Below, in pieces: positions 1 to 64,000 of a stretch of 64,000 nt of DNA. The position numbers and the translations under genes were made by a program. The notes under the pieces were generated by a model. The model searched no databases. It was not told the origin of the DNA and was given only the letters and a program-made list of their open reading frames with translations. Position 1 is the first letter of the stretch. The number at the start of each line of letters is the position of its first letter. Source of the stretch: an uncultured Planctomycetaceae bacterium (GTDB taxonomy: Bacteria; Planctomycetota; Planctomycetia; Isosphaerales; Isosphaeraceae); contig CAWIAD010000002.1 of NCBI GenBank assembly GCA_963833985.1, positions 3,200,001 to 3,264,000 on the forward strand, written 5' to 3'.

Positions 1-30
1 AACTCGAGTCCGTTCATTTGTTGGCCACTT

Positions 31-104
31 TAAACGAACTGACACTGATTTTCCCTAAACGAACTGACACTGATTTTCCTCTCTCTGATTTCCCTCTGAT
101 TTCC
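31..104. repeat. Short direct repeats: TAAACGAACTGACACTGATTTTCC x2 and CTCTGATTTCC x2
   Basis: Copies read directly at 31-54 and 56-79, then 83-93 and 94-104. Confidence 0.8.
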
Positions 105-146
105 CTTCAGGCTAAGTCGACCAAGGGAGACAGGAGAGGCAAAGTC

Positions 147-155
147 TGCTAGAAT
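147..155 (+). promoter_or_regulatory. Possible extended -10 promoter (TGcTAGAAT) for the toxin-antitoxin operon
   Basis: TGn plus TAGAAT about 40 nt upstream of ATG 195. Confidence 0.3.
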
Positions 156-194
156 GGCCACAATGGCGGCGTAAACACGTGCAAGGATCGAACG

Positions 195-551
195 ATGACG
201 CATAACGAATTCAACCATCTCCTGGGCAGCATCAAAGCCCTGTCGCCGGAGCAGATGCGGCAGCTTCGCCAGCAGATCGACAGCGAACTCGCTCATGATG
301 TTCCGCGTTCCGGGAGGCCGCCGAAGAAACCGCCTGCCCAGGCGTCCGGCAAGGGAGCCAAACGCGCCAAGGCCGCTCCGCAGTCGGCGAAGAAGCCGAT
401 GACCAAGGACGAATTCCACCGCCACCTGATCGAGATCGGCCTGATGAGCCAGCTCCCCGATACCGCCGCCGATTTTGACGATCCCGCCGACGAGCCGATC
501 CCCATCAAGGGAGAGCCCTTGTCGGAAACCGTCATCCGCGAGCGGCGGTGA
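195..551 (+). CDS. Putative VapB-type antitoxin
   Basis: 118 aa, ends in PLSETVIRERR, a tail typical of antitoxins of PIN toxins; AAGGA RBS; stop lies 1 nt before the PIN gene start. Confidence 0.7.
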   Translation: MTHNEFNHLLGSIKALSPEQMRQLRQQIDSELAHDVPRSGRPPKKPPAQASGKGAKRAKAAPQSAKKPMTKDEFHRHLIEIGLMSQLPDTAADFDDPADEPIPIKGEPLSETVIRERR

Positions 552-552
552 G

Positions 553-1017
553 ATGGCGGATTTTTTTTTCGACACGTCCGGCCTGGTCAAGCGCCATGTG
601 ATCGAGGTCGGAAGCGCCTGGGTTCGCTCCCTGGTCCACGCCAAGGCGGCCCATGACCTCTATATCGCCCGCGTCACCGCCGTCGAGGTCACGTCCGCGA
701 TCACTCGCCGGCAGCACAGCGGTCATCTTTCGCGCGCTCAGGCCGACGCGATGCTCGGGCATTTCCGTCGGCATCTCGCCCAGCGCTATCACATCCTCGA
801 GCTGACACCCGCCCTGTTCGATCAGGCAATGCAGGCGGCGCGGAAGCATCGGCTCAGGGCCTACGATGCCGTCCAGCTGGCCGTCGTCCTCGGTTTGCAC
901 CAGCGCCACCAGGATGTTGGCTTAGGGGCGGTGACGCTGATATCCGCCGACCAGACACTCAACGGCGCCGCGACCGCCGAAGGGCTGACCGTGGACGATC
1001 CGCGGACCCATCCCTGA
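553..1017 (+). CDS. vapC: PIN-domain (VapC family) toxin
   Basis: Start at ATG 553 (MADFFFDTSGLVKRH); PIN acidic motifs DTS, VEVTSA, LRAYDAVQLA, SADQ. Confidence 0.85.
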   Translation: MADFFFDTSGLVKRHVIEVGSAWVRSLVHAKAAHDLYIARVTAVEVTSAITRRQHSGHLSRAQADAMLGHFRRHLAQRYHILELTPALFDQAMQAARKHRLRAYDAVQLAVVLGLHQRHQDVGLGAVTLISADQTLNGAATAEGLTVDDPRTHP

Positions 1018-1059
1018 GCCGTCAGCAGGAGGAAAAAGAGGAAAAAGGAAAAAAAGGAC

Positions 1060-1563
1060 ATGCAACGCAGTCTTCCCCTAGAAGTGCCCGAGGCGAGCCC
1101 GCACACGTCGATCAAGGAGCGGGTCGAGCACGTTCAGGAGCAGGGGCGAGCCGAGGACCTGAAAGCCGCAAAGGCCGGCAGTGTGGCGGGGTCGCAGGCG
1201 GCGGAGGGACTGGAAGAGGGTCTGTGGCTGTGCCCGATCGAGGACCGCAGGAGGCTGGACTCGGGCCGCGGTCGCGGTCGCGAAGGGATGGTCGAGGGGT
1301 TCTCGCTGGGGAGCTACCTGCTGCTGGTGGACTACACCGGGCGGCTGTATCGCGAGGGGAAGGCGGCGGTCTCGGCGGAGCTGGCGGGGATCCTGGAGCG
1401 GCTGGGGAGCAATGCCGAGAGCTGGGATGCGCGCCTGCTGAAGCTGGCGGGTGGGCGGCTGCTGGGAAGGTTCTTCGCCGCGAGCCGGGAGCGGCTGCGA
1501 GACGTGGCCGGGCGGCTGGGCCGGCATCATCTGGCGAACCTGGGCGGGTGCGCGGTGAGGTGA
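1060..1563 (+). pseudogene. Probable C-terminal remnant of a REP-associated tyrosine transposase (RAYT/IS200-like)
   Basis: WLCPIEDRRRLDS..REGMVEGFSLGSYLLLVDYTGRLYREGKA resembles planctomycete RAYT C-termini as I recall them; no HUH motif in the ORF; preceded by an A-rich GGAAAAA run. Confidence 0.5.
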
Positions 1564-1663
1564 CGACGAGGCGGTGATACGCGTGATGCGGCGCGGTGCC
1601 CGAGACGCTGGTCGGACTCACGCCCGAGGTTGGGGGCTGCGCCCGTGAAAACCACGTGCTCAC

Positions 1664-1757
1664 GCACGTGGCCATGCGCCGCGGACTCCCAGGGCGCACG
1701 CGCACATGGCCATGCGCCGCGAACGCCAGGGCGCTGGAGCACGTGGCCATCCGCCGC
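1664..1757. repeat. About 38-bp degenerate tandem repeat, 2.5 copies (core GCACGTGGCCATGCGCCGC)
   Basis: Cores start at 1664, 1702 and 1739; CCAGGGCGC also recurs in the linkers. Confidence 0.7.
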
Positions 1758-1865
1758 TGGGTTGGCATCACCGGGCGTATCAAGGGGGCGCCGCTGTTCG
1801 CGGCCGGCGATCGATCCTAGAATACAGGTCTACCGGATCATTGACCATTCTGGGGGGGACCGAGG

Positions 1866-3380
1866 TTGAAAGTTCTGGTGATCGGCAAGGGAGGGCGCGA
1901 GCACGCCCTTTGCTGGAAGCTCAAGCAATCGCCGCGGGTCAGCGCGGTCTTCTGCGCTCCGGGCAACGCGGGTACGGCCATGGAAGTGCAAAACGTGCCC
2001 ATCGAGCCGGGCGACCAGCGCGGTCTCCTCCAGTTTGCCCGGCGTGAGGCAATCGGGCTGACCGTGGTAGGTCCCGAAGAGCCGCTCGCCCGGGGAATTG
2101 TTGACGTGTTCCAGCGCGACGGCCAGCGCATCTTCGGTCCGCGGCAGGACGCGGCCGAGCTGGAGGGCTCCAAGGTGTTTGCCAAGGACCTGATGCGTCA
2201 GGCCGGGATTCCCACGGCCGATTACCGGGTTTTCCGCTCGGGGCCGGACGCCGAGCACTACATCTTCTCTCGTGAGGTCTCGCTGGTGGTGCGGTCGCGC
2301 GGACGGTCGACCATTCGCCACACGCTGCATTGCCGGACGGCCGGCGAGACCATCGAAGCGATCGAGCGCATCCTCGACCCGCGCGAGATGCTCAGCCCGG
2401 GGGTCCAGGTGGAGATCGAGGAGCGAGGGCATCGCCGCGTCTTCGACACAGCCGCGGACGCCCGCGACTTCGTCCTGGGCAGGCCGCTGGGCCTGGTGCT
2501 CAAGGCCGACGGACTGGCCGCCGGCAAGGGCGTGTACGTTTGTAGCAACCTGCGCCAGGCACTCGAGGCGATCGATCAGATCATGGTCCGGCGCATCTTT
2601 GGCCAGGCCGGCGACCGGCTGGTCGTCGAGGAGCGACTCGACGGTCAGGAGACGAGCATCCAGGCGCTCACCGACGGCCGCACGATCGTGCCGCTGGAAT
2701 CCAGTCAGGACTACAAGCGCGCATTCGACCACGACGAGGGCCCGAACACCGGCGGGATGGGCGCCTACTCGCCGTCAGCCCGCGTGACGCCGCGACTCAT
2801 GGAAGACATCGAGCGGGAGATCCTGGTGCCCGCTGTCCATGCGCTGAAGCGTGCGCGCCGACCGTTCCGGGGCGTCCTCTACGCCGGCCTGATGCTTACC
2901 AACCAGGGTCCCAAGGTGCTGGAATTCAACGTCCGCTTTGGCGACCCGGAGACGCAGGTCATGCTCATGCGTCTCAAGTCCGATCTGCTCGACGCCCTCG
3001 AAGCCGTGGTCGAGGAGCGGCTCGATTCCGTCGCCTTGGAGTGGGACGAGCGGCCGTCGGTGACCGTCGTCATGGCCTCGGACGGATACCCCGGCCATTA
3101 CGAGCGCGATCATCCCATCGAGAACCTGGAAGCCGTTGCCGGGATGCCCGACGTCAAGGTGTTCCACGCCGGCACGACCCTGCGCGTGGACGCCGCGGCC
3201 GCGGACAGCCGAGAGCCGCGTATCGTAAGCGACGGCGGCCGCGTGCTGAACGTCACCGCGCTGGGTGCCAATCTTGCCGAGGCGCGTGACCGGGCGTACC
3301 AGGCCGCACGCCTGATTCGCTTTCCCGGAGGCTACTTTCGCCATGATATCGCCGCCCGTGAAGCGGCCGGCGAGCACTGA
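1866..3380 (+). CDS. purD: Phosphoribosylamine-glycine ligase with a duplicated B (lid) domain
   Basis: MKVLVIGKGGREHAL, APGNAG, LEGSKVFAK, KADGLAAGKGV, QDYKR..GPNTGGMGAYSP, EFNVRFGDPE, GGRVL; TTG start; 504 aa, longer than usual. Confidence 0.97.
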   Translation: MKVLVIGKGGREHALCWKLKQSPRVSAVFCAPGNAGTAMEVQNVPIEPGDQRGLLQFARREAIGLTVVGPEEPLARGIVDVFQRDGQRIFGPRQDAAELEGSKVFAKDLMRQAGIPTADYRVFRSGPDAEHYIFSREVSLVVRSRGRSTIRHTLHCRTAGETIEAIERILDPREMLSPGVQVEIEERGHRRVFDTAADARDFVLGRPLGLVLKADGLAAGKGVYVCSNLRQALEAIDQIMVRRIFGQAGDRLVVEERLDGQETSIQALTDGRTIVPLESSQDYKRAFDHDEGPNTGGMGAYSPSARVTPRLMEDIEREILVPAVHALKRARRPFRGVLYAGLMLTNQGPKVLEFNVRFGDPETQVMLMRLKSDLLDALEAVVEERLDSVALEWDERPSVTVVMASDGYPGHYERDHPIENLEAVAGMPDVKVFHAGTTLRVDAAAADSREPRIVSDGGRVLNVTALGANLAEARDRAYQAARLIRFPGGYFRHDIAAREAAGEH

Positions 3381-3394
3381 CCCTTGGACCGGGT

Positions 3395-5269
3395 TTACTT
3401 CTTCCGCGCAGGGCCCTTGGGCAGCGTCACGGAATTGTCGATCTTGAAGAGCCCCGCCAGCGAGCTCTGGGAACGTCCGTAATGGACGGGAGACTTGTAC
3501 GGCGCCTGGGGAACGTTCGGCGGCACCACCGGCAGATGAGTGAGGTACACCTGCTTGGCGAAGAACGCCGAGGTCGACGGGATATTCGGGTCGACCAGGG
3601 GGCTGGTTCCCTGCTGCAAGCCCGTGTTATTCACCTGGCCTTCCACCTTCACGCTGAGCACTCCCCTGGGCAGGATGATGTTTTCTGGCGCTCCGAAGGG
3701 GAACGTGGTGCTGGTGAGCTGCTGGAACTGACCCGGGTTGTTGACGCCCGAAGGATTGGGATCGACCGACACGGAGATGATCGAGTTGGTCACGTTGCCG
3801 GCGATCCGGCCGTGGATCTCGCCTCCGCCATGTGCCAGCGGACTGTACGTGGCCTGGTTCAAGAGGGCGTTCGAGATCCGGTTGAAGATCGTCGGGGGCG
3901 CCTCACCGTTGAAGACTCCGCCGGCCGGTACGGTCTGACCCTGGATGGACGTGACCGGGGAGTTCGCAACGGCCGAGAGCTCCTGGTCGTAGCCAGACTG
4001 GATGAAGCTGTTGATGACGTCGCCGCCCATCACCATGTTGCCGATATTCCGCTTCACGGTGACGGCCGACCCGACGGCGCCCCGGTTGGCCTGGAGGTTC
4101 TGGATGAAGGCGGTGTTGATGTAGGTGTTGTCCATGCCCTGGCCGAAGTAGATGTTCCTGGACCCGGCCGGCGCGACAAGGATGACGTTCTGCGTCTGGC
4201 CGCCGATGAAGAAGTTGCTCACCTGCGGCCCGGAAATCGGGTCGGCGGACGGGAATGTGAACAGGTCGGTATCCATGGCCATGGCGGTGAAGTTGGTGAC
4301 ATTGCCGCCAATGCGCACGTCGCCGATCTGACCGGTCGTCACGCCGCCGCCGACGTCGGAAACGAGGTAGGTACCGCCGGGCAACTGGCTGGTTGTGGTG
4401 GACGTGGGTGCAGTAAACTGCGTGGGTGTCAACCCTGATCCGGTGGACCCGTCGATCTCGTTCGCCTGGAACAGGTCGATCCGGCCGTTGACCACGAAGC
4501 TGACGCTGTCCTGAAAGGTTGTCGTCGTGGTTCCTGAGGTGCTCGAGCTGCCGTCGGTGATGACCTTGTTGACGATGATGCTGGTGCCGCTGACAATCGG
4601 CGGGCCCAGGTTGATGATGAATTCATTATTCTGGTTGGTCTTGTTCAGCGGGGTTCCGCCGGCTGGCGTGTACGTCGTGTCGACGCCTCCAAAACGAAGC
4701 GTGTTGATTCCTTCCGGCGCCTCGATACCGCCGGCCAGCTTGAACGGTGTAGAGCCAATGACGCCGGCAACGGAGTGGTAATTCGAGTTCGCCGTTGGCG
4801 CCGTGCCGCTGGTATCGCCCAGCCAGAAATTCGGCATGTCGACGGCGGCGATGCCGTTCTGCGGCGCAGCCGCCTTGGGCCGCACCAGCGCGGTATTGAG
4901 CTCCGGGTACGCACCCGTGTTGTTGACATTGAGCTGCTGGAAGAACACGCGGCCATCGGAGCCTGTAGGAACATAGGTGACCTTGCCGACCAGCCGGCTC
5001 TGGGACGTGACCGTGCCGGACACCGTGATCAGGTAGATGTCATTCGGCGTGTACTGGTTGGCCTTGGTGAAAGCCACACCGCTTTTGTCCACAACATTCA
5101 GGGTTCCCGGACCGTAGAGCGTCAGTGTCCACCTGTCGCCCTTGCTGTCTGTCCCGGAGACCGTGGCGGAGGGCACGGTCGAGAGCGAAGAAAGCAACTG
5201 GCGGGTTTCCAGGCTCTCGGCCAAGGGTCGAAGAGACCTCCTCGCTGGCGCCGGCTTTCGCGTCGACAT
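3395..5269 (-). CDS. Secreted/surface beta-rich protein with planctomycete extracellular N-terminal motif
   Basis: RRSLRPLAESLETRQLLS motif; Thr/Ser/Gly/Asn-rich body; basic C-terminal end. Confidence 0.8.
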   Translation of the reverse strand: MSTRKPAPARRSLRPLAESLETRQLLSSLSTVPSATVSGTDSKGDRWTLTLYGPGTLNVVDKSGVAFTKANQYTPNDIYLITVSGTVTSQSRLVGKVTYVPTGSDGRVFFQQLNVNNTGAYPELNTALVRPKAAAPQNGIAAVDMPNFWLGDTSGTAPTANSNYHSVAGVIGSTPFKLAGGIEAPEGINTLRFGGVDTTYTPAGGTPLNKTNQNNEFIINLGPPIVSGTSIIVNKVITDGSSSTSGTTTTTFQDSVSFVVNGRIDLFQANEIDGSTGSGLTPTQFTAPTSTTTSQLPGGTYLVSDVGGGVTTGQIGDVRIGGNVTNFTAMAMDTDLFTFPSADPISGPQVSNFFIGGQTQNVILVAPAGSRNIYFGQGMDNTYINTAFIQNLQANRGAVGSAVTVKRNIGNMVMGGDVINSFIQSGYDQELSAVANSPVTSIQGQTVPAGGVFNGEAPPTIFNRISNALLNQATYSPLAHGGGEIHGRIAGNVTNSIISVSVDPNPSGVNNPGQFQQLTSTTFPFGAPENIILPRGVLSVKVEGQVNNTGLQQGTSPLVDPNIPSTSAFFAKQVYLTHLPVVPPNVPQAPYKSPVHYGRSQSSLAGLFKIDNSVTLPKGPARKK

Positions 5270-5715
5270 GGATCTGACACCTTATTCCAGGAAGCGGGGC
5301 CGGCCGACCGACCGAGCGCATCGCTCGAACATCGATTGAGGCTCGACCTGATCCATTTCTCCCAGGGAAACGCCCGCGGATCAGGGATACCTTTTGCACG
5401 CAACGATGATTGTGTGCGATCTTGACGGGCACTCTTCGTGTCCGGAGAAATGGTGGACGTTCTTAGAGAATCGGCCACGGGATCGGAATCCTTGAGAAAT
5501 TCGTTAGAATTGTTCCAGTCCCTACAGCCCCGACAACCGGAAGTCTTTTTCTGGAGCAACGATCCGTGCGTTGGCGGAGTCGCGGGAAAGAATGGATTTA
5601 GATCCCGCAAGCGGATCAATCGCGACCGATGCCGGTTGCTGCCTGCACGCCGCAGCCACTGTCGATGCGCAACTTTTGTCGCGGACCTTTCACGGTCCTG
5701 ACTGGACGGTCCATC

Positions 5716-6141
5716 ATGCCCAAGCCTGCAAATACGCGACGTCGGCCTTCGGTTCACATCACCTTGCAACGTGCGGCAAGACTCCATCGGCTGGTCTGGT
5801 TCCTGGCTGATACCGCCCGGACAAGGGACGCGATCCTGACCCATCTGAACATCGGATTGAGAACCTTCTACCGCGAGCTCGAGCTATTCAAGCGTTGCGG
5901 CATCAAGGTCCGGCACCGCAACAAGCAGTACGCGCTGGTGGCCACCGCCACGCAGGCCGAGGGGCGGTTGCCGTTTCCCGACCCCCAGCTCAGCTTTGCG
6001 GAAATGGTCGAACTGGCGGCCTGCTCCTGTGACGCGGGCCGGCGCCTTGCCGAACTGCTGGCCGCGGTTGTCAACGAGCCGGTCCCCGTGAAGAAGGGAA
6101 CAGGGCATTCACGCCGGAAAAAATCGGATACGAAGAAGTGA
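5716..6141 (+). CDS. Small winged-HTH DNA-binding protein
   Basis: RAARLHRLV..TRDAILTHLNIGLRTFYRELELF matches HTH_11/DeoR-type helices (RTFYRE/D); no C-terminal WYL domain seen. Confidence 0.65.
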   Translation: MPKPANTRRRPSVHITLQRAARLHRLVWFLADTARTRDAILTHLNIGLRTFYRELELFKRCGIKVRHRNKQYALVATATQAEGRLPFPDPQLSFAEMVELAACSCDAGRRLAELLAAVVNEPVPVKKGTGHSRRKKSDTKK

Positions 6142-6302
6142 TCCGACTCCGGAAACCGGGTGCCACCACCTTGATACAGCCGAGAACGAAATCGAGTTCA
6201 GACGTGATCTAGACTTGAAAAAATGGCACCTCGTCGTTTTCCGAACTCGGCATATCGGAACGGGAATCACTCATTCACGGCTGGTCGGACGGAAACAGCC
6301 TG

Positions 6303-7286
6303 ATGAACTCCATGGCGCAAACGGCGACTGCTCTCCCCGGCCCGGATCAACCGGAACCCGCAACGCACGGCCCCGCGGATCTTGAACCACCCATTCTCGT
6401 TGATTTCTTCAAGAAGATGCTCGACGAGCTCTACGACGGTGTCTACTTCGTCGATACCAGGCGGCGGATTCTCTACTGGAACGACGGCGCAGAGCGGATC
6501 TCGGGCCATGCTGCGTCCGAAGTCGTGGGGAGCTTCTGCTTCGACAACATTCTGGATCATACCGACCCAACCGGTTGCCACCTTTGCCAGGACCGCTGTC
6601 CTCTGGTCGCCAGCATCCAGACCAGGTCGCAACACTGCAAGCGGGTTTTCCTCAGGCACAAGAATGGCGGACGTGTGCCGGTCGAGGTACGCACGTCTCC
6701 CGTGACCGACGACTGCGGCAGGGTGGTTGGAGCGGTGGAGATCTTCCGTGACGCCGGAGTGGACCTGGCGCTGGAGTCGGCATACCGTTCGGCGCGGGAA
6801 CTAGCGGAGCGCGATCCACTGACCGGACTGGCCAACAGGCACTCCCTGACCGCGTTCGTCACCGAGCAGGTGATGCTCTGCCGCCATTCGGGCCGCCGGT
6901 TCTCGGTTATCATGGTCGACCTCGACCATTTCAAGGAAATCAACGATTCCCTTGGCCATCCCGCAGGGGATACCGTGCTGGTCGGTATCGCCAGGCTGCT
7001 GCTGAGCGCCTGCCGCGATACGGATCTCGCCGGGCGCTACGGAGGCGACGAGTTCCTGGTGCTCCTGCCCAACACCGGCCTGGACTTCGCGACCGCCATC
7101 GCGGAGCGAATTCGAGCGGGGATCATGGACTCCAGTCGCTCAGGGAACGCGAGCCTGCCAGGCTTATCGGCGAGCATCGGGGTTGCCGAGACGACCCCCG
7201 CGGATAGCTGGGACTCGCTGATCGCACGCGCCGATGCCGCCCTCTACCGCGCCAAGCACCAAGGCCGCAACTGCGTCCGCTCGTAA
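6303..7286 (+). CDS. PAS-GGDEF diguanylate cyclase
   Basis: PAS (DGVYFVD..WNDGAERISG), DPLTGLANR, DLDHFKEINDSLGHPAGD, RxxD I-site (RDTD) and intact RYGGDEF. Confidence 0.95.
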   Translation: MNSMAQTATALPGPDQPEPATHGPADLEPPILVDFFKKMLDELYDGVYFVDTRRRILYWNDGAERISGHAASEVVGSFCFDNILDHTDPTGCHLCQDRCPLVASIQTRSQHCKRVFLRHKNGGRVPVEVRTSPVTDDCGRVVGAVEIFRDAGVDLALESAYRSARELAERDPLTGLANRHSLTAFVTEQVMLCRHSGRRFSVIMVDLDHFKEINDSLGHPAGDTVLVGIARLLLSACRDTDLAGRYGGDEFLVLLPNTGLDFATAIAERIRAGIMDSSRSGNASLPGLSASIGVAETTPADSWDSLIARADAALYRAKHQGRNCVRS

Positions 7287-7328
7287 GCGGAACGAAGCGC
7301 CGGGGCATGCTCTGCTTTCTTTTTTGAA

Positions 7329-7727
7329 TGACCGGGGAGGGGCTCGAACCCTCGACCAACGGATTAACTTGCCTCATCGGCTTTCACCGACCACCCTGAC
7401 CGCATCGAGCTGGCGCACGTATCGCGGACAGGATGTTGATGGTCTGGACTATCTCTTCGCCATCGCAGGCGTGCCGCGTCTAGTCTCTGGGGCCGGGGCC
7501 GGTGCTCCACCGGTCCCTTGCCTGCTGATTACCCAATCCCCCTGCTTTTCAGGCCATCACGCTCGCCGTTGCCGGCCACGTTGTGGCGAGTGGGCTCTGA
7601 GGGCGTCCCAGCATACTGCGGCATCCACTCGTCGCGGTTCCGCTTCTTCCCGCGCGAGGCTCCGAACGGCGCGTCCCTTTCAAGAAGCGCTCGAAGTCCG
7701 TTGCTCTACCGACTGAGCTACCCGGTC
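7329..7727 (-). tRNA. trnK: tRNA-Lys(UUU) interrupted by a group I intron; exons 7694-7727 (nt 1-34) and 7329-7367 (nt 35-73)
   Basis: Joined exons give GACCGGG TA GCTC AGTCGGTA GAGC A ACGGA CT TTT AA TCCGT TGGTC GAGGG TTCGAGC CCCTC CCCGGTC A: all four stems pair, 73 nt, discriminator A, CCA not encoded. Confidence 0.9.
7368..7693 (-). ncRNA. Group I self-splicing intron (IC-like, 326 nt, no homing endonuclease)
   Basis: P UAUGCUGGGAC (7605-7615), Q AAUCAGCAGG (7521-7530), R CAGAGACUAGA (7479-7489), S AAGAGAUAGUCC (7446-7457); P3 UGCCGC/GCGGCA; P7 GACUA/UAGUC; 5' exon ends in U; intron ends in G. Confidence 0.92.
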
Positions 7728-7929
7728 CGGGATCGATCAGACACTCCTACGTTAAGCTCCGGCGTCGCGTTCGTCCAGTCTCCAGACACCCGTCCTCCTG
7801 GCTGACTGCTCGCTCTTCCACCCGGAGGGGTGCTTTTTCTTTGGAGAGGCGCAACAGCCCTGGTATGTTCGCGAGTGAGGCACCCAGGGTCGGAATCGCG
7901 GTCAGAACAATGTCGTTAGGAGCCAGGCC

Positions 7930-10445
7930 ATGAACCAGAGCCGGGCATGCAGCAAGCGGACGGTGGTCTTTTCGGTCGCGGCCGCAGCACTCGGGATTGC
8001 GCTGGGCCTTTCCTCCCAGGTGTGGGCGCAAACGGAAGCCGCGCCATCGCTGAGCCGGTGCATCCCCGCGGAAGGTCTGGGCGCGGTCCTGGTTCACGAG
8101 GGGTCAGGAAGCAACCCCGGCGCCTGGAAGTCGACCTCCTTTCAGAAGATGCTCAACGAGACAACGCTCGGCGCTATGCTCGAGGACGTGCTGGCACAGC
8201 TCGCCGACCATGGATTGCGCTCGGCTCGCCGACTGCCGTTCTCCGGTAAGCAGATCACTGAGCTGGTCACATGGCTGCTCGATCACGGTTTCGCCGTCGC
8301 CGTGCTGGAGAAACCGCAGGTGCGTGGCCCGGCTGGTTATCTCGTCGTGGTGCGAGACGCCAGGCGGAATGAGCTCTTCCGCCGCGTCTTGAAGAGCATC
8401 CCTCCGCTCAATCCGCCGGCCGCGCGGGAGGTCCAGGAGGGGGGTCGCAAGCTCTGGTTGTTCGATAACGGCTTGCTGGGTGGCATCCGCTGGTGGTTCG
8501 AAAAGGACGATTTCGTGTTCCAGCTCGCGGCGAGCGATCGCGGCAACATGATCGCCGCGGCTCTTGACGGCAAGACGCCCAGCGTGCTGAGAGATCCGAA
8601 TTACACGAAGGTCGAGCGGCTTGACGCCGGCGCGGCGCCGCTGGGCAGGCTGTTCGTGAAGCTCTCGGTCTTGCCGCCGATGCCGCCTCGGGCCCACGAG
8701 CTTGGCCTGGATGACATCGAGCGGATCGAGGCGCGCTGGGGGCTCGATGGCAAGAAGACGGTCTTCTCGGTTGGCGTCCAGGCACCGCGGCCCCGGCGCG
8801 GGCTCCTCGCCCTGCTCGAGCAGCCTGCCATCCCGGCCGGAACGAGCATCAGGACAGCCAGGGGGGCCGATGGGTACACGCTGCTGTCGATCGATCCCGT
8901 CAAGACGGCCCAGACAATCATGGCCCTTCTGGAACGGGACGATCCGAATTCCGCCGCACGGATTCAACAACTGGCCGCGTCGTTCCGGGAGCGCAGTGGT
9001 CTGAGCCTGCGCGATGACCTGTTCGCGCACGTCGGGCCGCGGGTCGTCATCCTCCAGCCGGCCGGAAGCTCTCTGGGGAGCATTTTCTCGTTCTGGTTCC
9101 ACCCACCCGACTGGGCGGTAGCCGCCGAGCTGAAGGACGCGAGCGCCTTCGCGGCGACCCTCGATCGGCTGATCGACTTCGCCAACCGCGAGCTCAAACG
9201 CGCGGGGGCGATGGTGCCGTCGAGGGCCGGGCAGACGCTTCTTCCGGGGGCGGAGTTCGCGGAGTTCCGACGCCTGCCGGCTTCCGAGCACGGCTACACC
9301 CTGGCCGTGCCTCCGGCCGTCGTCCCCACTCCCGCGGGCCTGCGGCCGACGATCCTCATCGACTCCGAGCACAAGACGCTCATCCTGGCCGGATCCCCGA
9401 AGGTGGCGCGCGCGGCCCGGTCGGTGGTTGCCTGGAACGGTCCACCGGGCGAGGAGACGTGGGGACGGGAGGCCATGTTTGTTTCCCGTTTCGACCCGAG
9501 TGGGTTGCTCCCCGAACTGCTCTGCAACGTTCCCTCGCTCGTTCAGTTGATCGGCCTGGCCGCCAGCCAGCAGCGGGCACCCGGCGCGCCGCCGGCCATG
9601 CCTGGCCAGGGTGCGAGATCGGCCCTCAGGCTGCAAATCGATCCCGACCGCATTCCCGACCCCGACCAGCTACGAACGTACCTCTTTCCTTCCCATCTTA
9701 CGATCGCGGTCGGCGATGAGTCGATCCGCATGACGTCGACTCAGGCGTTTCCCTTCCCGGCTCCCTCGCTCAACGTGGGCACGGAAATGCCGGTGCTGAT
9801 CGCCCTGCTGCTGCCGGCCGTCCAGGCTGCCCGCGAGGCGGCGCGGCGGGCCCAGTGCACGAACAACATGAAGCTGATCATGCTGGCGATGCACAACTAC
9901 CATTCGGCCACGAACGCCTTCCCGCGCAACATCACCAGCAAGGACGGCAAGCGGCTCCTGAGCTGGCGCGTGGCGATCTTGCCCTACATCGATCAAGCGG
10001 TGCTCTACAGCAAGTTCAAGCTGGACGAGCCCTGGGACAGTCCGCACAACAAGGAGCTCATCCCCGCCATGCCGGGTGTGTTCCAGTGCCCGAGCCGGGG
10101 GACTGGCCCGCCCTTCACCACGACGTACCGCGGCTTCACGGGCCCCGGCGCGTTTTTTGAACCCGGCCGCGACCTGAGCATTGCGGATTTCACGGACGGG
10201 ACCTCAAACACGCTGGCGATCGTCGAGGCCAGGGAGGCCGTTCTCTGGACGATGCCCGACGAGCTCCTCTTCCCGAACCAGGCGGAGGGCGCTCCCTGGG
10301 CGCAGGCTCCGCGCATCCCGGCGGGTTCAACGCGGCCACGGCCGATGGCGCCATCCGCTTCATCAAGATGTCCATCAGCCCGGAGACGCTGAAGGCTCTC
10401 ATCACCCGTAGTGCGGGCGAGGTCATCCGGTCCGACAGCTTGTGA
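7930..10445 (+). CDS. Secreted DUF1559 / H-X9-DG domain protein; 1-nt frameshift near 10295
   Basis: Signal peptide; [53 protein letters not shown]; shifted frame continues [19 protein letters not shown] to TGA 10445. Confidence 0.88.
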
Positions 10446-10487
10446 GCAATCGCCACGCGCAACCGCCTTTTCGAGGACGGAAGCAAC

Positions 10488-11258
10488 ATGTTCCAGCTTG
10501 GCATCGTGACCTACAACATCGCGAAGGACTGGGACCTGCCGACCATTCTGGCCCGGCTTGAAAAGCTCGGCTATGCGGGCGTGGAGCTGCGTACCGGGCA
10601 TGCCCACAAGGTGGAGGTCAGCCTGACGGCGGACGAGCGCTCGGAAGTCCGCAAGCGATTCCAGGACTCCCCGGTGCATCTTGCCGGCCTGGGAAGCGCG
10701 TTCGAATACCAGGCGATGGATCCTGCGGTGGTCCGCCAGAACATCGCTGGCACGAAGGAGTACGTCCGCCTCGCCCACGACATCGGCGCGCCGGGCGTGA
10801 AGGTGCGGCCCAATGGCATTCCTCGCGGTGCGAACCTGGATGCCACGCTCCGGCAGATCGGCCGCTCGCTCCATGAGGTTGCCGAGGATGCCGCCGGCTT
10901 CGGAATTGAGATCCGTGTCGAGGTGCATGGAGCGATCACGCAGGAGCTGAAGCACTTCGCCCGCATCATCACCTACGCCGACCACCCCAACGTCTTCACC
11001 TGCTGGAACTCGAACCCGACGGACGTGCAAGCCGGATCGATCAAGGAGACGTTCGCCCTGGTGGCACGCTCGGTCCGCGAGGTACACCTCCGCGACCTGT
11101 ACGACGCGTCCTATCCCTGGCGCGAGCTCTTCGCCTTGCTGGCGGCTCAGAAGTTCGAGGGCTATACCCTGGCCGAGATTCCCGAGAGCTCCGATCCGGA
11201 GCGCGTCCTGCGCTATTTCAAGGCGCTCTGGTTGAGCGACCAGCCCGCCGCGCGGTGA
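10488..11258 (+). CDS. Sugar phosphate isomerase/epimerase (xylose isomerase-like TIM barrel)
   Basis: GYAGVELR, IRVEVHG, EVHLRD, YTLAE metal-site pattern; GAGG RBS. Confidence 0.85.
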   Translation: MFQLGIVTYNIAKDWDLPTILARLEKLGYAGVELRTGHAHKVEVSLTADERSEVRKRFQDSPVHLAGLGSAFEYQAMDPAVVRQNIAGTKEYVRLAHDIGAPGVKVRPNGIPRGANLDATLRQIGRSLHEVAEDAAGFGIEIRVEVHGAITQELKHFARIITYADHPNVFTCWNSNPTDVQAGSIKETFALVARSVREVHLRDLYDASYPWRELFALLAAQKFEGYTLAEIPESSDPERVLRYFKALWLSDQPAAR

Positions 11259-11311
11259 TGGCGCGGGACCTGCCGCGGTCACCGCCTTGAACCAGGGCCG
11301 TGTTGCCGCAC

Positions 11312-12031
11312 TCAGCGTTCCGCCCAGTGCCTGAGCAAGAGAAACAAGGCCAGCAGCGCAGGGAGGCCGATGGCGATCAAGAACAGCAGGCTCCGCCGCA
11401 GTGCGTCTCCCTCGTCGGCGAGATCCGCGCGATCCGGTTCCGCTGCCTGGGGCGCGTCATCTCCACTGCCATTGACCTCGTCCTCGACCTCGTCCTCGTC
11501 CTCAGGCTCCAAGTCCAGTTCCGCGGCGAGGGCTGTCCAGGTTTGCGCGAGGATGATCCGCGCCTCGCCGGTGTATCGCTCCGGCACCTTCAACGGGACT
11601 CCCCGACCGTGTGCATGGTACAGGGACGGGGCGCCCATGTACCCTTCATCCAGCAGGGTTGGAATTCCCTCGGCCTCAAGCCTGATGCGCGGCGCCTGCG
11701 CGGCCAGCGAGCTGGAGCAATGGCAGACCGTGACCCAGTGGACAGGAGCCTCGAGCCGTTCGAGGAGCAACGGCGGACCCTGCTCGTCCAGTGGCAAGTC
11801 GTGCTTGGGGCAGGACGTGCCGGCGGCCAGCAGCCAGAAATCCTCACAGACCGGACAGTATCCCTGCCGGATCAGCCGATCGCCGCAGGCCGGACAGAGG
11901 CCCTCTCGCACCCCGGCAGCCGCGGGTGTGCGACAGCCGGGACAGAAGAGGGGACCGCGCCCAGTGCCCGACTGTGATTGTGAGGAAGAGAAGGGGCCAA
12001 TCATCACGAATCGTTCTCGAGGGGAAGTCAA
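11312..12031 (-). CDS. Zinc-ribbon plus DUF2007-like protein with C-terminal membrane anchor
   Basis: CPGC, CPAC, CPVC, CPKH; AQAPRIRLEAEGIP..GVPLKVP..EARIIL; acidic linker; hydrophobic C-terminal helix. Start uncertain. Confidence 0.65.
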   Translation of the reverse strand: MTSPRERFVMIGPFSSSQSQSGTGRGPLFCPGCRTPAAAGVREGLCPACGDRLIRQGYCPVCEDFWLLAAGTSCPKHDLPLDEQGPPLLLERLEAPVHWVTVCHCSSSLAAQAPRIRLEAEGIPTLLDEGYMGAPSLYHAHGRGVPLKVPERYTGEARIILAQTWTALAAELDLEPEDEDEVEDEVNGSGDDAPQAAEPDRADLADEGDALRRSLLFLIAIGLPALLALFLLLRHWAER

Positions 12032-12159
12032 AGCGGGCCGAAAACGGACCGGTGCCGCGGCATATCAGGAAGCATGCGAATGTAATCTGGCAGAGCACCT
12101 GAAGCCAGGGTTCTTCTGGACAAGGTGACCGGCATGCACGAATACCCCCGCATCGAGGA

Positions 12160-12188
12160 TTGACAGGCATGCCGATCTTCCCTACAGT
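12160..12188 (+). promoter_or_regulatory. Sigma70-type promoter TTGACA-N17-TACAGT
   Basis: Perfect -35 at 12160-12165, 17-nt spacer, -10 at 12183-12188, upstream of ORF 12226 and the RND locus. Confidence 0.65.
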
Positions 12189-12225
12189 TCAGTAGGTACC
12201 GGTCATCCTCAGTACTCGAGGCCCG

Positions 12226-12573
12226 ATGATTCGTTCAGACCTCGACCATATCCTGTTTCGATCCGCGATCTCCATTGCATTGGTCGCCGCGCTCTCCCTA
12301 TCGCCAATGCATGCCGAGAATGGTCTCAGTGCCAGCACCCTGCGGCGTCACTTCGCGCTGCCCGCCAAGAGCCTTTCGCCACTGGCGGCCTCTTCGCACC
12401 TTTCCGGGCTGGCTCGCCTGAAGGCCATCTCCAGGCATGAGCAAATGGAGCGGAACGGCTCTCACGGGCCGCGCACCATTCGCCTCGTGTCCACGCCGTC
12501 TCGCACCTTGCGAAGTTATCAGGACGTCACATTCGCGGAGTTCGGCAACGACCACTATCCCCTCCGCTGTTAG
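12226..12573 (+). CDS. Small putative exported protein ending in PLRC, leading the efflux locus
   Basis: GAGG RBS, hydrophobic N-terminus, located right after the promoter; C-terminal YPLRC. Confidence 0.5.
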   Translation: MIRSDLDHILFRSAISIALVAALSLSPMHAENGLSASTLRRHFALPAKSLSPLAASSHLSGLARLKAISRHEQMERNGSHGPRTIRLVSTPSRTLRSYQDVTFAEFGNDHYPLRC

Positions 12574-13023
12574 ATCAACCCTGCGGGCTGAAGTCACTGA
12601 TCGATAATTCAATCGATGCATTTCCTCAGGCATGCCATGCCATGCCAGCAGCGACGCACTCCGACAGGCGCCCCGCCACGGGTCGTGCGCACGTTCTGCT
12701 TTGAGTGGCACGGATCTCGCCTCAGGTGACTGCGCACTGGCTTCGTGAACGGTCGAGCTGCTCATCCGCCGCGCCGCACCCGCTCTCCTTCTCTGCGAGA
12801 GGGACTCCGGGGTGACGCGTACGATGGCGGCACCGCGTCCAGGGCCGCGGCTCCTGGCGGAGCGGTTCGCACGGGCCAGTGCCGGGCACACGGGCTGGTT
12901 TTCGTAGTTTGTTTGTGAACCTGTAACGACAGCGGATCACGGCTGCTCCGTCTCCGGGAACGTGCAGGCCGCGGGGAGTCGCGGCCAGGGCATGCGGCGA
13001 GTCCTTTGGGAGTCACTCTGTCC

Positions 13024-16000
13024 ATGAATCCAACCGTATTTGCCATGCGGCGTCCCGTGACGACCATGATGATGGTCGTGGCGCTCATCAGCGGGGGCGT
13101 CCTCGCTTACAGCCGCATGCGCGTCGACATCTTTCCCTCGCTCAACACACCAAAAATCTACGTCTTTCTCGACTACATCGGCATGAGTCCGGACCAGGTC
13201 GAGGGCTTCATCGTCAACCAGCTGGAACTCTACTTCCAGTACGTGGATGGCATCCAGGACATCAATACCCGGAACATCCAGCAGGTGGCGCTCTGTGAAC
13301 TGTCGTTCTTTCCCGGCACCGACATGGGCCAGGCAATGGCTCAGGTGGTAGCGATGTCCGACCGGGCCATGTCGTGGATGCCCAAGGGGACGTTGCCGCC
13401 GATGATCATGCGCATGGACGCCGGCAGCGTGCCGGTGGGCTACCTGGTCTTCGAGAGCAAGGAGACGTCCCTGGGGGCGATGGGGGACCTGGCGCAGAAC
13501 GTGGTGCGGCCGCTGGTGCAGAAGTTTGTGCCCGGCACGGTGGCGATCTCGCCGTTCGGCCCGAACATGCGGTCCATCGTCATCAATGTCGATCCGAACA
13601 AGCTACTGGACTACAACGTCACGCCGCAGCAAATCATCACCGCCCTGTCGAAGGGGAACACGATCATTCCGGCGGGGAACATTTACATCAAGGATTCCAT
13701 GCCGGTGGTCGCCAACAATGCGACCGTGGTGGACATCAAGCGTCTGGGAGACATTCCGGTCAAGCTAGGGCTGAACGTTTACCTGCGCGACGTGGCAACG
13801 TTCTCGGATGACACCGACATCACCTACGGCTACGCGCTGGTCAACGGCAAGAAGTCGGTGTACTTGCCGATCATCAAGAAAGACACCGGCTCGACCCTCA
13901 CGGTCGTGGCCGACGTTCACAGGTCGATGCAGCTCTTCCGCGACGCGGTGCCCAAGGACGTGACGGTGAACTTCGAGTTCGACGAATCGCCCACGGTGGT
14001 CGCCGCGGTGGAGAGCGTCGCCACCGAGGGATTGATCGGCGCGGGTCTGACGGGGCTGATGATCCTCCTGTTCCTTAAGGACTGGAGGAGCGTGCTGGTC
14101 GTGGTATCGAACATCCCGCTGGCCCTGCTCGGCTCGCTGTTCGGGCTCTGGGTGACGGGCAACACCATCAACATCATGTCGCTGGGCGGCATGGCGCTGG
14201 CCATCGGCATCCTCGTGGACGAGTCCACCGTGACCGTGGAATGTATTCACGTGCAGATGGAACATACGCAGAATATAGCGTCGGCCGTGCTCCACGGCAG
14301 CTTGATCACGGCAGTGCCCCGGCTGCTGGCCCTGCTGTGCATCCTCTCTGTGTTCATACCGGCGTTCATCATGGCCGACCCGTTGCGGTCTCTGTTCATG
14401 CCCCTGACCCTGGGCGTGGGCTTTGCCATGATCTCGTCGTATCTCCTCTCCAGCACGTTCGTGCCGATCATGTGCGTGACCTTGCTGCGGCACATGGGTC
14501 ATCACGATGAGGAAGCGGGATTCTTCGGTAAGATCCTGCACGTCTATCGCAAGCTGGTGAACGCGTTCGTGCGTGCCCGCTGGCTCCTGGTGCCGGGATA
14601 TCTCGCAGCTTGCGGACTCATCCTCTGGCTGCTGGGGTTGCAGGTCGGCAAGGAGCTCTTCCCGCAGATCGATTCGGGACAGTTCGTGCTGCGGTTCCGG
14701 CCTCCGCCGGGCTCGAACTTCGAGCTCACCCGGCAGATGGCCGTGAAGTGCCTGGAAGAGATCGAGCGCGAGGCGAAGCCCGAGAACATCCAGATCACGA
14801 TGGGTTTCGTGGGTCAGGTGGCGCCGAACTTCGGCATCGATAACATGGTGCTGTTCATGCGCGGGCCCGACGACGGCCAGCTACGCGTGGCCTTGCGGGA
14901 AGAGAGTGGAATCAAGCTGGACCGGTTCCGGGAGAAACTGCGCAAGGTGCTTCCCGAGCGCGTGATCCCCTGGCTGGCCCAGCGGCTGGAGCAGGGGGGC
15001 CTGTCGAAGAACGACGCCCTGATCGAGGCCAAGAAGTCGACCTTCGGTTTCGAGCCCGGCGACATCGTGACCAACGTCATGAGCTTCGGCTCGGCCAAGC
15101 CCATCGCGGTGCGCGTGGTCGGCACCGACCTGAAGATGGTGCGGCAGCACGCCGAGAAGATCGCCGCCGAGATGAAGCGCATCCCGTTCTTGCGGGACGT
15201 TGAGTTCCAGCAGACGCTCGATTACCCCACCGTCGAGGTGGAGATCGATCGCGAGAAGGCGGGCCTCAGCGGTGCCAGCGTCGAGGACGTGGCGCACGCC
15301 CTGGTCATGGCCACGGCCTCCACCCGCTTCGCCAACCTGAACTACTGGGTGGACGTCAAGACGGGCTTTGACTACCTGGTCCAGATCCAGATTCCGCCCC
15401 TCCGCATGAACAAGGCGGAGGACGTGGAGACGCTGCCGCTGGAATCGGTCAATCCACTGGTGAACCTGATGATCCGGGACGTGGCGAAGGTGCGCCAGGG
15501 CGTTCGCCCCGGCGAGCTCGACCGCGACATGTCCCAGCGTTACCTGACGCTGGTGGCCAACGTGGAAGGCGAGGACATGGGCCGGGCGTCGGACCAGGTG
15601 GCGCAGGCGATTGCCACGGCTGGTGAACCGCCCCGCGGAGTCCGCGTCGAGCCGATGGGTCAGTTGCCGCCCATGCTGGAGATGTTCAAGGCCTTGTATG
15701 TGGGAATGGGAGTGGCGGTGTTCGTGATCTTCGTGCTGCTCACGGCCTACTTCCAGTCGCCCCGGCTGGCCCTGATCTCCATCGGCGCCGTCCCCGGCGT
15801 GCTGGCCGGCATCGCGACCATGCTTTACTTCACCAACACCTCGCTGAACATCGAGTCGTTCATGGGTTCGATCATGAGCCTGGGCGTCTCGGTTTCCAAC
15901 TCGGTCATGCTGGTCACGTTCATGGACGAACACTGGAAAGGCGGGGCGCCGGCGACCAAGGCGGCCATCCTGGGCGCCGGCGACCGACTGCGGCCGATTC

Positions 16001-16512
16001 TCATGACGGCCTGTGCCATGACGGTGGGTATGGTGCCCATGGCGCTGGCGCTGGAACGAGGCAGCCAGATGCAGGCCCCGCTGGGACTGGCGGTGATCGG
16101 CGGACTGGTGATGTCCACCTTCGCTACCCTGCTGGTGCTCCCCTCGATCTTCTCGGTGGTGATCGGCCGCAGCGCCTACCGCTCGCCGTCCATCTATCCG
16201 GATGACCGTGAGAGCGTGCACTACGACCCGCGGGTGTTTGCCGACGAGGTCGACCATGGCGAGGAGGCCGAGTCGTCTGCCCACGAGGTGGTGAAGCACC
16301 ACACGGTGGACGAGCTTCTCGGGTTCCTCAGGAGCATCCTGCACGAGGTCCGCTCGAAGCGGCATGACATGCTCACCCACCACACCGTGGACGATCTGCT
16401 GCACACCCTCGGCTTCACCAAGGAGCATCCGGATGCTGCCGGGCCCGAGGAGTTCAATGGTGGCGAGGATTCAGGTTCCGATCCACACGGTGCGCCACGC
16501 GTACCCCACTGA
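13024..16512 (+). CDS. RND efflux permease, copy 1 (AcrB/CusA superfamily)
   Basis: MRVDIFP, NTINIMSLGGMALAIGILVDE, ELFPQIDSGQF, RLRPILMT, QAPLGLAVIGGL; start at ATG 13024. Confidence 0.95.
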   Translation: MNPTVFAMRRPVTTMMMVVALISGGVLAYSRMRVDIFPSLNTPKIYVFLDYIGMSPDQVEGFIVNQLELYFQYVDGIQDINTRNIQQVALCELSFFPGTDMGQAMAQVVAMSDRAMSWMPKGTLPPMIMRMDAGSVPVGYLVFESKETSLGAMGDLAQNVVRPLVQKFVPGTVAISPFGPNMRSIVINVDPNKLLDYNVTPQQIITALSKGNTIIPAGNIYIKDSMPVVANNATVVDIKRLGDIPVKLGLNVYLRDVATFSDDTDITYGYALVNGKKSVYLPIIKKDTGSTLTVVADVHRSMQLFRDAVPKDVTVNFEFDESPTVVAAVESVATEGLIGAGLTGLMILLFLKDWRSVLVVVSNIPLALLGSLFGLWVTGNTINIMSLGGMALAIGILVDESTVTVECIHVQMEHTQNIASAVLHGSLITAVPRLLALLCILSVFIPAFIMADPLRSLFMPLTLGVGFAMISSYLLSSTFVPIMCVTLLRHMGHHDEEAGFFGKILHVYRKLVNAFVRARWLLVPGYLAACGLILWLLGLQVGKELFPQIDSGQFVLRFRPPPGSNFELTRQMAVKCLEEIEREAKPENIQITMGFVGQVAPNFGIDNMVLFMRGPDDGQLRVALREESGIKLDRFREKLRKVLPERVIPWLAQRLEQGGLSKNDALIEAKKSTFGFEPGDIVTNVMSFGSAKPIAVRVVGTDLKMVRQHAEKIAAEMKRIPFLRDVEFQQTLDYPTVEVEIDREKAGLSGASVEDVAHALVMATASTRFANLNYWVDVKTGFDYLVQIQIPPLRMNKAEDVETLPLESVNPLVNLMIRDVAKVRQGVRPGELDRDMSQRYLTLVANVEGEDMGRASDQVAQAIATAGEPPRGVRVEPMGQLPPMLEMFKALYVGMGVAVFVIFVLLTAYFQSPRLALISIGAVPGVLAGIATMLYFTNTSLNIESFMGSIMSLGVSVSNSVMLVTFMDEHWKGGAPATKAAILGAGDRLRPILMTACAMTVGMVPMALALERGSQMQAPLGLAVIGGLVMSTFATLLVLPSIFSVVIGRSAYRSPSIYPDDRESVHYDPRVFADEVDHGEEAESSAHEVVKHHTVDELLGFLRSILHEVRSKRHDMLTHHTVDDLLHTLGFTKEHPDAAGPEEFNGGEDSGSDPHGAPRVPH

Positions 16513-16630
16513 TCTGGAGATCTCCATGTATTTCCAGCATGCCAGGCAAAAGACGCTGTTGCGGTTACACATTGGAAAGATGTTCGGGGCGGTCGCCCGT
16601 GTGCACCGCCCATTCCTCTGGAGGTCCCTG

Positions 16631-18126
16631 ATGAATCGAGTTGCCACGTGCTTCGTTCGTGAACGCTGCCTGGGTTTACGCCCGGTGGCATGTCTTGCGC
16701 TGTTCCTAGCCGCGGTGCCAGGCTGCGGATCTCATGAAAAGGCCGATGGCAAGAGCGTCGCTGAGCCGCCCACCGTGCGGATCGTGCAGCCCGAGGTGCG
16801 CAAGATCGTGCGGGAAGTCGGCCAGCCCAGCTTCATCGAGTCGTTCGAACGAACCTCGATCTATCCCAAGCTCACGGCGTACATCGATCACTGGATCGCC
16901 GACATCGGCGACAAGGTGAAGAAGGGGGACGTTCTGGCCACGCTCTTCGTGCCCGAGCTGGTGGAGGATTTCGGCACCAAGAACGCCACCGTCCAGCTTG
17001 ACGTGGAACGCGTGGACCTTGCCACCAAGATGGTGCAGGTGGCCTCGGCGGACGTACAGGCTGCCGAGGCGCGGCTGGTGGAGGCGAAAGCGATCCTGGC
17101 CAAGTACGAGGCCGAAGTCGATCGCTGGGACACCGAGGTCAAGCGGCTCACGCACGAGGTCAGGCAGGGCGTCGTCGATCCGCAGATCCTCCTGGAATCC
17201 ACCAACCAGTGGAAGTCGGCCTCGGCTTCGAGAGACGCGGCGAAAGCCAGCATCGCCAAGGCGGACGCACAACTGCTTTCCAGGAGGGCCACTCTGGCCA
17301 AGACGCGGGTGGACGTCTCGGTGGCCAAGGCCGACCTGGCGGTGGCCACCAGCGAGGCCAAGCGGATCGAAGCGTGGGTCGGCTACCTCACGCTCACCGC
17401 GCCCTTCGACGGGGTCGTGGTGTCCCGGAACGCCAACACGTTTGACTTCGTCCTGCCGTCCTCGGGAGATCCGACCACGGACATCCGTGCTTCGCACCTT
17501 TCGCCCTCCGGAAACGCCGCTCCGATCTACGTCGTCGACCGGACCGACAAGGTACGCATCTTCGTGGATATTCCCGAGCAAGACGCCAATTCAGTGATGG
17601 TCGGCACCAAGGCGAGCGTGCTGGCGCGGGCGTACCGCGACGAGCCGATCGTCGGCACCGTGACGCGCACCTCGTGGGCGCTGAATGTCAAGAGCCGCAC
17701 GCTGCGCGCCGAGGTCGACCTGCCCAACCCCGGCGGACAGCTCTTGCCCGGTATGTACGCCTACGCGAACGTGATCATCGATGCCCGGGGGTTCGTGCCC
17801 TGCCGGTCTCGGCGCTGATGCACAGCGGCGACCAGACCTTCTGCTGGCTGTACCAGGACGGCCATGCCCGGCGCGTCGAGATCCAGACCGGCGTCAGCGA
17901 CGGCGAATGGATCGAGGTCACCAACCTGGAGCGGCCCAGGGCAAAACCCACGGACCACCCCTGGAAGCGAATCAACGGATCGGAGCAGGTGATCCTGGGC
18001 GACCTGTCGACCCTGGCCGACGGCGCACCCGTGAAGGTGGCGTCGGCACAGGGGCAGACGGAAGTCGCCAGCACAGCAAACCCGCTTGAAACGGCGACTC
18101 CGCCCGTGGCGGGGATCCGCGAGTGA
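16631..18126 (+). CDS. RND periplasmic adaptor, copy 1 (lipoprotein); 1-nt frameshift near 17782
   Basis: GGAGG RBS; lipobox-like AVPGC; DIGDKVKKGDVLA, LTAPFDGVV, SRTLRAEVDLPN, LLPGMY; continues PGVRALPVSAL in the shifted frame, colinear with copy 2. Confidence 0.9.
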
Positions 18127-18139
18127 ACTCATCAACCCT

Positions 18140-18280
18140 GGGCGGTTTTCTGACGGTTGCAGGCCGTTTCTGAGTTGTGAAAGGGGGGGCAGACATTCCT
18201 GTCTGCCAGGGCAGGCCTGCTCCGGCAGGCAGGAATGCCTGCCCCCCGGTCTCAGTCTGCGATCCGAGTGAAAACCGCTC
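18140..18280. mobile_element. MITE/REP-like element, family A copy 1
   Basis: Terminal inverted repeats GCGGTTTTC / GAAAACCGC enclosing palindromes GGCAGACATTCCTGTCTGCC and GGCAGGCAGGAATGCCTGCC; near-identical copy at 44739-44880. Confidence 0.8.
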
Positions 18281-18759
18281 AAGCCCGCCATCGGCTCCCA
18301 TCGAGACAACCTCGGTGGGTGCCGACCCGCGAAGTCCGCGAAGAATGCGGCCATGGCGGCCTTATTCCGCACGCGAACCCATCGGCCAGTGACTCCGAGG
18401 AACTCCGGATGGGCGTCTATCCCGAGTTACTGGAAGAGTTCATCTCTCCCCTGTCGAAGGCGCGCGATTGCTGGCCCGGACGGAAGCGCGAACCGGATCA
18501 TTCCCATGTCGACGTCACGAGCTGCGCGGCGTCACCTGATGTCATCCCGGGCGGAACAGCGAATTCTTCCCGATATCGGCTGTACCCACTTGCCAGCAGT
18601 CATCCAACGGTGTCTAAACAAGGAGAGGCAAATCACGTCCATGCTTTATCGTGAAAATATCTTAATGAACCAAAGGGTACACACCTTCACTCTCGTGCGA
18701 CCGGCGCGCTTTCGGCGTGAGTAGATCTCACGCGAGCGAGCCGGTTGGGGGATCGCTTC

Positions 18760-21700
18760 ATGAATCCCACCGTCTTCGCGATGCGGCGTCCCGTGACGAC
18801 CATGATGATGGTCGTGGCTCTGGTCAGCGGTGGCATCCTTGCCTACAACCGCATGCGAGTGGATATCTTTCCCTCGCTGAACACACCAAAAATCTACGTC
18901 TTTCTCGACTACATCGGCATGAGCGCCGACCAGATCGAGGGCTTCATCGTCAACCAGCTGGAACTCTACTTCCAGTACGTGGATGGCATCCAGGACATCA
19001 ATACCCGGAACATCCAGCAGGTGGCTCTCTGTGAACTGTCGTTCTTTCCCGGCACCGACATGGGCCAGGCAATGGCTCAGGTGGTAGCAATGTCCGACCG
19101 GGCCATGTCGTGGATGCCCAAGGGGACGTTGCCGCCGATGATCATGCGCATGGACGCCGGCAGCGTGCCGGTGGGCTACCTGGTCTTCGAGAGCAAGGAG
19201 ACGTCCCTGGGGGCGATGGGGGACCTGGCGCAGAACGTGGTGCGGCCGCTGGTGCAGAAGTTCGTGCCCGGCACGGTGGCGATCTCGCCGTTCGGCCCGA
19301 ACATGCGGTCCATCGTCATCAATGTCGATCCGCACAAGCTGCGCGATTACAACGTCACGCCGCATCAGGTGATCGAGGCCCTGTCGAAGGGGAACACGAT
19401 CATTCCGGCGGGGAATATTTACATCAAGGATTCCATGCCGGTGGTCGCCAACAATGCGACCGTGGTGGACATCAGCCGTCTGGGAGATATTCCGCTCAAG
19501 ATCGGTCTGAACGTTTACCTGCGCGACGTGGCGACGTTCTCGGATGACACCGACATCACCTACGGCTACGCGCTGGTCAACGGCAAGAAGTCGGTGTACT
19601 TGCCGATCATCAAGAAGGACACCGGCTCGACGCTGGCCGTCGTGGCCGACGTTCACAGGTCGATGCAGCTCTTCCGCGACGCGGTGCCCAAGGACGTGAC
19701 GGTGAACTTCGAGTTCGACGAATCGCCCACGGTGGTCGCCGCGGTGGAGAGCGTCGCCACCGAGGGATTGATCGGCGCGGGCCTGACGGGGCTGATGATC
19801 CTGCTGTTCCTCCGCGACTGGAGGAGCGTGGTGGTCGTGGTGCTCACCATTCCCCTGGCCCTGCTGGGCTCGCTCTTCGGGCTCTGGGTGACGGGCAACA
19901 CCATCAACATCATGTCGCTGGGCGGGCTGGCTCTGGCCATCGGCATCCTTGTGGATATGGCAACGGTCACCATCGAGAATGTGAACGTGCAGATGGCGCG
20001 CACGCCGAAGATCGCCACGGCCGTACTCCACGGTAGCCTTACCACGGCGGTGCCCATACTGCTCGCCCTGCTGTGCATCTTGTCGGTATTCGTCCCCGCA
20101 TTCATCATGGCCGACCCGTTGCGGTCGCTCTTCATGCCGCTGACACTGGCCGTGGGTTTCGCCATGATCACGGCCTACCTGCTTTCCAGCACGCTCGTGC
20201 CCATTCTGTGTGTGAGTCTGCTGTCCCATGCGGGTCATCATGACCAGGCCGGCGGGTTGTTCGCTCGTTTCCTTGGCGGCTATCGAATGCTGGTGGGCTG
20301 GTTCGTGCGCGCGCGGCGCGTCGTCGTCCCGGCTTACCTGGCGATCTGCGGCCTGATTCTCTGGTTGTTCGGTTCTCAGGTCGGCAAGGAACTGTTCCCG
20401 CAGATCGATTCGGGGCAGTTCGTGCTGCGGTTCCGGCCTCCGCCGGGCTCGAACTTCGAGCTCACCCGGCAGATGGCCGTGAAGTGCCTGGAAGAGATCG
20501 AGCGCGAGGCGAAACCCGAGAACATCCAGATCACTATGGGTTTCGTGGGTCAGGTGGCGCCGAACTTCGGCATCGACAACATGGTGCTGTTCATGCGCGG
20601 GCCCGACGACGGCCAGCTGCGCGTGGCCTTGCGCGAAGACAGTGGAATCAAGCTGGACCGGTTCCGGGAGAAGCTGCGCAAGGTGCTTCCCGAGCGCGTG
20701 ATTCCCTGGCTGGCCCAGCGGCTGGAGCAGGGGGGCCTGTCGAAGAACGACGCCCAGATCGAGGCCAGGAAGTCGACCTTCGGTTTCGAGCCCGGCGACA
20801 TCGTGACCAGCGTCATGAGCTTCGGCTCGGCCAAGCCCATCGCGGTGCGCGTGGTCGGCACCGACCTGAAGATGGTGCGGCAGCACGCCGAGAAGATCGC
20901 CGGAAGACTCAAGGAGAACCCGTTCCTGCGCGACGTTTCGTTCGACCAGACGCTCGATTATCCGAGTGTCGAGGTCAATATCGACCGCGAGAAGGCCGGT
21001 CTGAGCAATGTGAACGTCGAGGACGTGGCCCACGCCCTGGTGATGGCGACGGCCTCCACACGCTTCGCCAACCTGAACTACTGGGTGGACGTGAAGACCG
21101 GCTTTGACTACCTGGTCCAGATCCAGATTCCGCCCCTCCGCATGGAGAAGCCCGAGGACGTGGAGATCTTGCCGCTGGAATCGGTCAATCCGCTGGTGAA
21201 CCTGATGATCCGCGACGTGGCGAAGGTGCGCCAGGGCGTTCGCCCCGGTGAGCTCGACCGCGACATGTCGCAGCGCTACGTGACGCTCGTGTCCAACGTG
21301 GAAGGCGAGGACATGGGCCGGGCGTCGGACCAGGTGGCGCAGGCGATTGCCACGGCTGGTGAGCCGCCCCGCGGCGTCCGCGTCGAGCCGATGGGTCAGT
21401 TGCCGCCCATGCTGGAGATGTTCAAGGCCTTGTATGTGGGAATGGGAGTGGCGGTGTTCGTGATCTTCGTGCTGCTCACGGCCTACTTCCAGTCGCCCCG
21501 GCTGGCCCTGATCTCCATCGGTGCCGTCCCCGGCGTGCTCGCCGGCATCGCGACCATTCTTTACTTCACCAACACCTCGCTGAACATCGAGTCGTTCATG
21601 GGTTCGATCATGAGTCTGGGCGTCTCGGTGTCCAACTCGGTCCTGCTGGTCACGTTCATGGATGAATACTGGAAAGCGGGAGCAAGAGCCAGCGAGGCTG

Positions 21701-22281
21701 CGGTGGTGGGCGCGGGCGACCGGCTGCGGCCGATTCTCATGACGGCCTGCGCCATGACGGTGGGTATGGTGCCCATGGCGCTGGCGCTGGAACGAGGCAG
21801 CCAGATGCAGGCCCCGCTGGGACTGGCTGTGATCGGCGGACTGGTCATGTCCACCTTCGCGACCCTGCTGGTGCTCCCCTCGATCTTCTCCATGGTGATC
21901 GGCAGTCGCATCTTCCACACTCCATCGATCTACCCGGATGACCGCCAGAGCGTGCACTATGACGCAACGGTTTTCGCGGAGGATGGCGATCACGAGAGCC
22001 AGAGAGCCAGCGGGATCACGGGCGCGAGTGCAGCTCGGACGTCGGATGAGATCATCGGGTTCCTCAGGAGCATCCTGCACGAGGTGCGGTCGAAGCGGGA
22101 CGACATGGTCACACACCACAACGTCAATGACCTGCTGCGCACCCTGGGCTTTGGCAAGGAGCGACCCTCGGAGGGAGGCGACTCTGGCCCGCACGATGGA
22201 TCTGCCCCGCCGCTTGATGGCCTGGACGCAGGACTTGAACCGGTCGAGCCCCCGGTCGTTACAATGCAAGGAGAGAAATGA
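18760..22281 (+). CDS. RND efflux permease, copy 2
   Basis: Colinear with 13024-16512 and identical over long stretches; TM4 reads ILVDMATV instead of ILVDESTV. Confidence 0.95.
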   Translation: MNPTVFAMRRPVTTMMMVVALVSGGILAYNRMRVDIFPSLNTPKIYVFLDYIGMSADQIEGFIVNQLELYFQYVDGIQDINTRNIQQVALCELSFFPGTDMGQAMAQVVAMSDRAMSWMPKGTLPPMIMRMDAGSVPVGYLVFESKETSLGAMGDLAQNVVRPLVQKFVPGTVAISPFGPNMRSIVINVDPHKLRDYNVTPHQVIEALSKGNTIIPAGNIYIKDSMPVVANNATVVDISRLGDIPLKIGLNVYLRDVATFSDDTDITYGYALVNGKKSVYLPIIKKDTGSTLAVVADVHRSMQLFRDAVPKDVTVNFEFDESPTVVAAVESVATEGLIGAGLTGLMILLFLRDWRSVVVVVLTIPLALLGSLFGLWVTGNTINIMSLGGLALAIGILVDMATVTIENVNVQMARTPKIATAVLHGSLTTAVPILLALLCILSVFVPAFIMADPLRSLFMPLTLAVGFAMITAYLLSSTLVPILCVSLLSHAGHHDQAGGLFARFLGGYRMLVGWFVRARRVVVPAYLAICGLILWLFGSQVGKELFPQIDSGQFVLRFRPPPGSNFELTRQMAVKCLEEIEREAKPENIQITMGFVGQVAPNFGIDNMVLFMRGPDDGQLRVALREDSGIKLDRFREKLRKVLPERVIPWLAQRLEQGGLSKNDAQIEARKSTFGFEPGDIVTSVMSFGSAKPIAVRVVGTDLKMVRQHAEKIAGRLKENPFLRDVSFDQTLDYPSVEVNIDREKAGLSNVNVEDVAHALVMATASTRFANLNYWVDVKTGFDYLVQIQIPPLRMEKPEDVEILPLESVNPLVNLMIRDVAKVRQGVRPGELDRDMSQRYVTLVSNVEGEDMGRASDQVAQAIATAGEPPRGVRVEPMGQLPPMLEMFKALYVGMGVAVFVIFVLLTAYFQSPRLALISIGAVPGVLAGIATILYFTNTSLNIESFMGSIMSLGVSVSNSVLLVTFMDEYWKAGARASEAAVVGAGDRLRPILMTACAMTVGMVPMALALERGSQMQAPLGLAVIGGLVMSTFATLLVLPSIFSMVIGSRIFHTPSIYPDDRQSVHYDATVFAEDGDHESQRASGITGASAARTSDEIIGFLRSILHEVRSKRDDMVTHHNVNDLLRTLGFGKERPSEGGDSGPHDGSAPPLDGLDAGLEPVEPPVVTMQGEK

Positions 22282-22364
22282 TGTCGACGGTTCCGCCCAG
22301 TGCGGAGGAATGTCAATGCTCCAGGGCGGTGGCGCCGCGTCGCCGCCCTCATACCTGGAGATCC

Positions 22365-24170
22365 ATGATGCGCCGCCAAGTCTGCCAACCCCGCGCGAGA
22401 TGGTCTTCCCCATGCTTGCCCGCTGGACTCTGCCTGCTGGCCGCCCTGGCGACGGCAGGCTGCGGTGAAGAGGAAAAGTCGCATTACACGAGCGTCGCCG
22501 AGCCGCCGACTGTGCGGGTTGTCCAGCCTGAGGTGCGCACGATCACGCGGCTTGTCGGCCAGCCGAGCTTCATCGAGGCGTACGAGCGGACCTCGATCTA
22601 TCCCAAGCTCACGGCGTACATCGACAAGTGGATCGTCGACATCGGCGACAAGGTGAAGAAGGGGGACGTACTGGCCACCCTTTTCGTACCCGAGCTGGTG
22701 GAGGACTTCGGCACCAAGAAGGCCACCGTGAAGCTGGATGAAGAGCGTGTCGACCTTGCCAGCAAGCTGGTGGAAGTCGCGGAAGCGGACGTCAAGGCCG
22801 CCGAGGCGCAACTGGTGGAAGCCAAGGCGATTCTGGCCAAGTACGAGGCCGAGGTCGATCGCTGGGACACGGAAGTCAAGCGGCTCACGCGCGAGGTGAA
22901 GCAGGGCGTCGTTGACCCGCAGATCCTCCTGGAATCCACCAACCAGTGGAAGTCCAGCGTGGCCTCGCGGGATGCCGCCAGGGCCACGATCACCAAGGCC
23001 GAGGCCGAGCTGCTCTCCCGGCGAGCCACACTCGCGAAGGCGCGCGTGGACGTCTCGGTGGCCAAGGCCGACCTGGCGGTGGCCACCAGCGAGGCCAAGC
23101 GGATCGAGGCGTGGGTTGGCTACCTCACGCTCACCGCCCCCTTCAACGGAGTGATCGTCACCCGTAATGCCAACACGTTCGACTTCGTCCTGCCATCCTC
23201 CGGCGACCCGACGGCCGATGCGCGTGCCCCGCACCTCTCTCCCTCCGGAGGCGCCGCCCCCATCTATGTCGTCGACCGGACCGACGTGGTGCGGATTTTC
23301 GTCGATATTCCCGAGCAAGACGCAGACTACGTGCACGGCAGCGACTTGCGGCTCATGCCGGCGATCAAGGAACCCGGCGAGCTGCCGTCTGCCGGCAAGG
23401 ACCTCGTGGTTCTGGCGAACCGCGGCGGTGTGCTCTGGGTGCGAATTTTCAACTCCGCCGGAAAGCGGGTCGTGGACGGCGACGAGAAGCAGTTCGCCGC
23501 GAAGGAATCGGTGCTCGGCGAGCTCAAGTCCTTGCTCGCCGTGCTCTGGAAGACTCCGCGCATCTCTCCGCTGGACAAGGACCGTGTCCTCGCAGTGCTT
23601 GGCTCGCTCTGCGGCGAGTCCGCGGTCCCCGTCGGGACCAGGGCCACCGTGCTGGCGCAGGCCTACCGCGACGAGCCCATTCCCGGCACCGTCACCCGCA
23701 CGTCGTGGGCGCTGAACGTCAAGAGCCGCACGCTGCGCGCGGAGATCGACCTTCCCAACCCAGGCAGCCAGCTCCTGCCGGGGATGTATGCCTACGCCAA
23801 CGTGATCATTGATCGGCCTGGGGTCCGTGCGCTGCCGGTCTCGGCGCTGACGCACAGCGGCGATCAGACCTTCTGCTGGATCTACAGAGATGGCCATGCC
23901 GAACGCGCCGAGATCCAGACCGGCGTGAGCGACGGTCTCTGGGTGGAAGTCACCAACCTCGGGCAAAAGAAGAGCGGTCCGGACGATCGCGGCTGGCGGC
24001 CGATCAGCGGGACCGAGCAGGTGATCCTGGGCGACCTGTCGATTCTCGCCGAGGGCACGGCTGTGCAACTCTCCGCCGAACCCGCGGCCGCTCAGGCCCC
24101 GGAAACCGGGACTGCGGCCGGAACGGCCACATCCCAGACAGGTGAAGGGAAGCTGGTCCGATCTCGCTGA
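22365..24170 (+). CDS. RND periplasmic adaptor, copy 2, with a 98-aa insertion
   Basis: GGAG RBS before ATG 22365 (alternative start 22278); lipobox ATAGC; colinear with copy 1 except 23337-23630. Confidence 0.92.
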   Translation: MMRRQVCQPRARWSSPCLPAGLCLLAALATAGCGEEEKSHYTSVAEPPTVRVVQPEVRTITRLVGQPSFIEAYERTSIYPKLTAYIDKWIVDIGDKVKKGDVLATLFVPELVEDFGTKKATVKLDEERVDLASKLVEVAEADVKAAEAQLVEAKAILAKYEAEVDRWDTEVKRLTREVKQGVVDPQILLESTNQWKSSVASRDAARATITKAEAELLSRRATLAKARVDVSVAKADLAVATSEAKRIEAWVGYLTLTAPFNGVIVTRNANTFDFVLPSSGDPTADARAPHLSPSGGAAPIYVVDRTDVVRIFVDIPEQDADYVHGSDLRLMPAIKEPGELPSAGKDLVVLANRGGVLWVRIFNSAGKRVVDGDEKQFAAKESVLGELKSLLAVLWKTPRISPLDKDRVLAVLGSLCGESAVPVGTRATVLAQAYRDEPIPGTVTRTSWALNVKSRTLRAEIDLPNPGSQLLPGMYAYANVIIDRPGVRALPVSALTHSGDQTFCWIYRDGHAERAEIQTGVSDGLWVEVTNLGQKKSGPDDRGWRPISGTEQVILGDLSILAEGTAVQLSAEPAAAQAPETGTAAGTATSQTGEGKLVRSR

Positions 24171-24415
24171 AGCCCTGGCCGCGGAGCCTTTCACTGGCTC
24201 TCTGATACGCCCCTCGGCCGTCATGATCCGCACGATCCTCAAACTCGAACCGCATTTCACGGTTCGGGGCGGGGGTTGCCCCGTCACCAGAGTAAGATCC
24301 TGGAATTCAGACCCTTTAATCATTCAATCACACTGACGCTGAAAACCGATAAATCCCGTGAACCGGTCGGAACGGCGCAGGCCGCTTCCTCCGCAGGGAA
24401 CGGTACAGGGATGTC

Positions 24416-26222
24416 ATGAGGTGCAGAACGATGGAACGATCCACCTGGGCATGGATGCCCGCGGCGGCTCTGCTGCTCTGCGGGGTGGGCGCCTCGCGGG
24501 CTTTCGCGCAGGCACCGGTACCGCCTTCCCCGATGCCTTCGACCGTGAACCCGCTGGCCGGCCCGACTCTGGGGCCGCCACCGTTTCCGCCGTCCGCGGG
24601 GGGCCTGCCCGGAACGAGCCCGGCGCTCGGCGGCGGCTCTGGCACTGGCGGACGCAGCGGACAGCCCGCGTTCCCATTACCGCCGGCCTTGCCGGGAACC
24701 TCCGGGCCGCAGCCGCCGGTACGGCTTCCGGGAACGCCGGCGGGCGCCAATCCCGTCGCGCGGCCGGAGGTCAATCCGCTGGCCACCGGCATGCGGCTGC
24801 GGCCGGTTCCCTACGAATCCACGGACCTGCGCTTCCCGATCAGCCTGGCGGCCGCGCTGCGGCTGGCGGACGCCCGGCCGCTGATCGTGGCGGCCGCGCA
24901 GGCGGGCGTCTGGGTGGCCGAGGCCCAGTTGCTGCGCGCCAAGGTGCTCTGGATTCCCACGCTCAACATCGGCTTCGACTACCTGCGGCACGACGGCGGC
25001 GGCCCGGACTTCAACAAGGGCATCATGACCGCCCCGAGCGTGAACTTCTTCTACGGCGGTGCCGGCATGTGGGGCGTCCTCTCCGGAACCGACATCATCT
25101 TCCAGCCGCTGGCCGCTCGGCAGTACCTCAACTCGGCACACTGGGGAATTCAGTACGCCAAGAACGAGGCGCTGCTCCAGACTGCGATGGCCTACTTCAG
25201 CGTCCACCAGTATCGCGGCATGTACGCCGGCGGCCTGTACGTCGTCGAACGCGGCCACGAGCTGGTCGACCGCATCGCCAACCTGAGCCGCGAGTTCGTG
25301 CCCAGGGTGGAAGTCGACCGGGCGCGGAACCTGCTGGCCGAGCTCGAGCAGCAAACGGTCTACTCGCGGCAGGAGTGGCGTGTCGCCAGCGCCAACCTGA
25401 CCCAGGTGCTGCGGCTCGACCCGCGCTGTCGTCGAGCCGCTGGAGCACGACCACGCGCAGGTCACACTCATCGACCCCACGAGGTCGCTCGATGAAATGA
25501 TGCCGATCGCGCTCACCAACCGCCCCGAGCTGGGCGCCTACCAGGCCATTGTGCAGGCGTTCATGCGGCAGATCCAGCGCGAGAAGGCGCGGCCGTTCCT
25601 GCCCAGCGTGCTGATCAACGGCTTTCAGACTCCGTACGAGATGATCCAGGCCGGTATCTTCGGCCTTGGCCCCAACAGCAGCATGAACCAGTGGCGCGGC
25701 CGCGACGATTTGAGCTACCAGCCCCTGTGGCAGCTCGAGGCGTTCGGCATCGGCAACCTGGCGCGGATCAAGGAGCAGCGCGGGATGCAGTCGAAGGCCA
25801 TCATCGACTACTTCATGAACCAGGACGCGGTGGCGGCCGACGTGACCCGGGCCCTGGCTCGGGTGCAGTCATCGGCGGCCCGGGTTGTCCAGGCCGACCG
25901 TGCCATGCGCACGGCGATCATCACCTTCAACGGCAACTACGAGGGCTTGCAGCAGACCACGCGGCTGGGCAACGTGCTGGTGCTGGTCAACCGGCCGCAG
26001 GAAGCGGTGTTCGCCCTCCAGCTTCTGAAGCTGGCCTTCGACGAGTACTTCACCACGGTCGCCGAGTACAACCGGTCGCAGTTCGAGCTCTTCCACGCGC
26101 TGGGCTACCCGGCACGCGAGCTGGCACAACTGAGATCCCCGGGTGCCGTTGTGCCGGTGGACACGGCGCGGCCTCCGTACTTGCCGCGGGTGGGCAATGG
26201 TCCTCCGCCGGCAACCCGCTGA
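24416..26222 (+). CDS. TolC-like outer membrane factor 1 with Pro-rich N-terminus; 2-nt frameshift near 25424
   Basis: Signal peptide (AFA-Q); ISLAAALRLA..AAAQAGVWVAEAQL; C-terminal EYNRSQFELFHALG; colinear with 27175-29109 across the shift. Confidence 0.85.
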
Positions 26223-26293
26223 TCGCTGGCTGATTGTGATCGCCCGTCGCGTCGTGGTTTGGTCTACCTGCGGTCGCCTGAGGGACCTGATCG

Positions 26294-27061
26294 ATGCACC
26301 GTACGACTCCGAAATATCATCCCAGGCTCGAGCCCCTGGAAGAGAAACGGCTGCTCAGTGCCGGGGGAACCGGGGCGGCGCAGGCGCACGCGAAGCCTGC
26401 CCCGCGGATCCTGCCTGCGCACGCGGCCCACATCGCGCCGGCTCCAGCGGTCGCCGGCGGTACGACGGCTTCGGGGGGTGTCCAGACCCCGCTGGCCGGA
26501 GCAAAGAAGCCCACAAAGGGCTTTCTCATGTACCGCATCACCAACGCCGACCGCTTCAACAACCACTTCGTCCTGCCGTTCCAGCAGGTGATGGTACAGA
26601 CACAGCAGCCGGTGCCGGGTCATACGTATAACCTGCTCTATGTGGTCGCACGAAACGGAACCGCGCAGACCTTCGATGCGAACAGCGGCTTCTACGTGAA
26701 GATCCCCCAGTCGCCGACCAAGTTCCCCATCCTCACGGGCAACGAGCAGTGGAAGCCGGGACACTGGATCATCTTCTACATTCTCACGCAGAAATACTAT
26801 CCGATGCCATCGCAGGTGCACTCGGGATTCCAGTTCGATCTCGCGGGTGCCCGATCCGTCGCGATTCCCGGCCCGTCGGCGATCGCTCTGCGGATCACGT
26901 ATGAGCCGAACCAGTTCAGCACGACGCTGGATCGGATCGTTGTCTTCGGCCAGGGGAACCAGGGAGGGGCAGGCATCAAGAACGGGGGACTGGCGAACAC
27001 CGCCATCAACCAGTTCGTCTTTGCCCTCACCCAGCGCAATGATTTCGGCGGCTATTTCTAG
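26294..27061 (+). CDS. Protein with planctomycete extracellular motif, between the two TolC genes
   Basis: YHPRLEPLEEKRLLS motif; Ala/Pro linker then an aromatic beta-rich domain ending in GGYF. Confidence 0.8.
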   Translation: MHRTTPKYHPRLEPLEEKRLLSAGGTGAAQAHAKPAPRILPAHAAHIAPAPAVAGGTTASGGVQTPLAGAKKPTKGFLMYRITNADRFNNHFVLPFQQVMVQTQQPVPGHTYNLLYVVARNGTAQTFDANSGFYVKIPQSPTKFPILTGNEQWKPGHWIIFYILTQKYYPMPSQVHSGFQFDLAGARSVAIPGPSAIALRITYEPNQFSTTLDRIVVFGQGNQGGAGIKNGGLANTAINQFVFALTQRNDFGGYF

Positions 27062-27174
27062 TCGACACGGAAGTCGACCGGACCGTCCAGAACGGGAACA
27101 TGAGAGCCAAAAGCGCAGGAAGCGAACATGGCACTGGTCTCCTGGAGAGCCAAGGAAATCGAGGGGGGCTCCTC

Positions 27175-29109
27175 ATGAAAAGCGCCGCCGGCTGGTCCAC
27201 GACCATGGGACTGGCCGCTCTACTGGCCTGCCTTGCCGTCACGCCCGGCAGGGCGCAGGCCCCGACGCCAGCGAGGACCCCGAGCGCCACCCGTCCCGAT
27301 CTGCCGGGCCGGCTGGAGCCGATGACGCTCCCCCCGCCCGTCGATCCCGACCCGAAGGACGGCGTCGGCGGTCCATCGGCGCTGCCGTCGACAGTCTCTC
27401 CGGCCATCGAGCGGTACGTCAAGCAAAGCGGCCGGGTGCTGCCTCCGCTGCGGCTCTCTCCGGCAGCGGCCATGATCGAGCGGCGGCAGGAGCAGCCTTC
27501 GCCGGCCAGGGCCACGGCGCCGCTGCGTTCCGGCACCGTGTCGCCCCCGCTGGCCCAGGCGGGTCAGCCGAACTTGCGGCAAGGCGCGCCTTCCTTGCCA
27601 GCGCCGTTACTCCCGATCGCACAACCTCCGAGGGCCGGCATCCCCGTGACGGGTGCCTCGCCTTTGGCCTTCAACCTCAAGCTCAAGTCCGCTCCACTCG
27701 AGCCGACGGACCTGCGGTTTCCCATCAACCTGGCGACCGCTCTGCGGCTGGCCGACGCGCGGCCGCTCATCGTCGCCTCCGCCCAGGCGAGCGTGTGGGT
27801 CGCCGAGGCACAGCTCACCCGTGCCAAGATCCTCTGGGTGCCGTCGGTTCTGCTGGGCGCCGATTACATCCGCCATGACGGCGGCGGCCCGGATATCAAC
27901 AAGGGCGTCATGACGTTTCCCAGTGCGAACTTCTTCTACGCCGGTCCAAGTTTGTACCAGTACGTCAACCTCACGGATGTCATCTTCGAGCCGCTGGCCG
28001 CACGGCAGGAGCTGAACGCGAGACAGTGGGACACGCAGGCCGCCAAGAACGACGCCCTGCTCCAGACCGCGGACGCCTACTTCCTGGTTCACCAGTATCG
28101 CGGGATGTACGCCGGCGCACTCTACACCGTTGACCTGGGTCAGGACCTGGTCGATCGCATCGCCAGCCTGAGCAGCGAACTGGTCTCCGCGGTGGAGGTG
28201 GACCGGGCCAGAAACTTCCTGGCCGACCTGGAGCAGCGCGCCGTGATGGCGCGGCAGGAATGGCGTGTCTCGAGCGCCAATCTCACCCAGGTGCTGCGGC
28301 TCGATCCCCGGGCCGTCGTCGACCCGATGGAGCACGACCACACCCAGGTCACGCTCATCGACCCTGCGCGCTCCTATGACGACCTGATGCCGATTGCCCT
28401 CACCAACCGTCCCGAGATCCTCTCGCGGCGGGCGCTGGTGCAGAGGGCGGAGCTCACCGTCCGCCGCGAGAAATCACGTCCGCTCCTGCCGCTGATCATG
28501 CTCAACGGCTTCCAGAGCGCGGGCATGTTCATCCAGGGCGGCGTCTTCGCGCTGGGTCCCAACAGCAGCCTCAACCAGTGGGTTGGCCGCGACGACGTCA
28601 CGATCCAGCTCATGTGGCAGCTGGAAAACTTCGGCATGGGCAACCTGGGCAGGATCAAGGCGCAGCGCGGCAACGAGTCGCGGACGATCATTGAACTGCG
28701 GAATGCTCAGGACAGGGCGGTGGCCGAGGTGACACGCGCCGTCTCACGACTGCAATCGGCGGCGGCCCGTGTGCTGCAAGCCGACCGAGCGCTCCGCGCG
28801 GGCATCATCACGTTCAACGGGCACCTTGAGGGCCTGGGTCAGACCCGGCGCCTGGGGAACGTGCTGGTCCTGACATTCCGGCCCCAGGAGGCGGTCTACT
28901 CGCTCGACCTCCTGAGTCTGGCCTTCAATGAATACTTCACGACGGTCGCGGAGTACAACCGCGCCCAGTTCGATCTCTACCACGCTCTGGGCTTCCCGGC
29001 GGCCGAGCTGGCACGGTTCCGTCCCGCTGGCGAGGTCTTGCCGGTGGACACCTCTCGGCCGGCATTCCTTCCGCGGGTGGGCAATGGGCCGCCGGCGGCC
29101 ACCCGTTAG
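27175..29109 (+). CDS. TolC-like outer membrane factor 2
   Basis: Signal peptide (AQA-P), Pro-rich region, INLATALRLADARP, helical repeats, EYNRAQFDLYHALG. Confidence 0.88.
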   Translation: MKSAAGWSTTMGLAALLACLAVTPGRAQAPTPARTPSATRPDLPGRLEPMTLPPPVDPDPKDGVGGPSALPSTVSPAIERYVKQSGRVLPPLRLSPAAAMIERRQEQPSPARATAPLRSGTVSPPLAQAGQPNLRQGAPSLPAPLLPIAQPPRAGIPVTGASPLAFNLKLKSAPLEPTDLRFPINLATALRLADARPLIVASAQASVWVAEAQLTRAKILWVPSVLLGADYIRHDGGGPDINKGVMTFPSANFFYAGPSLYQYVNLTDVIFEPLAARQELNARQWDTQAAKNDALLQTADAYFLVHQYRGMYAGALYTVDLGQDLVDRIASLSSELVSAVEVDRARNFLADLEQRAVMARQEWRVSSANLTQVLRLDPRAVVDPMEHDHTQVTLIDPARSYDDLMPIALTNRPEILSRRALVQRAELTVRREKSRPLLPLIMLNGFQSAGMFIQGGVFALGPNSSLNQWVGRDDVTIQLMWQLENFGMGNLGRIKAQRGNESRTIIELRNAQDRAVAEVTRAVSRLQSAAARVLQADRALRAGIITFNGHLEGLGQTRRLGNVLVLTFRPQEAVYSLDLLSLAFNEYFTTVAEYNRAQFDLYHALGFPAAELARFRPAGEVLPVDTSRPAFLPRVGNGPPAATR

Positions 29110-29191
29110 CGGTCGCCGGCGAGCAGGGACGCTCGCCAGCGCATGGGTTGGAACATTCCTACGGATCCACGATATTGACAGGAGCTCGCCG

Positions 29192-30187
29192 ATGGTCAGG
29201 CACAGGCGGGGCAGAGGCGCGAACACCGGAAAGTGGGTGGCCCTGGTGCTGGGAGCGACGCTCCTTCGCGGCACCGAGGTGCAGGCACAAACGGGGTCCA
29301 TGGAGGTGGCTTCGCAAGTTCTGGTTCCACCCCCGCCAGTGACGGCGGTCCCGCCGATCAAGGCGGGCTGGCTGCACCACCCGCCTACGACGGCCGGCAC
29401 GCTGGGCTACGGGCCTCCAGGCGTGTATCCCGGCTTCCAGGGGTTTGGACTGGGTTATCACCTGGGCTACGGCTACGGCGGATACGCCCTGGGTCCCGGC
29501 CTGTTCGGAGGCTACCCCTTCTACGGAGGGCCCGGCTATCCCTGCGGGATGGTGCCGCAGCTTCGGCGGCTCGGCCCCATCGTTCCGTTCCCCTACAATG
29601 GAAGCCCCGGCTATCCCACGCCCGAGCATCCCAACTATTACGGTCAGTTCGGCCCGCTCGTCCCTGACAGGCCGGTGGTCACGGTTATCAGCGATCGCGG
29701 CGAGGAGGTCACAGGAACCGGCTACGGGGACTTCACGGGCGCCGTCGCCAACCCGGAAGCTCTCTTCGCCCCGTTCACCGCGCGGGCCGCGGCGGGCGTC
29801 TCCTCGATGCGGGCACGATCCACCAACCCGGTGCTGGGCTCGCCTCCACTGCCAGGCGCCGGCGCAGGGCAACCGGTCAACGGCGGGATCGACGGGCTAT
29901 CTCCCTCGCCCCGCGCCCGTAACCTTCTGGGCCTCGAGGCCGAGCCTGCTGCCGCGCCTGATGGGGCAAAAGGCATGAGGATCACCCAGATCGCTCCCGG
30001 CTCGGCAGCCGAGCGGGCCGGTCTCCACGTGGGCGATCTCATCCTGTCCATCAACAATTACCTGACCCAGCAGAGAGGCAACATGGAGTGGGTCTTCGTG
30101 AATGCCGCGCCCAGCAACATCTTGCAGATCAACGTGAAGTCCGCGAGCGACGGCCAGGTCCACCCGGTCACCACCCAGGTTCCCTGA
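29192..30187 (+). CDS. Exported Gly/Tyr/Pro-rich protein with C-terminal PDZ domain
   Basis: AGGAG RBS; signal peptide (VQA-Q); GYGYGGY region; LLGL..GMRITQIAPGSAAERAGLHVGDLILSIN PDZ signature. Confidence 0.85.
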   Translation: MVRHRRGRGANTGKWVALVLGATLLRGTEVQAQTGSMEVASQVLVPPPPVTAVPPIKAGWLHHPPTTAGTLGYGPPGVYPGFQGFGLGYHLGYGYGGYALGPGLFGGYPFYGGPGYPCGMVPQLRRLGPIVPFPYNGSPGYPTPEHPNYYGQFGPLVPDRPVVTVISDRGEEVTGTGYGDFTGAVANPEALFAPFTARAAAGVSSMRARSTNPVLGSPPLPGAGAGQPVNGGIDGLSPSPRARNLLGLEAEPAAAPDGAKGMRITQIAPGSAAERAGLHVGDLILSINNYLTQQRGNMEWVFVNAAPSNILQINVKSASDGQVHPVTTQVP

Positions 30188-30347
30188 CACGGGCCCCAGA
30201 ACGGCCACATGCCCTGCGACGGCTGTTTCTCATCCATCCTCTCGACAGAACCCGCGGGCGCGGCAAGCCATACCTTGCCGCGCCCGCCTGTTTTCTCATT
30301 TTGGGCAGTTTGCCATACCTTATACAGTTTCGCCCGCATAACTTCTC

Positions 30348-30376
30348 TTGACATTCCCCCTATCTTGCCGCATGAT
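30348..30376 (+). promoter_or_regulatory. Sigma70-type promoter TTGACA-N17-CATGAT
   Basis: -35 at 30348-30353, -10 at 30371-30376; implies a leader of about 300 nt before ATG 30690. Confidence 0.55.
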
Positions 30377-30689
30377 TCTTCTCGCTAGCCTATCCAGGGC
30401 ACTCAGTTTACCAGGTCTACGGAAACGGCATGCTTCAGCACCAGGTTGTTGTCACTCCGCCTTCCGACAAGCGCCGGATGCCGGGGGTATGCAACCCGGC
30501 TGAAACATTGTCGCCGGGTTTTCGCCCGGCGGCATGACGTGATCTCTGACGGCCTGGAAACAGGGTTCGGCAAGGTTGCCACGCCGGGGTTGCCCGGCGA
30601 TAGGTGAGCGGTTGGGCGATCGAACGACATCTTCGGTTCAGTTCATCCGTGATGAAACCGGGCTTGATTCACATCACACGAGGGTACCC

Positions 30690-31070
30690 ATGACGAAGTC
30701 TCGAAGCTCCATCCTGACACTGGCCACAACGGGAGTTCTCACCCTGGCACTCGGCGCCGGCCCCGTGCTTGCAGCGGGCGGCTCCAGCGGAGGCGGCTCC
30801 AGCGGAGGCGGTTCCAGTGGTGGCGGGCTCTTCCACCACAAGAAGAGCGGTGGCTCCAGCGGAGGCGGTTCCAGTGGCGGCGGGTTCATGCACCACGGCT
30901 CCAGCGGCGGCTCCAGTGGTGGCGGGTTCATGCACCACAGCGGAGGCTCGAGCGGAGGCTCCAGCGGTGGCGGCCATCACAAGAAAAGCGGCGGTTCCAG
31001 CGGTGGCGGCCTGTTCCACCACAAGAGCGGCGGTTCCAGCGGTGGCGGCTCGAGCGGCGGATCGTACTGA
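30690..31070 (+). CDS. Secreted Gly/Ser-rich repeat peptide with His-His clusters (126 aa)
   Basis: GAGGG RBS; signal peptide ending VLA-A; mature part built from GGSSGG units separated by LFHHKK, FMHH, FMHH, HHKK, LFHHK; synonymous codon variation between repeats. Confidence 0.85.
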   Translation: MTKSRSSILTLATTGVLTLALGAGPVLAAGGSSGGGSSGGGSSGGGLFHHKKSGGSSGGGSSGGGFMHHGSSGGSSGGGFMHHSGGSSGGSSGGGHHKKSGGSSGGGLFHHKSGGSSGGGSSGGSY

Positions 31071-31234
31071 GCCGCGTCCTCTTGCAGGCCCTCCCGTCGC
31101 GCTCGTTCAGACTCACGCTGAAAGGAAGCGTGACGCGGAGGGTGATTCGTCGACTCCTACCGGGAACGATCGCAGGACACGATCTTCCCGGTTGTTCGTT
31201 GTTCAGGCTGCATGACCCAGCGGGAGATCCTCTC

Positions 31235-31816
31235 ATGTCCAGCAACTTCCTTGCGGACGCCAGCGGTTCGCGGCCGGACTCCGCCCAGCGCCCACGCTTC
31301 AGCCGGTATGGCCGCTGGCTGGTCAGTCTCTGGCTGGTCTTTCATGTCGTGGCCATCACCAGCGCCCCGGCCGCCCTGGAGCCAACGTCCGATCTTTTCG
31401 CCTCGATCCACGAGGCCTGCCAGCCCTATCTCGAGGCGCTCTTTCTGGACCATGGCTACCACTTCTTCGCACCCGAGCCGGAAGAGAGCAACCTGCTGGC
31501 GTTCGAGGCACAGCGTCCGGACGGATCGGTCGTCGCGGGGCGCATCCCCGATCGGGCCACGCGGCCCCGTCTGCTCTACCACCGCTACTTCATGCTCACC
31601 GAGCACATGAGCAAGGCCCCTGAAGAATTCCGGGATCTCTGGAACCGGTCGTACGCAGATCACCTGGGCCACGAACATGGGGCCACGCAAGTGGAGCTGA
31701 CGCAGCAGACGCACCTGCTGTCGTCGATGGAGCGAGTTCGAGAGGGAGGACGGCTGGACGATCCGGAGAGCTACGAGGACCACTTTCTGGGGAGCTTCGC
31801 ATGCGACGGGCACTGA
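31235..31816 (+). CDS. SdpA/DUF5819-like membrane-anchored protein (HTTM partner)
   Basis: GGGAG RBS; one TM segment ending in FH; PYLEALFLDHGYHFFAPEP matches the 'W/Y-x-L/F-FAP-x-P' pattern of HTTM partner proteins; overlaps the next gene by 16 nt. Confidence 0.7.
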   Translation: MSSNFLADASGSRPDSAQRPRFSRYGRWLVSLWLVFHVVAITSAPAALEPTSDLFASIHEACQPYLEALFLDHGYHFFAPEPEESNLLAFEAQRPDGSVVAGRIPDRATRPRLLYHRYFMLTEHMSKAPEEFRDLWNRSYADHLGHEHGATQVELTQQTHLLSSMERVREGGRLDDPESYEDHFLGSFACDGH

Positions 31817-32853
31817 GCGGGTTCGCTCGGCGAGTCACGGCAACGGCAGGCTCGCTGGCCGACGGCTGGAACAGCTTCTGGTTCCGGCCCGCCGATCCCA
31901 CCCTGCTGGGGCTGGTGCGCATCCTGACGGGGCTCATGCTCCTCTACACGCATGCCGTCTGGAGCCTGGCACTGCGGCAGTTCTTCCGGCCCGATGGATG
32001 GCTCAGTCCGGAACTGGTGCGGGCGATGCAGCACCCGGCCGCATGCTCCTTCTGGTGGCTCGTCCCCGACGGCGCGATGTGGACGGCCTACGGGTTGTCG
32101 ATGATTGTGCTCTTGCTCTTCACGCTCGGCCTCTGGACGAGGATCACGTCGGTCCTCTCGCTGCTGGTGGTGCTCTCCTTCGTCCACCGCGTCCCCCAGG
32201 CCACCTTCGGGCTGGACCAGATCAACGCGATGCTGACCCTGTACCTGGCCATCGGACCAAGCGGCCAGGCGCTCTCGCTCGATCGGCTCTTCGCACGGCG
32301 GAGACGGGGCCGGTCTGCGCTGCGTCCCGCGCCCAGCGCGGGGGCAAACCTGGCGCTGCGGCTGATCAACGTGCACATGTGCGTCATCTACTTCTTCGCC
32401 GGGGTCACCAAGCTCCAGGGAGAGTCATGGTGGACCGGCGAGGCGATGTGGCGCGCCTTCGCGAACCTGGAGTACCAGTCGATCGACATGACCTGGATGG
32501 CATGGCATCCCTGGCTGATGAACGTGGCCACGCACGTTTCGGTGCTCTGGGAGACTTTCTTCTGCGTGCTCATCTGGCGCCCGCGCTGGCGGCCCGTGAT
32601 GCTAGCGGGAGCCCTGGTCGTGCATCTCGGTATCGGCGCCTGCCTGGGAATGTGGACTTTTGGCCTGATCATGCTTGTTGGCTGTGCCTCGTTCCTGCCC
32701 CCGACAGCCGTTTCCGGCTGGCTCTCGGCGCTGCTGCCCGCCGCGCGGCCGCCCCGGGTACGCTCTAGCGCTTCGGCCCGTCTGGCACAGGCCGTTGTTC
32801 CCTGGCCCGGTCATCCGCGCGTGACGGAGCCAGCGGAACCAGCCCGGTTCTGA
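31801..32853 (+). CDS. HTTM-domain membrane protein (SdpB / vitamin K-dependent carboxylase-like)
   Basis: WNSFWFRP..LGLVRI, LGLWTR, FGLDQI, LSLDRL, ALRLINVHMCVIYFFAGVTKL.GESWWTGEA, WE, HLGI..LGMWTF. Confidence 0.88.
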   Translation: MRRALSGFARRVTATAGSLADGWNSFWFRPADPTLLGLVRILTGLMLLYTHAVWSLALRQFFRPDGWLSPELVRAMQHPAACSFWWLVPDGAMWTAYGLSMIVLLLFTLGLWTRITSVLSLLVVLSFVHRVPQATFGLDQINAMLTLYLAIGPSGQALSLDRLFARRRRGRSALRPAPSAGANLALRLINVHMCVIYFFAGVTKLQGESWWTGEAMWRAFANLEYQSIDMTWMAWHPWLMNVATHVSVLWETFFCVLIWRPRWRPVMLAGALVVHLGIGACLGMWTFGLIMLVGCASFLPPTAVSGWLSALLPAARPPRVRSSASARLAQAVVPWPGHPRVTEPAEPARF

Positions 32854-33018
32854 TCGCCACGCTGGCCAGAAGACAAAGCGGCTGCCACGTCGTATGTTCT
32901 TGCTAAACTAGACTTCTTGCAATACTCTGATGGAGTCGTACACCCACGCGCCAGGCTCCCCGCCTCGGATACGACGCGAACATTGCATGGCCCCGACGAG
33001 GCCGCCGGGGACTCGATC

Positions 33019-36000
33019 ATGCAGAGAACCAGTTCTGCTCTTGAGGAAAGACCCGGACTCGCTGTGGTGGCCGACAGAGCCCTGTGGTCGCTCGGGCCCG
33101 TTCTGGTTGTCGTCCCCACCCTGCGGCTCGGGGGATCGTCGCTGGGCGGGCTGGCCAATCCTGCGTGGCTCTGCGCGCTGGCGGTGGTGTTCGCCACGGT
33201 GCGCGGCGGTCTCGCGTCCGGGCTCTGCGCTGCGGCCGTGTCCGCGGCAGCCGTCGGGCTGGACATTGCCGGCGAGCACCCAGGTGTGGCCGTGTCCTGC
33301 GGAGACTGGTTGCCACGGCTGGCGCTTGCGTCGCTCTGGTTCTCTTCTCTGGTCCTGGCCGTGGCGGCGGGCCGCTTCGGCCGTATGTCGGGTCGCGGGA
33401 AGGACGCATCTCGCCTGCGGCTGCTGCTGGAGCAATCGCGTGACGGCATCGTCGTGCTTGACAGCCGTGGGCAGGTCTGCGATGTGAACCGCCGGTTTGC
33501 CGAGATGCTGGGCTACACCGCCGAGGAGCTCGGGCGGCTCCATGTCTGGGATTTCGACGCGCTGCTGGACCGGTCGCAGATCGAGGCCAGGTTGAATGGC
33601 AGGGGTCGGGACGGCGACCTCTTCCACACGCGCCATCGCCGCAAGGACGGCACCGAGTACGACGCCGAGGTGAGCGCCAGTGCCGCGTACGACGGAGGCC
33701 GAAGACTGATCCTCTGCGTTTGCAGGGACATCTCGTGGCGGATCGAGGCTGAGCGGTCGCTGCGTGACGGTGAAGCCCGGTACCGGGCCCTCATGGAGAC
33801 CACGCCCGACGGCTTTTACGTCACGGATCCCATGGGCCGGTTCCTCGAGGTGAATGACGCCTATGTGCGGCTTTCCGGCTATTCGCACGAGGAGCTGCGG
33901 TCGATGCGGATCAGCGACGTCGACTTTCGCGAGAGCGCTGAAGAGACCGAGCGGCACAGATCCCGCATCCGGGAGAGCGGCTACGATTGCTTCGAAAGCC
34001 TGCACCGGGCGCGCGACGGCAGGCTCTGGGCAGTGGAATGCAACGTGTCCTACTGGCCGGGAAAGGGCGGTATTTTCTTCACGTTTCTCCGCGACATCAC
34101 CCAGCGTAACGCGTTACAGACCGAGCTGCGCCGCTGGGCCGATGCGTTCGAGAGCTGTGCACACGGCATCGCGCTGGGCGACCCCGAGACAAGCCGGATC
34201 CTGGCCTGCAACTCCGCCTACGCGCGGCTACAGGGGCGGAAGTCTGGCGACCTGACCGGCGCCGACATCCTCTCGCTCTACGCGCCTGCCGACCTCGAGT
34301 GGGTGAAGACCAGGATCGAGGAGTCCGACCGGGTTGGGCAGGTGGCGTACGAGGCCCGTCTGCTTCACTGTGACGGATCATTGATCCCCGTGCAGATCGA
34401 TCTGGTGAGCGTGCGTGACGACCGCGGCCGGCTGCTGCACCGCGTGGCCACCGTCCAGGACATCCGCGAGCGGAAGCGTGCCCAGCAGAGGCTGCTCGAC
34501 AGCGAGCTGCGACTGCGCAAGCTGGGAGACAACCTCCCCGATAGTTGCCTTTACCAGTACATGCGCTGTCCCGACGGGACAGCTCGGTTCGTTTACATGA
34601 GCGCAGGTGCGGAACGCGTGACGGGAGTCAAGATTGAGGATGCGATGCGCGACGCCCAGCTGCTGTTCGGGCTCGTCGAGCCGGAATCCTTGCCGGCGCT
34701 CCTCGAAGGCGAAGCCGTGTCTGCCCGTGACCTCTCTATCTTCGATATGGAGCTGCCGATCCGCCGTGCCGACGGCCAGCACCGCTGGGTGCGCCTGCGC
34801 TCGCAACCCCGCAGTCTGCCTGGCGGCGAGACGCTCTGGGATGGCGTGCTCATGGACATCACGGAGCTGAAGCTGGCCGAAGCTGAGATCCGCGGCTTGA
34901 ATGCGTCCCTGGAGCGAATGGTTGCGGAGCGCACGGCCGAGGTGGACTCGATGCTCGCCAACGCGACGGTCGGCCTGGCGTTCGCCAACCGGAAGTACGA
35001 ATGCATCCGGATCAACCAGTACCTCGCCGACATCGACGGCATTCCCGTCGAGCAGCACATCGGCCGAAAACTGTGCGAGCTCTTGCCCCATGCCAGCAGC
35101 TTCATCGAGAGCGATCTGGAAAGGGTCTTTGAAACCGGCCGTCCCATCTCGGGGCGAGAACTCGCTCTACAGAACCCGGTCCGGCCCTGGGAGACCCGCT
35201 ACCTGGTCCTCGGGCATTTTCCGGTCTTGCACGCGGACGGCTCGGTGCGCTCGGTCGGCACCTCGGTCACCGACGTCACGACACGGATCCGCTCCGAGAA
35301 GACGCAGGCCGAATTGAACCGCACGCTTCAGGCCGAGATCACGCAGCGAGCAGAGCTGGAAGCCCGGATCCGTATGCTGGCGACGGTCTTCGAGGCCACG
35401 TCCGACTTCGTCGGCATCGCCGATCCTTCCCATCGCGTCATCTACCTGAACCGGGCGTTCAGCGAGGCCCTCGGTCGCTGGCATGATCGCGAGCAGCTGA
35501 CGGTCTCCGACTGTCATCCCCAGGCATCCTTGCAAACGATCGAGAGCGAGGCACTGCCCGCGGCTGAACGGGGCGAGGTCTGGTGTGGCGAGACCCAGTT
35601 CCAGTACCTCGACGGACGCGTGATTCCAATGTCTCAGATCGTCCTGGCGCATCGCGACGAGGATGGCGCGCTCCAATTCTATGCCACGATCATGCGCGAC
35701 ATTTCCGGGCGGAGGCAGATGGAAGGCATGCTTCGCCGCCATTCCGAGGAACTCCTCGAGGCCAATTGCCTGCTCGCCAGGGCCTCCCGCCTGAAGGACG
35801 AGTTCCTGGCCAGCATGAGCCACGAGCTGCGCACCCCGCTCAACGGCATCCTGGCGCTCTCGCAGAGCTTGCTCGACGAGGTCTACGGGCCGATCGACCC
35901 CAGGCAGCGCCGGGCGATGCTCGATGTCGAGGACTGCGGGCGGCACTTGCTCGCCCTCATCAACGACATCCTCGACGTTGCAAAAATCGAGGCCGGTAAG

Positions 36001-36954
36001 ATCGAGCTCCACACCGGGGCGCTGGACGTCGGCGAGGTGGTCCAGGCGTCACTCCGCCTGGTGAAAGAGGCGGCGATCCGCAAGCGCATCTCCATCTCGT
36101 TCTCCCTTGACGGCGCACCCGGCAGGCTGCTGGCCGATCAGCTCCGGGTCAAGCAGGTCCTCGTGAATCTCCTTTCCAACGCCGTGAAGTTCACGAACGA
36201 AAGCGGCAAGGTCGGCATCGACGTGACGGGCGACCCGTCGCGCAAGGAAGTGCGGTTCACGGTTTGGGACACCGGCATCGGCATCAGCCGGGAGGACCAG
36301 GGACGTCTCTTCCAGCCCTTCATCCAGCTCGATTCGGGTCTCGCTCGGAAATACGAGGGCACCGGGCTGGGACTGGTCCTCGTGAAGCGGCTCACCGAGC
36401 TGCACGGCGGCCGGCTGGAGCTCGAAAGCGAGCCGGGCAAGGGGAGTCGGTTCACGGTCGTCATCCCCTGGGTCGAGTACGGCGCCCAGGCACTCTCTGC
36501 CGATCGAAACCTGCCGCCTGAAACGGCGGGCAAGCCGGCGCAGATCGCGACTCCAGACCCACCCGCGGGCCCCGCGGCCCCGCTCATCCTGATCGTGGAC
36601 GACCACCCCCTCAGCGCCCGCAGCCTGAAAGACTACCTGGCCTTCAAGGGCTGCCGGGTCGAGCTTGCCGGCGACGGCGGCGAAGCGCTCCGCCTGGCCG
36701 GGCTGATTCACCCGGACCTGATCATCATGGACGTTCAGATGCCAGGAATGGACGGACTGGAAGCCATCCGGCGGCTGCGCGCCTTGCCCGATATGAAAGC
36801 CACTCCCATCATCGCGCTCACCGCACTGGCGATGCCCGGCGATCGCGACCGTACCATGGAAGCGGGCGCCACCGAATACGTCAGCAAGCCAGCCCGCCTG
36901 GAACAGCTGCACAAGCTGATCCGCTCGCTCCTGCAAAGGGGCGGCTCGTCCTGA
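33019..36954 (+). CDS. Membrane-bound multi-PAS hybrid histidine kinase with receiver domain
   Basis: N-terminal TM segments, about six PAS/PAC repeats, KDEFLASMSHELRTPLN H-box, NLLSNAVKFT, DTGIGI, GTGLGL, receiver MDVQMPGMDG..SKP. Confidence 0.95.
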   Translation: MQRTSSALEERPGLAVVADRALWSLGPVLVVVPTLRLGGSSLGGLANPAWLCALAVVFATVRGGLASGLCAAAVSAAAVGLDIAGEHPGVAVSCGDWLPRLALASLWFSSLVLAVAAGRFGRMSGRGKDASRLRLLLEQSRDGIVVLDSRGQVCDVNRRFAEMLGYTAEELGRLHVWDFDALLDRSQIEARLNGRGRDGDLFHTRHRRKDGTEYDAEVSASAAYDGGRRLILCVCRDISWRIEAERSLRDGEARYRALMETTPDGFYVTDPMGRFLEVNDAYVRLSGYSHEELRSMRISDVDFRESAEETERHRSRIRESGYDCFESLHRARDGRLWAVECNVSYWPGKGGIFFTFLRDITQRNALQTELRRWADAFESCAHGIALGDPETSRILACNSAYARLQGRKSGDLTGADILSLYAPADLEWVKTRIEESDRVGQVAYEARLLHCDGSLIPVQIDLVSVRDDRGRLLHRVATVQDIRERKRAQQRLLDSELRLRKLGDNLPDSCLYQYMRCPDGTARFVYMSAGAERVTGVKIEDAMRDAQLLFGLVEPESLPALLEGEAVSARDLSIFDMELPIRRADGQHRWVRLRSQPRSLPGGETLWDGVLMDITELKLAEAEIRGLNASLERMVAERTAEVDSMLANATVGLAFANRKYECIRINQYLADIDGIPVEQHIGRKLCELLPHASSFIESDLERVFETGRPISGRELALQNPVRPWETRYLVLGHFPVLHADGSVRSVGTSVTDVTTRIRSEKTQAELNRTLQAEITQRAELEARIRMLATVFEATSDFVGIADPSHRVIYLNRAFSEALGRWHDREQLTVSDCHPQASLQTIESEALPAAERGEVWCGETQFQYLDGRVIPMSQIVLAHRDEDGALQFYATIMRDISGRRQMEGMLRRHSEELLEANCLLARASRLKDEFLASMSHELRTPLNGILALSQSLLDEVYGPIDPRQRRAMLDVEDCGRHLLALINDILDVAKIEAGKIELHTGALDVGEVVQASLRLVKEAAIRKRISISFSLDGAPGRLLADQLRVKQVLVNLLSNAVKFTNESGKVGIDVTGDPSRKEVRFTVWDTGIGISREDQGRLFQPFIQLDSGLARKYEGTGLGLVLVKRLTELHGGRLELESEPGKGSRFTVVIPWVEYGAQALSADRNLPPETAGKPAQIATPDPPAGPAAPLILIVDDHPLSARSLKDYLAFKGCRVELAGDGGEALRLAGLIHPDLIIMDVQMPGMDGLEAIRRLRALPDMKATPIIALTALAMPGDRDRTMEAGATEYVSKPARLEQLHKLIRSLLQRGGSS

Positions 36955-37235
36955 AAGCGATGCACTACTTCAATGCGCTGCGCCACGGCTTGCAAGCGGA
37001 ACTGGCGGTCCGGACTCGCTTGCACGCCGCCGCCCCCTCTTCCCGCCGGGCATTCGGAAAGGCGATCCTTGGCCCGGGAGCGCTGAGGGTGACCACCTGG
37101 GCTTGAAAATCTGGCTGGATCGCGGACGTCGACCGGGCATGGGACGAGGCTCGTGCGAAGCCAGTCATTGATCGGGAAACCGGTACAATCCCGGGCGCGC
37201 ATGTCCTTTTCTCTCGCCGATCGCGGAGAGCCCGT

Positions 37236-39551
37236 TCACGGTGAGTCATTGCCGGCGCCCGCTGCTGCCCGCGCGGCGGGCCGGGCCAGCAGGCGGCACG
37301 ACTCGTCGAGCAGGAAGTCGACATCCATGAACGGCTCGTGCCCGATGTCCCACCAGCGGACGAGACCACTCCCGTCGATCAGGAACGTGCCGTGCAACGG
37401 CTGTGAGGAGACCAGGTCGAAAAGATGATATCTCCTGAACACGGAGAGCGCCTGATCGGAGAGGAGGGGGAACGGGAATGCCTCATCGCCGTAATCCTTC
37501 ATGGATTTCTGGAGCTTCTCACGGCCGTCGGTGCTCACGCCAATCAGAGCGATGCCGGCGGCGGCGAAGTCCCGGGTGCGCGGCGCAATCGCCTCGAGCT
37601 GCTGGACGCAGTGCAGGCAGCCGACGCCCAGGTAGAAGATCACGACAACCGGGCGCCCGCGATAGGAGGAGAGTGAGAGCCGCTTTCCCGTGCCGTCTTC
37701 CAGCGTCCAGTCCGGGGCCTGGGCAGGCTGCCAGCGGGCCGGGCCTAGCGCGTCAAGCTCGGGCCGGTTCTGGGTGTCCGACGGCCGCGGCGTGCGCAGA
37801 CGCCAGTCCGCCGGGTAGCCAAGGGCGCTGGCAATCGGAGCAAGCCGCTTGAACGGGGGAGCGTCCAGGTCGGCCTGCCCGGACTTCTCACGCAGCGCGG
37901 CGAACGCTTGCTCGGCGTCCTGAAGGCGTCCCAGCCGCCAGCGTAGTTCCACCAGAAGAGCGCGGGGCAGGGGATTGCCCGGCTGCCGCGCGATCAGTTC
38001 CATGAGTGCGTTCTCCGCTGCCTCGTTCTGACCAGCCCGGATTTGCGTCCGGGCCAGATCGGCCGGATCGAGGTCTCCGGCCTGGACGAGCAGCCGCATT
38101 CCTCGATCGACCTCACCGCCGGCGATGGCGTCGCGGCCTTCCAGCTCCGCGCAGGCCGCACGCACGGCACGTGCAGCTACCGCGAAGCGAGTGCGGATTC
38201 CGGGCTGATCGGAGTTCGCGGCCCTGGCAAGCTCGACTCGCTCCAGCTCGGGTAGCTTGCTCATCATTCCGGACAGCCAGGCCAGTGCGGCGCGCCCGCC
38301 GTGACAGTCTCCCGTGGCGAAACGAGCCCTTCCCAGGTAGCGTACCTCGAGCCACTCGCCGGGCCGACCGGCGGCCGGCGTGGTTGCCGGCAATCGGCTT
38401 GTCGCCCTCAGGTCGTCCCACAACTCGTAGCGGCTGAGCGACTCGAAACGCAGCCGGGTTCCACGCGTGCTGCAAGCGGGCCGTTGCTCGGTGTCGAAGA
38501 GCGGGTGCCGGGGCATCGCGATCATTGCCTCGGCCTCCTCGATCGCCTGTCGCACGCGTCCGGCTTCCAGCAGGCTCCGCACCAGGCACTCGCTGTTGTG
38601 CGCGTATCCGGGAGCCTGATCGGGAAGCAGCCCGTTGCGCTCCTGGTAAGCGTGGTAGGCCCGCGCCGCCGCTTGCAGGTGCCAGATCGCATCGTCCTGA
38701 CGGCCGAGGCCGGCGTAAAGGTGGCTGGGGAGATGCCAGAGCGGAGGGATCGAAGGTGACACGAGCCCGCAGCGCGCCGCGGAATCGAGCGCCAGTTCAG
38801 GCTGCTCGTCGCACCACAGGAGGACCCGCTCCAGGTGGCTGGGATGCCCGGGGACGCTCTGGATCGTGAGGCGGAGCAGGGCGTCGGCGGCCGCCAGGCT
38901 GCTCCCTTCCCGACCTTCGGAATGGTCGGCCGCAAGCTGGTGGGCGAGGAACAGGCGGGCCGATGCGTCGGCGGGATCATCACGCACGATACGATCAAGC
39001 GCGCGGGCATAGGTGCTGCGCCGCTCCGGGTCGCGCCGCGAGCCGGCATCAAGAAATGCCGCCAGCGCGTCAATATACATGCCCTCATGAGATCGTACTG
39101 TGCGGACGGATGTCTTGATGGCCACGGCCGCGTCAATGAACTTCCGGGCGCGCGGCTCGTCGTCAAGGTTCGCCATGGCCATGCCCCAGCAGGCTGCCGC
39201 GCAGCGCGGGTCCAGAATCGCGGCCTCGCGGAAGCAGCGTTCGGCCTCCTTGAGCCAGCAGGCGTGCAATTGCATCACGCCCAGGTTCATCAGCGCCTGA
39301 GCGCGCGGGCTGGTCGTGCGAACCGGAAACGTGACGACGCAATCGGTGCTCGCTGTGACGGAAAGGTCAGCGGCAAGCTCGCCGGGCCATGCTCCCAGTT
39401 CGCACCTGCCGGTCCACGATCCTGGATGCGCGGCGGAGACAGGGTCCCCTGAGCGGATGGTGGGGCGGTCCTGCTCATCGGCCCGCAGCAAAACTGAAGC
39501 TGTAAGCAGCAGAGCCGGTACACAAGCAAGCACTTTATCCACCTGTCTCAT
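37236..39551 (-). CDS. Exported TPR-like helical protein fused to a C-terminal AhpC/TSA (redoxin) domain
   Basis: Signal peptide; EAERCFREAAILDP..WGMAMAN helical repeats; APDWTL..GRPVVVIFYLGVGCLHCVQQL CxxC redoxin. Confidence 0.85.
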   Translation of the reverse strand: MRQVDKVLACVPALLLTASVLLRADEQDRPTIRSGDPVSAAHPGSWTGRCELGAWPGELAADLSVTASTDCVVTFPVRTTSPRAQALMNLGVMQLHACWLKEAERCFREAAILDPRCAAACWGMAMANLDDEPRARKFIDAAVAIKTSVRTVRSHEGMYIDALAAFLDAGSRRDPERRSTYARALDRIVRDDPADASARLFLAHQLAADHSEGREGSSLAAADALLRLTIQSVPGHPSHLERVLLWCDEQPELALDSAARCGLVSPSIPPLWHLPSHLYAGLGRQDDAIWHLQAAARAYHAYQERNGLLPDQAPGYAHNSECLVRSLLEAGRVRQAIEEAEAMIAMPRHPLFDTEQRPACSTRGTRLRFESLSRYELWDDLRATSRLPATTPAAGRPGEWLEVRYLGRARFATGDCHGGRAALAWLSGMMSKLPELERVELARAANSDQPGIRTRFAVAARAVRAACAELEGRDAIAGGEVDRGMRLLVQAGDLDPADLARTQIRAGQNEAAENALMELIARQPGNPLPRALLVELRWRLGRLQDAEQAFAALREKSGQADLDAPPFKRLAPIASALGYPADWRLRTPRPSDTQNRPELDALGPARWQPAQAPDWTLEDGTGKRLSLSSYRGRPVVVIFYLGVGCLHCVQQLEAIAPRTRDFAAAGIALIGVSTDGREKLQKSMKDYGDEAFPFPLLSDQALSVFRRYHLFDLVSSQPLHGTFLIDGSGLVRWWDIGHEPFMDVDFLLDESCRLLARPAARAAAGAGNDSP

Positions 39552-39884
39552 TGCGCACGCGCCTCCGTGGTTCGGAGCAGGGGCCGGGCCAGGAACGCGT
39601 TCAAGGCCCCCGGGGAGACTATCTCGTATTAACGAGACTTAATATTTTTAGCGGTGCGGGGAGGAACGAAGTAGCCCGTGTGCGCGGAATAGACCGCACA
39701 CTCCACACAGAACGATCGGCCTGGTGGCAATGTTGACTTCAGATGTTTGGAGTCTTCACCTGCTATTCCGAAAACAAGTAACAACTCCGGAAGTTACCGT
39801 CCCGAGCACGGGGCGAGACCCCTGACTTTCCATCACCCGAGAACAGCGCCGCGCTCGCCGAGCAACTCACATTCAGAGGAGACC

Positions 39885-40472
39885 ATGGATATGACTATTG
39901 GCCGGTCGTTGCGGATCGCCGTGGCGGCATTGCTCGCCATCGTCCTGATGATGGCGGTCGGCAGCCGCCCCGCGCAGGCCGCCAACGAGAACCACCCTTA
40001 CGGCGTGCTCCCCTATGGCTTCGCCTACCCGACCGATGCTCACATCTGGGCCGCCCTGAACATCGTCTATCACTATGACATGCTCTACACGTTCAACTGG
40101 GGACCTCACGGTCCGGGTTATTACGGCTGTGGACCAGGCTGCCAGGGACCTTACGGTTACAGCGGCTGCTGCGGATTGACTCCACCGCACTACAACGCCA
40201 TCGCGCCGGCCAGCTTCGTCAAGCCGTATAGCGAGACGGCAGGCCTCAGCTACTACAACTTCACTCCCGTCGCGTACCAGCCAATTCCGGGATGGGACAT
40301 TCCCGAGTACCCCCCGGGCGTCTGGCAGCACCCCAGCGGCTACACGTCGATGCACGGCTTCCGCCCCTACACGAAGCGCACGACCACTCCGGGAGGAATC
40401 TGGTACGCGGGTAGAGAGATGGAGATGAACTTCTGGGCGAGCGGGCCAACTTACCCCAGCCAGCGGCCCTGA
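39885..40472 (+). CDS. Secreted Tyr/Gly/Pro-rich protein with a Cys cluster
   Basis: GAGGAG RBS; signal peptide AQA-A; GYYGCGPGCQGPYGYSGCCG. Confidence 0.8.
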   Translation: MDMTIGRSLRIAVAALLAIVLMMAVGSRPAQAANENHPYGVLPYGFAYPTDAHIWAALNIVYHYDMLYTFNWGPHGPGYYGCGPGCQGPYGYSGCCGLTPPHYNAIAPASFVKPYSETAGLSYYNFTPVAYQPIPGWDIPEYPPGVWQHPSGYTSMHGFRPYTKRTTTPGGIWYAGREMEMNFWASGPTYPSQRP

Positions 40473-40808
40473 CCCCTGGCGTGGAGCTTACGCGCTGGAG
40501 CCGTGCCGGGCCGGAGAACCGGGACGATCCGTGGCAACAACCTGTGGAACACGGGTCCGGATCGACGGCAGGAGTAAACCGATACGCGGGTCGGGCGGGA
40601 GGGGCGGGACGCCTGCCTGAGGGAGTGCAATGATCCATCCCGCCTCGCGTCGCCGGATCTCCGCTCAACCTCGGGCACTGCATCCGCCGCGGCTGGTTGA
40701 GTGCGTGCCTTCCTGGACCATGCCCGTAACTGCCAGGGCCGAACGGGGAGCCTCGCTCTCGACCGCCGATCTCGGATGGCGGACCGCAAACACACGGAAG
40801 AAAATGCC

Positions 40809-42985
40809 ATGAGACTCAGTTCGATCCGATCCCTCAGTCCCGCCCGGCGCCCCGGTCCAGCACGGTTGCGGCCCTGCGCGGAATCTCTCGAGGCCCGCAC
40901 GCTGCTCTCGGCCGACCTCCAGATCTCGGAGTCCGCCCTGCCACTCACGGTCCAGGTTGGCCAGCCGGTGCAGCTCTCGATCACCGTGTCAAACACCGGG
41001 CTCAATCCCGCAAGCGCGGTGACCGTGGTCGACGCACTGCCGGAGAACTTCCGGTTCGTCACGTCCACTCCTCCCAGCGGGATCTTCGACCCGAACGCGC
41101 ACGTCGTCTATTTCAATCTCGGCCAGCTCAACGCGGGCCAGAGCCAGACGCTGAACCTCAGCGTGGTTCCCACGCAGGTGGGTGCCTGGTCGGACTGGTC
41201 CAGCGTCTACACCACCACGCCGGGCGGGGGCACGGCCAATACCGGCACGCGCATCACCGCCTTGCCGAACATGCCTGATCAGGCCGACGTCGGCGTGAAC
41301 GTCACCGGCTATCCAACCCCAACCATGCCCGGCAGCCCGGTCACCTACAACTTCGATGTCAGCAACTACGGCCCGAACACGGCCACCGGCGTGGTGGTCA
41401 CCGATGCGCTGCCGCAGTCCTTCACCTATATGTCCTCGAGTCCTGGCGGCACCTACAACGCGGCGAACAACACCGTGACATTCCAGCTCGGTAGCCTGAC
41501 CAACTTGCAGGACATCCCGTTGCAGGTGACGGGCGTTCCTCAGTACGCCGGCGACTACACCAACTGGGTGGACATCCGCTCGCAGCTGCCTGACCCGGTG
41601 GAGTCGAACAACGACGCCAGCATCACGACCTTGGTCCACGGCACGCCCACCACCGGCATCGCCGACGTTGCCGTCTATCAGAACGTCAAGAACACGCCGA
41701 ACTCGGTGGCGCAAGCAACACGTACAATGTGCATGTTCAGAACCTTGGCCCGGGCCCCGCGACCAATGTGGTGGCCATCGACTACCTGCCCGCCGGCGTG
41801 ACATACAACTCGTCGAACGTGCCGGGCACGTATGACCCGGCTACTCGCTCCGTGACGTACCAACTGGGAACGATGGCTTCGGGGGCCAGCCAGGACGTCA
41901 CCATCATGGTAACCGGCGCCGCGACCGGCACGTGGGACAATCGCGTCCAGGTCCGCGCTCTCCAGCAGGACGCCAGCCCCACGTATTACGAAGGAACCGA
42001 GGCGGGCAACGGGCAAGAGAACGGACCGAGCGCCGACGAGAGCAATGTGATGAACGGCCCTGACGACGATGCGGTGCTGAATAACCTGACGTCGTCGCCT
42101 TATGCCATCCTGCCGGCCCCGGCACCCCCCAATACCGACATTGAGATCGCCACAACCGTCTCACCCGTCGGGCCAGTGGTCCAGGGAACCCCGGTGACCT
42201 ACACCTTCACCATCAGCAATAACGGCCCGGCCACGGCGCCCAACGTCATCGTCACTGATCAGCTTGCTTCCAGCGTGCTGTACCAGACCTCGAGCCCGGC
42301 CGGCACGCTGCTGCCCACGCTCGGCATCGTGTACTTCAACCTGGGCAGCCTGGCGGCGATGGGCACAGACACCGTCACCGTCACCGTCACGCCGGTCGCG
42401 ACCGGTGACGTCAACAATGTGGCGATTGTCAGGCCGGGCATCACCGACAGCACGCCGCCGAATAATATCGTCACGAACGATCTATCGGTCATCCCGGCGC
42501 CTCAGGTCCAGAGCACGGTCTGGTACGGTATCCACCAGCAGCCCACCACGCTGGCCGTGACCTACAACCAGCCGATGGATCCGACCTCGGCCGGAACCCT
42601 GAGCAACTACACGCTCGTGCAGATTGGACGATCCGGACGGCTCAACGCCCCGGGCAATCGCACAATCCCGCTGAGATCGGTAACTTACCTCGCGTCCCAG
42701 CAAGCCGTGCTCATCAACCCGGCCATGCACCTGAACAAGCGCCAGCGATACGCACTCCTGATCAACGGCTCTCAGCCCGGCGGCGTGCGGAACATCCTCA
42801 ATGTGCCTCTGCTCGACAACCAGACGTTCACGCTCGGCGGGCAGTACGTGCAGGGCATCAACCGGTTTTATTCCGGAAACCTCGTTTCCGAGGTCCCCGG
42901 CAGCCCATTCACGCCGCCTCCGCAACCGCCGGCCCTGCCTTCCCAGCACCTGCGGCTGGCGGCACGGCACCCACGGCGTGGCTGA
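40809..42985 (+). CDS. Surface protein with planctomycete extracellular motif and repeated DUF11 Ig-like domains; frameshift near 41715
   Basis: LRPCAESLEARTLLS; four repeats of the type ADL..VTY..V.N.GP..A..V.V.D.LP..FNLG.L; continues HVQNLGPGPATNVV in the shifted frame. Confidence 0.85.
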
Positions 42986-42997
42986 GCCAATGGTTCC

Positions 42998-44720
42998 TCA
43001 GCGCCGCAGTGCCGGCGATGAGGGACGACCGCTTGCGGGAACCGCTCTCGCCTGGATTGTGGGCGGAGCCGGCGCGGCACAGGGAACAATACGCTGGCCA
43101 ACGGTCGAGTTCAGCTTCGTGACACTACGCCGATGGCGGACGACGGCATCGCGGTAAGCTTCCAGGGCATTATCGAGTCTCGCTCTTCGCGCCGCGGTAC
43201 CCGTCCGCTCCAAGCCGGCCGGCCTGTACCGCACGGCCCGCTTCTGCCAGCGCCTCGCTCACCACCGGCAGCACTTGGGCTTCAATCTCTTGCTGGTCTG
43301 CAAGACTGGTCTGAAAATCATTCCAGGCTTCGTGCACCTCATCGGCCACCTGGCGCTCGACATCGGCGACGGCGGACTGCATCTTGGAGATCTCCAGCCG
43401 GGCGCGCTGGATGTTCCCCTGGTTGCGGTCGAAGACCGGTAACGGAGCGAACAGTGCAATGGCCCAGGTGTTGACGCCGCGCTCTCCCTGGTTGGTTTGC
43501 CCGGTCTGGTAATCCCAGGGCTCGTAAAGGATGTACGTGTCGCGAAGGCGCCGGGAGTATTCCATCTTCTCCAGGGCCACCGCGCGGTCAACGCTCAGCC
43601 GCTGGGCGACCAGATCGGCCCGGCAGGACTGGGCAATATGCATGAGCACTTCGATGGGTGGTGCGCCGGATGAGTCGCGGAGCGGCGCATAAGGCTCAAT
43701 CTGGTCGGCGTCCTGGGCCGGGATGCCCAGCAGCGCGGCCAGGTTGCGCCTGGCTCCGTGGAGCCGGTCCTCCGCGTTACGCAGGGACATGATTCGCAAC
43801 GCTCGCTCGGCAGCCTTCCTGCGTCCACCTGGTGGCTGGAGCGATTGCCGGGCCTGTGCATCGTCCGCGGCCTGGGCTGCAGCCCGGCGCGCTGCGCGGA
43901 CGCCGGCACGCGCCTCGAGCAGGTCGACGAATGTTTTGTCCAGGACGTCAATCTTGCGGCGGACCTCGTCCTGGTAGCGCGCGTCGAGCACGCGCTTCGA
44001 GGTCTTGGCCACTTGAACTCGAGCGACTCGCCGGCCCGTGAGGTCCAGCAAGTAAGTGATCACAATCGGGTAGTCGCGGACGCCTGGCTGGTTCGAGAAC
44101 CGGCCGTAAGGCGTACCGCCGGCGCTCCAGAAGATGATGGGATTGCCCCGCAGGCCGGCGGTGAGGATATCGGCCTCCGCCTGCGGAATCTCGTGGAACT
44201 TCGTTCGCAGGTCCTGATTGTTGTGGATCAGCTGACCGATGGCCTGGTCGAGTGTCAGACCGCCGGGCGGGCCGGGGTCAATCAGGTCCCGGGCCACGAC
44301 GGCAGCCAGGCGCGCAGCAGTCGACTCTTTGGGCCGGTTCAGCGGCTCGGGCAGAGGCGGTAATTCCATCGTCCCGCGCTCGGCCGGACCTCCCAGAGCC
44401 TCGCTTCCCGGACGCGACGCGTTCACGCGGGGGGGCTTCAGCGATCTGCCGGCCTCCTCGAGCATGTACCCCTGTCCCGGCTCGAACCGGGTCGATAGCG
44501 GACGGTGAAACGGATCATCTCCCAGGGTGGACTCGTACGGCTCCGGCGGGGTCTTCTCCTCGGGGCGCTCGTCGACCCGGTGCACGTTCGGCAGGTTCAG
44601 CGTCTCGGCCGGTCCGAGCAGGATGATGTTGTCGAGAATCTCCTTCTGCGCCCTGGCGGTGTGGCACCAGGTCGCCGCGACCACAAGCGTGACAAGCGCC
44701 GTCTGGATTGGTCGTGGCAT
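42998..44720 (-). CDS. TolC/CzcC-like outer membrane factor; frameshift near 43180
   Basis: GGAG RBS, signal peptide ARA-Q; GLTLDQAI..EIPQAEADILTAGLRGNP; PLPVFDRNQGNIQRA; tail YRDAVVRHRRSVTKLNSTVG lies in the adjacent frame. Confidence 0.85.
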
Positions 44721-44738
44721 CTCCACTCCCTGTGACTG

Positions 44739-44880
44739 GGGCGGTTTTTGACGGGTCGCAGGCAGTTTCCGAGATCTTGGAAGAGGAGGCAGACATTCCT
44801 GTCTGCCAGGGCAGGACCGCTCCGGCAGGCAGGAATGCCCGCCCCCCGGTCTCGGTCTGCGATCCGAGTGAAAACCGCTC
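44739..44880. mobile_element. MITE/REP-like element, family A copy 2
   Basis: Aligns end to end with 18140-18280 in the same orientation. Confidence 0.8.
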
Positions 44881-44935
44881 TCGCTGCAATGGATGTGCAG
44901 GCCGCCCCGGCCGCCGGCAGGACGGCGCACCGGGA

Positions 44936-45616
44936 TCAACCGGGATGGAACAACTGAGGAGTCTGCACGAGGAACACCAGGCCGGAAATCTCGGCCGCAG
45001 AGATCCCTCGCTGCACACCGCCGTAGACGATCTGGGTGGGCTGCCGTGCGTTCGGACCGTACTTGATGGCCATCAGTCCGTTGCCGGTTGCGCCGGCATA
45101 AATGCCCGAGCTTGCCGAGCCATTGACACTCCACTTCAGCTCGGTGGGCAAGACGCGATCCTGCGGCTGCACCTGGGTGGTCAGGTACTGCAAGTTCAGA
45201 ATCAGGTTTCCTTCAGGCGCGGTACGGCCAGGGCCCTGGATGGTGGCTGTGAGTTGTGGCGACGCGCCGGGGTCCTTGGGCGTGTAGACCGTGATCGCCA
45301 TGTATCCCGAGTGGGTCTTCACCCAGGTGTGGCTGTCCTGACCCCAGATGACCGTCTGCGAGATGTTGTCGGCGAACTGGGGAGGCCCGACGATGTAACT
45401 GCCCGTAAAGACAGCACCGAATGAGGATTTGAGCAGCTCGTGCGGCAGCGCCGTCTCGGTGTTGCCGGCGATCTCACCGGCCTGGATGGGCGGTGGAAGA
45501 TTGAACGGATTGGGCCGCGGATGGCCGGCGGACGACAGGAGCGCACGACCCTCCAGCCCTTCGATCACCGGGCGGAGTCGGCGCGTCGGTCCTCTGCTCC
45601 GATCGAAGACGGTCAT
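44936..45616 (-). CDS. Protein with planctomycete extracellular motif
   Basis: RRLRPVIEGLEGRALLS; AGGAG RBS; beta-rich body with GIYAGATGNG. Confidence 0.8.
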   Translation of the reverse strand: MTVFDRSRGPTRRLRPVIEGLEGRALLSSAGHPRPNPFNLPPPIQAGEIAGNTETALPHELLKSSFGAVFTGSYIVGPPQFADNISQTVIWGQDSHTWVKTHSGYMAITVYTPKDPGASPQLTATIQGPGRTAPEGNLILNLQYLTTQVQPQDRVLPTELKWSVNGSASSGIYAGATGNGLMAIKYGPNARQPTQIVYGGVQRGISAAEISGLVFLVQTPQLFHPG

Positions 45617-45923
45617 CAGAGGTTCACTCCTTGAATATTAATTGTGTTTCATTTTTTGTTAACCTACCCGGTGGAGGTCGCACGATGTACCAGCACGGCC
45701 AGTCCTCCCTTCCATCGGAAGTCAAACGCGGCGCAATGAGACAATCCGGCTTCGCTGGCGTTCCTGCTACCGCCAGGAAGTTCGTTTGCATCCGCATGTC
45801 CGGAAAAACCGCTTCACTGCTCCCATTCGTCTGTCGATAAGCAACACAGGTGATGTAGAGCCAAGACGAATGGCGGCTTGCCTCCATGCGGGCGGCCGGC
45901 CCTGGTCCGTGGGCAGGGAGGAG

Positions 45924-47816
45924 ATGGAGATGAAAAAGAGTTCCCAGGTCCAGGGCGGCCTGCTGGCGGTCGCGCTAGCTGGCTTCCTGGCGGAGCCTGG
46001 AAGTAGCCAGACGGTGCCCCGCGGAGCCGAAGCTGCGGCGTCTATGGACGGCCTTTCAGCCGGCTCGTCCGCACCGTTGACGCCACCGGTGAATCCAGCG
46101 GTCACAGCGCGGCAGCCCGAGCAAGGGGGCCCGCGCTGGTTCAAGCGACTGAAACAAACATCGAGTGCTCCGGCCGGGACGCAGGCCGCACCCGCAGCCG
46201 CGCCGGCAACGCCGCGACGAGATCTGGCCCAGGCACCGCGGCCCGTACCAGTCCCGGCACCACAGCCCGTACCAGTCCCGGCGTTGCGGGTGGCACAGTC
46301 GGTGAAGCCACACGCGGGATCGCCGGACCGGCCGGTCCAGGTTCCCTTGCCACCGCCGCCGGCGGTATCCCCCGGAACCGAAAGCGAGTCGCGGCAGCTC
46401 ATGACTCCACCGCCGCGCGGCACGCCGGTCGATGCCGAGTCGTCAGCGCGCGAGCTCCAGCCGGGCGTCGGCGAGATCTTCGTCCCACCCCCGCCTCTGC
46501 CCCCCGTTCCGCCCGGCATGCGCGCACTTCAGATGGGTGACGCCGAGGCCGCCAAACGCACGCCGCTCACGCTGGAACAACTCGAGAGCCTGGCTTGCCA
46601 GAACAACGCCACCCTCAAGCAGGCGCGAGCCCAGGTGGAAGTGGCGTTCGGCACGGCCATCCAGGCCGGGCTCTGGCCGAACCCCACCGTCTCCTGGATC
46701 GACTCGGGCATCAACCCGAACCTGGGCTTCATGAACATGACCGTCACCCAGACCGTGCCAACCATGGGCAAGATGCGGCTGGACCGGGCGCGCTGGCTCG
46801 AAGTCACCAAGGCGGGCCAGTGGAAGGCCATGGCCGTCGAGTACCGCGTGCTCAACGACATCCGCCGCTACTACTTCCTGACACTCGGCTGGCAGGCCAT
46901 GGCCGAGATCCAGAAAGACCTGGTGAAGAACGCCGAGGACTACATCGTCACCTCGCGCGAAGGTTACAACATGGGCCTGGACAATATGCAGACCATGCAT
47001 CTGAACAACGCCACGCTTCAGGAACAGCGTATCCTCTATTTGCGCTATCAAAACATGTATCGCATGTACTGGCAAAGGCTGATGGCGACCGTGGGCGTGC
47101 AGATGCCCTTCACCCACCTGGCCGGCGTGCTGGAGGGCGATACCACGCCCATCGAGTGGGACCAGGCGCTCGCCCGTATTCTGGAGTACAGCCCCGAGCT
47201 GCACTCGGCCTACGCCAACCTCAGGTTCGAGCAGATCAACCTCAAGTGGCAGCGCGTTCAGCCCTGGCCGAATATCCAGTTCGTGGGCGTGGAAGGATAC
47301 AACTACACAAGCAAGATCCCGCAAACCACCGTGCAGGTTCATCTTCTGGGTGTGCCCATATGGAACTGGAACCAGGGCTTCATCCGCCAGGCCAACGCCA
47401 ACGTGATCCGGCAGCAGGCCGAGATCAAGCGCATGCAGCAGCAGTTCCAGGACGAGCTGGCGGTCGTTTACCAGGCCTATCTCACGGCCATCCAGCACGT
47501 CGAGAGCTATCAAAAGGTGATCCTGCCGGAGCTCCGGCGGAATTACGAGACGGCCCTGGACAGCTACGAGAATGATCGGACCGACTGGACGCGCGTGCTG
47601 GCGGCGCAGCGCACCTACTTCAGCACGCGCCAGTCCTACGCCACGCAACTGATGACCTGGCGCGAGAGCGAAGTACTCATTGTCGGCTTTCTGCTCACCG
47701 GCGGCACCACGCCTGCTCCGGCGGCAGTCCCGGCCGGCCGCGTGCTGCTGACGGCGCCCAACCCCGCTGCGGCTTCCCAGTTCGTGACACCGGGCCAGTT
47801 CCTGACGGCACCCTGA
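45924..47816 (+). CDS. TolC-family outer membrane protein with Pro-rich N-terminus
   Basis: GGAGGAG RBS; LTLEQLESLA..NNATL.QA..AIQAGLWPNP; PIWNWNQG; directly upstream of the multicopper oxidase. Confidence 0.88.
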   Translation: MEMKKSSQVQGGLLAVALAGFLAEPGSSQTVPRGAEAAASMDGLSAGSSAPLTPPVNPAVTARQPEQGGPRWFKRLKQTSSAPAGTQAAPAAAPATPRRDLAQAPRPVPVPAPQPVPVPALRVAQSVKPHAGSPDRPVQVPLPPPPAVSPGTESESRQLMTPPPRGTPVDAESSARELQPGVGEIFVPPPPLPPVPPGMRALQMGDAEAAKRTPLTLEQLESLACQNNATLKQARAQVEVAFGTAIQAGLWPNPTVSWIDSGINPNLGFMNMTVTQTVPTMGKMRLDRARWLEVTKAGQWKAMAVEYRVLNDIRRYYFLTLGWQAMAEIQKDLVKNAEDYIVTSREGYNMGLDNMQTMHLNNATLQEQRILYLRYQNMYRMYWQRLMATVGVQMPFTHLAGVLEGDTTPIEWDQALARILEYSPELHSAYANLRFEQINLKWQRVQPWPNIQFVGVEGYNYTSKIPQTTVQVHLLGVPIWNWNQGFIRQANANVIRQQAEIKRMQQQFQDELAVVYQAYLTAIQHVESYQKVILPELRRNYETALDSYENDRTDWTRVLAAQRTYFSTRQSYATQLMTWRESEVLIVGFLLTGGTTPAPAAVPAGRVLLTAPNPAAASQFVTPGQFLTAP

Positions 47817-47873
47817 CGCACCATGCGGCACCCGGTTGCCAGGCCATTACCTAATCGCAGAGAGGAGCGATTC

Positions 47874-49511
47874 ATGTCTGAGCCAGAGAACCGCAGGGGC
47901 TTTCTCAAGAAAGGATCGGCAGTCGCGGCCGCTGCCGCCGTGGCCACCAGCGCCAGGGGAGCCGCTGGCCAGGAACCCGCGCAGGAGAAGGCTCCGCAGG
48001 GAGGTCCCGAGACCCGCAAGGCGCAGATTCCGGTCCAGGAGGGGGTCGTGGAGATCCCGATCCGGCCGGAGAACCAGTTCCAGGGCAAGTTCGACCTGCC
48101 CGACGAATACAAGATCTATGACCGCTACTACCCGACCTTCGGCGGACCTCCCGAGAGCCCGACCTACCTGGGCAAGCTGGTGCCGGGCCTGCGCGCCTCG
48201 GGGTTGCCGCCTGTACCTTTCGTTCAGCCCGACGTGGCCGCGCTCCCCTGGAAGATGGTCGACGGCGTCAAGGAATATCACCTCATCCTCGAGCACGTGC
48301 GCCGCGAGCTCATGCCCGGCCAGTGGTTCGATTTCTACGGTGCCAATGGCAGCATGCCCGGGCCGTACATCGAGCTCACCCAGGGCGACGTGATCCGGAT
48401 CGTTGTGCACAACCATCTCCCCGAGCCCACCTCGGTGCACTGGCACGGGGCCGAATTGCCGATCAACATGGACGGCGTCCCGGGCACCACGCAGGACCTG
48501 ATCGAGCCGGGCTCAAGCTTTGTCTACCAGTTCCGCGTGCACCAGATTGGCACGTTCTTCTATCACGCGCATGTCCCATTCCAGGAAGCCATCGGCATCG
48601 TCGGCTTCTTCATAGTCCATCCCCGGATTGCCTGGGACCCGCCGGTGGACCGCGACTTCGGCTACTTCTTCATGAATACCTCGATCTCGCCGAATACCAC
48701 GGTCGCCACGCCCTTCCCCGAGCATCCCGGGATCGCCTTCACGCCGGGCGGGCAGAACTGGCAGATCGTCAACGGCCGTTCGGCGCCCTACATCACGCCG
48801 TTTGTCTGCAAGCTGGGAGAACGGGTGCGCATTCGCCTGTTCAACTTCAGCGTGGTCGATATCCACGCCATGCACATGCACGGTACGAATTTCTGGATCA
48901 CGGGGCACGAAGGGGCGCGGCAGCCGGTGTCGGGCTGGCAATGCCGCAACACGACGCAGGTCCACGTGGCGCAGGCCAATGACATCGAGTTCATTGCCAA
49001 CGACCCGGGGGACTGGGTCTTCCATTGCCACATGGCCATGCACATGCTGCTGCACCCGTACCCGCAGATGGGCCCGCGCATCCGCTCGGGCGATTCGCTC
49101 TCCCGTTACAAGGCGAATCTGGATACCCGTCCCGACGTCAAGTATCCGCACACCGACCCGGGTTTCCTCGTGCCGGGTTACCCCAGGATGCGCTTCGCCA
49201 AGCTGGAGTTCACGCCGGCCGAGCTGGAGAAGCTGAACGCGAAGCGCGAGGTCCGCGGCATGCGGCACAACTGGTACGAGGCGCCCAAGGCGCTCTTCAA
49301 TATCGTGCGGGTCCTGCCCGAGGACCTCTACGACCTGGTGATGCACAGTGACGAGCCGGTCGGACCGGGCGCCGTGTTCGATGAGATCGTCCGGCGTCGC
49401 AATCGCCAGATCGGCGTCCGCGAGGAGATGCGCCGCCGCGGCCTGAGCCTGAACCAGTGGAACGGCTGGATGCTGGCCAACGAAGGGTTGCGGAAAAAGG
49501 GATTGGCCTGA
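47874..49511 (+). CDS. Tat-exported two-domain multicopper oxidase
   Basis: GAGGAG RBS; NRRGFLKK Tat motif; SVHWHG, FYHAH, HAMHMHG, WVFHCHMAMH copper motifs. Confidence 0.92.
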   Translation: MSEPENRRGFLKKGSAVAAAAAVATSARGAAGQEPAQEKAPQGGPETRKAQIPVQEGVVEIPIRPENQFQGKFDLPDEYKIYDRYYPTFGGPPESPTYLGKLVPGLRASGLPPVPFVQPDVAALPWKMVDGVKEYHLILEHVRRELMPGQWFDFYGANGSMPGPYIELTQGDVIRIVVHNHLPEPTSVHWHGAELPINMDGVPGTTQDLIEPGSSFVYQFRVHQIGTFFYHAHVPFQEAIGIVGFFIVHPRIAWDPPVDRDFGYFFMNTSISPNTTVATPFPEHPGIAFTPGGQNWQIVNGRSAPYITPFVCKLGERVRIRLFNFSVVDIHAMHMHGTNFWITGHEGARQPVSGWQCRNTTQVHVAQANDIEFIANDPGDWVFHCHMAMHMLLHPYPQMGPRIRSGDSLSRYKANLDTRPDVKYPHTDPGFLVPGYPRMRFAKLEFTPAELEKLNAKREVRGMRHNWYEAPKALFNIVRVLPEDLYDLVMHSDEPVGPGAVFDEIVRRRNRQIGVREEMRRRGLSLNQWNGWMLANEGLRKKGLA

Positions 49512-49549
49512 TGGAACAATGCCTCTGAGCCTGCGATCGCCAGCCGCCC

Positions 49550-49909
49550 TCAGTGGCGGCTGGCGCCGACGCCCGGATTGACCGGATCAAGTTCCGGCGG
49601 GACGTTCTTGCGGATCCAGAGCTTGGTGACGTAGTGCTCCGGATTCTCCTCGACAATGCTGTAGATGCGCTGGCCCTCGAGCGCGTGGATGTCGAGATTC
49701 TCCCTGGTCGTGCCATCGACCATGACGAAAATCGTTTCCGGGTAAAGCCGGATCTCATAGGCCCGGTTGTTGCCGTCCTGGATGAGCGTGATCTTCTGAA
49801 ACCGGGCGTCGATCGACTTCACGCGGCCCCACATCTCGACGGCCGGGGCCGGCAAGGCCGCCATCACAAGCAGTACAGCGCAACCGGCACCACCGCGTAG
49901 CATGGTCAT
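49550..49909 (-). CDS. Small exported beta-barrel (OB-fold-like) protein
   Basis: GGAGG RBS; signal peptide; WGRVKSID..KITL..ETIF pattern. Confidence 0.55.
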   Translation of the reverse strand: MTMLRGGAGCAVLLVMAALPAPAVEMWGRVKSIDARFQKITLIQDGNNRAYEIRLYPETIFVMVDGTTRENLDIHALEGQRIYSIVEENPEHYVTKLWIRKNVPPELDPVNPGVGASRH

Positions 49910-50134
49910 GGTCGGAACCTCCCGGAGCCCCACCCAGCATTGTTATATCTATAGGATCATCCAGAGAACACAGCGGGAATGAGTCCACAGGAAGGGCGAG
50001 GGTCCCGCCGGGCTCCGATCCGATGGGCCGCGGCACGGGCCTCGCTCTACCTTGTCAGTGTCATTCCGATAGTTACTCTAACACCAATACCGTTGAAATA
50101 GCGCTTACGAGAAGAAGGCAAGAGCTTGGCGACA

Positions 50135-50288
50135 GACTTGTTCCCACGCTCGCTCTGCGTGGGAACACCGGTCGGGACGCTCGGCGTCCCATGGATTTCC
50201 CACGGGCACGGGCCAAGTCGACGCGAAGCGTCGCAGACGGCATTCCCACGCGGAGCGTGGGAACGAGGAACAAACCTCTGCCTGCACT
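50135..50288. repeat. REP doublet (REPIN-like), family B copy 1
   Basis: Palindromes GTTCCCACGC..GCGTGGGAAC and CATTCCCACGCGGAGCGTGGGAACGAG with inner GACGC..GCGTC hairpins. Confidence 0.8.
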
Positions 50289-50366
50289 GAACTTATCGCT
50301 ATTTCAACGGTATTGACTCTCTCACAGAGATGATATTCCGCGGAGCGAGCGTGGCGGTGGTTGCCA

Positions 50367-50999
50367 CTAATTCTGTTCGCGCTCCACGGTCACGTGGTAT
50401 TGCGTCTGCCGGAGTCCAAGATTCAGCCGGATCATGGTCTTTCCTTCCTTCTGGGCCTGGAACAGAGCCATGGCGCGCACCATGCCGGTGATGGGCCGGG
50501 GTTGGCCGCCAACCATGGCCACAGGGACCAGCTCGCGAACTCCGATGGGCACCATCTCCAGGATCTCCTTGTCCGCCACGTTGAAGCTGATGTTGCCATG
50601 AATGTTCTTGGGGATGGCACACTCCAGCTCCAGGACATCGCCCGGCCTGAGGGTGAACGAGCCTTCTTCCGGCGCCGATGGCCCGTAATCGCCCGCCGCA
50701 ACCATGGGCCGGATGAGTTTTCCACTGAAGATTTGCGTATCGGCCTTGTTTTGTCCCTGGTCGCCCTGGCTGCCGCTCCCCCCGGCCTTCAACCGTCCTC
50801 CCTGCTGCTGGAACACGTTGCCCGCCTGTGAGCCCTTGGTCTTCCCTTTCTGAGCGTCACTGTCCTTGCCATCCCGTGAGGATTGCTCCTGACGTCCGCC
50901 CTCCTGCGGAGATCCCGAGCCAACCACCGATGCGGTGAGGAAACCTCCCGCTGTAACGAGTGTAAATGCCAGTGTGACGAAGACGCGTCGAATTCTCAT
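50367..50999 (-). CDS. Exported protein with a small Ig-like C-terminal domain
   Basis: MRIRRVFVTLAFTLVT signal or anchor; low-complexity linker; FTLRPGDVLELE..LFQAQKEGKTMI. Confidence 0.6.
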   Translation of the reverse strand: MRIRRVFVTLAFTLVTAGGFLTASVVGSGSPQEGGRQEQSSRDGKDSDAQKGKTKGSQAGNVFQQQGGRLKAGGSGSQGDQGQNKADTQIFSGKLIRPMVAAGDYGPSAPEEGSFTLRPGDVLELECAIPKNIHGNISFNVADKEILEMVPIGVRELVPVAMVGGQPRPITGMVRAMALFQAQKEGKTMIRLNLGLRQTQYHVTVEREQN

Positions 51000-51035
51000 T
51001 GAAAAATACCCCCCATCAGTAACGGCGGTCATCCT

Positions 51036-52915
51036 TCACTCGGCCGCCTGGCTTGACGCGAACGGCTGGCCCGCGGGCCTCCTATCCGGGACCTCGCGGA
51101 GAATCCTCCAGATCACGCCGGTACCGACGTGGGCGTTCATTGTCCAGTCCTTTTCTTGCTGCCGCACCGTGATGGTCCCTATGTCAACGACGTACAGAGC
51201 GCCGTCGGGTCCCCATTCGAGCTGCAATGGCCTCTCGAGCCCGCGGCCGCGCCAGGCCGTGGAGGGACCGGGCAGTTCGTTGACCAGGAAGTTCGCCCTC
51301 TCCCCCGTGTCCAGGTTGATGCGCTGCACCTTGAAGCCGGGCCAGTGCAGCTCGGCATCTGGCGGAATGTTCGTGGGCATGTGCTGCTGGATGAAGTAGC
51401 GCTCCTCGCGGTCGGCGGCCGTCCAGACAAGCTGGTCCCCCTTGAAGAACGGCTCGATGGATCCCATCTCGGCAACCAGGACCTCCCTGGCATCAAGTCC
51501 AAACTCGGGACGGCCGAACACCATGCCCTGAGGCGCCGAGTGGGGCGGCAGCCGCACCAGCGGGGGCCGAGGCCGGTCCTGCCCCTTGAGCAGCCTGCGG
51601 TGCGTATCCTCGGTGAGCAGGAACCGAGGCCGGTCGCCCCCCTCGTGGAACCGCGCATCCGTGACCGGAAGGCCGCCGAAAAAATCGGGCCAGCCGTACC
51701 AGTCCCCGGCCACAACCTCCTTGATTGATGCAGAATCGAACCAGAACCCGCGCGGTCGGGACGGGCCGACGCCGGCTTCGGTGCAATAGAGCCGCCCATC
51801 GGGCGCAACGCGGTAACCGCCGCTGGTGTGAAAACCCCAGGCAATTCGCTGCAAGTCCGAGCCGTCGGGGTTGCATCGAAAGAAAGCGCCGTTGCAGATC
51901 TTCTGACCCTTGATCACCTGCCCCGCCCGGCTCTCGGTCCAGAGCGGCAGGTAAGCACCTGTCCGTGCGTTCTCGCCGGGCGCGACGAGGTTGTTGATGT
52001 GAGTGTACGGGATGGGCGGCATGAAGGGCCGCTGGAGATCGATCGCCACCAGTTCGTCCGGCGCGTACATGAATGGCTCGCCCCGGTTGGCCCGGTCCAG
52101 CGGGACCGAGAAGCTGGCACCAGTGAGCACCACGTCCTCGCCGGGAATGTCATGTGCCTGAAGTTTGTTATAAATCAGCACATGCTGGCACATGTCCTCG
52201 TCCACGATGCCTGTATTGCTTTGCGTGGGCACGAAGAAGACCATCTTGCCGTCGCGGTCGAAGATCGGCTTGCCGTTGATGGACGGGCCCCAGCAGGGGA
52301 GACCGTTGATGATGGTCTTGAACTTCGTTCGCGGATCCGGGTCCTCCGGGTCGAGAACCGAATAACGGCCGCGATGGGCAATATAGATCTTGCCCTTGTG
52401 CCAGGTGATTCCCATGATCGGCGGGATGATGCCCTCGGGAACCTGGTCGACCGTTCGAGCGTTCCGGATATCATCCGTCGACACGGTCCGCTCGTAGACC
52501 ACGCTTCTGGTGCGGTCCGGACGAATCTGGATGATCTGGGGCGGCGGACTGCGCAACGGATCGTTGCTGAAGCCGTGGAAGCCCGATTCGGCAATGTACG
52601 CGTCGCCCTCGTCACTGAAGGTGATGTCACTGGGGAAATGCAAGGACGTGGCGAACAACTCCACGCGGTAACCCGGCGGCGCCAGGACTTCCAGCGGTGA
52701 GGCCTCGCGATAGGAGGGCGTCGCATCAGGCGCCGGCACCTGTGATGCCAGCACGTCCCGTGCAGGCCGGATGCCCCCCTCCGTCGTCTTCTCCTGCCCG
52801 TTCGCCTGGTCCTGGAGGGGCGGCAAGCAGAACACCAGGCACCACGCCAGCAGCCGCGCGCCCACGCCGCGCCCGTTCTCGCTCGAGTCTGCAAAGCCGC
52901 TTGCCGTGTGTCCAT
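51036..52915 (-). CDS. Glucose/sorbosone dehydrogenase-like beta-propeller protein; probable own start at ATG 52915 with a frameshift near 52858
   Basis: PPGYRVELFATSLHFPSDITF, IAWGF, WYGWPDF, GLERPLQLEWGPDGALYVVDIG..TGVIWRI; GAGG RBS before ATG 52915; internal signal peptide LLAWCLVFCL..ANG-Q. Confidence 0.7.
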
Positions 52916-52919
52916 GCCA

Positions 52920-53477
52920 GGCCTCACGTCGCCATGATGTGTCTGTTCCCGGGTGATGGTACAAGACGAAGATCGGGCCGCGGCGGCGCGTCATCGAGGC
53001 GCCAGTCTGCCTGTGGGAGACTGCCGTTTCCAGATGTCCACCGGGGGGTTCACGCGCAGAGCCGTAGCTGTTCCACGAGCCTCGCCCGTACTCGAGCGGA
53101 CGAGCGTCATACTTCTGCGGAAAGTAAGAGGTGACCAGGAACCTCGAGCCGCCGATGACTTCCTGGCCAAACGAATAAGAGCGGTCGAAGACCACGTATC
53201 CACCGCTATAGTGCAGTTTCAGCCAGCCGGCCTCGCCGCCCTGGTAGCCCCAGGGCGTGTACCCGCCCAGGGGCGCGCCACTATGCGGCGGAAAGCCACC
53301 AGGCGGAAGAAAGCCCCCATACAACGAGAGGCGATCCTCAATGCGTGCTCCGGGAAGGGCCTGCGCCTGCGCGTTCGTGTGGGGCAGGACCAGGGCCCCG
53401 GCAACCGCCAGAAGCCAGATCCAGCGCTTCTCCGGGTGCAGACACACAGCAGTCACTCGTGTTTTCGGCATGTGCAC
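52920..53477 (-). CDS. Secreted Gly/Tyr-rich hypothetical protein (appears fused in frame to the next gene)
   Basis: GAGGAGG RBS; signal peptide AQA-Q; true 3' end uncertain. Confidence 0.5.
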
Positions 53478-53679
53478 CTCCTCGCTGGATCTCCCAGGAC
53501 CCGCAATTCCACATGCAGGTCATTCGACAGCAAGGCGGATGCCATGATCAAGTTAACTTTGATTCATGAAGATTTACAAGGAAGTGGGCGGCTGCCGTTG
53601 AGGTGTCTGAACTTCCGATCTTCGGGAGTGCGCGGTTCCCGCCCGCCCTGGTTGCGATCCAGGTTGGCGCACACGCTCT

Positions 53680-54429
53680 TCACGGGCCGGTTGCTCCGTG
53701 AGCCTGCTGGGTGCTCCAGTCACGCGGGGGTGGGATTGCGCTCGAGGCGCGGGCACGGCCCACCCTGATCGCGGGCGTGCGCGGGGCGGTTGCGCTGAGC
53801 TGAGCCGCAGCGGGCGCAGCACCTGGCGGAGCAGAGACGGCCAGGGTGGCGTCAGCGGGCGCGGCCCCCGATGGGATCTCACCCGGGCTAGGAGCGGGCC
53901 TCGGTTCAGCAGGCCGGCTGGCAGTCGCGGTTGCGGCCGTGCTCGCGGCGCTGGATGCGACAGCCTGCGCGGGGTTGGGCCGGGCAAGCTTCCTGGCCAG
54001 GCCGTCGAGGTTGATTCTGAGATCCAGCGCGCGCAATTCCTTGCGAGCGGCTGCCACGCGGGCCTTGCGCCTGGAAAGCGGCTCGCCGGACTTCCGCGCG
54101 CCCGGCTGGCCAGGCGGACCACCAGGCACGGCAGTCCCCGGGCCGGTGGAGGCCGTCCGGGCACCCGGATCCAGCGTCGCCGCTCCGAGCGGCATGTCTG
54201 CGCTTGCGGCAGAGCCCGCGGGGAAGGCGCCCGGCTGCGATCCGAAAAGTGCCGGGTCGGTCACGCTGCCCGGCATGCCCGGTCCCGGTGTCAGGCCCGG
54301 TGCGGAAAGCAAGGGACTCGGTTCCACCACTCCGGCCGGACTGACGCTCTGCGCCAGACCGGGCACGGGCGACAAACCCAGCGTCAGAGCCGCGATCATG
54401 GAAAGCGACAGTCGCCTGCAAAGCACCAT
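53680..54429 (-). CDS. Secreted Pro/Ala-rich low-complexity protein
   Basis: GGAGG RBS; signal peptide GLA-Q; central basic helix RRKARVAAARKELRALDLR; 3' end uncertain. Confidence 0.55.
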   Translation of the reverse strand: MVLCRRLSLSMIAALTLGLSPVPGLAQSVSPAGVVEPSPLLSAPGLTPGPGMPGSVTDPALFGSQPGAFPAGSAASADMPLGAATLDPGARTASTGPGTAVPGGPPGQPGARKSGEPLSRRKARVAAARKELRALDLRINLDGLARKLARPNPAQAVASSAASTAATATASRPAEPRPAPSPGEIPSGAAPADATLAVSAPPGAAPAAAQLSATAPRTPAIRVGRARASSAIPPPRDWSTQQAHGATGP

Positions 54430-54513
54430 GGTTCCGTTCCCTCCTGGTTTGCCCGGTACCCTGTTTCGCCCGCGAGGGGCTGGACTCAATACCCTTTAAA
54501 TAAGGATAAATCG

Positions 54514-54668
54514 AGTGTAGGCAGCGGTTTATTCCTCATTCCCGCGCTCCGCGTGGGAATGCCGTCTGCGACGCTCCGCGTCAATCGGGCTTGCGCTCAC
54601 GCTGGAGAATCCATGGGACGCACAGCGTCCTGACGGGTGTTCCCACCCAGAGCGAGTGGGAACAAGTC
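54514..54668. repeat. REP doublet, family B copy 2 (inverted relative to copy 1)
   Basis: Reverse complement aligns with 50135-50288, including the flank GAGGAAYAAACCKCTGCCTRCACT. Confidence 0.8.
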
Positions 54669-54839
54669 AGCCTCAGATCTCTCACCTTTCTCGTTTCGGC
54701 CGCGTCCCGGCCGCTGATTCAGCAAAATCGACAAATCCGTGCCCCTGGAGATCCGCCCCTTGATCAGAGGGCCAGGGGACCGGTCGGTCCATTAAGATCT
54801 GTTAGTATGGCATGAATTACCTGGAGCCGGGCTGCCGCG

Positions 54840-55610
54840 CTACATGGCTTCCTTCATGCCGCTCTTGACCAGCCACCAGTTGGCGGGATAGCTCGTCAGG
54901 AATCCGGCGATCATGGCCAGTTGCATCATGAACCAGTAGACCGCCGAGCTCGGCTCGGGCGGTTCGCTGAAGAAAACGAGCTGATTGAGAGCCATGAAGG
55001 CGAACATGCCGATCTCGAACGCGACCAGCGAGATGGTATCAGCCTTCACCGCCGCCCAGACGCCCTCCTTGAATCCAAGATGGCGCATGGGTGCAATGGT
55101 GAAGTACTGGAAAACAATCCCGAAGACGTAAGCCAGCGTGAAGTCCACGACGTACATCGTCATGAGCTTCGATCCGAACCACGTGATTCCCAGCAAGAAG
55201 ATGCCCCATTCACCGATGGTGTCGCCCAGCGTGCAGCCGGCGCCGCAGTGGCTGGTCGCCTTGAATACGGTCTGCCAGAACGGCTTCTGGGGCTTGTCAT
55301 GATCCTCGCCATGAGCCTGCGCCGCGCCCTCCTCATGCGCCGGCTCGCCACCGTGCGGAGCGGCCCGGCCCATGGAGTAGTAGGCCCAGAGCCCGATCGG
55401 CCCGGAATAGAGCGCCGTGATCGGCCAGACCAGGTTCATGATCATCATCTTTTGATGTCTACCGCCGAGGATGTCGATGAGGATGATGCCGGCCGAGATG
55501 GCCGAGAGCATCAGCGACAGGGAAGCAACCATGGTCAGCCAGCCGGAGCCCGAGGAAACGCCCAGGCTACGGGCTGCGGAAAACAGGCTCTCCTGCATCA
55601 TGGACATCAT
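54840..55610 (-). CDS. DUF4396-family membrane protein
   Basis: HQKMMIMNLVWPITALY, His-rich loop, HCGAGCTLGD, FGIVFQYFTI, KADTISL..FEIGM, GFLTSYPANWWLV..G.KEAM. Confidence 0.88.
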   Translation of the reverse strand: MMSMMQESLFSAARSLGVSSGSGWLTMVASLSLMLSAISAGIILIDILGGRHQKMMIMNLVWPITALYSGPIGLWAYYSMGRAAPHGGEPAHEEGAAQAHGEDHDKPQKPFWQTVFKATSHCGAGCTLGDTIGEWGIFLLGITWFGSKLMTMYVVDFTLAYVFGIVFQYFTIAPMRHLGFKEGVWAAVKADTISLVAFEIGMFAFMALNQLVFFSEPPEPSSAVYWFMMQLAMIAGFLTSYPANWWLVKSGMKEAM

Positions 55611-55748
55611 TGAACCGCCTCGCTTTCCGCAGCCTCGGTGTTCCAGCGAAATAGCTCCCCGTAAGAGGGAAAGTGTGGAACGGCCGCCCTCGGCCGTCCT
55701 GAGCCAGCCGAGGGCGGCTGGCCCACATTCCAAGAGGCGAGGATCTAT

Positions 55749-56717
55749 TTAGCCCTTCTGCGAGATGTAGACTTCCGGGTTCTTGTGCACGAAGTGAATG
55801 TCGAGCGTGCGCAGGTACGTGTGCAGCCCGGCGTCCTGGATGGGCATCAGGTGCGCCGGAGCGCCTGATTCGTTGTGATGCGAGTGCCAGTGTCCGGGCG
55901 GTGTCACGAATGCAGACCCCGGTTTCCAGTCGGCGCGGTGGCCCTTGTCGATGTTCCCCTTGTCGTCGAGCCTGGTGCCGACGAGCGTGTAGCATCCTGG
56001 CTGGCAGTCGATGATGAAATCGAGCGCGACCGACTCGTGGCGGTGGGCCGCTTGCACCGCATTCCTGGGCAAGACGCCGAACATTGCCCAGATCACATGA
56101 GTGATGGTGCGGGTCTGGGGAAACGCCGAGTTCGCCAGCAGCACGCTCACGCGGCTCTTCTTCGCGGCGTCGGGATCATGGGCCACCTTCTCCAGCTCCA
56201 TGACCGCCCGCTCCTTGGGATAGAGCGTGGGCTCGAACCGGGGGGTGCTCGCGGTCACGCCCAGGTAACGGAGCAGGGGCTCGTCGTGCACCCAGTAGAA
56301 GGCCGCGTCTTCGTCGCCCTCGGCATGGTGCTCCGCGTTGCTGCCCGCGGGCAGAGCCAGGAAGTCTCCCTCGCTCCAGGGAATGTCCTGCTCCCGAACT
56401 CGCGAACGGCCCTTGCCGCGGATCACGTAGTACAGCTCGGAGGTGGCGTTGGGCGAGGTCCGGATCGATTCGCCCTTCACGATGCGTATGAAGTTCGAGC
56501 AGAGCGCAGGGCTGGTCGCGGGGCCGTCGCAGCCGAGCTTCTCGCTCAGGTCGAAGGGAATGATGCGCGTCGGTCCGCTCTCGTGCAGATGGCAGGGAAA
56601 ATCGGCAAGCGGGACCTTCGGGATGAGTCCCGCGCCGATCGGGTTGGCGGCCCTGCTGTACTCAAAATACTGCCCGTCACGAGTTGAGCGATCCTCGTCG
56701 CGATGTGTGTCCGGCAT
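55749..56717 (-). CDS. Bicupin (gentisate 1,2-dioxygenase-like)
   Basis: ATSELYYVIRGKG, AAHRHESVALD, FVTPPGHWHSHHN, PIQDAGL. Confidence 0.8.
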   Translation of the reverse strand: MPDTHRDEDRSTRDGQYFEYSRAANPIGAGLIPKVPLADFPCHLHESGPTRIIPFDLSEKLGCDGPATSPALCSNFIRIVKGESIRTSPNATSELYYVIRGKGRSRVREQDIPWSEGDFLALPAGSNAEHHAEGDEDAAFYWVHDEPLLRYLGVTASTPRFEPTLYPKERAVMELEKVAHDPDAAKKSRVSVLLANSAFPQTRTITHVIWAMFGVLPRNAVQAAHRHESVALDFIIDCQPGCYTLVGTRLDDKGNIDKGHRADWKPGSAFVTPPGHWHSHHNESGAPAHLMPIQDAGLHTYLRTLDIHFVHKNPEVYISQKG

Positions 56718-56828
56718 GAAAGGACTCCCCTGCATGGCCCCTGGTACACCGGCACGCGGCCGGTTCTGCTTGCCGCCGACAACGAGCCGGCCCGGCTTCT
56801 GATCCGCTTCCGGAAGTGGTAGGGACAG

Positions 56829-59378
56829 TCAGGACACGACCACTCGAAAGTTCCGGCCCTCCCAGCGTTCCGCGTCGGTCCAGAAGAAGGTCAGCTCCAC
56901 GGTCTGCCGGCTCGTGAGCTTCCCCGTATCCAGGTCCGCCACATGGATCCCCAGGCCCGTGTCGCGGGTTTTCCGCTCGTGACTGGTCTGCCAGCCGTCG
57001 CTCGTCCAGTGAACGGCAGCCGGAGCAAGTGCCTCGATGCGCAGCACGTCTCCCGGCGCGATCCAGGTGCGCTGGTTGTCAAACCGCCAGATCACCCGGT
57101 TGGAAGCCGCCTTGTCCTTCAGGTAGCGTGCCACGGTCTGTGGAGGAGTGTCGTAGATGCGATTGTCCTGGAGCGACCGGCGCAGCTTGAGGTACTCGGC
57201 GTGAGCCCAGGCCAGCGGCATGGCCGAGCCCGTGGCATGGCCCTGCAAGAGACCTCGCTCGGGCAGGTCATCGCCATCCCAGACCTGCTCCGGGATCATG
57301 CCCCCGGGGCCGGCGAACAGTTCCATGGCGTGCAGCAGCCGCACGGCCTGCTCACGCCGTCCGGCGGCCAGCTCGAAGTGCGCCCGCTCGCCGGTGAGAA
57401 GCGGCCACGATCGGCCCACTCCCTCGCGGGTGGCTCTCACGAAGGGCGACCCATCCTCCTGCTCGCCGTAGCGGTCGCCGTTGTAACGCCGCCAGGACGG
57501 CCCATAGGGCGTGTCTCGCTTCAGCAAGTCGTCGATTGCCCGCACGGTGGCGACGATCCGCGGGTCGTCCGGCTGGCGCAGGCCAAACCGCACAAGAGCC
57601 AGGGCATCGGGGCTGACCACCTCGGTGGCCGGGATGTCATCGCCGGGAACCGACGTTTCCTTCAGCCGGACGTGGCCCAGCCGGGGTGTCGCGCCCTCGT
57701 CCAGCTCGGGCGGTATGATCCGCGCATAGTATCCGTCGATCCCCAGCCGTTGCGCCAGGTCGGTCCCAGTGACGTACAGCCAGCTCTCGACGGCCGAGTT
57801 CCAGGCATCGGCCGATTCGCGCAGGTAGATACCGGCGTCGGGTTCTCCCTGGCTGTCGGCGTGATCGGCCACCAGCAGCGCGGCGACGGCCGCGGCCACG
57901 GTGAAGGGCGTGTACCCGCGCTGGTTTTCCCAGCGGTCCTGCTGTGTCGAGGGGCCGTTGCGAACGATGTAGCCCGCGCCGCGCCGGACCATGGGCCAGT
58001 AGCGCGCAAGCTCCCCGGCGGAGAGCGCGCCTTCCCTGCGCAGCAGATCCACCAGCAAGAGGGGCAGGGCCGTTTCACCCATCTGGGTACCCGTCTGGTG
58101 GGACGCGGAATCGACCCAGAAATTCTGCGTCCAGTGACCGTCGGCCATCTGGGTGGCGCGCAGGTAAGCCAGCACTTGCCTGGCTTCACGCACGGCCCCG
58201 GCGGCCAGCAGTCCGCCAGCGGACTCGACCAGGTCGCGCGGCCAGACCAGGTGATATCCGCCCGTTCCTCGTTGCGTTTCCGAGTCGCCCCGCGTCTCAC
58301 CCCAGGGCTCGGACAGGCTGGCAATCATCGCCCCAGGGATTGCGTGGTCGCCGTGCGTCCTGAGCACGGCCGTGCTAATGCGGTACAGGTCACGGCCGCC
58401 CGGGGCGCCAGCCGCCCGGGGCGCCGGCAGCGAGCTCTGCCACTCGTTCCAGGCTCGCGCACACTCGGCCTGGGCTGCCTGGAGATCGTCCGCCAGCACG
58501 CTCAGGGTCCGGTGGCCGGCCTCCGCGGCCTCGGTTCCGAACCCGAGAACCAGCACGAAGTTTCCGGCACAGTCCGCCAGGTCCAGCTCGCCTGAGAGCA
58601 TGACGTTGCCGTCCTCGGCACGGTCGTACTCTCGAGTGAGACGCTTGTGCTCCTGCAAGTCGTGCCAGCCGTCGAACGGCCCCACGAAGCCGGCCGAGCC
58701 CGCAGTCCACCGGGCCGAGCACCCCAGCGCCACAGCTTGCTGCGCGCGGCTGGCCATGAGCATGGGATGTCCGCGATGCTCTCCGAGCCAGGCCGTGTTG
58801 CCGCGTCCCCGGTTGTCAATATGGGGCGTCAGCAGGACATGGAGACGGTAATCGCCAAGACTGCCTCGGATGGGCTCAAATCGGGTGGTCTGGACGATCG
58901 CGTCGTGATGCGGATGGGCGAAGATGGTCTTCACCAGACGGTAACGTCCCTGGCGGCAGGTGTTGATCAGCCGGTAGAGCGGAACTCCTTCGATGGGCAG
59001 CTCGATACGATGGTCCGTATCGGTCCGCTCGTCGGAAAAGAACTCCTCGCCGTCGGTGACCACGAGGGCCAGGCTGCGCGTGCAGGCGCGGTCGCAACGC
59101 GGATGAAAGACCTCTGTCAGCATGCCTTGCGCGAGCGTGAACCAGACCCGGCTCGGCTCGCCCGCGCCGGTACCGAGCGCTGTGCCGACGCCGTCCTTGG
59201 CCGAGCTGGACCAGTGGGTTTCGTCTCCCGGACCTCCCGGCGCAAGGAGACGCACGGCAGACTCGGCGTGCCGCGGCAGCCACCCCGAGGACCGCACCTG
59301 AAACACCTGCGCAGGTGCGGCCGGTTTCACGTCCAGGTTGGACTTCCGAGGCCGTTGAGGTCGCTTCGTCCCCGGCAT
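56829..59378 (-). CDS. Glucoamylase (GH15) with glucodextranase N-domain
   Basis: WSSSAKDGVG, IASLSEPWG, GGYHLVWPRD, QDRWE, ALVRFGLR, RRYNGDRYGE, WPLLTGER, IPEQVW, AMPLAWAHAEY. Confidence 0.92.
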   Translation of the reverse strand: MPGTKRPQRPRKSNLDVKPAAPAQVFQVRSSGWLPRHAESAVRLLAPGGPGDETHWSSSAKDGVGTALGTGAGEPSRVWFTLAQGMLTEVFHPRCDRACTRSLALVVTDGEEFFSDERTDTDHRIELPIEGVPLYRLINTCRQGRYRLVKTIFAHPHHDAIVQTTRFEPIRGSLGDYRLHVLLTPHIDNRGRGNTAWLGEHRGHPMLMASRAQQAVALGCSARWTAGSAGFVGPFDGWHDLQEHKRLTREYDRAEDGNVMLSGELDLADCAGNFVLVLGFGTEAAEAGHRTLSVLADDLQAAQAECARAWNEWQSSLPAPRAAGAPGGRDLYRISTAVLRTHGDHAIPGAMIASLSEPWGETRGDSETQRGTGGYHLVWPRDLVESAGGLLAAGAVREARQVLAYLRATQMADGHWTQNFWVDSASHQTGTQMGETALPLLLVDLLRREGALSAGELARYWPMVRRGAGYIVRNGPSTQQDRWENQRGYTPFTVAAAVAALLVADHADSQGEPDAGIYLRESADAWNSAVESWLYVTGTDLAQRLGIDGYYARIIPPELDEGATPRLGHVRLKETSVPGDDIPATEVVSPDALALVRFGLRQPDDPRIVATVRAIDDLLKRDTPYGPSWRRYNGDRYGEQEDGSPFVRATREGVGRSWPLLTGERAHFELAAGRREQAVRLLHAMELFAGPGGMIPEQVWDGDDLPERGLLQGHATGSAMPLAWAHAEYLKLRRSLQDNRIYDTPPQTVARYLKDKAASNRVIWRFDNQRTWIAPGDVLRIEALAPAAVHWTSDGWQTSHERKTRDTGLGIHVADLDTGKLTSRQTVELTFFWTDAERWEGRNFRVVVS

Positions 59379-59669
59379 GAGGGCCTGGTCTCCTGTTACC
59401 GCTTGCCGGACCGGGATGGGACAGTGCAAGCCTTATCCGAAAGCGCATCGGCGGCCGCCCCGGATGCCCCTACAGGCTCTCGGTGATTGACAGGATGATG
59501 AGCAAATGGCATGCCCCGGCATCGATCCGCCTGCCGTCCGGGGCCGATCCGCACCTGCCCAACAATGAAGGCCGCCTCACTTGCACCGGTCGAGCGGCAG
59601 CTTCATGATGACGTTCCGTGCCATATCCCGGAAATCTGCTTCGCTTCTGAGACTCGAGGGCCGAACCGC

Positions 59670-61208
59670 ATGACTCTCCGACGCCTCTGGTTGGCCGCCG
59701 TACTGGGTTACGTCGCCTGCGGCCAGCTTGCCAGCGATCCGGCACACGCGGCCGGCGCGGCAGGGCCGCCGAACATCGTGCTCATCTACGCGGACGACCT
59801 GGGCTACGGCGATGTCGGCTGCCATGGCGCAACGAAGGTTCGAACGCCGAACATCAACCGGCTGGCTCGGGAGGGCCTGCGGTTCCGCGACGCGCATGCG
59901 GCATCCTCGACATGCACTCCCTCGCGGTACGCCCTGCTCACGGGACAGTACGCCTGGAGACGCAAGGGGACGAGCGTGCTGCCGGGCGACGCCGCGCTCA
60001 TCATCGAGCCGGGACGCCAGACGCTGCCCGCGCTCTTGAAGCGCGCGGGGCTGGCCACGGGCATCGTCGGCAAGTGGCATCTCGGGCTCGGGTCCGGGTC
60101 GGTCGACTGGAACGGCGAGATCCAGCCGGGACCGCTCGAGGTCGGCTTTGATGAAGCCTTCATCATGCCGGCCACGGGCGACCGCGTCCCCTGCGTCTAC
60201 GTCCGCGGCCATCGCGTCGAGGGTCTCGATCCCGGCGACCCGATCCGGGTCAGCTACGGCCAGCCGGTGGGAAGCGAGCCCACCGGCGCGGGGCGGCCCG
60301 ACCTGCTGACGCTGAAGCCCAGTCACGGACACGACCAGACGATCGTCAACGGCATCAGCCGGATCGGTTTCATGGAAGGTGGAAAGGCCGCGCGATGGGT
60401 GGATGAAGACATGGCTCGCGTGTACACGCGCGAGGCCGTTGCGTTCATCGAGCGGCATGCCGGAACGCCGTTCTTCCTGGAGCTGGCCACGCACGACGTG
60501 CACGTCCCGCGCGTACCTGGCCCGGGGTTCCGGGGCACCAGCGACTGCGGAGTGCGCGGGGACGTGATCCAGGAGCTCGACTGGTCGGTCGGCGAGGTCC
60601 TGAACGCCCTGGACCGGCTCAAGCTCGCCGGGCATACCCTGGTGATCTTCACCAGCGACAACGGCCCCGTGATCGACGACGGCTACGCCGACGGGGCCGT
60701 GCGCGACCTCAACGGCCATCGCCCGGCGGGGCCGCTCCGCGGGGGCAAGTACAGCCTGTTCGAGGGAGGCACGCGAGTTCCGTTCCTGGTACGCTGGCCG
60801 GGGCGCGTGCGGCCGGGCGAGTCCGATGCGCTCGTGAACCAGGTGGACCTGCTGGCCAGCCTGGCAGCGCTCTGCGGACAGATTCCGGCGGAGAACGTGG
60901 CGCCCGATAGCCAGAACGTGCTGCCGGCCCTGCTGGGAGATTCTCCGACGGGCCGCGACCACTCGGTCCATCACTCGGGGCGGCTGGCGCTGCGGGAGGG
61001 ATCGTGGAAGTACATCCCGGCCGGCCGGGGCGCTGCGGTCATGTCAAACACCGGCATCGAAACGGGTGAAGCCCCCACGGACCAGCTTTATGACCTGGCC
61101 CGCGACATCGGCGAGACGACCAACCTCGCGGCCCGGCACCCGGACCGGGTCCGGCGCATGGCCGCGCGGTTGCAGGCCATGACCACCGCGGGCCGCGACA
61201 CGCCGTGA
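59670..61208 (+). CDS. Arylsulfatase (Cys-type, family S1)
   Basis: PNIVLIYADDLGYGD, CTPSRYALLTG, GKWHLG, FTSDNG, LRGGKYSLFEGGTRVP. Confidence 0.95.
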   Translation: MTLRRLWLAAVLGYVACGQLASDPAHAAGAAGPPNIVLIYADDLGYGDVGCHGATKVRTPNINRLAREGLRFRDAHAASSTCTPSRYALLTGQYAWRRKGTSVLPGDAALIIEPGRQTLPALLKRAGLATGIVGKWHLGLGSGSVDWNGEIQPGPLEVGFDEAFIMPATGDRVPCVYVRGHRVEGLDPGDPIRVSYGQPVGSEPTGAGRPDLLTLKPSHGHDQTIVNGISRIGFMEGGKAARWVDEDMARVYTREAVAFIERHAGTPFFLELATHDVHVPRVPGPGFRGTSDCGVRGDVIQELDWSVGEVLNALDRLKLAGHTLVIFTSDNGPVIDDGYADGAVRDLNGHRPAGPLRGGKYSLFEGGTRVPFLVRWPGRVRPGESDALVNQVDLLASLAALCGQIPAENVAPDSQNVLPALLGDSPTGRDHSVHHSGRLALREGSWKYIPAGRGAAVMSNTGIETGEAPTDQLYDLARDIGETTNLAARHPDRVRRMAARLQAMTTAGRDTP

Positions 61209-61220
61209 CGTGAACATTGT

Positions 61221-61540
61221 GGGCCTGCCCTGGCAGACAGGAATGTCTGCCCCCCCCTTCCAGAACTCAGGAACTGCCTTGGCAGACAGGAATGCCTGCC
61301 CCCCTTTCCAGAACTCGGGCCTGCCCGGGCAGACAGGAATGTCTGCTCCCCCTTCCAAAAAGCAGGCCTGCCCTGCAGACAGGAATGTCTGCCCCCCCTT
61401 CCAAAAAGCAAGCCTGCCCTGGCAGACAGGAATGTCTGCCCCCCCCTTTCCAGAACTCGGGCCTGCCCGGGCAGACAGGAAAGTCTGCCCCCTTTCCAGA
61501 ACTCGGGGACTGCCTGCAACCCGTCAGAAAACCGCCCTAG
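61221..61540. repeat. Family A element, copy 3 (reverse orientation), expanded into six tandem REP units of about 47 bp
   Basis: GCAGACAGGAA cores at 61233, 61282, 61329, 61375, 61422 and 61471, then the terminus CCGTCAGAAAACCGCCCTAG. Confidence 0.9.
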
Positions 61541-61857
61541 GCAGCCTCCTCCCGGGCCGCATCCGCCGGTTCGTTCTCCTCGCCGCTCTGCTGGCTGGCC
61601 TGCCAGCGGCGATAGAGGACCAGCGCCAGGCCGAACGAGTTGGTGACGATCAGGCAGGCGTTCACCGAAAAGTAGACCCAGTTGCCCAGCATCCAGCTAT
61701 AGATGATCTGCCCGATGGCCCCGGCCAGGGCGAGCACAAAGAAGATGATTTCCGAAGCGGGAGCCTGCTCACTGCGGCTGCGCCACTGTTTGTGAGCCTG
61801 GATCCCGAAGACGGGCAGCGAGACGAGGGCGCTGCCCCAGCCAATAAGCTCTTGCAT
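61537..61857 (-). CDS. PQ-loop / SemiSWEET-like small membrane protein
   Basis: Three TM segments; LIGWGS..QAHKQWRS..IYSWMLGNWVY..N; canonical PQ appears as IQ. Confidence 0.7.
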   Translation of the reverse strand: MQELIGWGSALVSLPVFGIQAHKQWRSRSEQAPASEIIFFVLALAGAIGQIIYSWMLGNWVYFSVNACLIVTNSFGLALVLYRRWQASQQSGEENEPADAAREEAA

Positions 61858-62243
61858 GATGGAGAATCCTGGGCACGAGACGGCGGGCGGCGCCGCGCGT
61901 GTCGTGAGTGGAGTAAGGCGAATGTCCTTCGTTGCCGTGAAGCCGGAAGGACGAGCCGGTCTGGCTCGACATGCCGGCTCCGGCGGCCCGGCACAAGAAA
62001 CGTCCCTGGAGGAGTGCGGATGGCGTTCCCTGGCGTGGATCCGCACGTGGCCGGTCGGGCCAACCCGACAGATCTGGCTTGCAAGTGCCGTTCCCTTGCT
62101 TTCCCGTGAAGGTTATGCGAACCCGCCCGGCGTTCCGACCGACGTCTTGTGACGGGAGGAGGGCTCGATTACCCTTGGCTCGTCGCCTCTCGTGCGATTC
62201 CTTCCCCACGTTCATCAAAAGTTCCATGAGCTGGAGAGACATC

Positions 62244-62828
62244 ATGAGCAAGCTTGGATTCGTTGCCGGTCTCGCCGTCGCGGCGTCACTGGTGGTCACG
62301 AGCCCCGCCATGGCGCAAGCCGCCAAGAAGAAGGCCCGGCAGCGCGTCAGCCCCCATGAGACCATCACGGCGACCATCGACGGCGACGAGCTGAAGCTGG
62401 TTTACGGCCGGCCCTACACCACGAAGCCCGGCACCACCGAGGCGCGGAAGATCTGGGGGAGCCTCGTCCCCTACGGCAAGGTCTGGCGCATGGGTGCCGA
62501 TGAGGCCACGCTGCTGACCACGAAGGAGCCCATCGAGATCGGCGGCTTCGCGCTGCCGGCCGGCACCTATTCGCTGTTCATGGTGCCGTCCGAGGACGGG
62601 ACCGCGAAACTGATCCTCAACAAGAAGACCGGCCAGTGGGGCGTGCCGTACAACGAGGGCTCGGAGAAAACCAACGAGCTGGCGCGAGTGGACCTCAAGA
62701 AGACGACCCTGGACAAGCCGGTCGAGCAGTACACCATGGCGATCGAGCCGGCGGGCGGGGGCGGGGGAGAGATCAAGATGATGTGGGAGAGCACGCAGTA
62801 TTCCGTCCCCTTCACGGTGAAGAAATAA
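62244..62828 (+). CDS. DUF2911-family exported protein
   Basis: GGAG RBS; signal peptide AMA-Q; RVSP..YGRP..RKIWGSLVPYGKVWRMGADEAT, LPAGTYSLF, GQWG. Confidence 0.9.
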   Translation: MSKLGFVAGLAVAASLVVTSPAMAQAAKKKARQRVSPHETITATIDGDELKLVYGRPYTTKPGTTEARKIWGSLVPYGKVWRMGADEATLLTTKEPIEIGGFALPAGTYSLFMVPSEDGTAKLILNKKTGQWGVPYNEGSEKTNELARVDLKKTTLDKPVEQYTMAIEPAGGGGGEIKMMWESTQYSVPFTVKK

Positions 62829-62925
62829 GGGGCCGGGTTGCTTGCCGGTGTCGCTTCCTTCTAGTGCGGCCAGCGCGGCGGGGTGAACGTGCGCGCTGGC
62901 CGTTTTCAAGACATGGAGACTTGCT

Positions 62926-64000
62926 ATGCCCTCTCCCGGTCGATCGCCTGGGCTGCGCCGGAACCTCTGCTGGATCGTCCTGGTGCTGTCGGCCGGCGTC
63001 CTCCAGGCCGGCGGACTGGCCGCGGCCCGGGCCGCCGATCCGAGCGCTGGCCAGACGGCCCTGCGCGAGCTGCGCGGATTTCGGGAGCTGGGCAGCGTGC
63101 TCTACGTGGCGGCCCATCCCGACGATGAGAACACCCAGCTCATCGCGGCGCTCGCCCGCGGACGCGGTTACCGCACGGCCTATCTCTCGCTCACCCGCGG
63201 CGACGGCGGCCAGAACGTGATCGGCCCGGAGCTTTTCGAGGAGCTCGGCGTGATTCGCACCCAGGAGCTGCTCGCCGCGCCGGCAGGACGGCGGCCAGCA
63301 GTTCTTCAGCCGCGCAATCGATTTCGGCTTCTCCAAGAGCCCGCAGGAAACCCTGCGGATCTGGAACCGCGCGGAGGTTGTGGCCGACATCGTGCGTGTC
63401 ATCCGGGCGTTCCGTCCGGACGTGGTGATCACGCGCTTCTCACCCCAGGGGGGTGGTCATGGCCACCACACCGCGTCCGCCATCCTGACCATCGAGGCCT
63501 TCCCGCTGGCGGGCGACCCCAGCGTGCTTCCCGGCGAGCCCGGGCTGGCTCCCTGGAAACCAAAGCGCCTCTTGCAGAACGGCGGCGGGTTCGGCGGCGG
63601 ACGTGGTGCCGGTGGAGGTAGGGCCGGCGGAGGCGGTGCGGCTACAGGCAGGGGTGGCGCGGGCGGAGCCGGCGCTGGTGCAGGCAGGGGTGGCGCGGCT
63701 TCCGGGACGAACTCGCTTCGCATCGAGATCGGCGGGAATGACCCGGTCAGCGGTGAGCCGCTTGCCGCCATCGCTGGCAAGAGCCGGTCGATGCACCGCA
63801 GCCAGGGTTTCGGCGGGTTCGGTGCTGGAGGCGGAGGCGGCGGCCCGCGCAGCGAGTCGTTCACGCTGCTGGCCGGTGAGCCCGCCAGCAAGGACATCCT
63901 GGATGGCGTCGAGACCACCTGGGCCCGGTTTCCAGGCGGTGCCGGAATCGCCCGGCTGGCCGATGAGGCGGTCACCCGGTTGGATCTGGACCATCCGGAG
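62926..64000 (+). CDS. PIG-L/LmbE-family deacetylase, truncated by the window edge; 2-nt frameshift near 63279
   Basis: [28 protein letters not shown]; shifted frame gives [36 protein letters not shown]. Confidence 0.9.

Follow-up and report, generated by a model that had tools for sequence, protein, structure and literature searches.

The group I intron of the cyanobacterial and plastid tRNA-Leu(UAA) gene (Leu.3Ug) lies between tRNA positions 34 and 35, directly after the wobble U, and contains no open reading frame (ORF). The lineage as a whole has retained it, although it is missing from some members, and the cyanobacterial intron has a long vertical history. A second known type is found at position 36/37 of tRNA-Ile2/Met(CAU) (Azoarcus type, Ile2.5Ug). 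The four classical bacterial tRNA types, Leu.3Ug among them, are marked as subgroup IC3 in a group I intron database, as reported by Williams (2020; bioRxiv 10.1101/2020.01.27.920355), whose scan of ~80,000 genomes raised the number of known tRNA settings from 4 to 21. The running text of that study names the four classical settings and Leu.3Cg. The intron analyzed here interrupts a planctomycete tRNA-Lys(UUU) gene at anticodon-loop positions 3/4 (tRNA 34/35), which is Lys.3Ug in the Williams nomenclature. We did not find it by titles and abstracts in the literature on Planctomycetes, Gemmata, Isosphaeraceae, and Singulisphaera together with introns.

The window, by which we mean the whole 64-kb stretch of DNA that was analyzed, is C2:3200001-3264000 of a 10.16-Mb genome (G000; 65% G+C, two contigs). 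ARAGORN in default mode found no tRNA anywhere in the window, and Rfam at gathering scores returned no match there. In intron mode, ARAGORN called a split tRNA-Lys(UUU) gene on the minus strand (7727-7329). Its halves of 34 and 39 nt join into 73 nt, and a 326-nt intron (7693-7368) lies between U34 and U35, inside the anticodon. This reproduced the half lengths, coordinates, and 73-nt join given by an earlier sequence-only reading, which had also predicted that standard tRNA finders could miss the gene, just as the default run did. Intron mode is noisy, making 141 calls genome-wide compared with 53 in default mode. Therefore, the intron-mode call alone proves little. It is joined below by Rfam alignments of homologues, covariation, and intron-less alleles, all of which back the central claim of that reading, a group I intron in the anticodon of a planctomycete tRNA-Lys(UUU). 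We conclude that 7727-7329 is the sole tRNA-Lys(UUU) gene of the genome and contains a real group I intron. The features are as follows, in the order of the transcript.

7694..7727, minus strand: 5' exon, tRNA positions 1-34, with U34 (U-1 of the intron) as its 3' end (ARAGORN intron mode)
7368..7693, minus strand: group I intron, 326 nt, with no credible ORF (ARAGORN intron mode, homologue Rfam alignments, covariation)
7660..7663, minus strand: internal guide sequence GGAG, RNA 65-68; invariant in 22/22 copies
7629..7657, minus strand: P2 hairpin, RNA 71-78 with 91-99, one bulged A; 97.1% of cells paired
7618..7623, minus strand: 5' strand of P3, RNA 105-110, pairing with 7472-7477 (RNA 251-256) and forming a pseudoknot with P7; 100% paired
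7524..7612, minus strand: P4 (RNA 116-120 with 200-204) around P5 and an extended P5 arm of ~70 nt (RNAalifold layout)
7491..7522, minus strand: P6 and P6a hairpin, RNA 206-237; six P6a pairs changed on both sides
7446..7487, minus strand: catalytic core, comprising P7, the 3' strand of P3, P8, and J8/7, the classical R and S elements (covariation)
7369..7445, minus strand: P9 domain, with a variable hairpin (RNA ~293-335), a conserved hairpin with a GAAA/GNRA loop (RNA 338-351), and 8 nt before the terminal G
7368..7368, minus strand: terminal G (omega G), G360; G in 22/22 copies
7329..7367, minus strand: 3' exon, tRNA positions 35-73, discriminator A, CCA not encoded

The gene is flanked by a PAS-GGDEF diguanylate cyclase gene (6303-7286, plus strand) and by a gene for an 820-amino-acid DUF1559 (SBP_bac_10) protein (7930-10392, plus strand), the latter consistent with a planctomycete. 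A promoter scan found no sigma-70-like promoter for the split gene. We also looked for a homing endonuclease, and Pfam gave no match in the four ORFs that overlap or adjoin the intron.

We aligned 22 copies of the gene (431 columns, mean column identity of 79%) and evaluated a structure model of 86 pairs, made up of the tRNA stems and P1 to P9 with P7 as a pseudoknot against P3. Standard pairs occupied 97.4% of 1,889 cells, compared with 26.6 to 44.4% when the partners were slid by 1 to 3 columns. Nineteen of the 86 pairs had changed on both sides, against a mean of 9.8 in shuffled alignments, and none of 500 shuffles reached 19. These changes were distributed over P2 (3 pairs), P3 (1), P5a (5), P6a (6), P7 (1), P8 (1), and the T stem (2). 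P1, P4, P5, and P6 never changed on both sides; they are consistent with the structure, and covariation is uninformative there. The helix order P1-P2-P3-P4-P5-P6-P7-P3'-P8-P7'-P9 is canonical, the P3/P7 pseudoknot included. Thus, the claim that P, Q, R, and S occur in order with P3, P4, P7, and P8 pairings held up in the alignment.

In P3, one pair changed from CG to UA in 2 copies. P7 (RNA 241 and 243-247 with 277-282) has one pair that changed from AU to CG in the same 4 copies, and P8 (RNA 257-260 with 267-270) has one that changed from GC to AU. The bulged A242 and the pair G243-C281 are present and invariant. By the Tetrahymena numbering, G243-C281, beside the bulged A, is the predicted guanosine-binding pair. 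The P5 arm is capped by a GNRA tetraloop (RNA 152-163), and P4 and P5 are invariant. Loop L2 is a conserved 12-nt loop and not a GNRA loop. In the P9/P9.0 region, two bases could belong either to a 4-bp P9 or to a 6-bp form of the GNRA hairpin. RNAalifold, run on separate blocks, recovered P1, P2, and P6/P6a together with two GNRA-capped elements, the long P5 arm and the P9 hairpin.

P1 consists of GGAG (7663-7660) paired with C32, U33, U34, and the intron base at 35 (window 7696-7693), so that a U34.G66 wobble sits at the 5' splice site. Over the 22 copies the four pairs were CG in 22, UA in 22, UG in 22, and CG in 19 with UG in 3, the first intron base being C in 19 copies and U in 3. The same P1 was obtained from RNAalifold on that block and from the Rfam alignments of homologues L020 and L014. 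Homologues with short loops (L017, L019, and L022) have a plain P1 hairpin, whereas longer copies, including that in the window, have a variable hairpin within the loop. On our reading of the alignment, P10 is weak in the window copy. The sequence-only reading had a 5' exon ending in U and an intron ending in G, and both are invariant in the 22 aligned copies (U-1 and the terminal G at window 7368); immediately before the terminal G, only 8 of them have a G. Its U.G wobble at U34 also stood, in 22/22 copies, but the partner that it proposed did not. That candidate guide, GAGU at 7627-7630 (RNA 98-101), is the 3' strand of P2 plus one J2/3 base. We rejected it as a guide because P2 covaries, with three of its pairs changed on both sides, and the last GAGU base is not conserved. 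The true partner lies in GGAG.

The Rfam group I intron model (RF00028, Intron_gpI) performed unevenly on this lineage. The window copy gave no match at gathering (50 bits): a 351-nt search produced a partial match of 12 bits (E 1.3), an 851-nt search produced none at E≤10, and the copy was absent from the whole-genome listing. Other Rfam intron families gave no match on the window sequence. Among 12 homologous loci, however, three were matched end to end, at 42, 35.9, and 35.2 bits (E 1.5e-7 to 1.6e-5). These three cover the whole model with the expected P1, P2, P3-P8, and R/S, and their P1 and R/S core align as assigned here. The other nine were missed, and the best homologue, at 42 bits, falls below the gathering score, as does the window copy. 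A second set of 14 loci included five above the cut-off, three below it, and six without a match. Those above were L064 (Lys(CUU), Pyrinomonadaceae, 56.1 bits), L047 (probable Lys(UUU), Microbacterium, 54.4 bits), L119 (Arg(UCU), Omnitrophota, 53.4 bits), L046 (tRNA(CAU), from the window's own genome, 53 bits), and L051 (probable Lys(UUU), Agromyces, 52.9 bits). Those below were L052 (45.6 bits), L076 (29.2 bits), and L074 (27 bits). RF00028 returned nothing for five Isosphaeraceae-type loci (L077, L095, L111, L118, and L088) or for the Saccharibacteria locus L105. The absence of a covariance-model hit, which the sequence-only reading held would speak against the intron, was therefore found for the window copy alone, and three of its homologues have significant matches. 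The failure of RF00028 on the window copy is outweighed by these matches and by the covariation.

We consider it highly probable that the only tRNA-Lys(UUU) gene of this genome is split at U34/U35 by a 326-nt, ORF-less group I intron with predicted two-step, guanosine-initiated self-splicing. In the proposed pathway, GGAG (7663-7660) would pair with C32-U33-U34 and the first intron base to form P1, and a free guanosine held at the P7 G-C pair beside the bulged A would attack after U34. The terminal G (7368) would then occupy the guanosine site, and the 3' OH of U34 would attack after it. The ligation of U34 to U35 would complete the UUU anticodon. Since bases of the anticodon loop, and possibly G29 and G30 of the stem, are taken up in P1, the anticodon arm would form only after splicing, and modification of the wobble base would likewise have to follow it.

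It is possible, although we think it unlikely, that the group I intron does not splice by itself in the cell and that its long P1, P5, and P9 additions need a protein helper or chaperone. Many group I introns depend on protein cofactors in vivo, the large peripheral insertions of this lineage lower the RF00028 score, and L2, as noted, has a conserved loop that is not of the GNRA type. However, all core elements are intact and conserved, and the two conserved GNRA-capped arms are typical of self-stabilizing peripheral contacts. Also, the intron has no ORF, and no adjoining candidate gene was found.

The genome appears to need the split gene. The 53 tRNAs that default ARAGORN listed across the whole genome include single genes for Lys(ctt) and Asn(gtt) but none for Lys(ttt). 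When the 399-nt gene was used as a DNA query, no second copy was found. Hence, the question of whether the genome has another tRNA-Lys(UUU), which the sequence-only reading had raised, was answered in its favor: there is none in this assembly, which is 96% complete. In 1,714 stop-to-stop frames of at least 1,800 nt, 5,331 of the 29,387 Lys codons were AAA, a crude count that possibly includes noncoding frames. A CUU anticodon does not read AAA under standard wobble rules. As judged from the assembled sequence, the split gene is the only lysine tRNA gene of the genome able to read AAA. Because there is no other tRNA-Lys(UUU) while AAA codons are in use, the gene very probably has to be spliced.

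In the survey of Planctomycetota that the sequence-only reading had suggested, the intron turned out not to be peculiar to this genome. Of 24 other family genomes, 21 had a match to the full 399 nt from end to end, at 73 to 87% identity; in 16 genomes from other families of the class, the same query matched only exon pieces. A query consisting of just the intron matched in 100 of 120 other family genomes. Counting the window's own genome, the intron occurs in 47 of 53 genera and in 44 of the 47 genomes with at least 90% completeness and at most 5% contamination. A BLAST search of 400 other sampled genomes of the phylum gave only four matches of 35 to 49 nt (E 1.7e-4 to 1e-3), none at a tRNA. 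Among the matches listed, the closest named records are Isosphaeraceae, and MAGs so labeled have 88 to 89% identity to the window; in the same matches, Singulisphaera acidiphila DSM 18658 has 81.5% (over 292 nt), Paludisphaera 85.7%, and Tautonia 83.2%. By these sequence comparisons the intron is widespread in the family, and one genus (g55) appears to be without it.

We also looked at public RNA data. No run contained the organism itself (the best share of sampled words was 0.19). Four metatranscriptome runs held relatives of at least 80% likeness, with contigs that extend over the intron and both exons and contain no splice joint; carry-over of DNA is possible in these runs. One 363-nt metatranscriptome record covers 7329-7663. 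Because the intron is covered without a joint, we conclude neither transcription nor splicing from the contigs of relatives. Four further runs yielded a single joint (7357 to 7702, with 18 other letters between them), which was rejected: its source is an unrelated organism whose tRNA-Lys is uninterrupted and differs in the anticodon stem. In run X1, an intron-containing contig of one relative meets the sequencing adapter two bases beyond the first base of the tRNA (window 7727). This single contig hints at a precursor 5' end near the mature end.

No spliced product was seen, and the window copy scores low with RF00028, as would be expected if a decayed intron or another insertion had broken up the tRNA gene and left it without function. 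We regard this as very unlikely. The exons are nearly invariant and the pairing of the intron is kept by compensatory changes over 22 copies, the intron is present in most genomes of the family (100/120, as above), and this is the sole Lys(UUU) gene in a 96%-complete genome that uses AAA codons.

The placement of the intron also has to be considered, since moving it one base further 5' (33/34) would make the gene a tRNA-Asn(GUU). The intron-mode labels of ARAGORN on the 22 copies were inconsistent (Asn(gtt) in 10, Lys in 4, other in 8), the program ignoring the U-1/terminal-G rule, and position 33 is likewise a U. However, the last intron base would be G in just 8/22 copies under the Asn placement, compared with 22/22 under the Lys reading. 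An unrelated tRNA-Asn(gtt) is already present in the genome, which otherwise has no Lys(ttt), and the discriminator is A, as fits Lys. Uninterrupted tRNA-Lys(ttt) genes occur in four genomes of the same family (G085, G087, G090, and G113). Three of the genomes with an uninterrupted gene belong to genus g55, of which the intron query matched 0/8 genomes. The sequence-only reading had named a junction reading CU-GUU-AA (Asn) as the result that would overturn it; the intron-less family alleles instead read CUUUUAA, which is Lys(UUU). One of them (L036) is identical to the predicted spliced product of the window at 72 of 73 positions, no alternative intron placement gives the intron-less allele sequence, and the 5' exon, itself invariant or nearly so in the 22 copies, equals the 5' half of these uninterrupted genes. 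At seven of eight loci from other families of the class, there is an uninterrupted tRNA-Lys(ttt) whose D and anticodon arms are the same or nearly the same. Therefore, because intron-less family members carry the predicted ligated sequence, the gene is Lys(UUU) and not Asn(GUU), and we see almost no chance that the Asn placement, which is contradicted by both the terminal G and these alleles, is correct. An intervening sequence of another kind that is removed by proteins, either an archaeal-type bulge-helix-bulge or a group II intron, is just as improbable: it has the anticodon-loop position in its favor and nothing further, whereas homologues match the group I model over its whole length, the P3/P7 pseudoknot is present together with U-1 and the terminal G, no other Rfam intron family matched, and neither a bulge-helix-bulge fold at both junctions nor group II domains were found.

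With the gene taken as a tRNA-Lys(UUU) split by a group I intron, we searched for the same setting in other bacteria. An exact scan for the core pattern J6/7-P7 ... J8/7-P7'-P9, with one genome per species, gave at least 119 stretches, of which 80 were examined. For 59 of these 80, ARAGORN run in intron mode gave a split-tRNA call. The U-1/terminal-G rule assigned 45 loci, leaving out 14 with unclear mapping and 21 without an ARAGORN call: at least 27 were Lys(UUU) 34/35, at least 7 Lys(CUU), at least 4 Arg(UCU), at least 4 Leu(UAA), and at least 3 Arg(CCU). The at least 27 Lys(UUU) loci included 14 of the Isosphaeraceae type, 11 in Actinomycetota, one in a Saccharibacteria MAG, and one in another planctomycete MAG. 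Named Isosphaeraceae with this setting were Singulisphaera acidiphila DSM 18658, Tautonia sociabilis, and a Paludisphaera MAG. At the Actinomycetota loci, Lys and Asn placements both satisfy the U-1/terminal-G rule. We read these loci as Lys because of their A discriminator, again as fits Lys, which makes those in Microbacterium, Agromyces, and Arthrobacter probably Lys(UUU) 34/35. Of three loci scanned among the Saccharibacteria and Actinomycetota ones, RF00028 scored above gathering in two, those of Microbacterium (L047) and Agromyces (L051). Related introns were also seen at Lys(CUU) 35/36 (L064, L072, L087, L089, L091, L112, and L113; Pyrinomonadaceae and other Acidobacteriota) and at Arg(UCU) 34/35 (L090, L114, L119, and L121; Omnitrophota, Elusimicrobiota, and Ignavibacteria).

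The sequence-only reading had suggested an undescribed host site. That part was not borne out, because the same Lys(UUU) 34/35 setting exists in other public bacterial genomes, which agree in host tRNA and insertion point (CUU/intron/UUAA) and in having a U at -1 and a terminal G. This host site is not new, and what is particular here is a structurally expanded Isosphaeraceae lineage that is missed by standard tRNA finders and Rfam. The Actinomycetota Lys introns are 247 to 262 nt long, compared with 300 to 355 nt for the mapped Isosphaeraceae introns, and the latter form their own clade, mostly missed by RF00028. We made a quick IQ-TREE phylogeny of 47 introns, which has long branches and SH-aLRT supports without bootstraps and serves as a guide only. 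In it, the window falls in a 15-row clade with Isosphaeraceae-type Lys(UUU) introns (SH-aLRT 98), which is nested in a larger group (SH-aLRT 99) made up of 39 introns from Lys(UUU), Lys(CUU), and Arg(UCU) tRNAs. The Leu(UAA), Arg(CCU), and CAU introns fall outside that group. The tRNA-Leu(UAA) introns differ from the one described here in host tRNA and in position in the tree, where the four sampled, all noncyanobacterial, group with the Arg(CCU) and CAU introns on the second main branch.

The window's own genome also carries an intron of the tRNA-Ile2/Met(CAU) type. This locus (L046, C2:3350324-3350759, with the intron entry at C2:3350356-3350714) is the second intron-split tRNA of the genome and is the one matched by RF00028 at 53 bits. 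ARAGORN called it Gln(ctg), whereas by the U-1/terminal-G rule the anticodon is CAU and the intron, 362 nt long, lies at 36/37. Default ARAGORN lists only two CAU tRNAs in the genome. Therefore, L046 is probably its third. It differs from the Lys intron in site and tRNA, and the two share only a 17-nt core match.

Because default tRNA finders and Rfam miss the gene, genomes of the whole family, cultured type strains included, will appear to lack a tRNA for AAA. Running ARAGORN in intron mode and applying the U-1/terminal-G rule would remedy this in annotation. For modeling, RF00028 misses a conserved, covarying group I clade, the sequences of which would be useful for its seed alignment. For evolution, an ORF-less intron present in 100 of 120 other family genomes, and absent from one genus, offers a second case of retention and loss beside the cyanobacterial tRNA-Leu intron. 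A broader idea, which we put forward as speculation and think rather improbable, is that tRNA group I introns have here a structurally expanded sub-lineage, vertically inherited and missed by current models, in which ribozyme folding or guanosine supply gates lysine decoding. If so, splicing would be a regulatory step and the intron not a mere passenger, as it sits in the sole AAA-decoding tRNA.

Some further observations concern the gene in relatives. One genome (G005) has two full intron-bearing copies (C49:137837-138236 and C33:7397-7796), for which duplication or assembly redundancy is possible. In other relatives, an extra copy of the last 35 to 70 nt of the tRNA-Lys gene lies either at a distance of 2.5 to 13 kb from the complete gene or on a different contig, at the following positions.

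G020:C14:327788-327857, extra tRNA-Lys 3' piece
G022:C3:810452-810491, extra tRNA-Lys 3' piece
G008:C62:3012-3051, extra tRNA-Lys 3' piece
G011:C503:1325-1364, extra tRNA-Lys 3' piece
G113:C315:15328-15362, extra tRNA-Lys 3' piece

Such repeats are the pattern expected from integrative elements that insert at the 3' end of a tRNA gene; the DNA search with the 399 nt found none in the window's own genome. About 190 nt from the tRNA-Lys gene of genome G006, a partial match to HEARO RNA (RF02033; L002:2087-2236) scored 34 bits (E 0.0016) against a cut-off of 83 and may be a fragment of an IS605-type element. Finally, a record labeled as a Terriglobia MAG (L118) contains an Isosphaeraceae-type tRNA-Lys with the intron, 82.5% identical to the window over 292 nt. 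Its intron nests inside the Isosphaeraceae clade of the tree, a placement that could reflect either a mis-binned contig or transfer.
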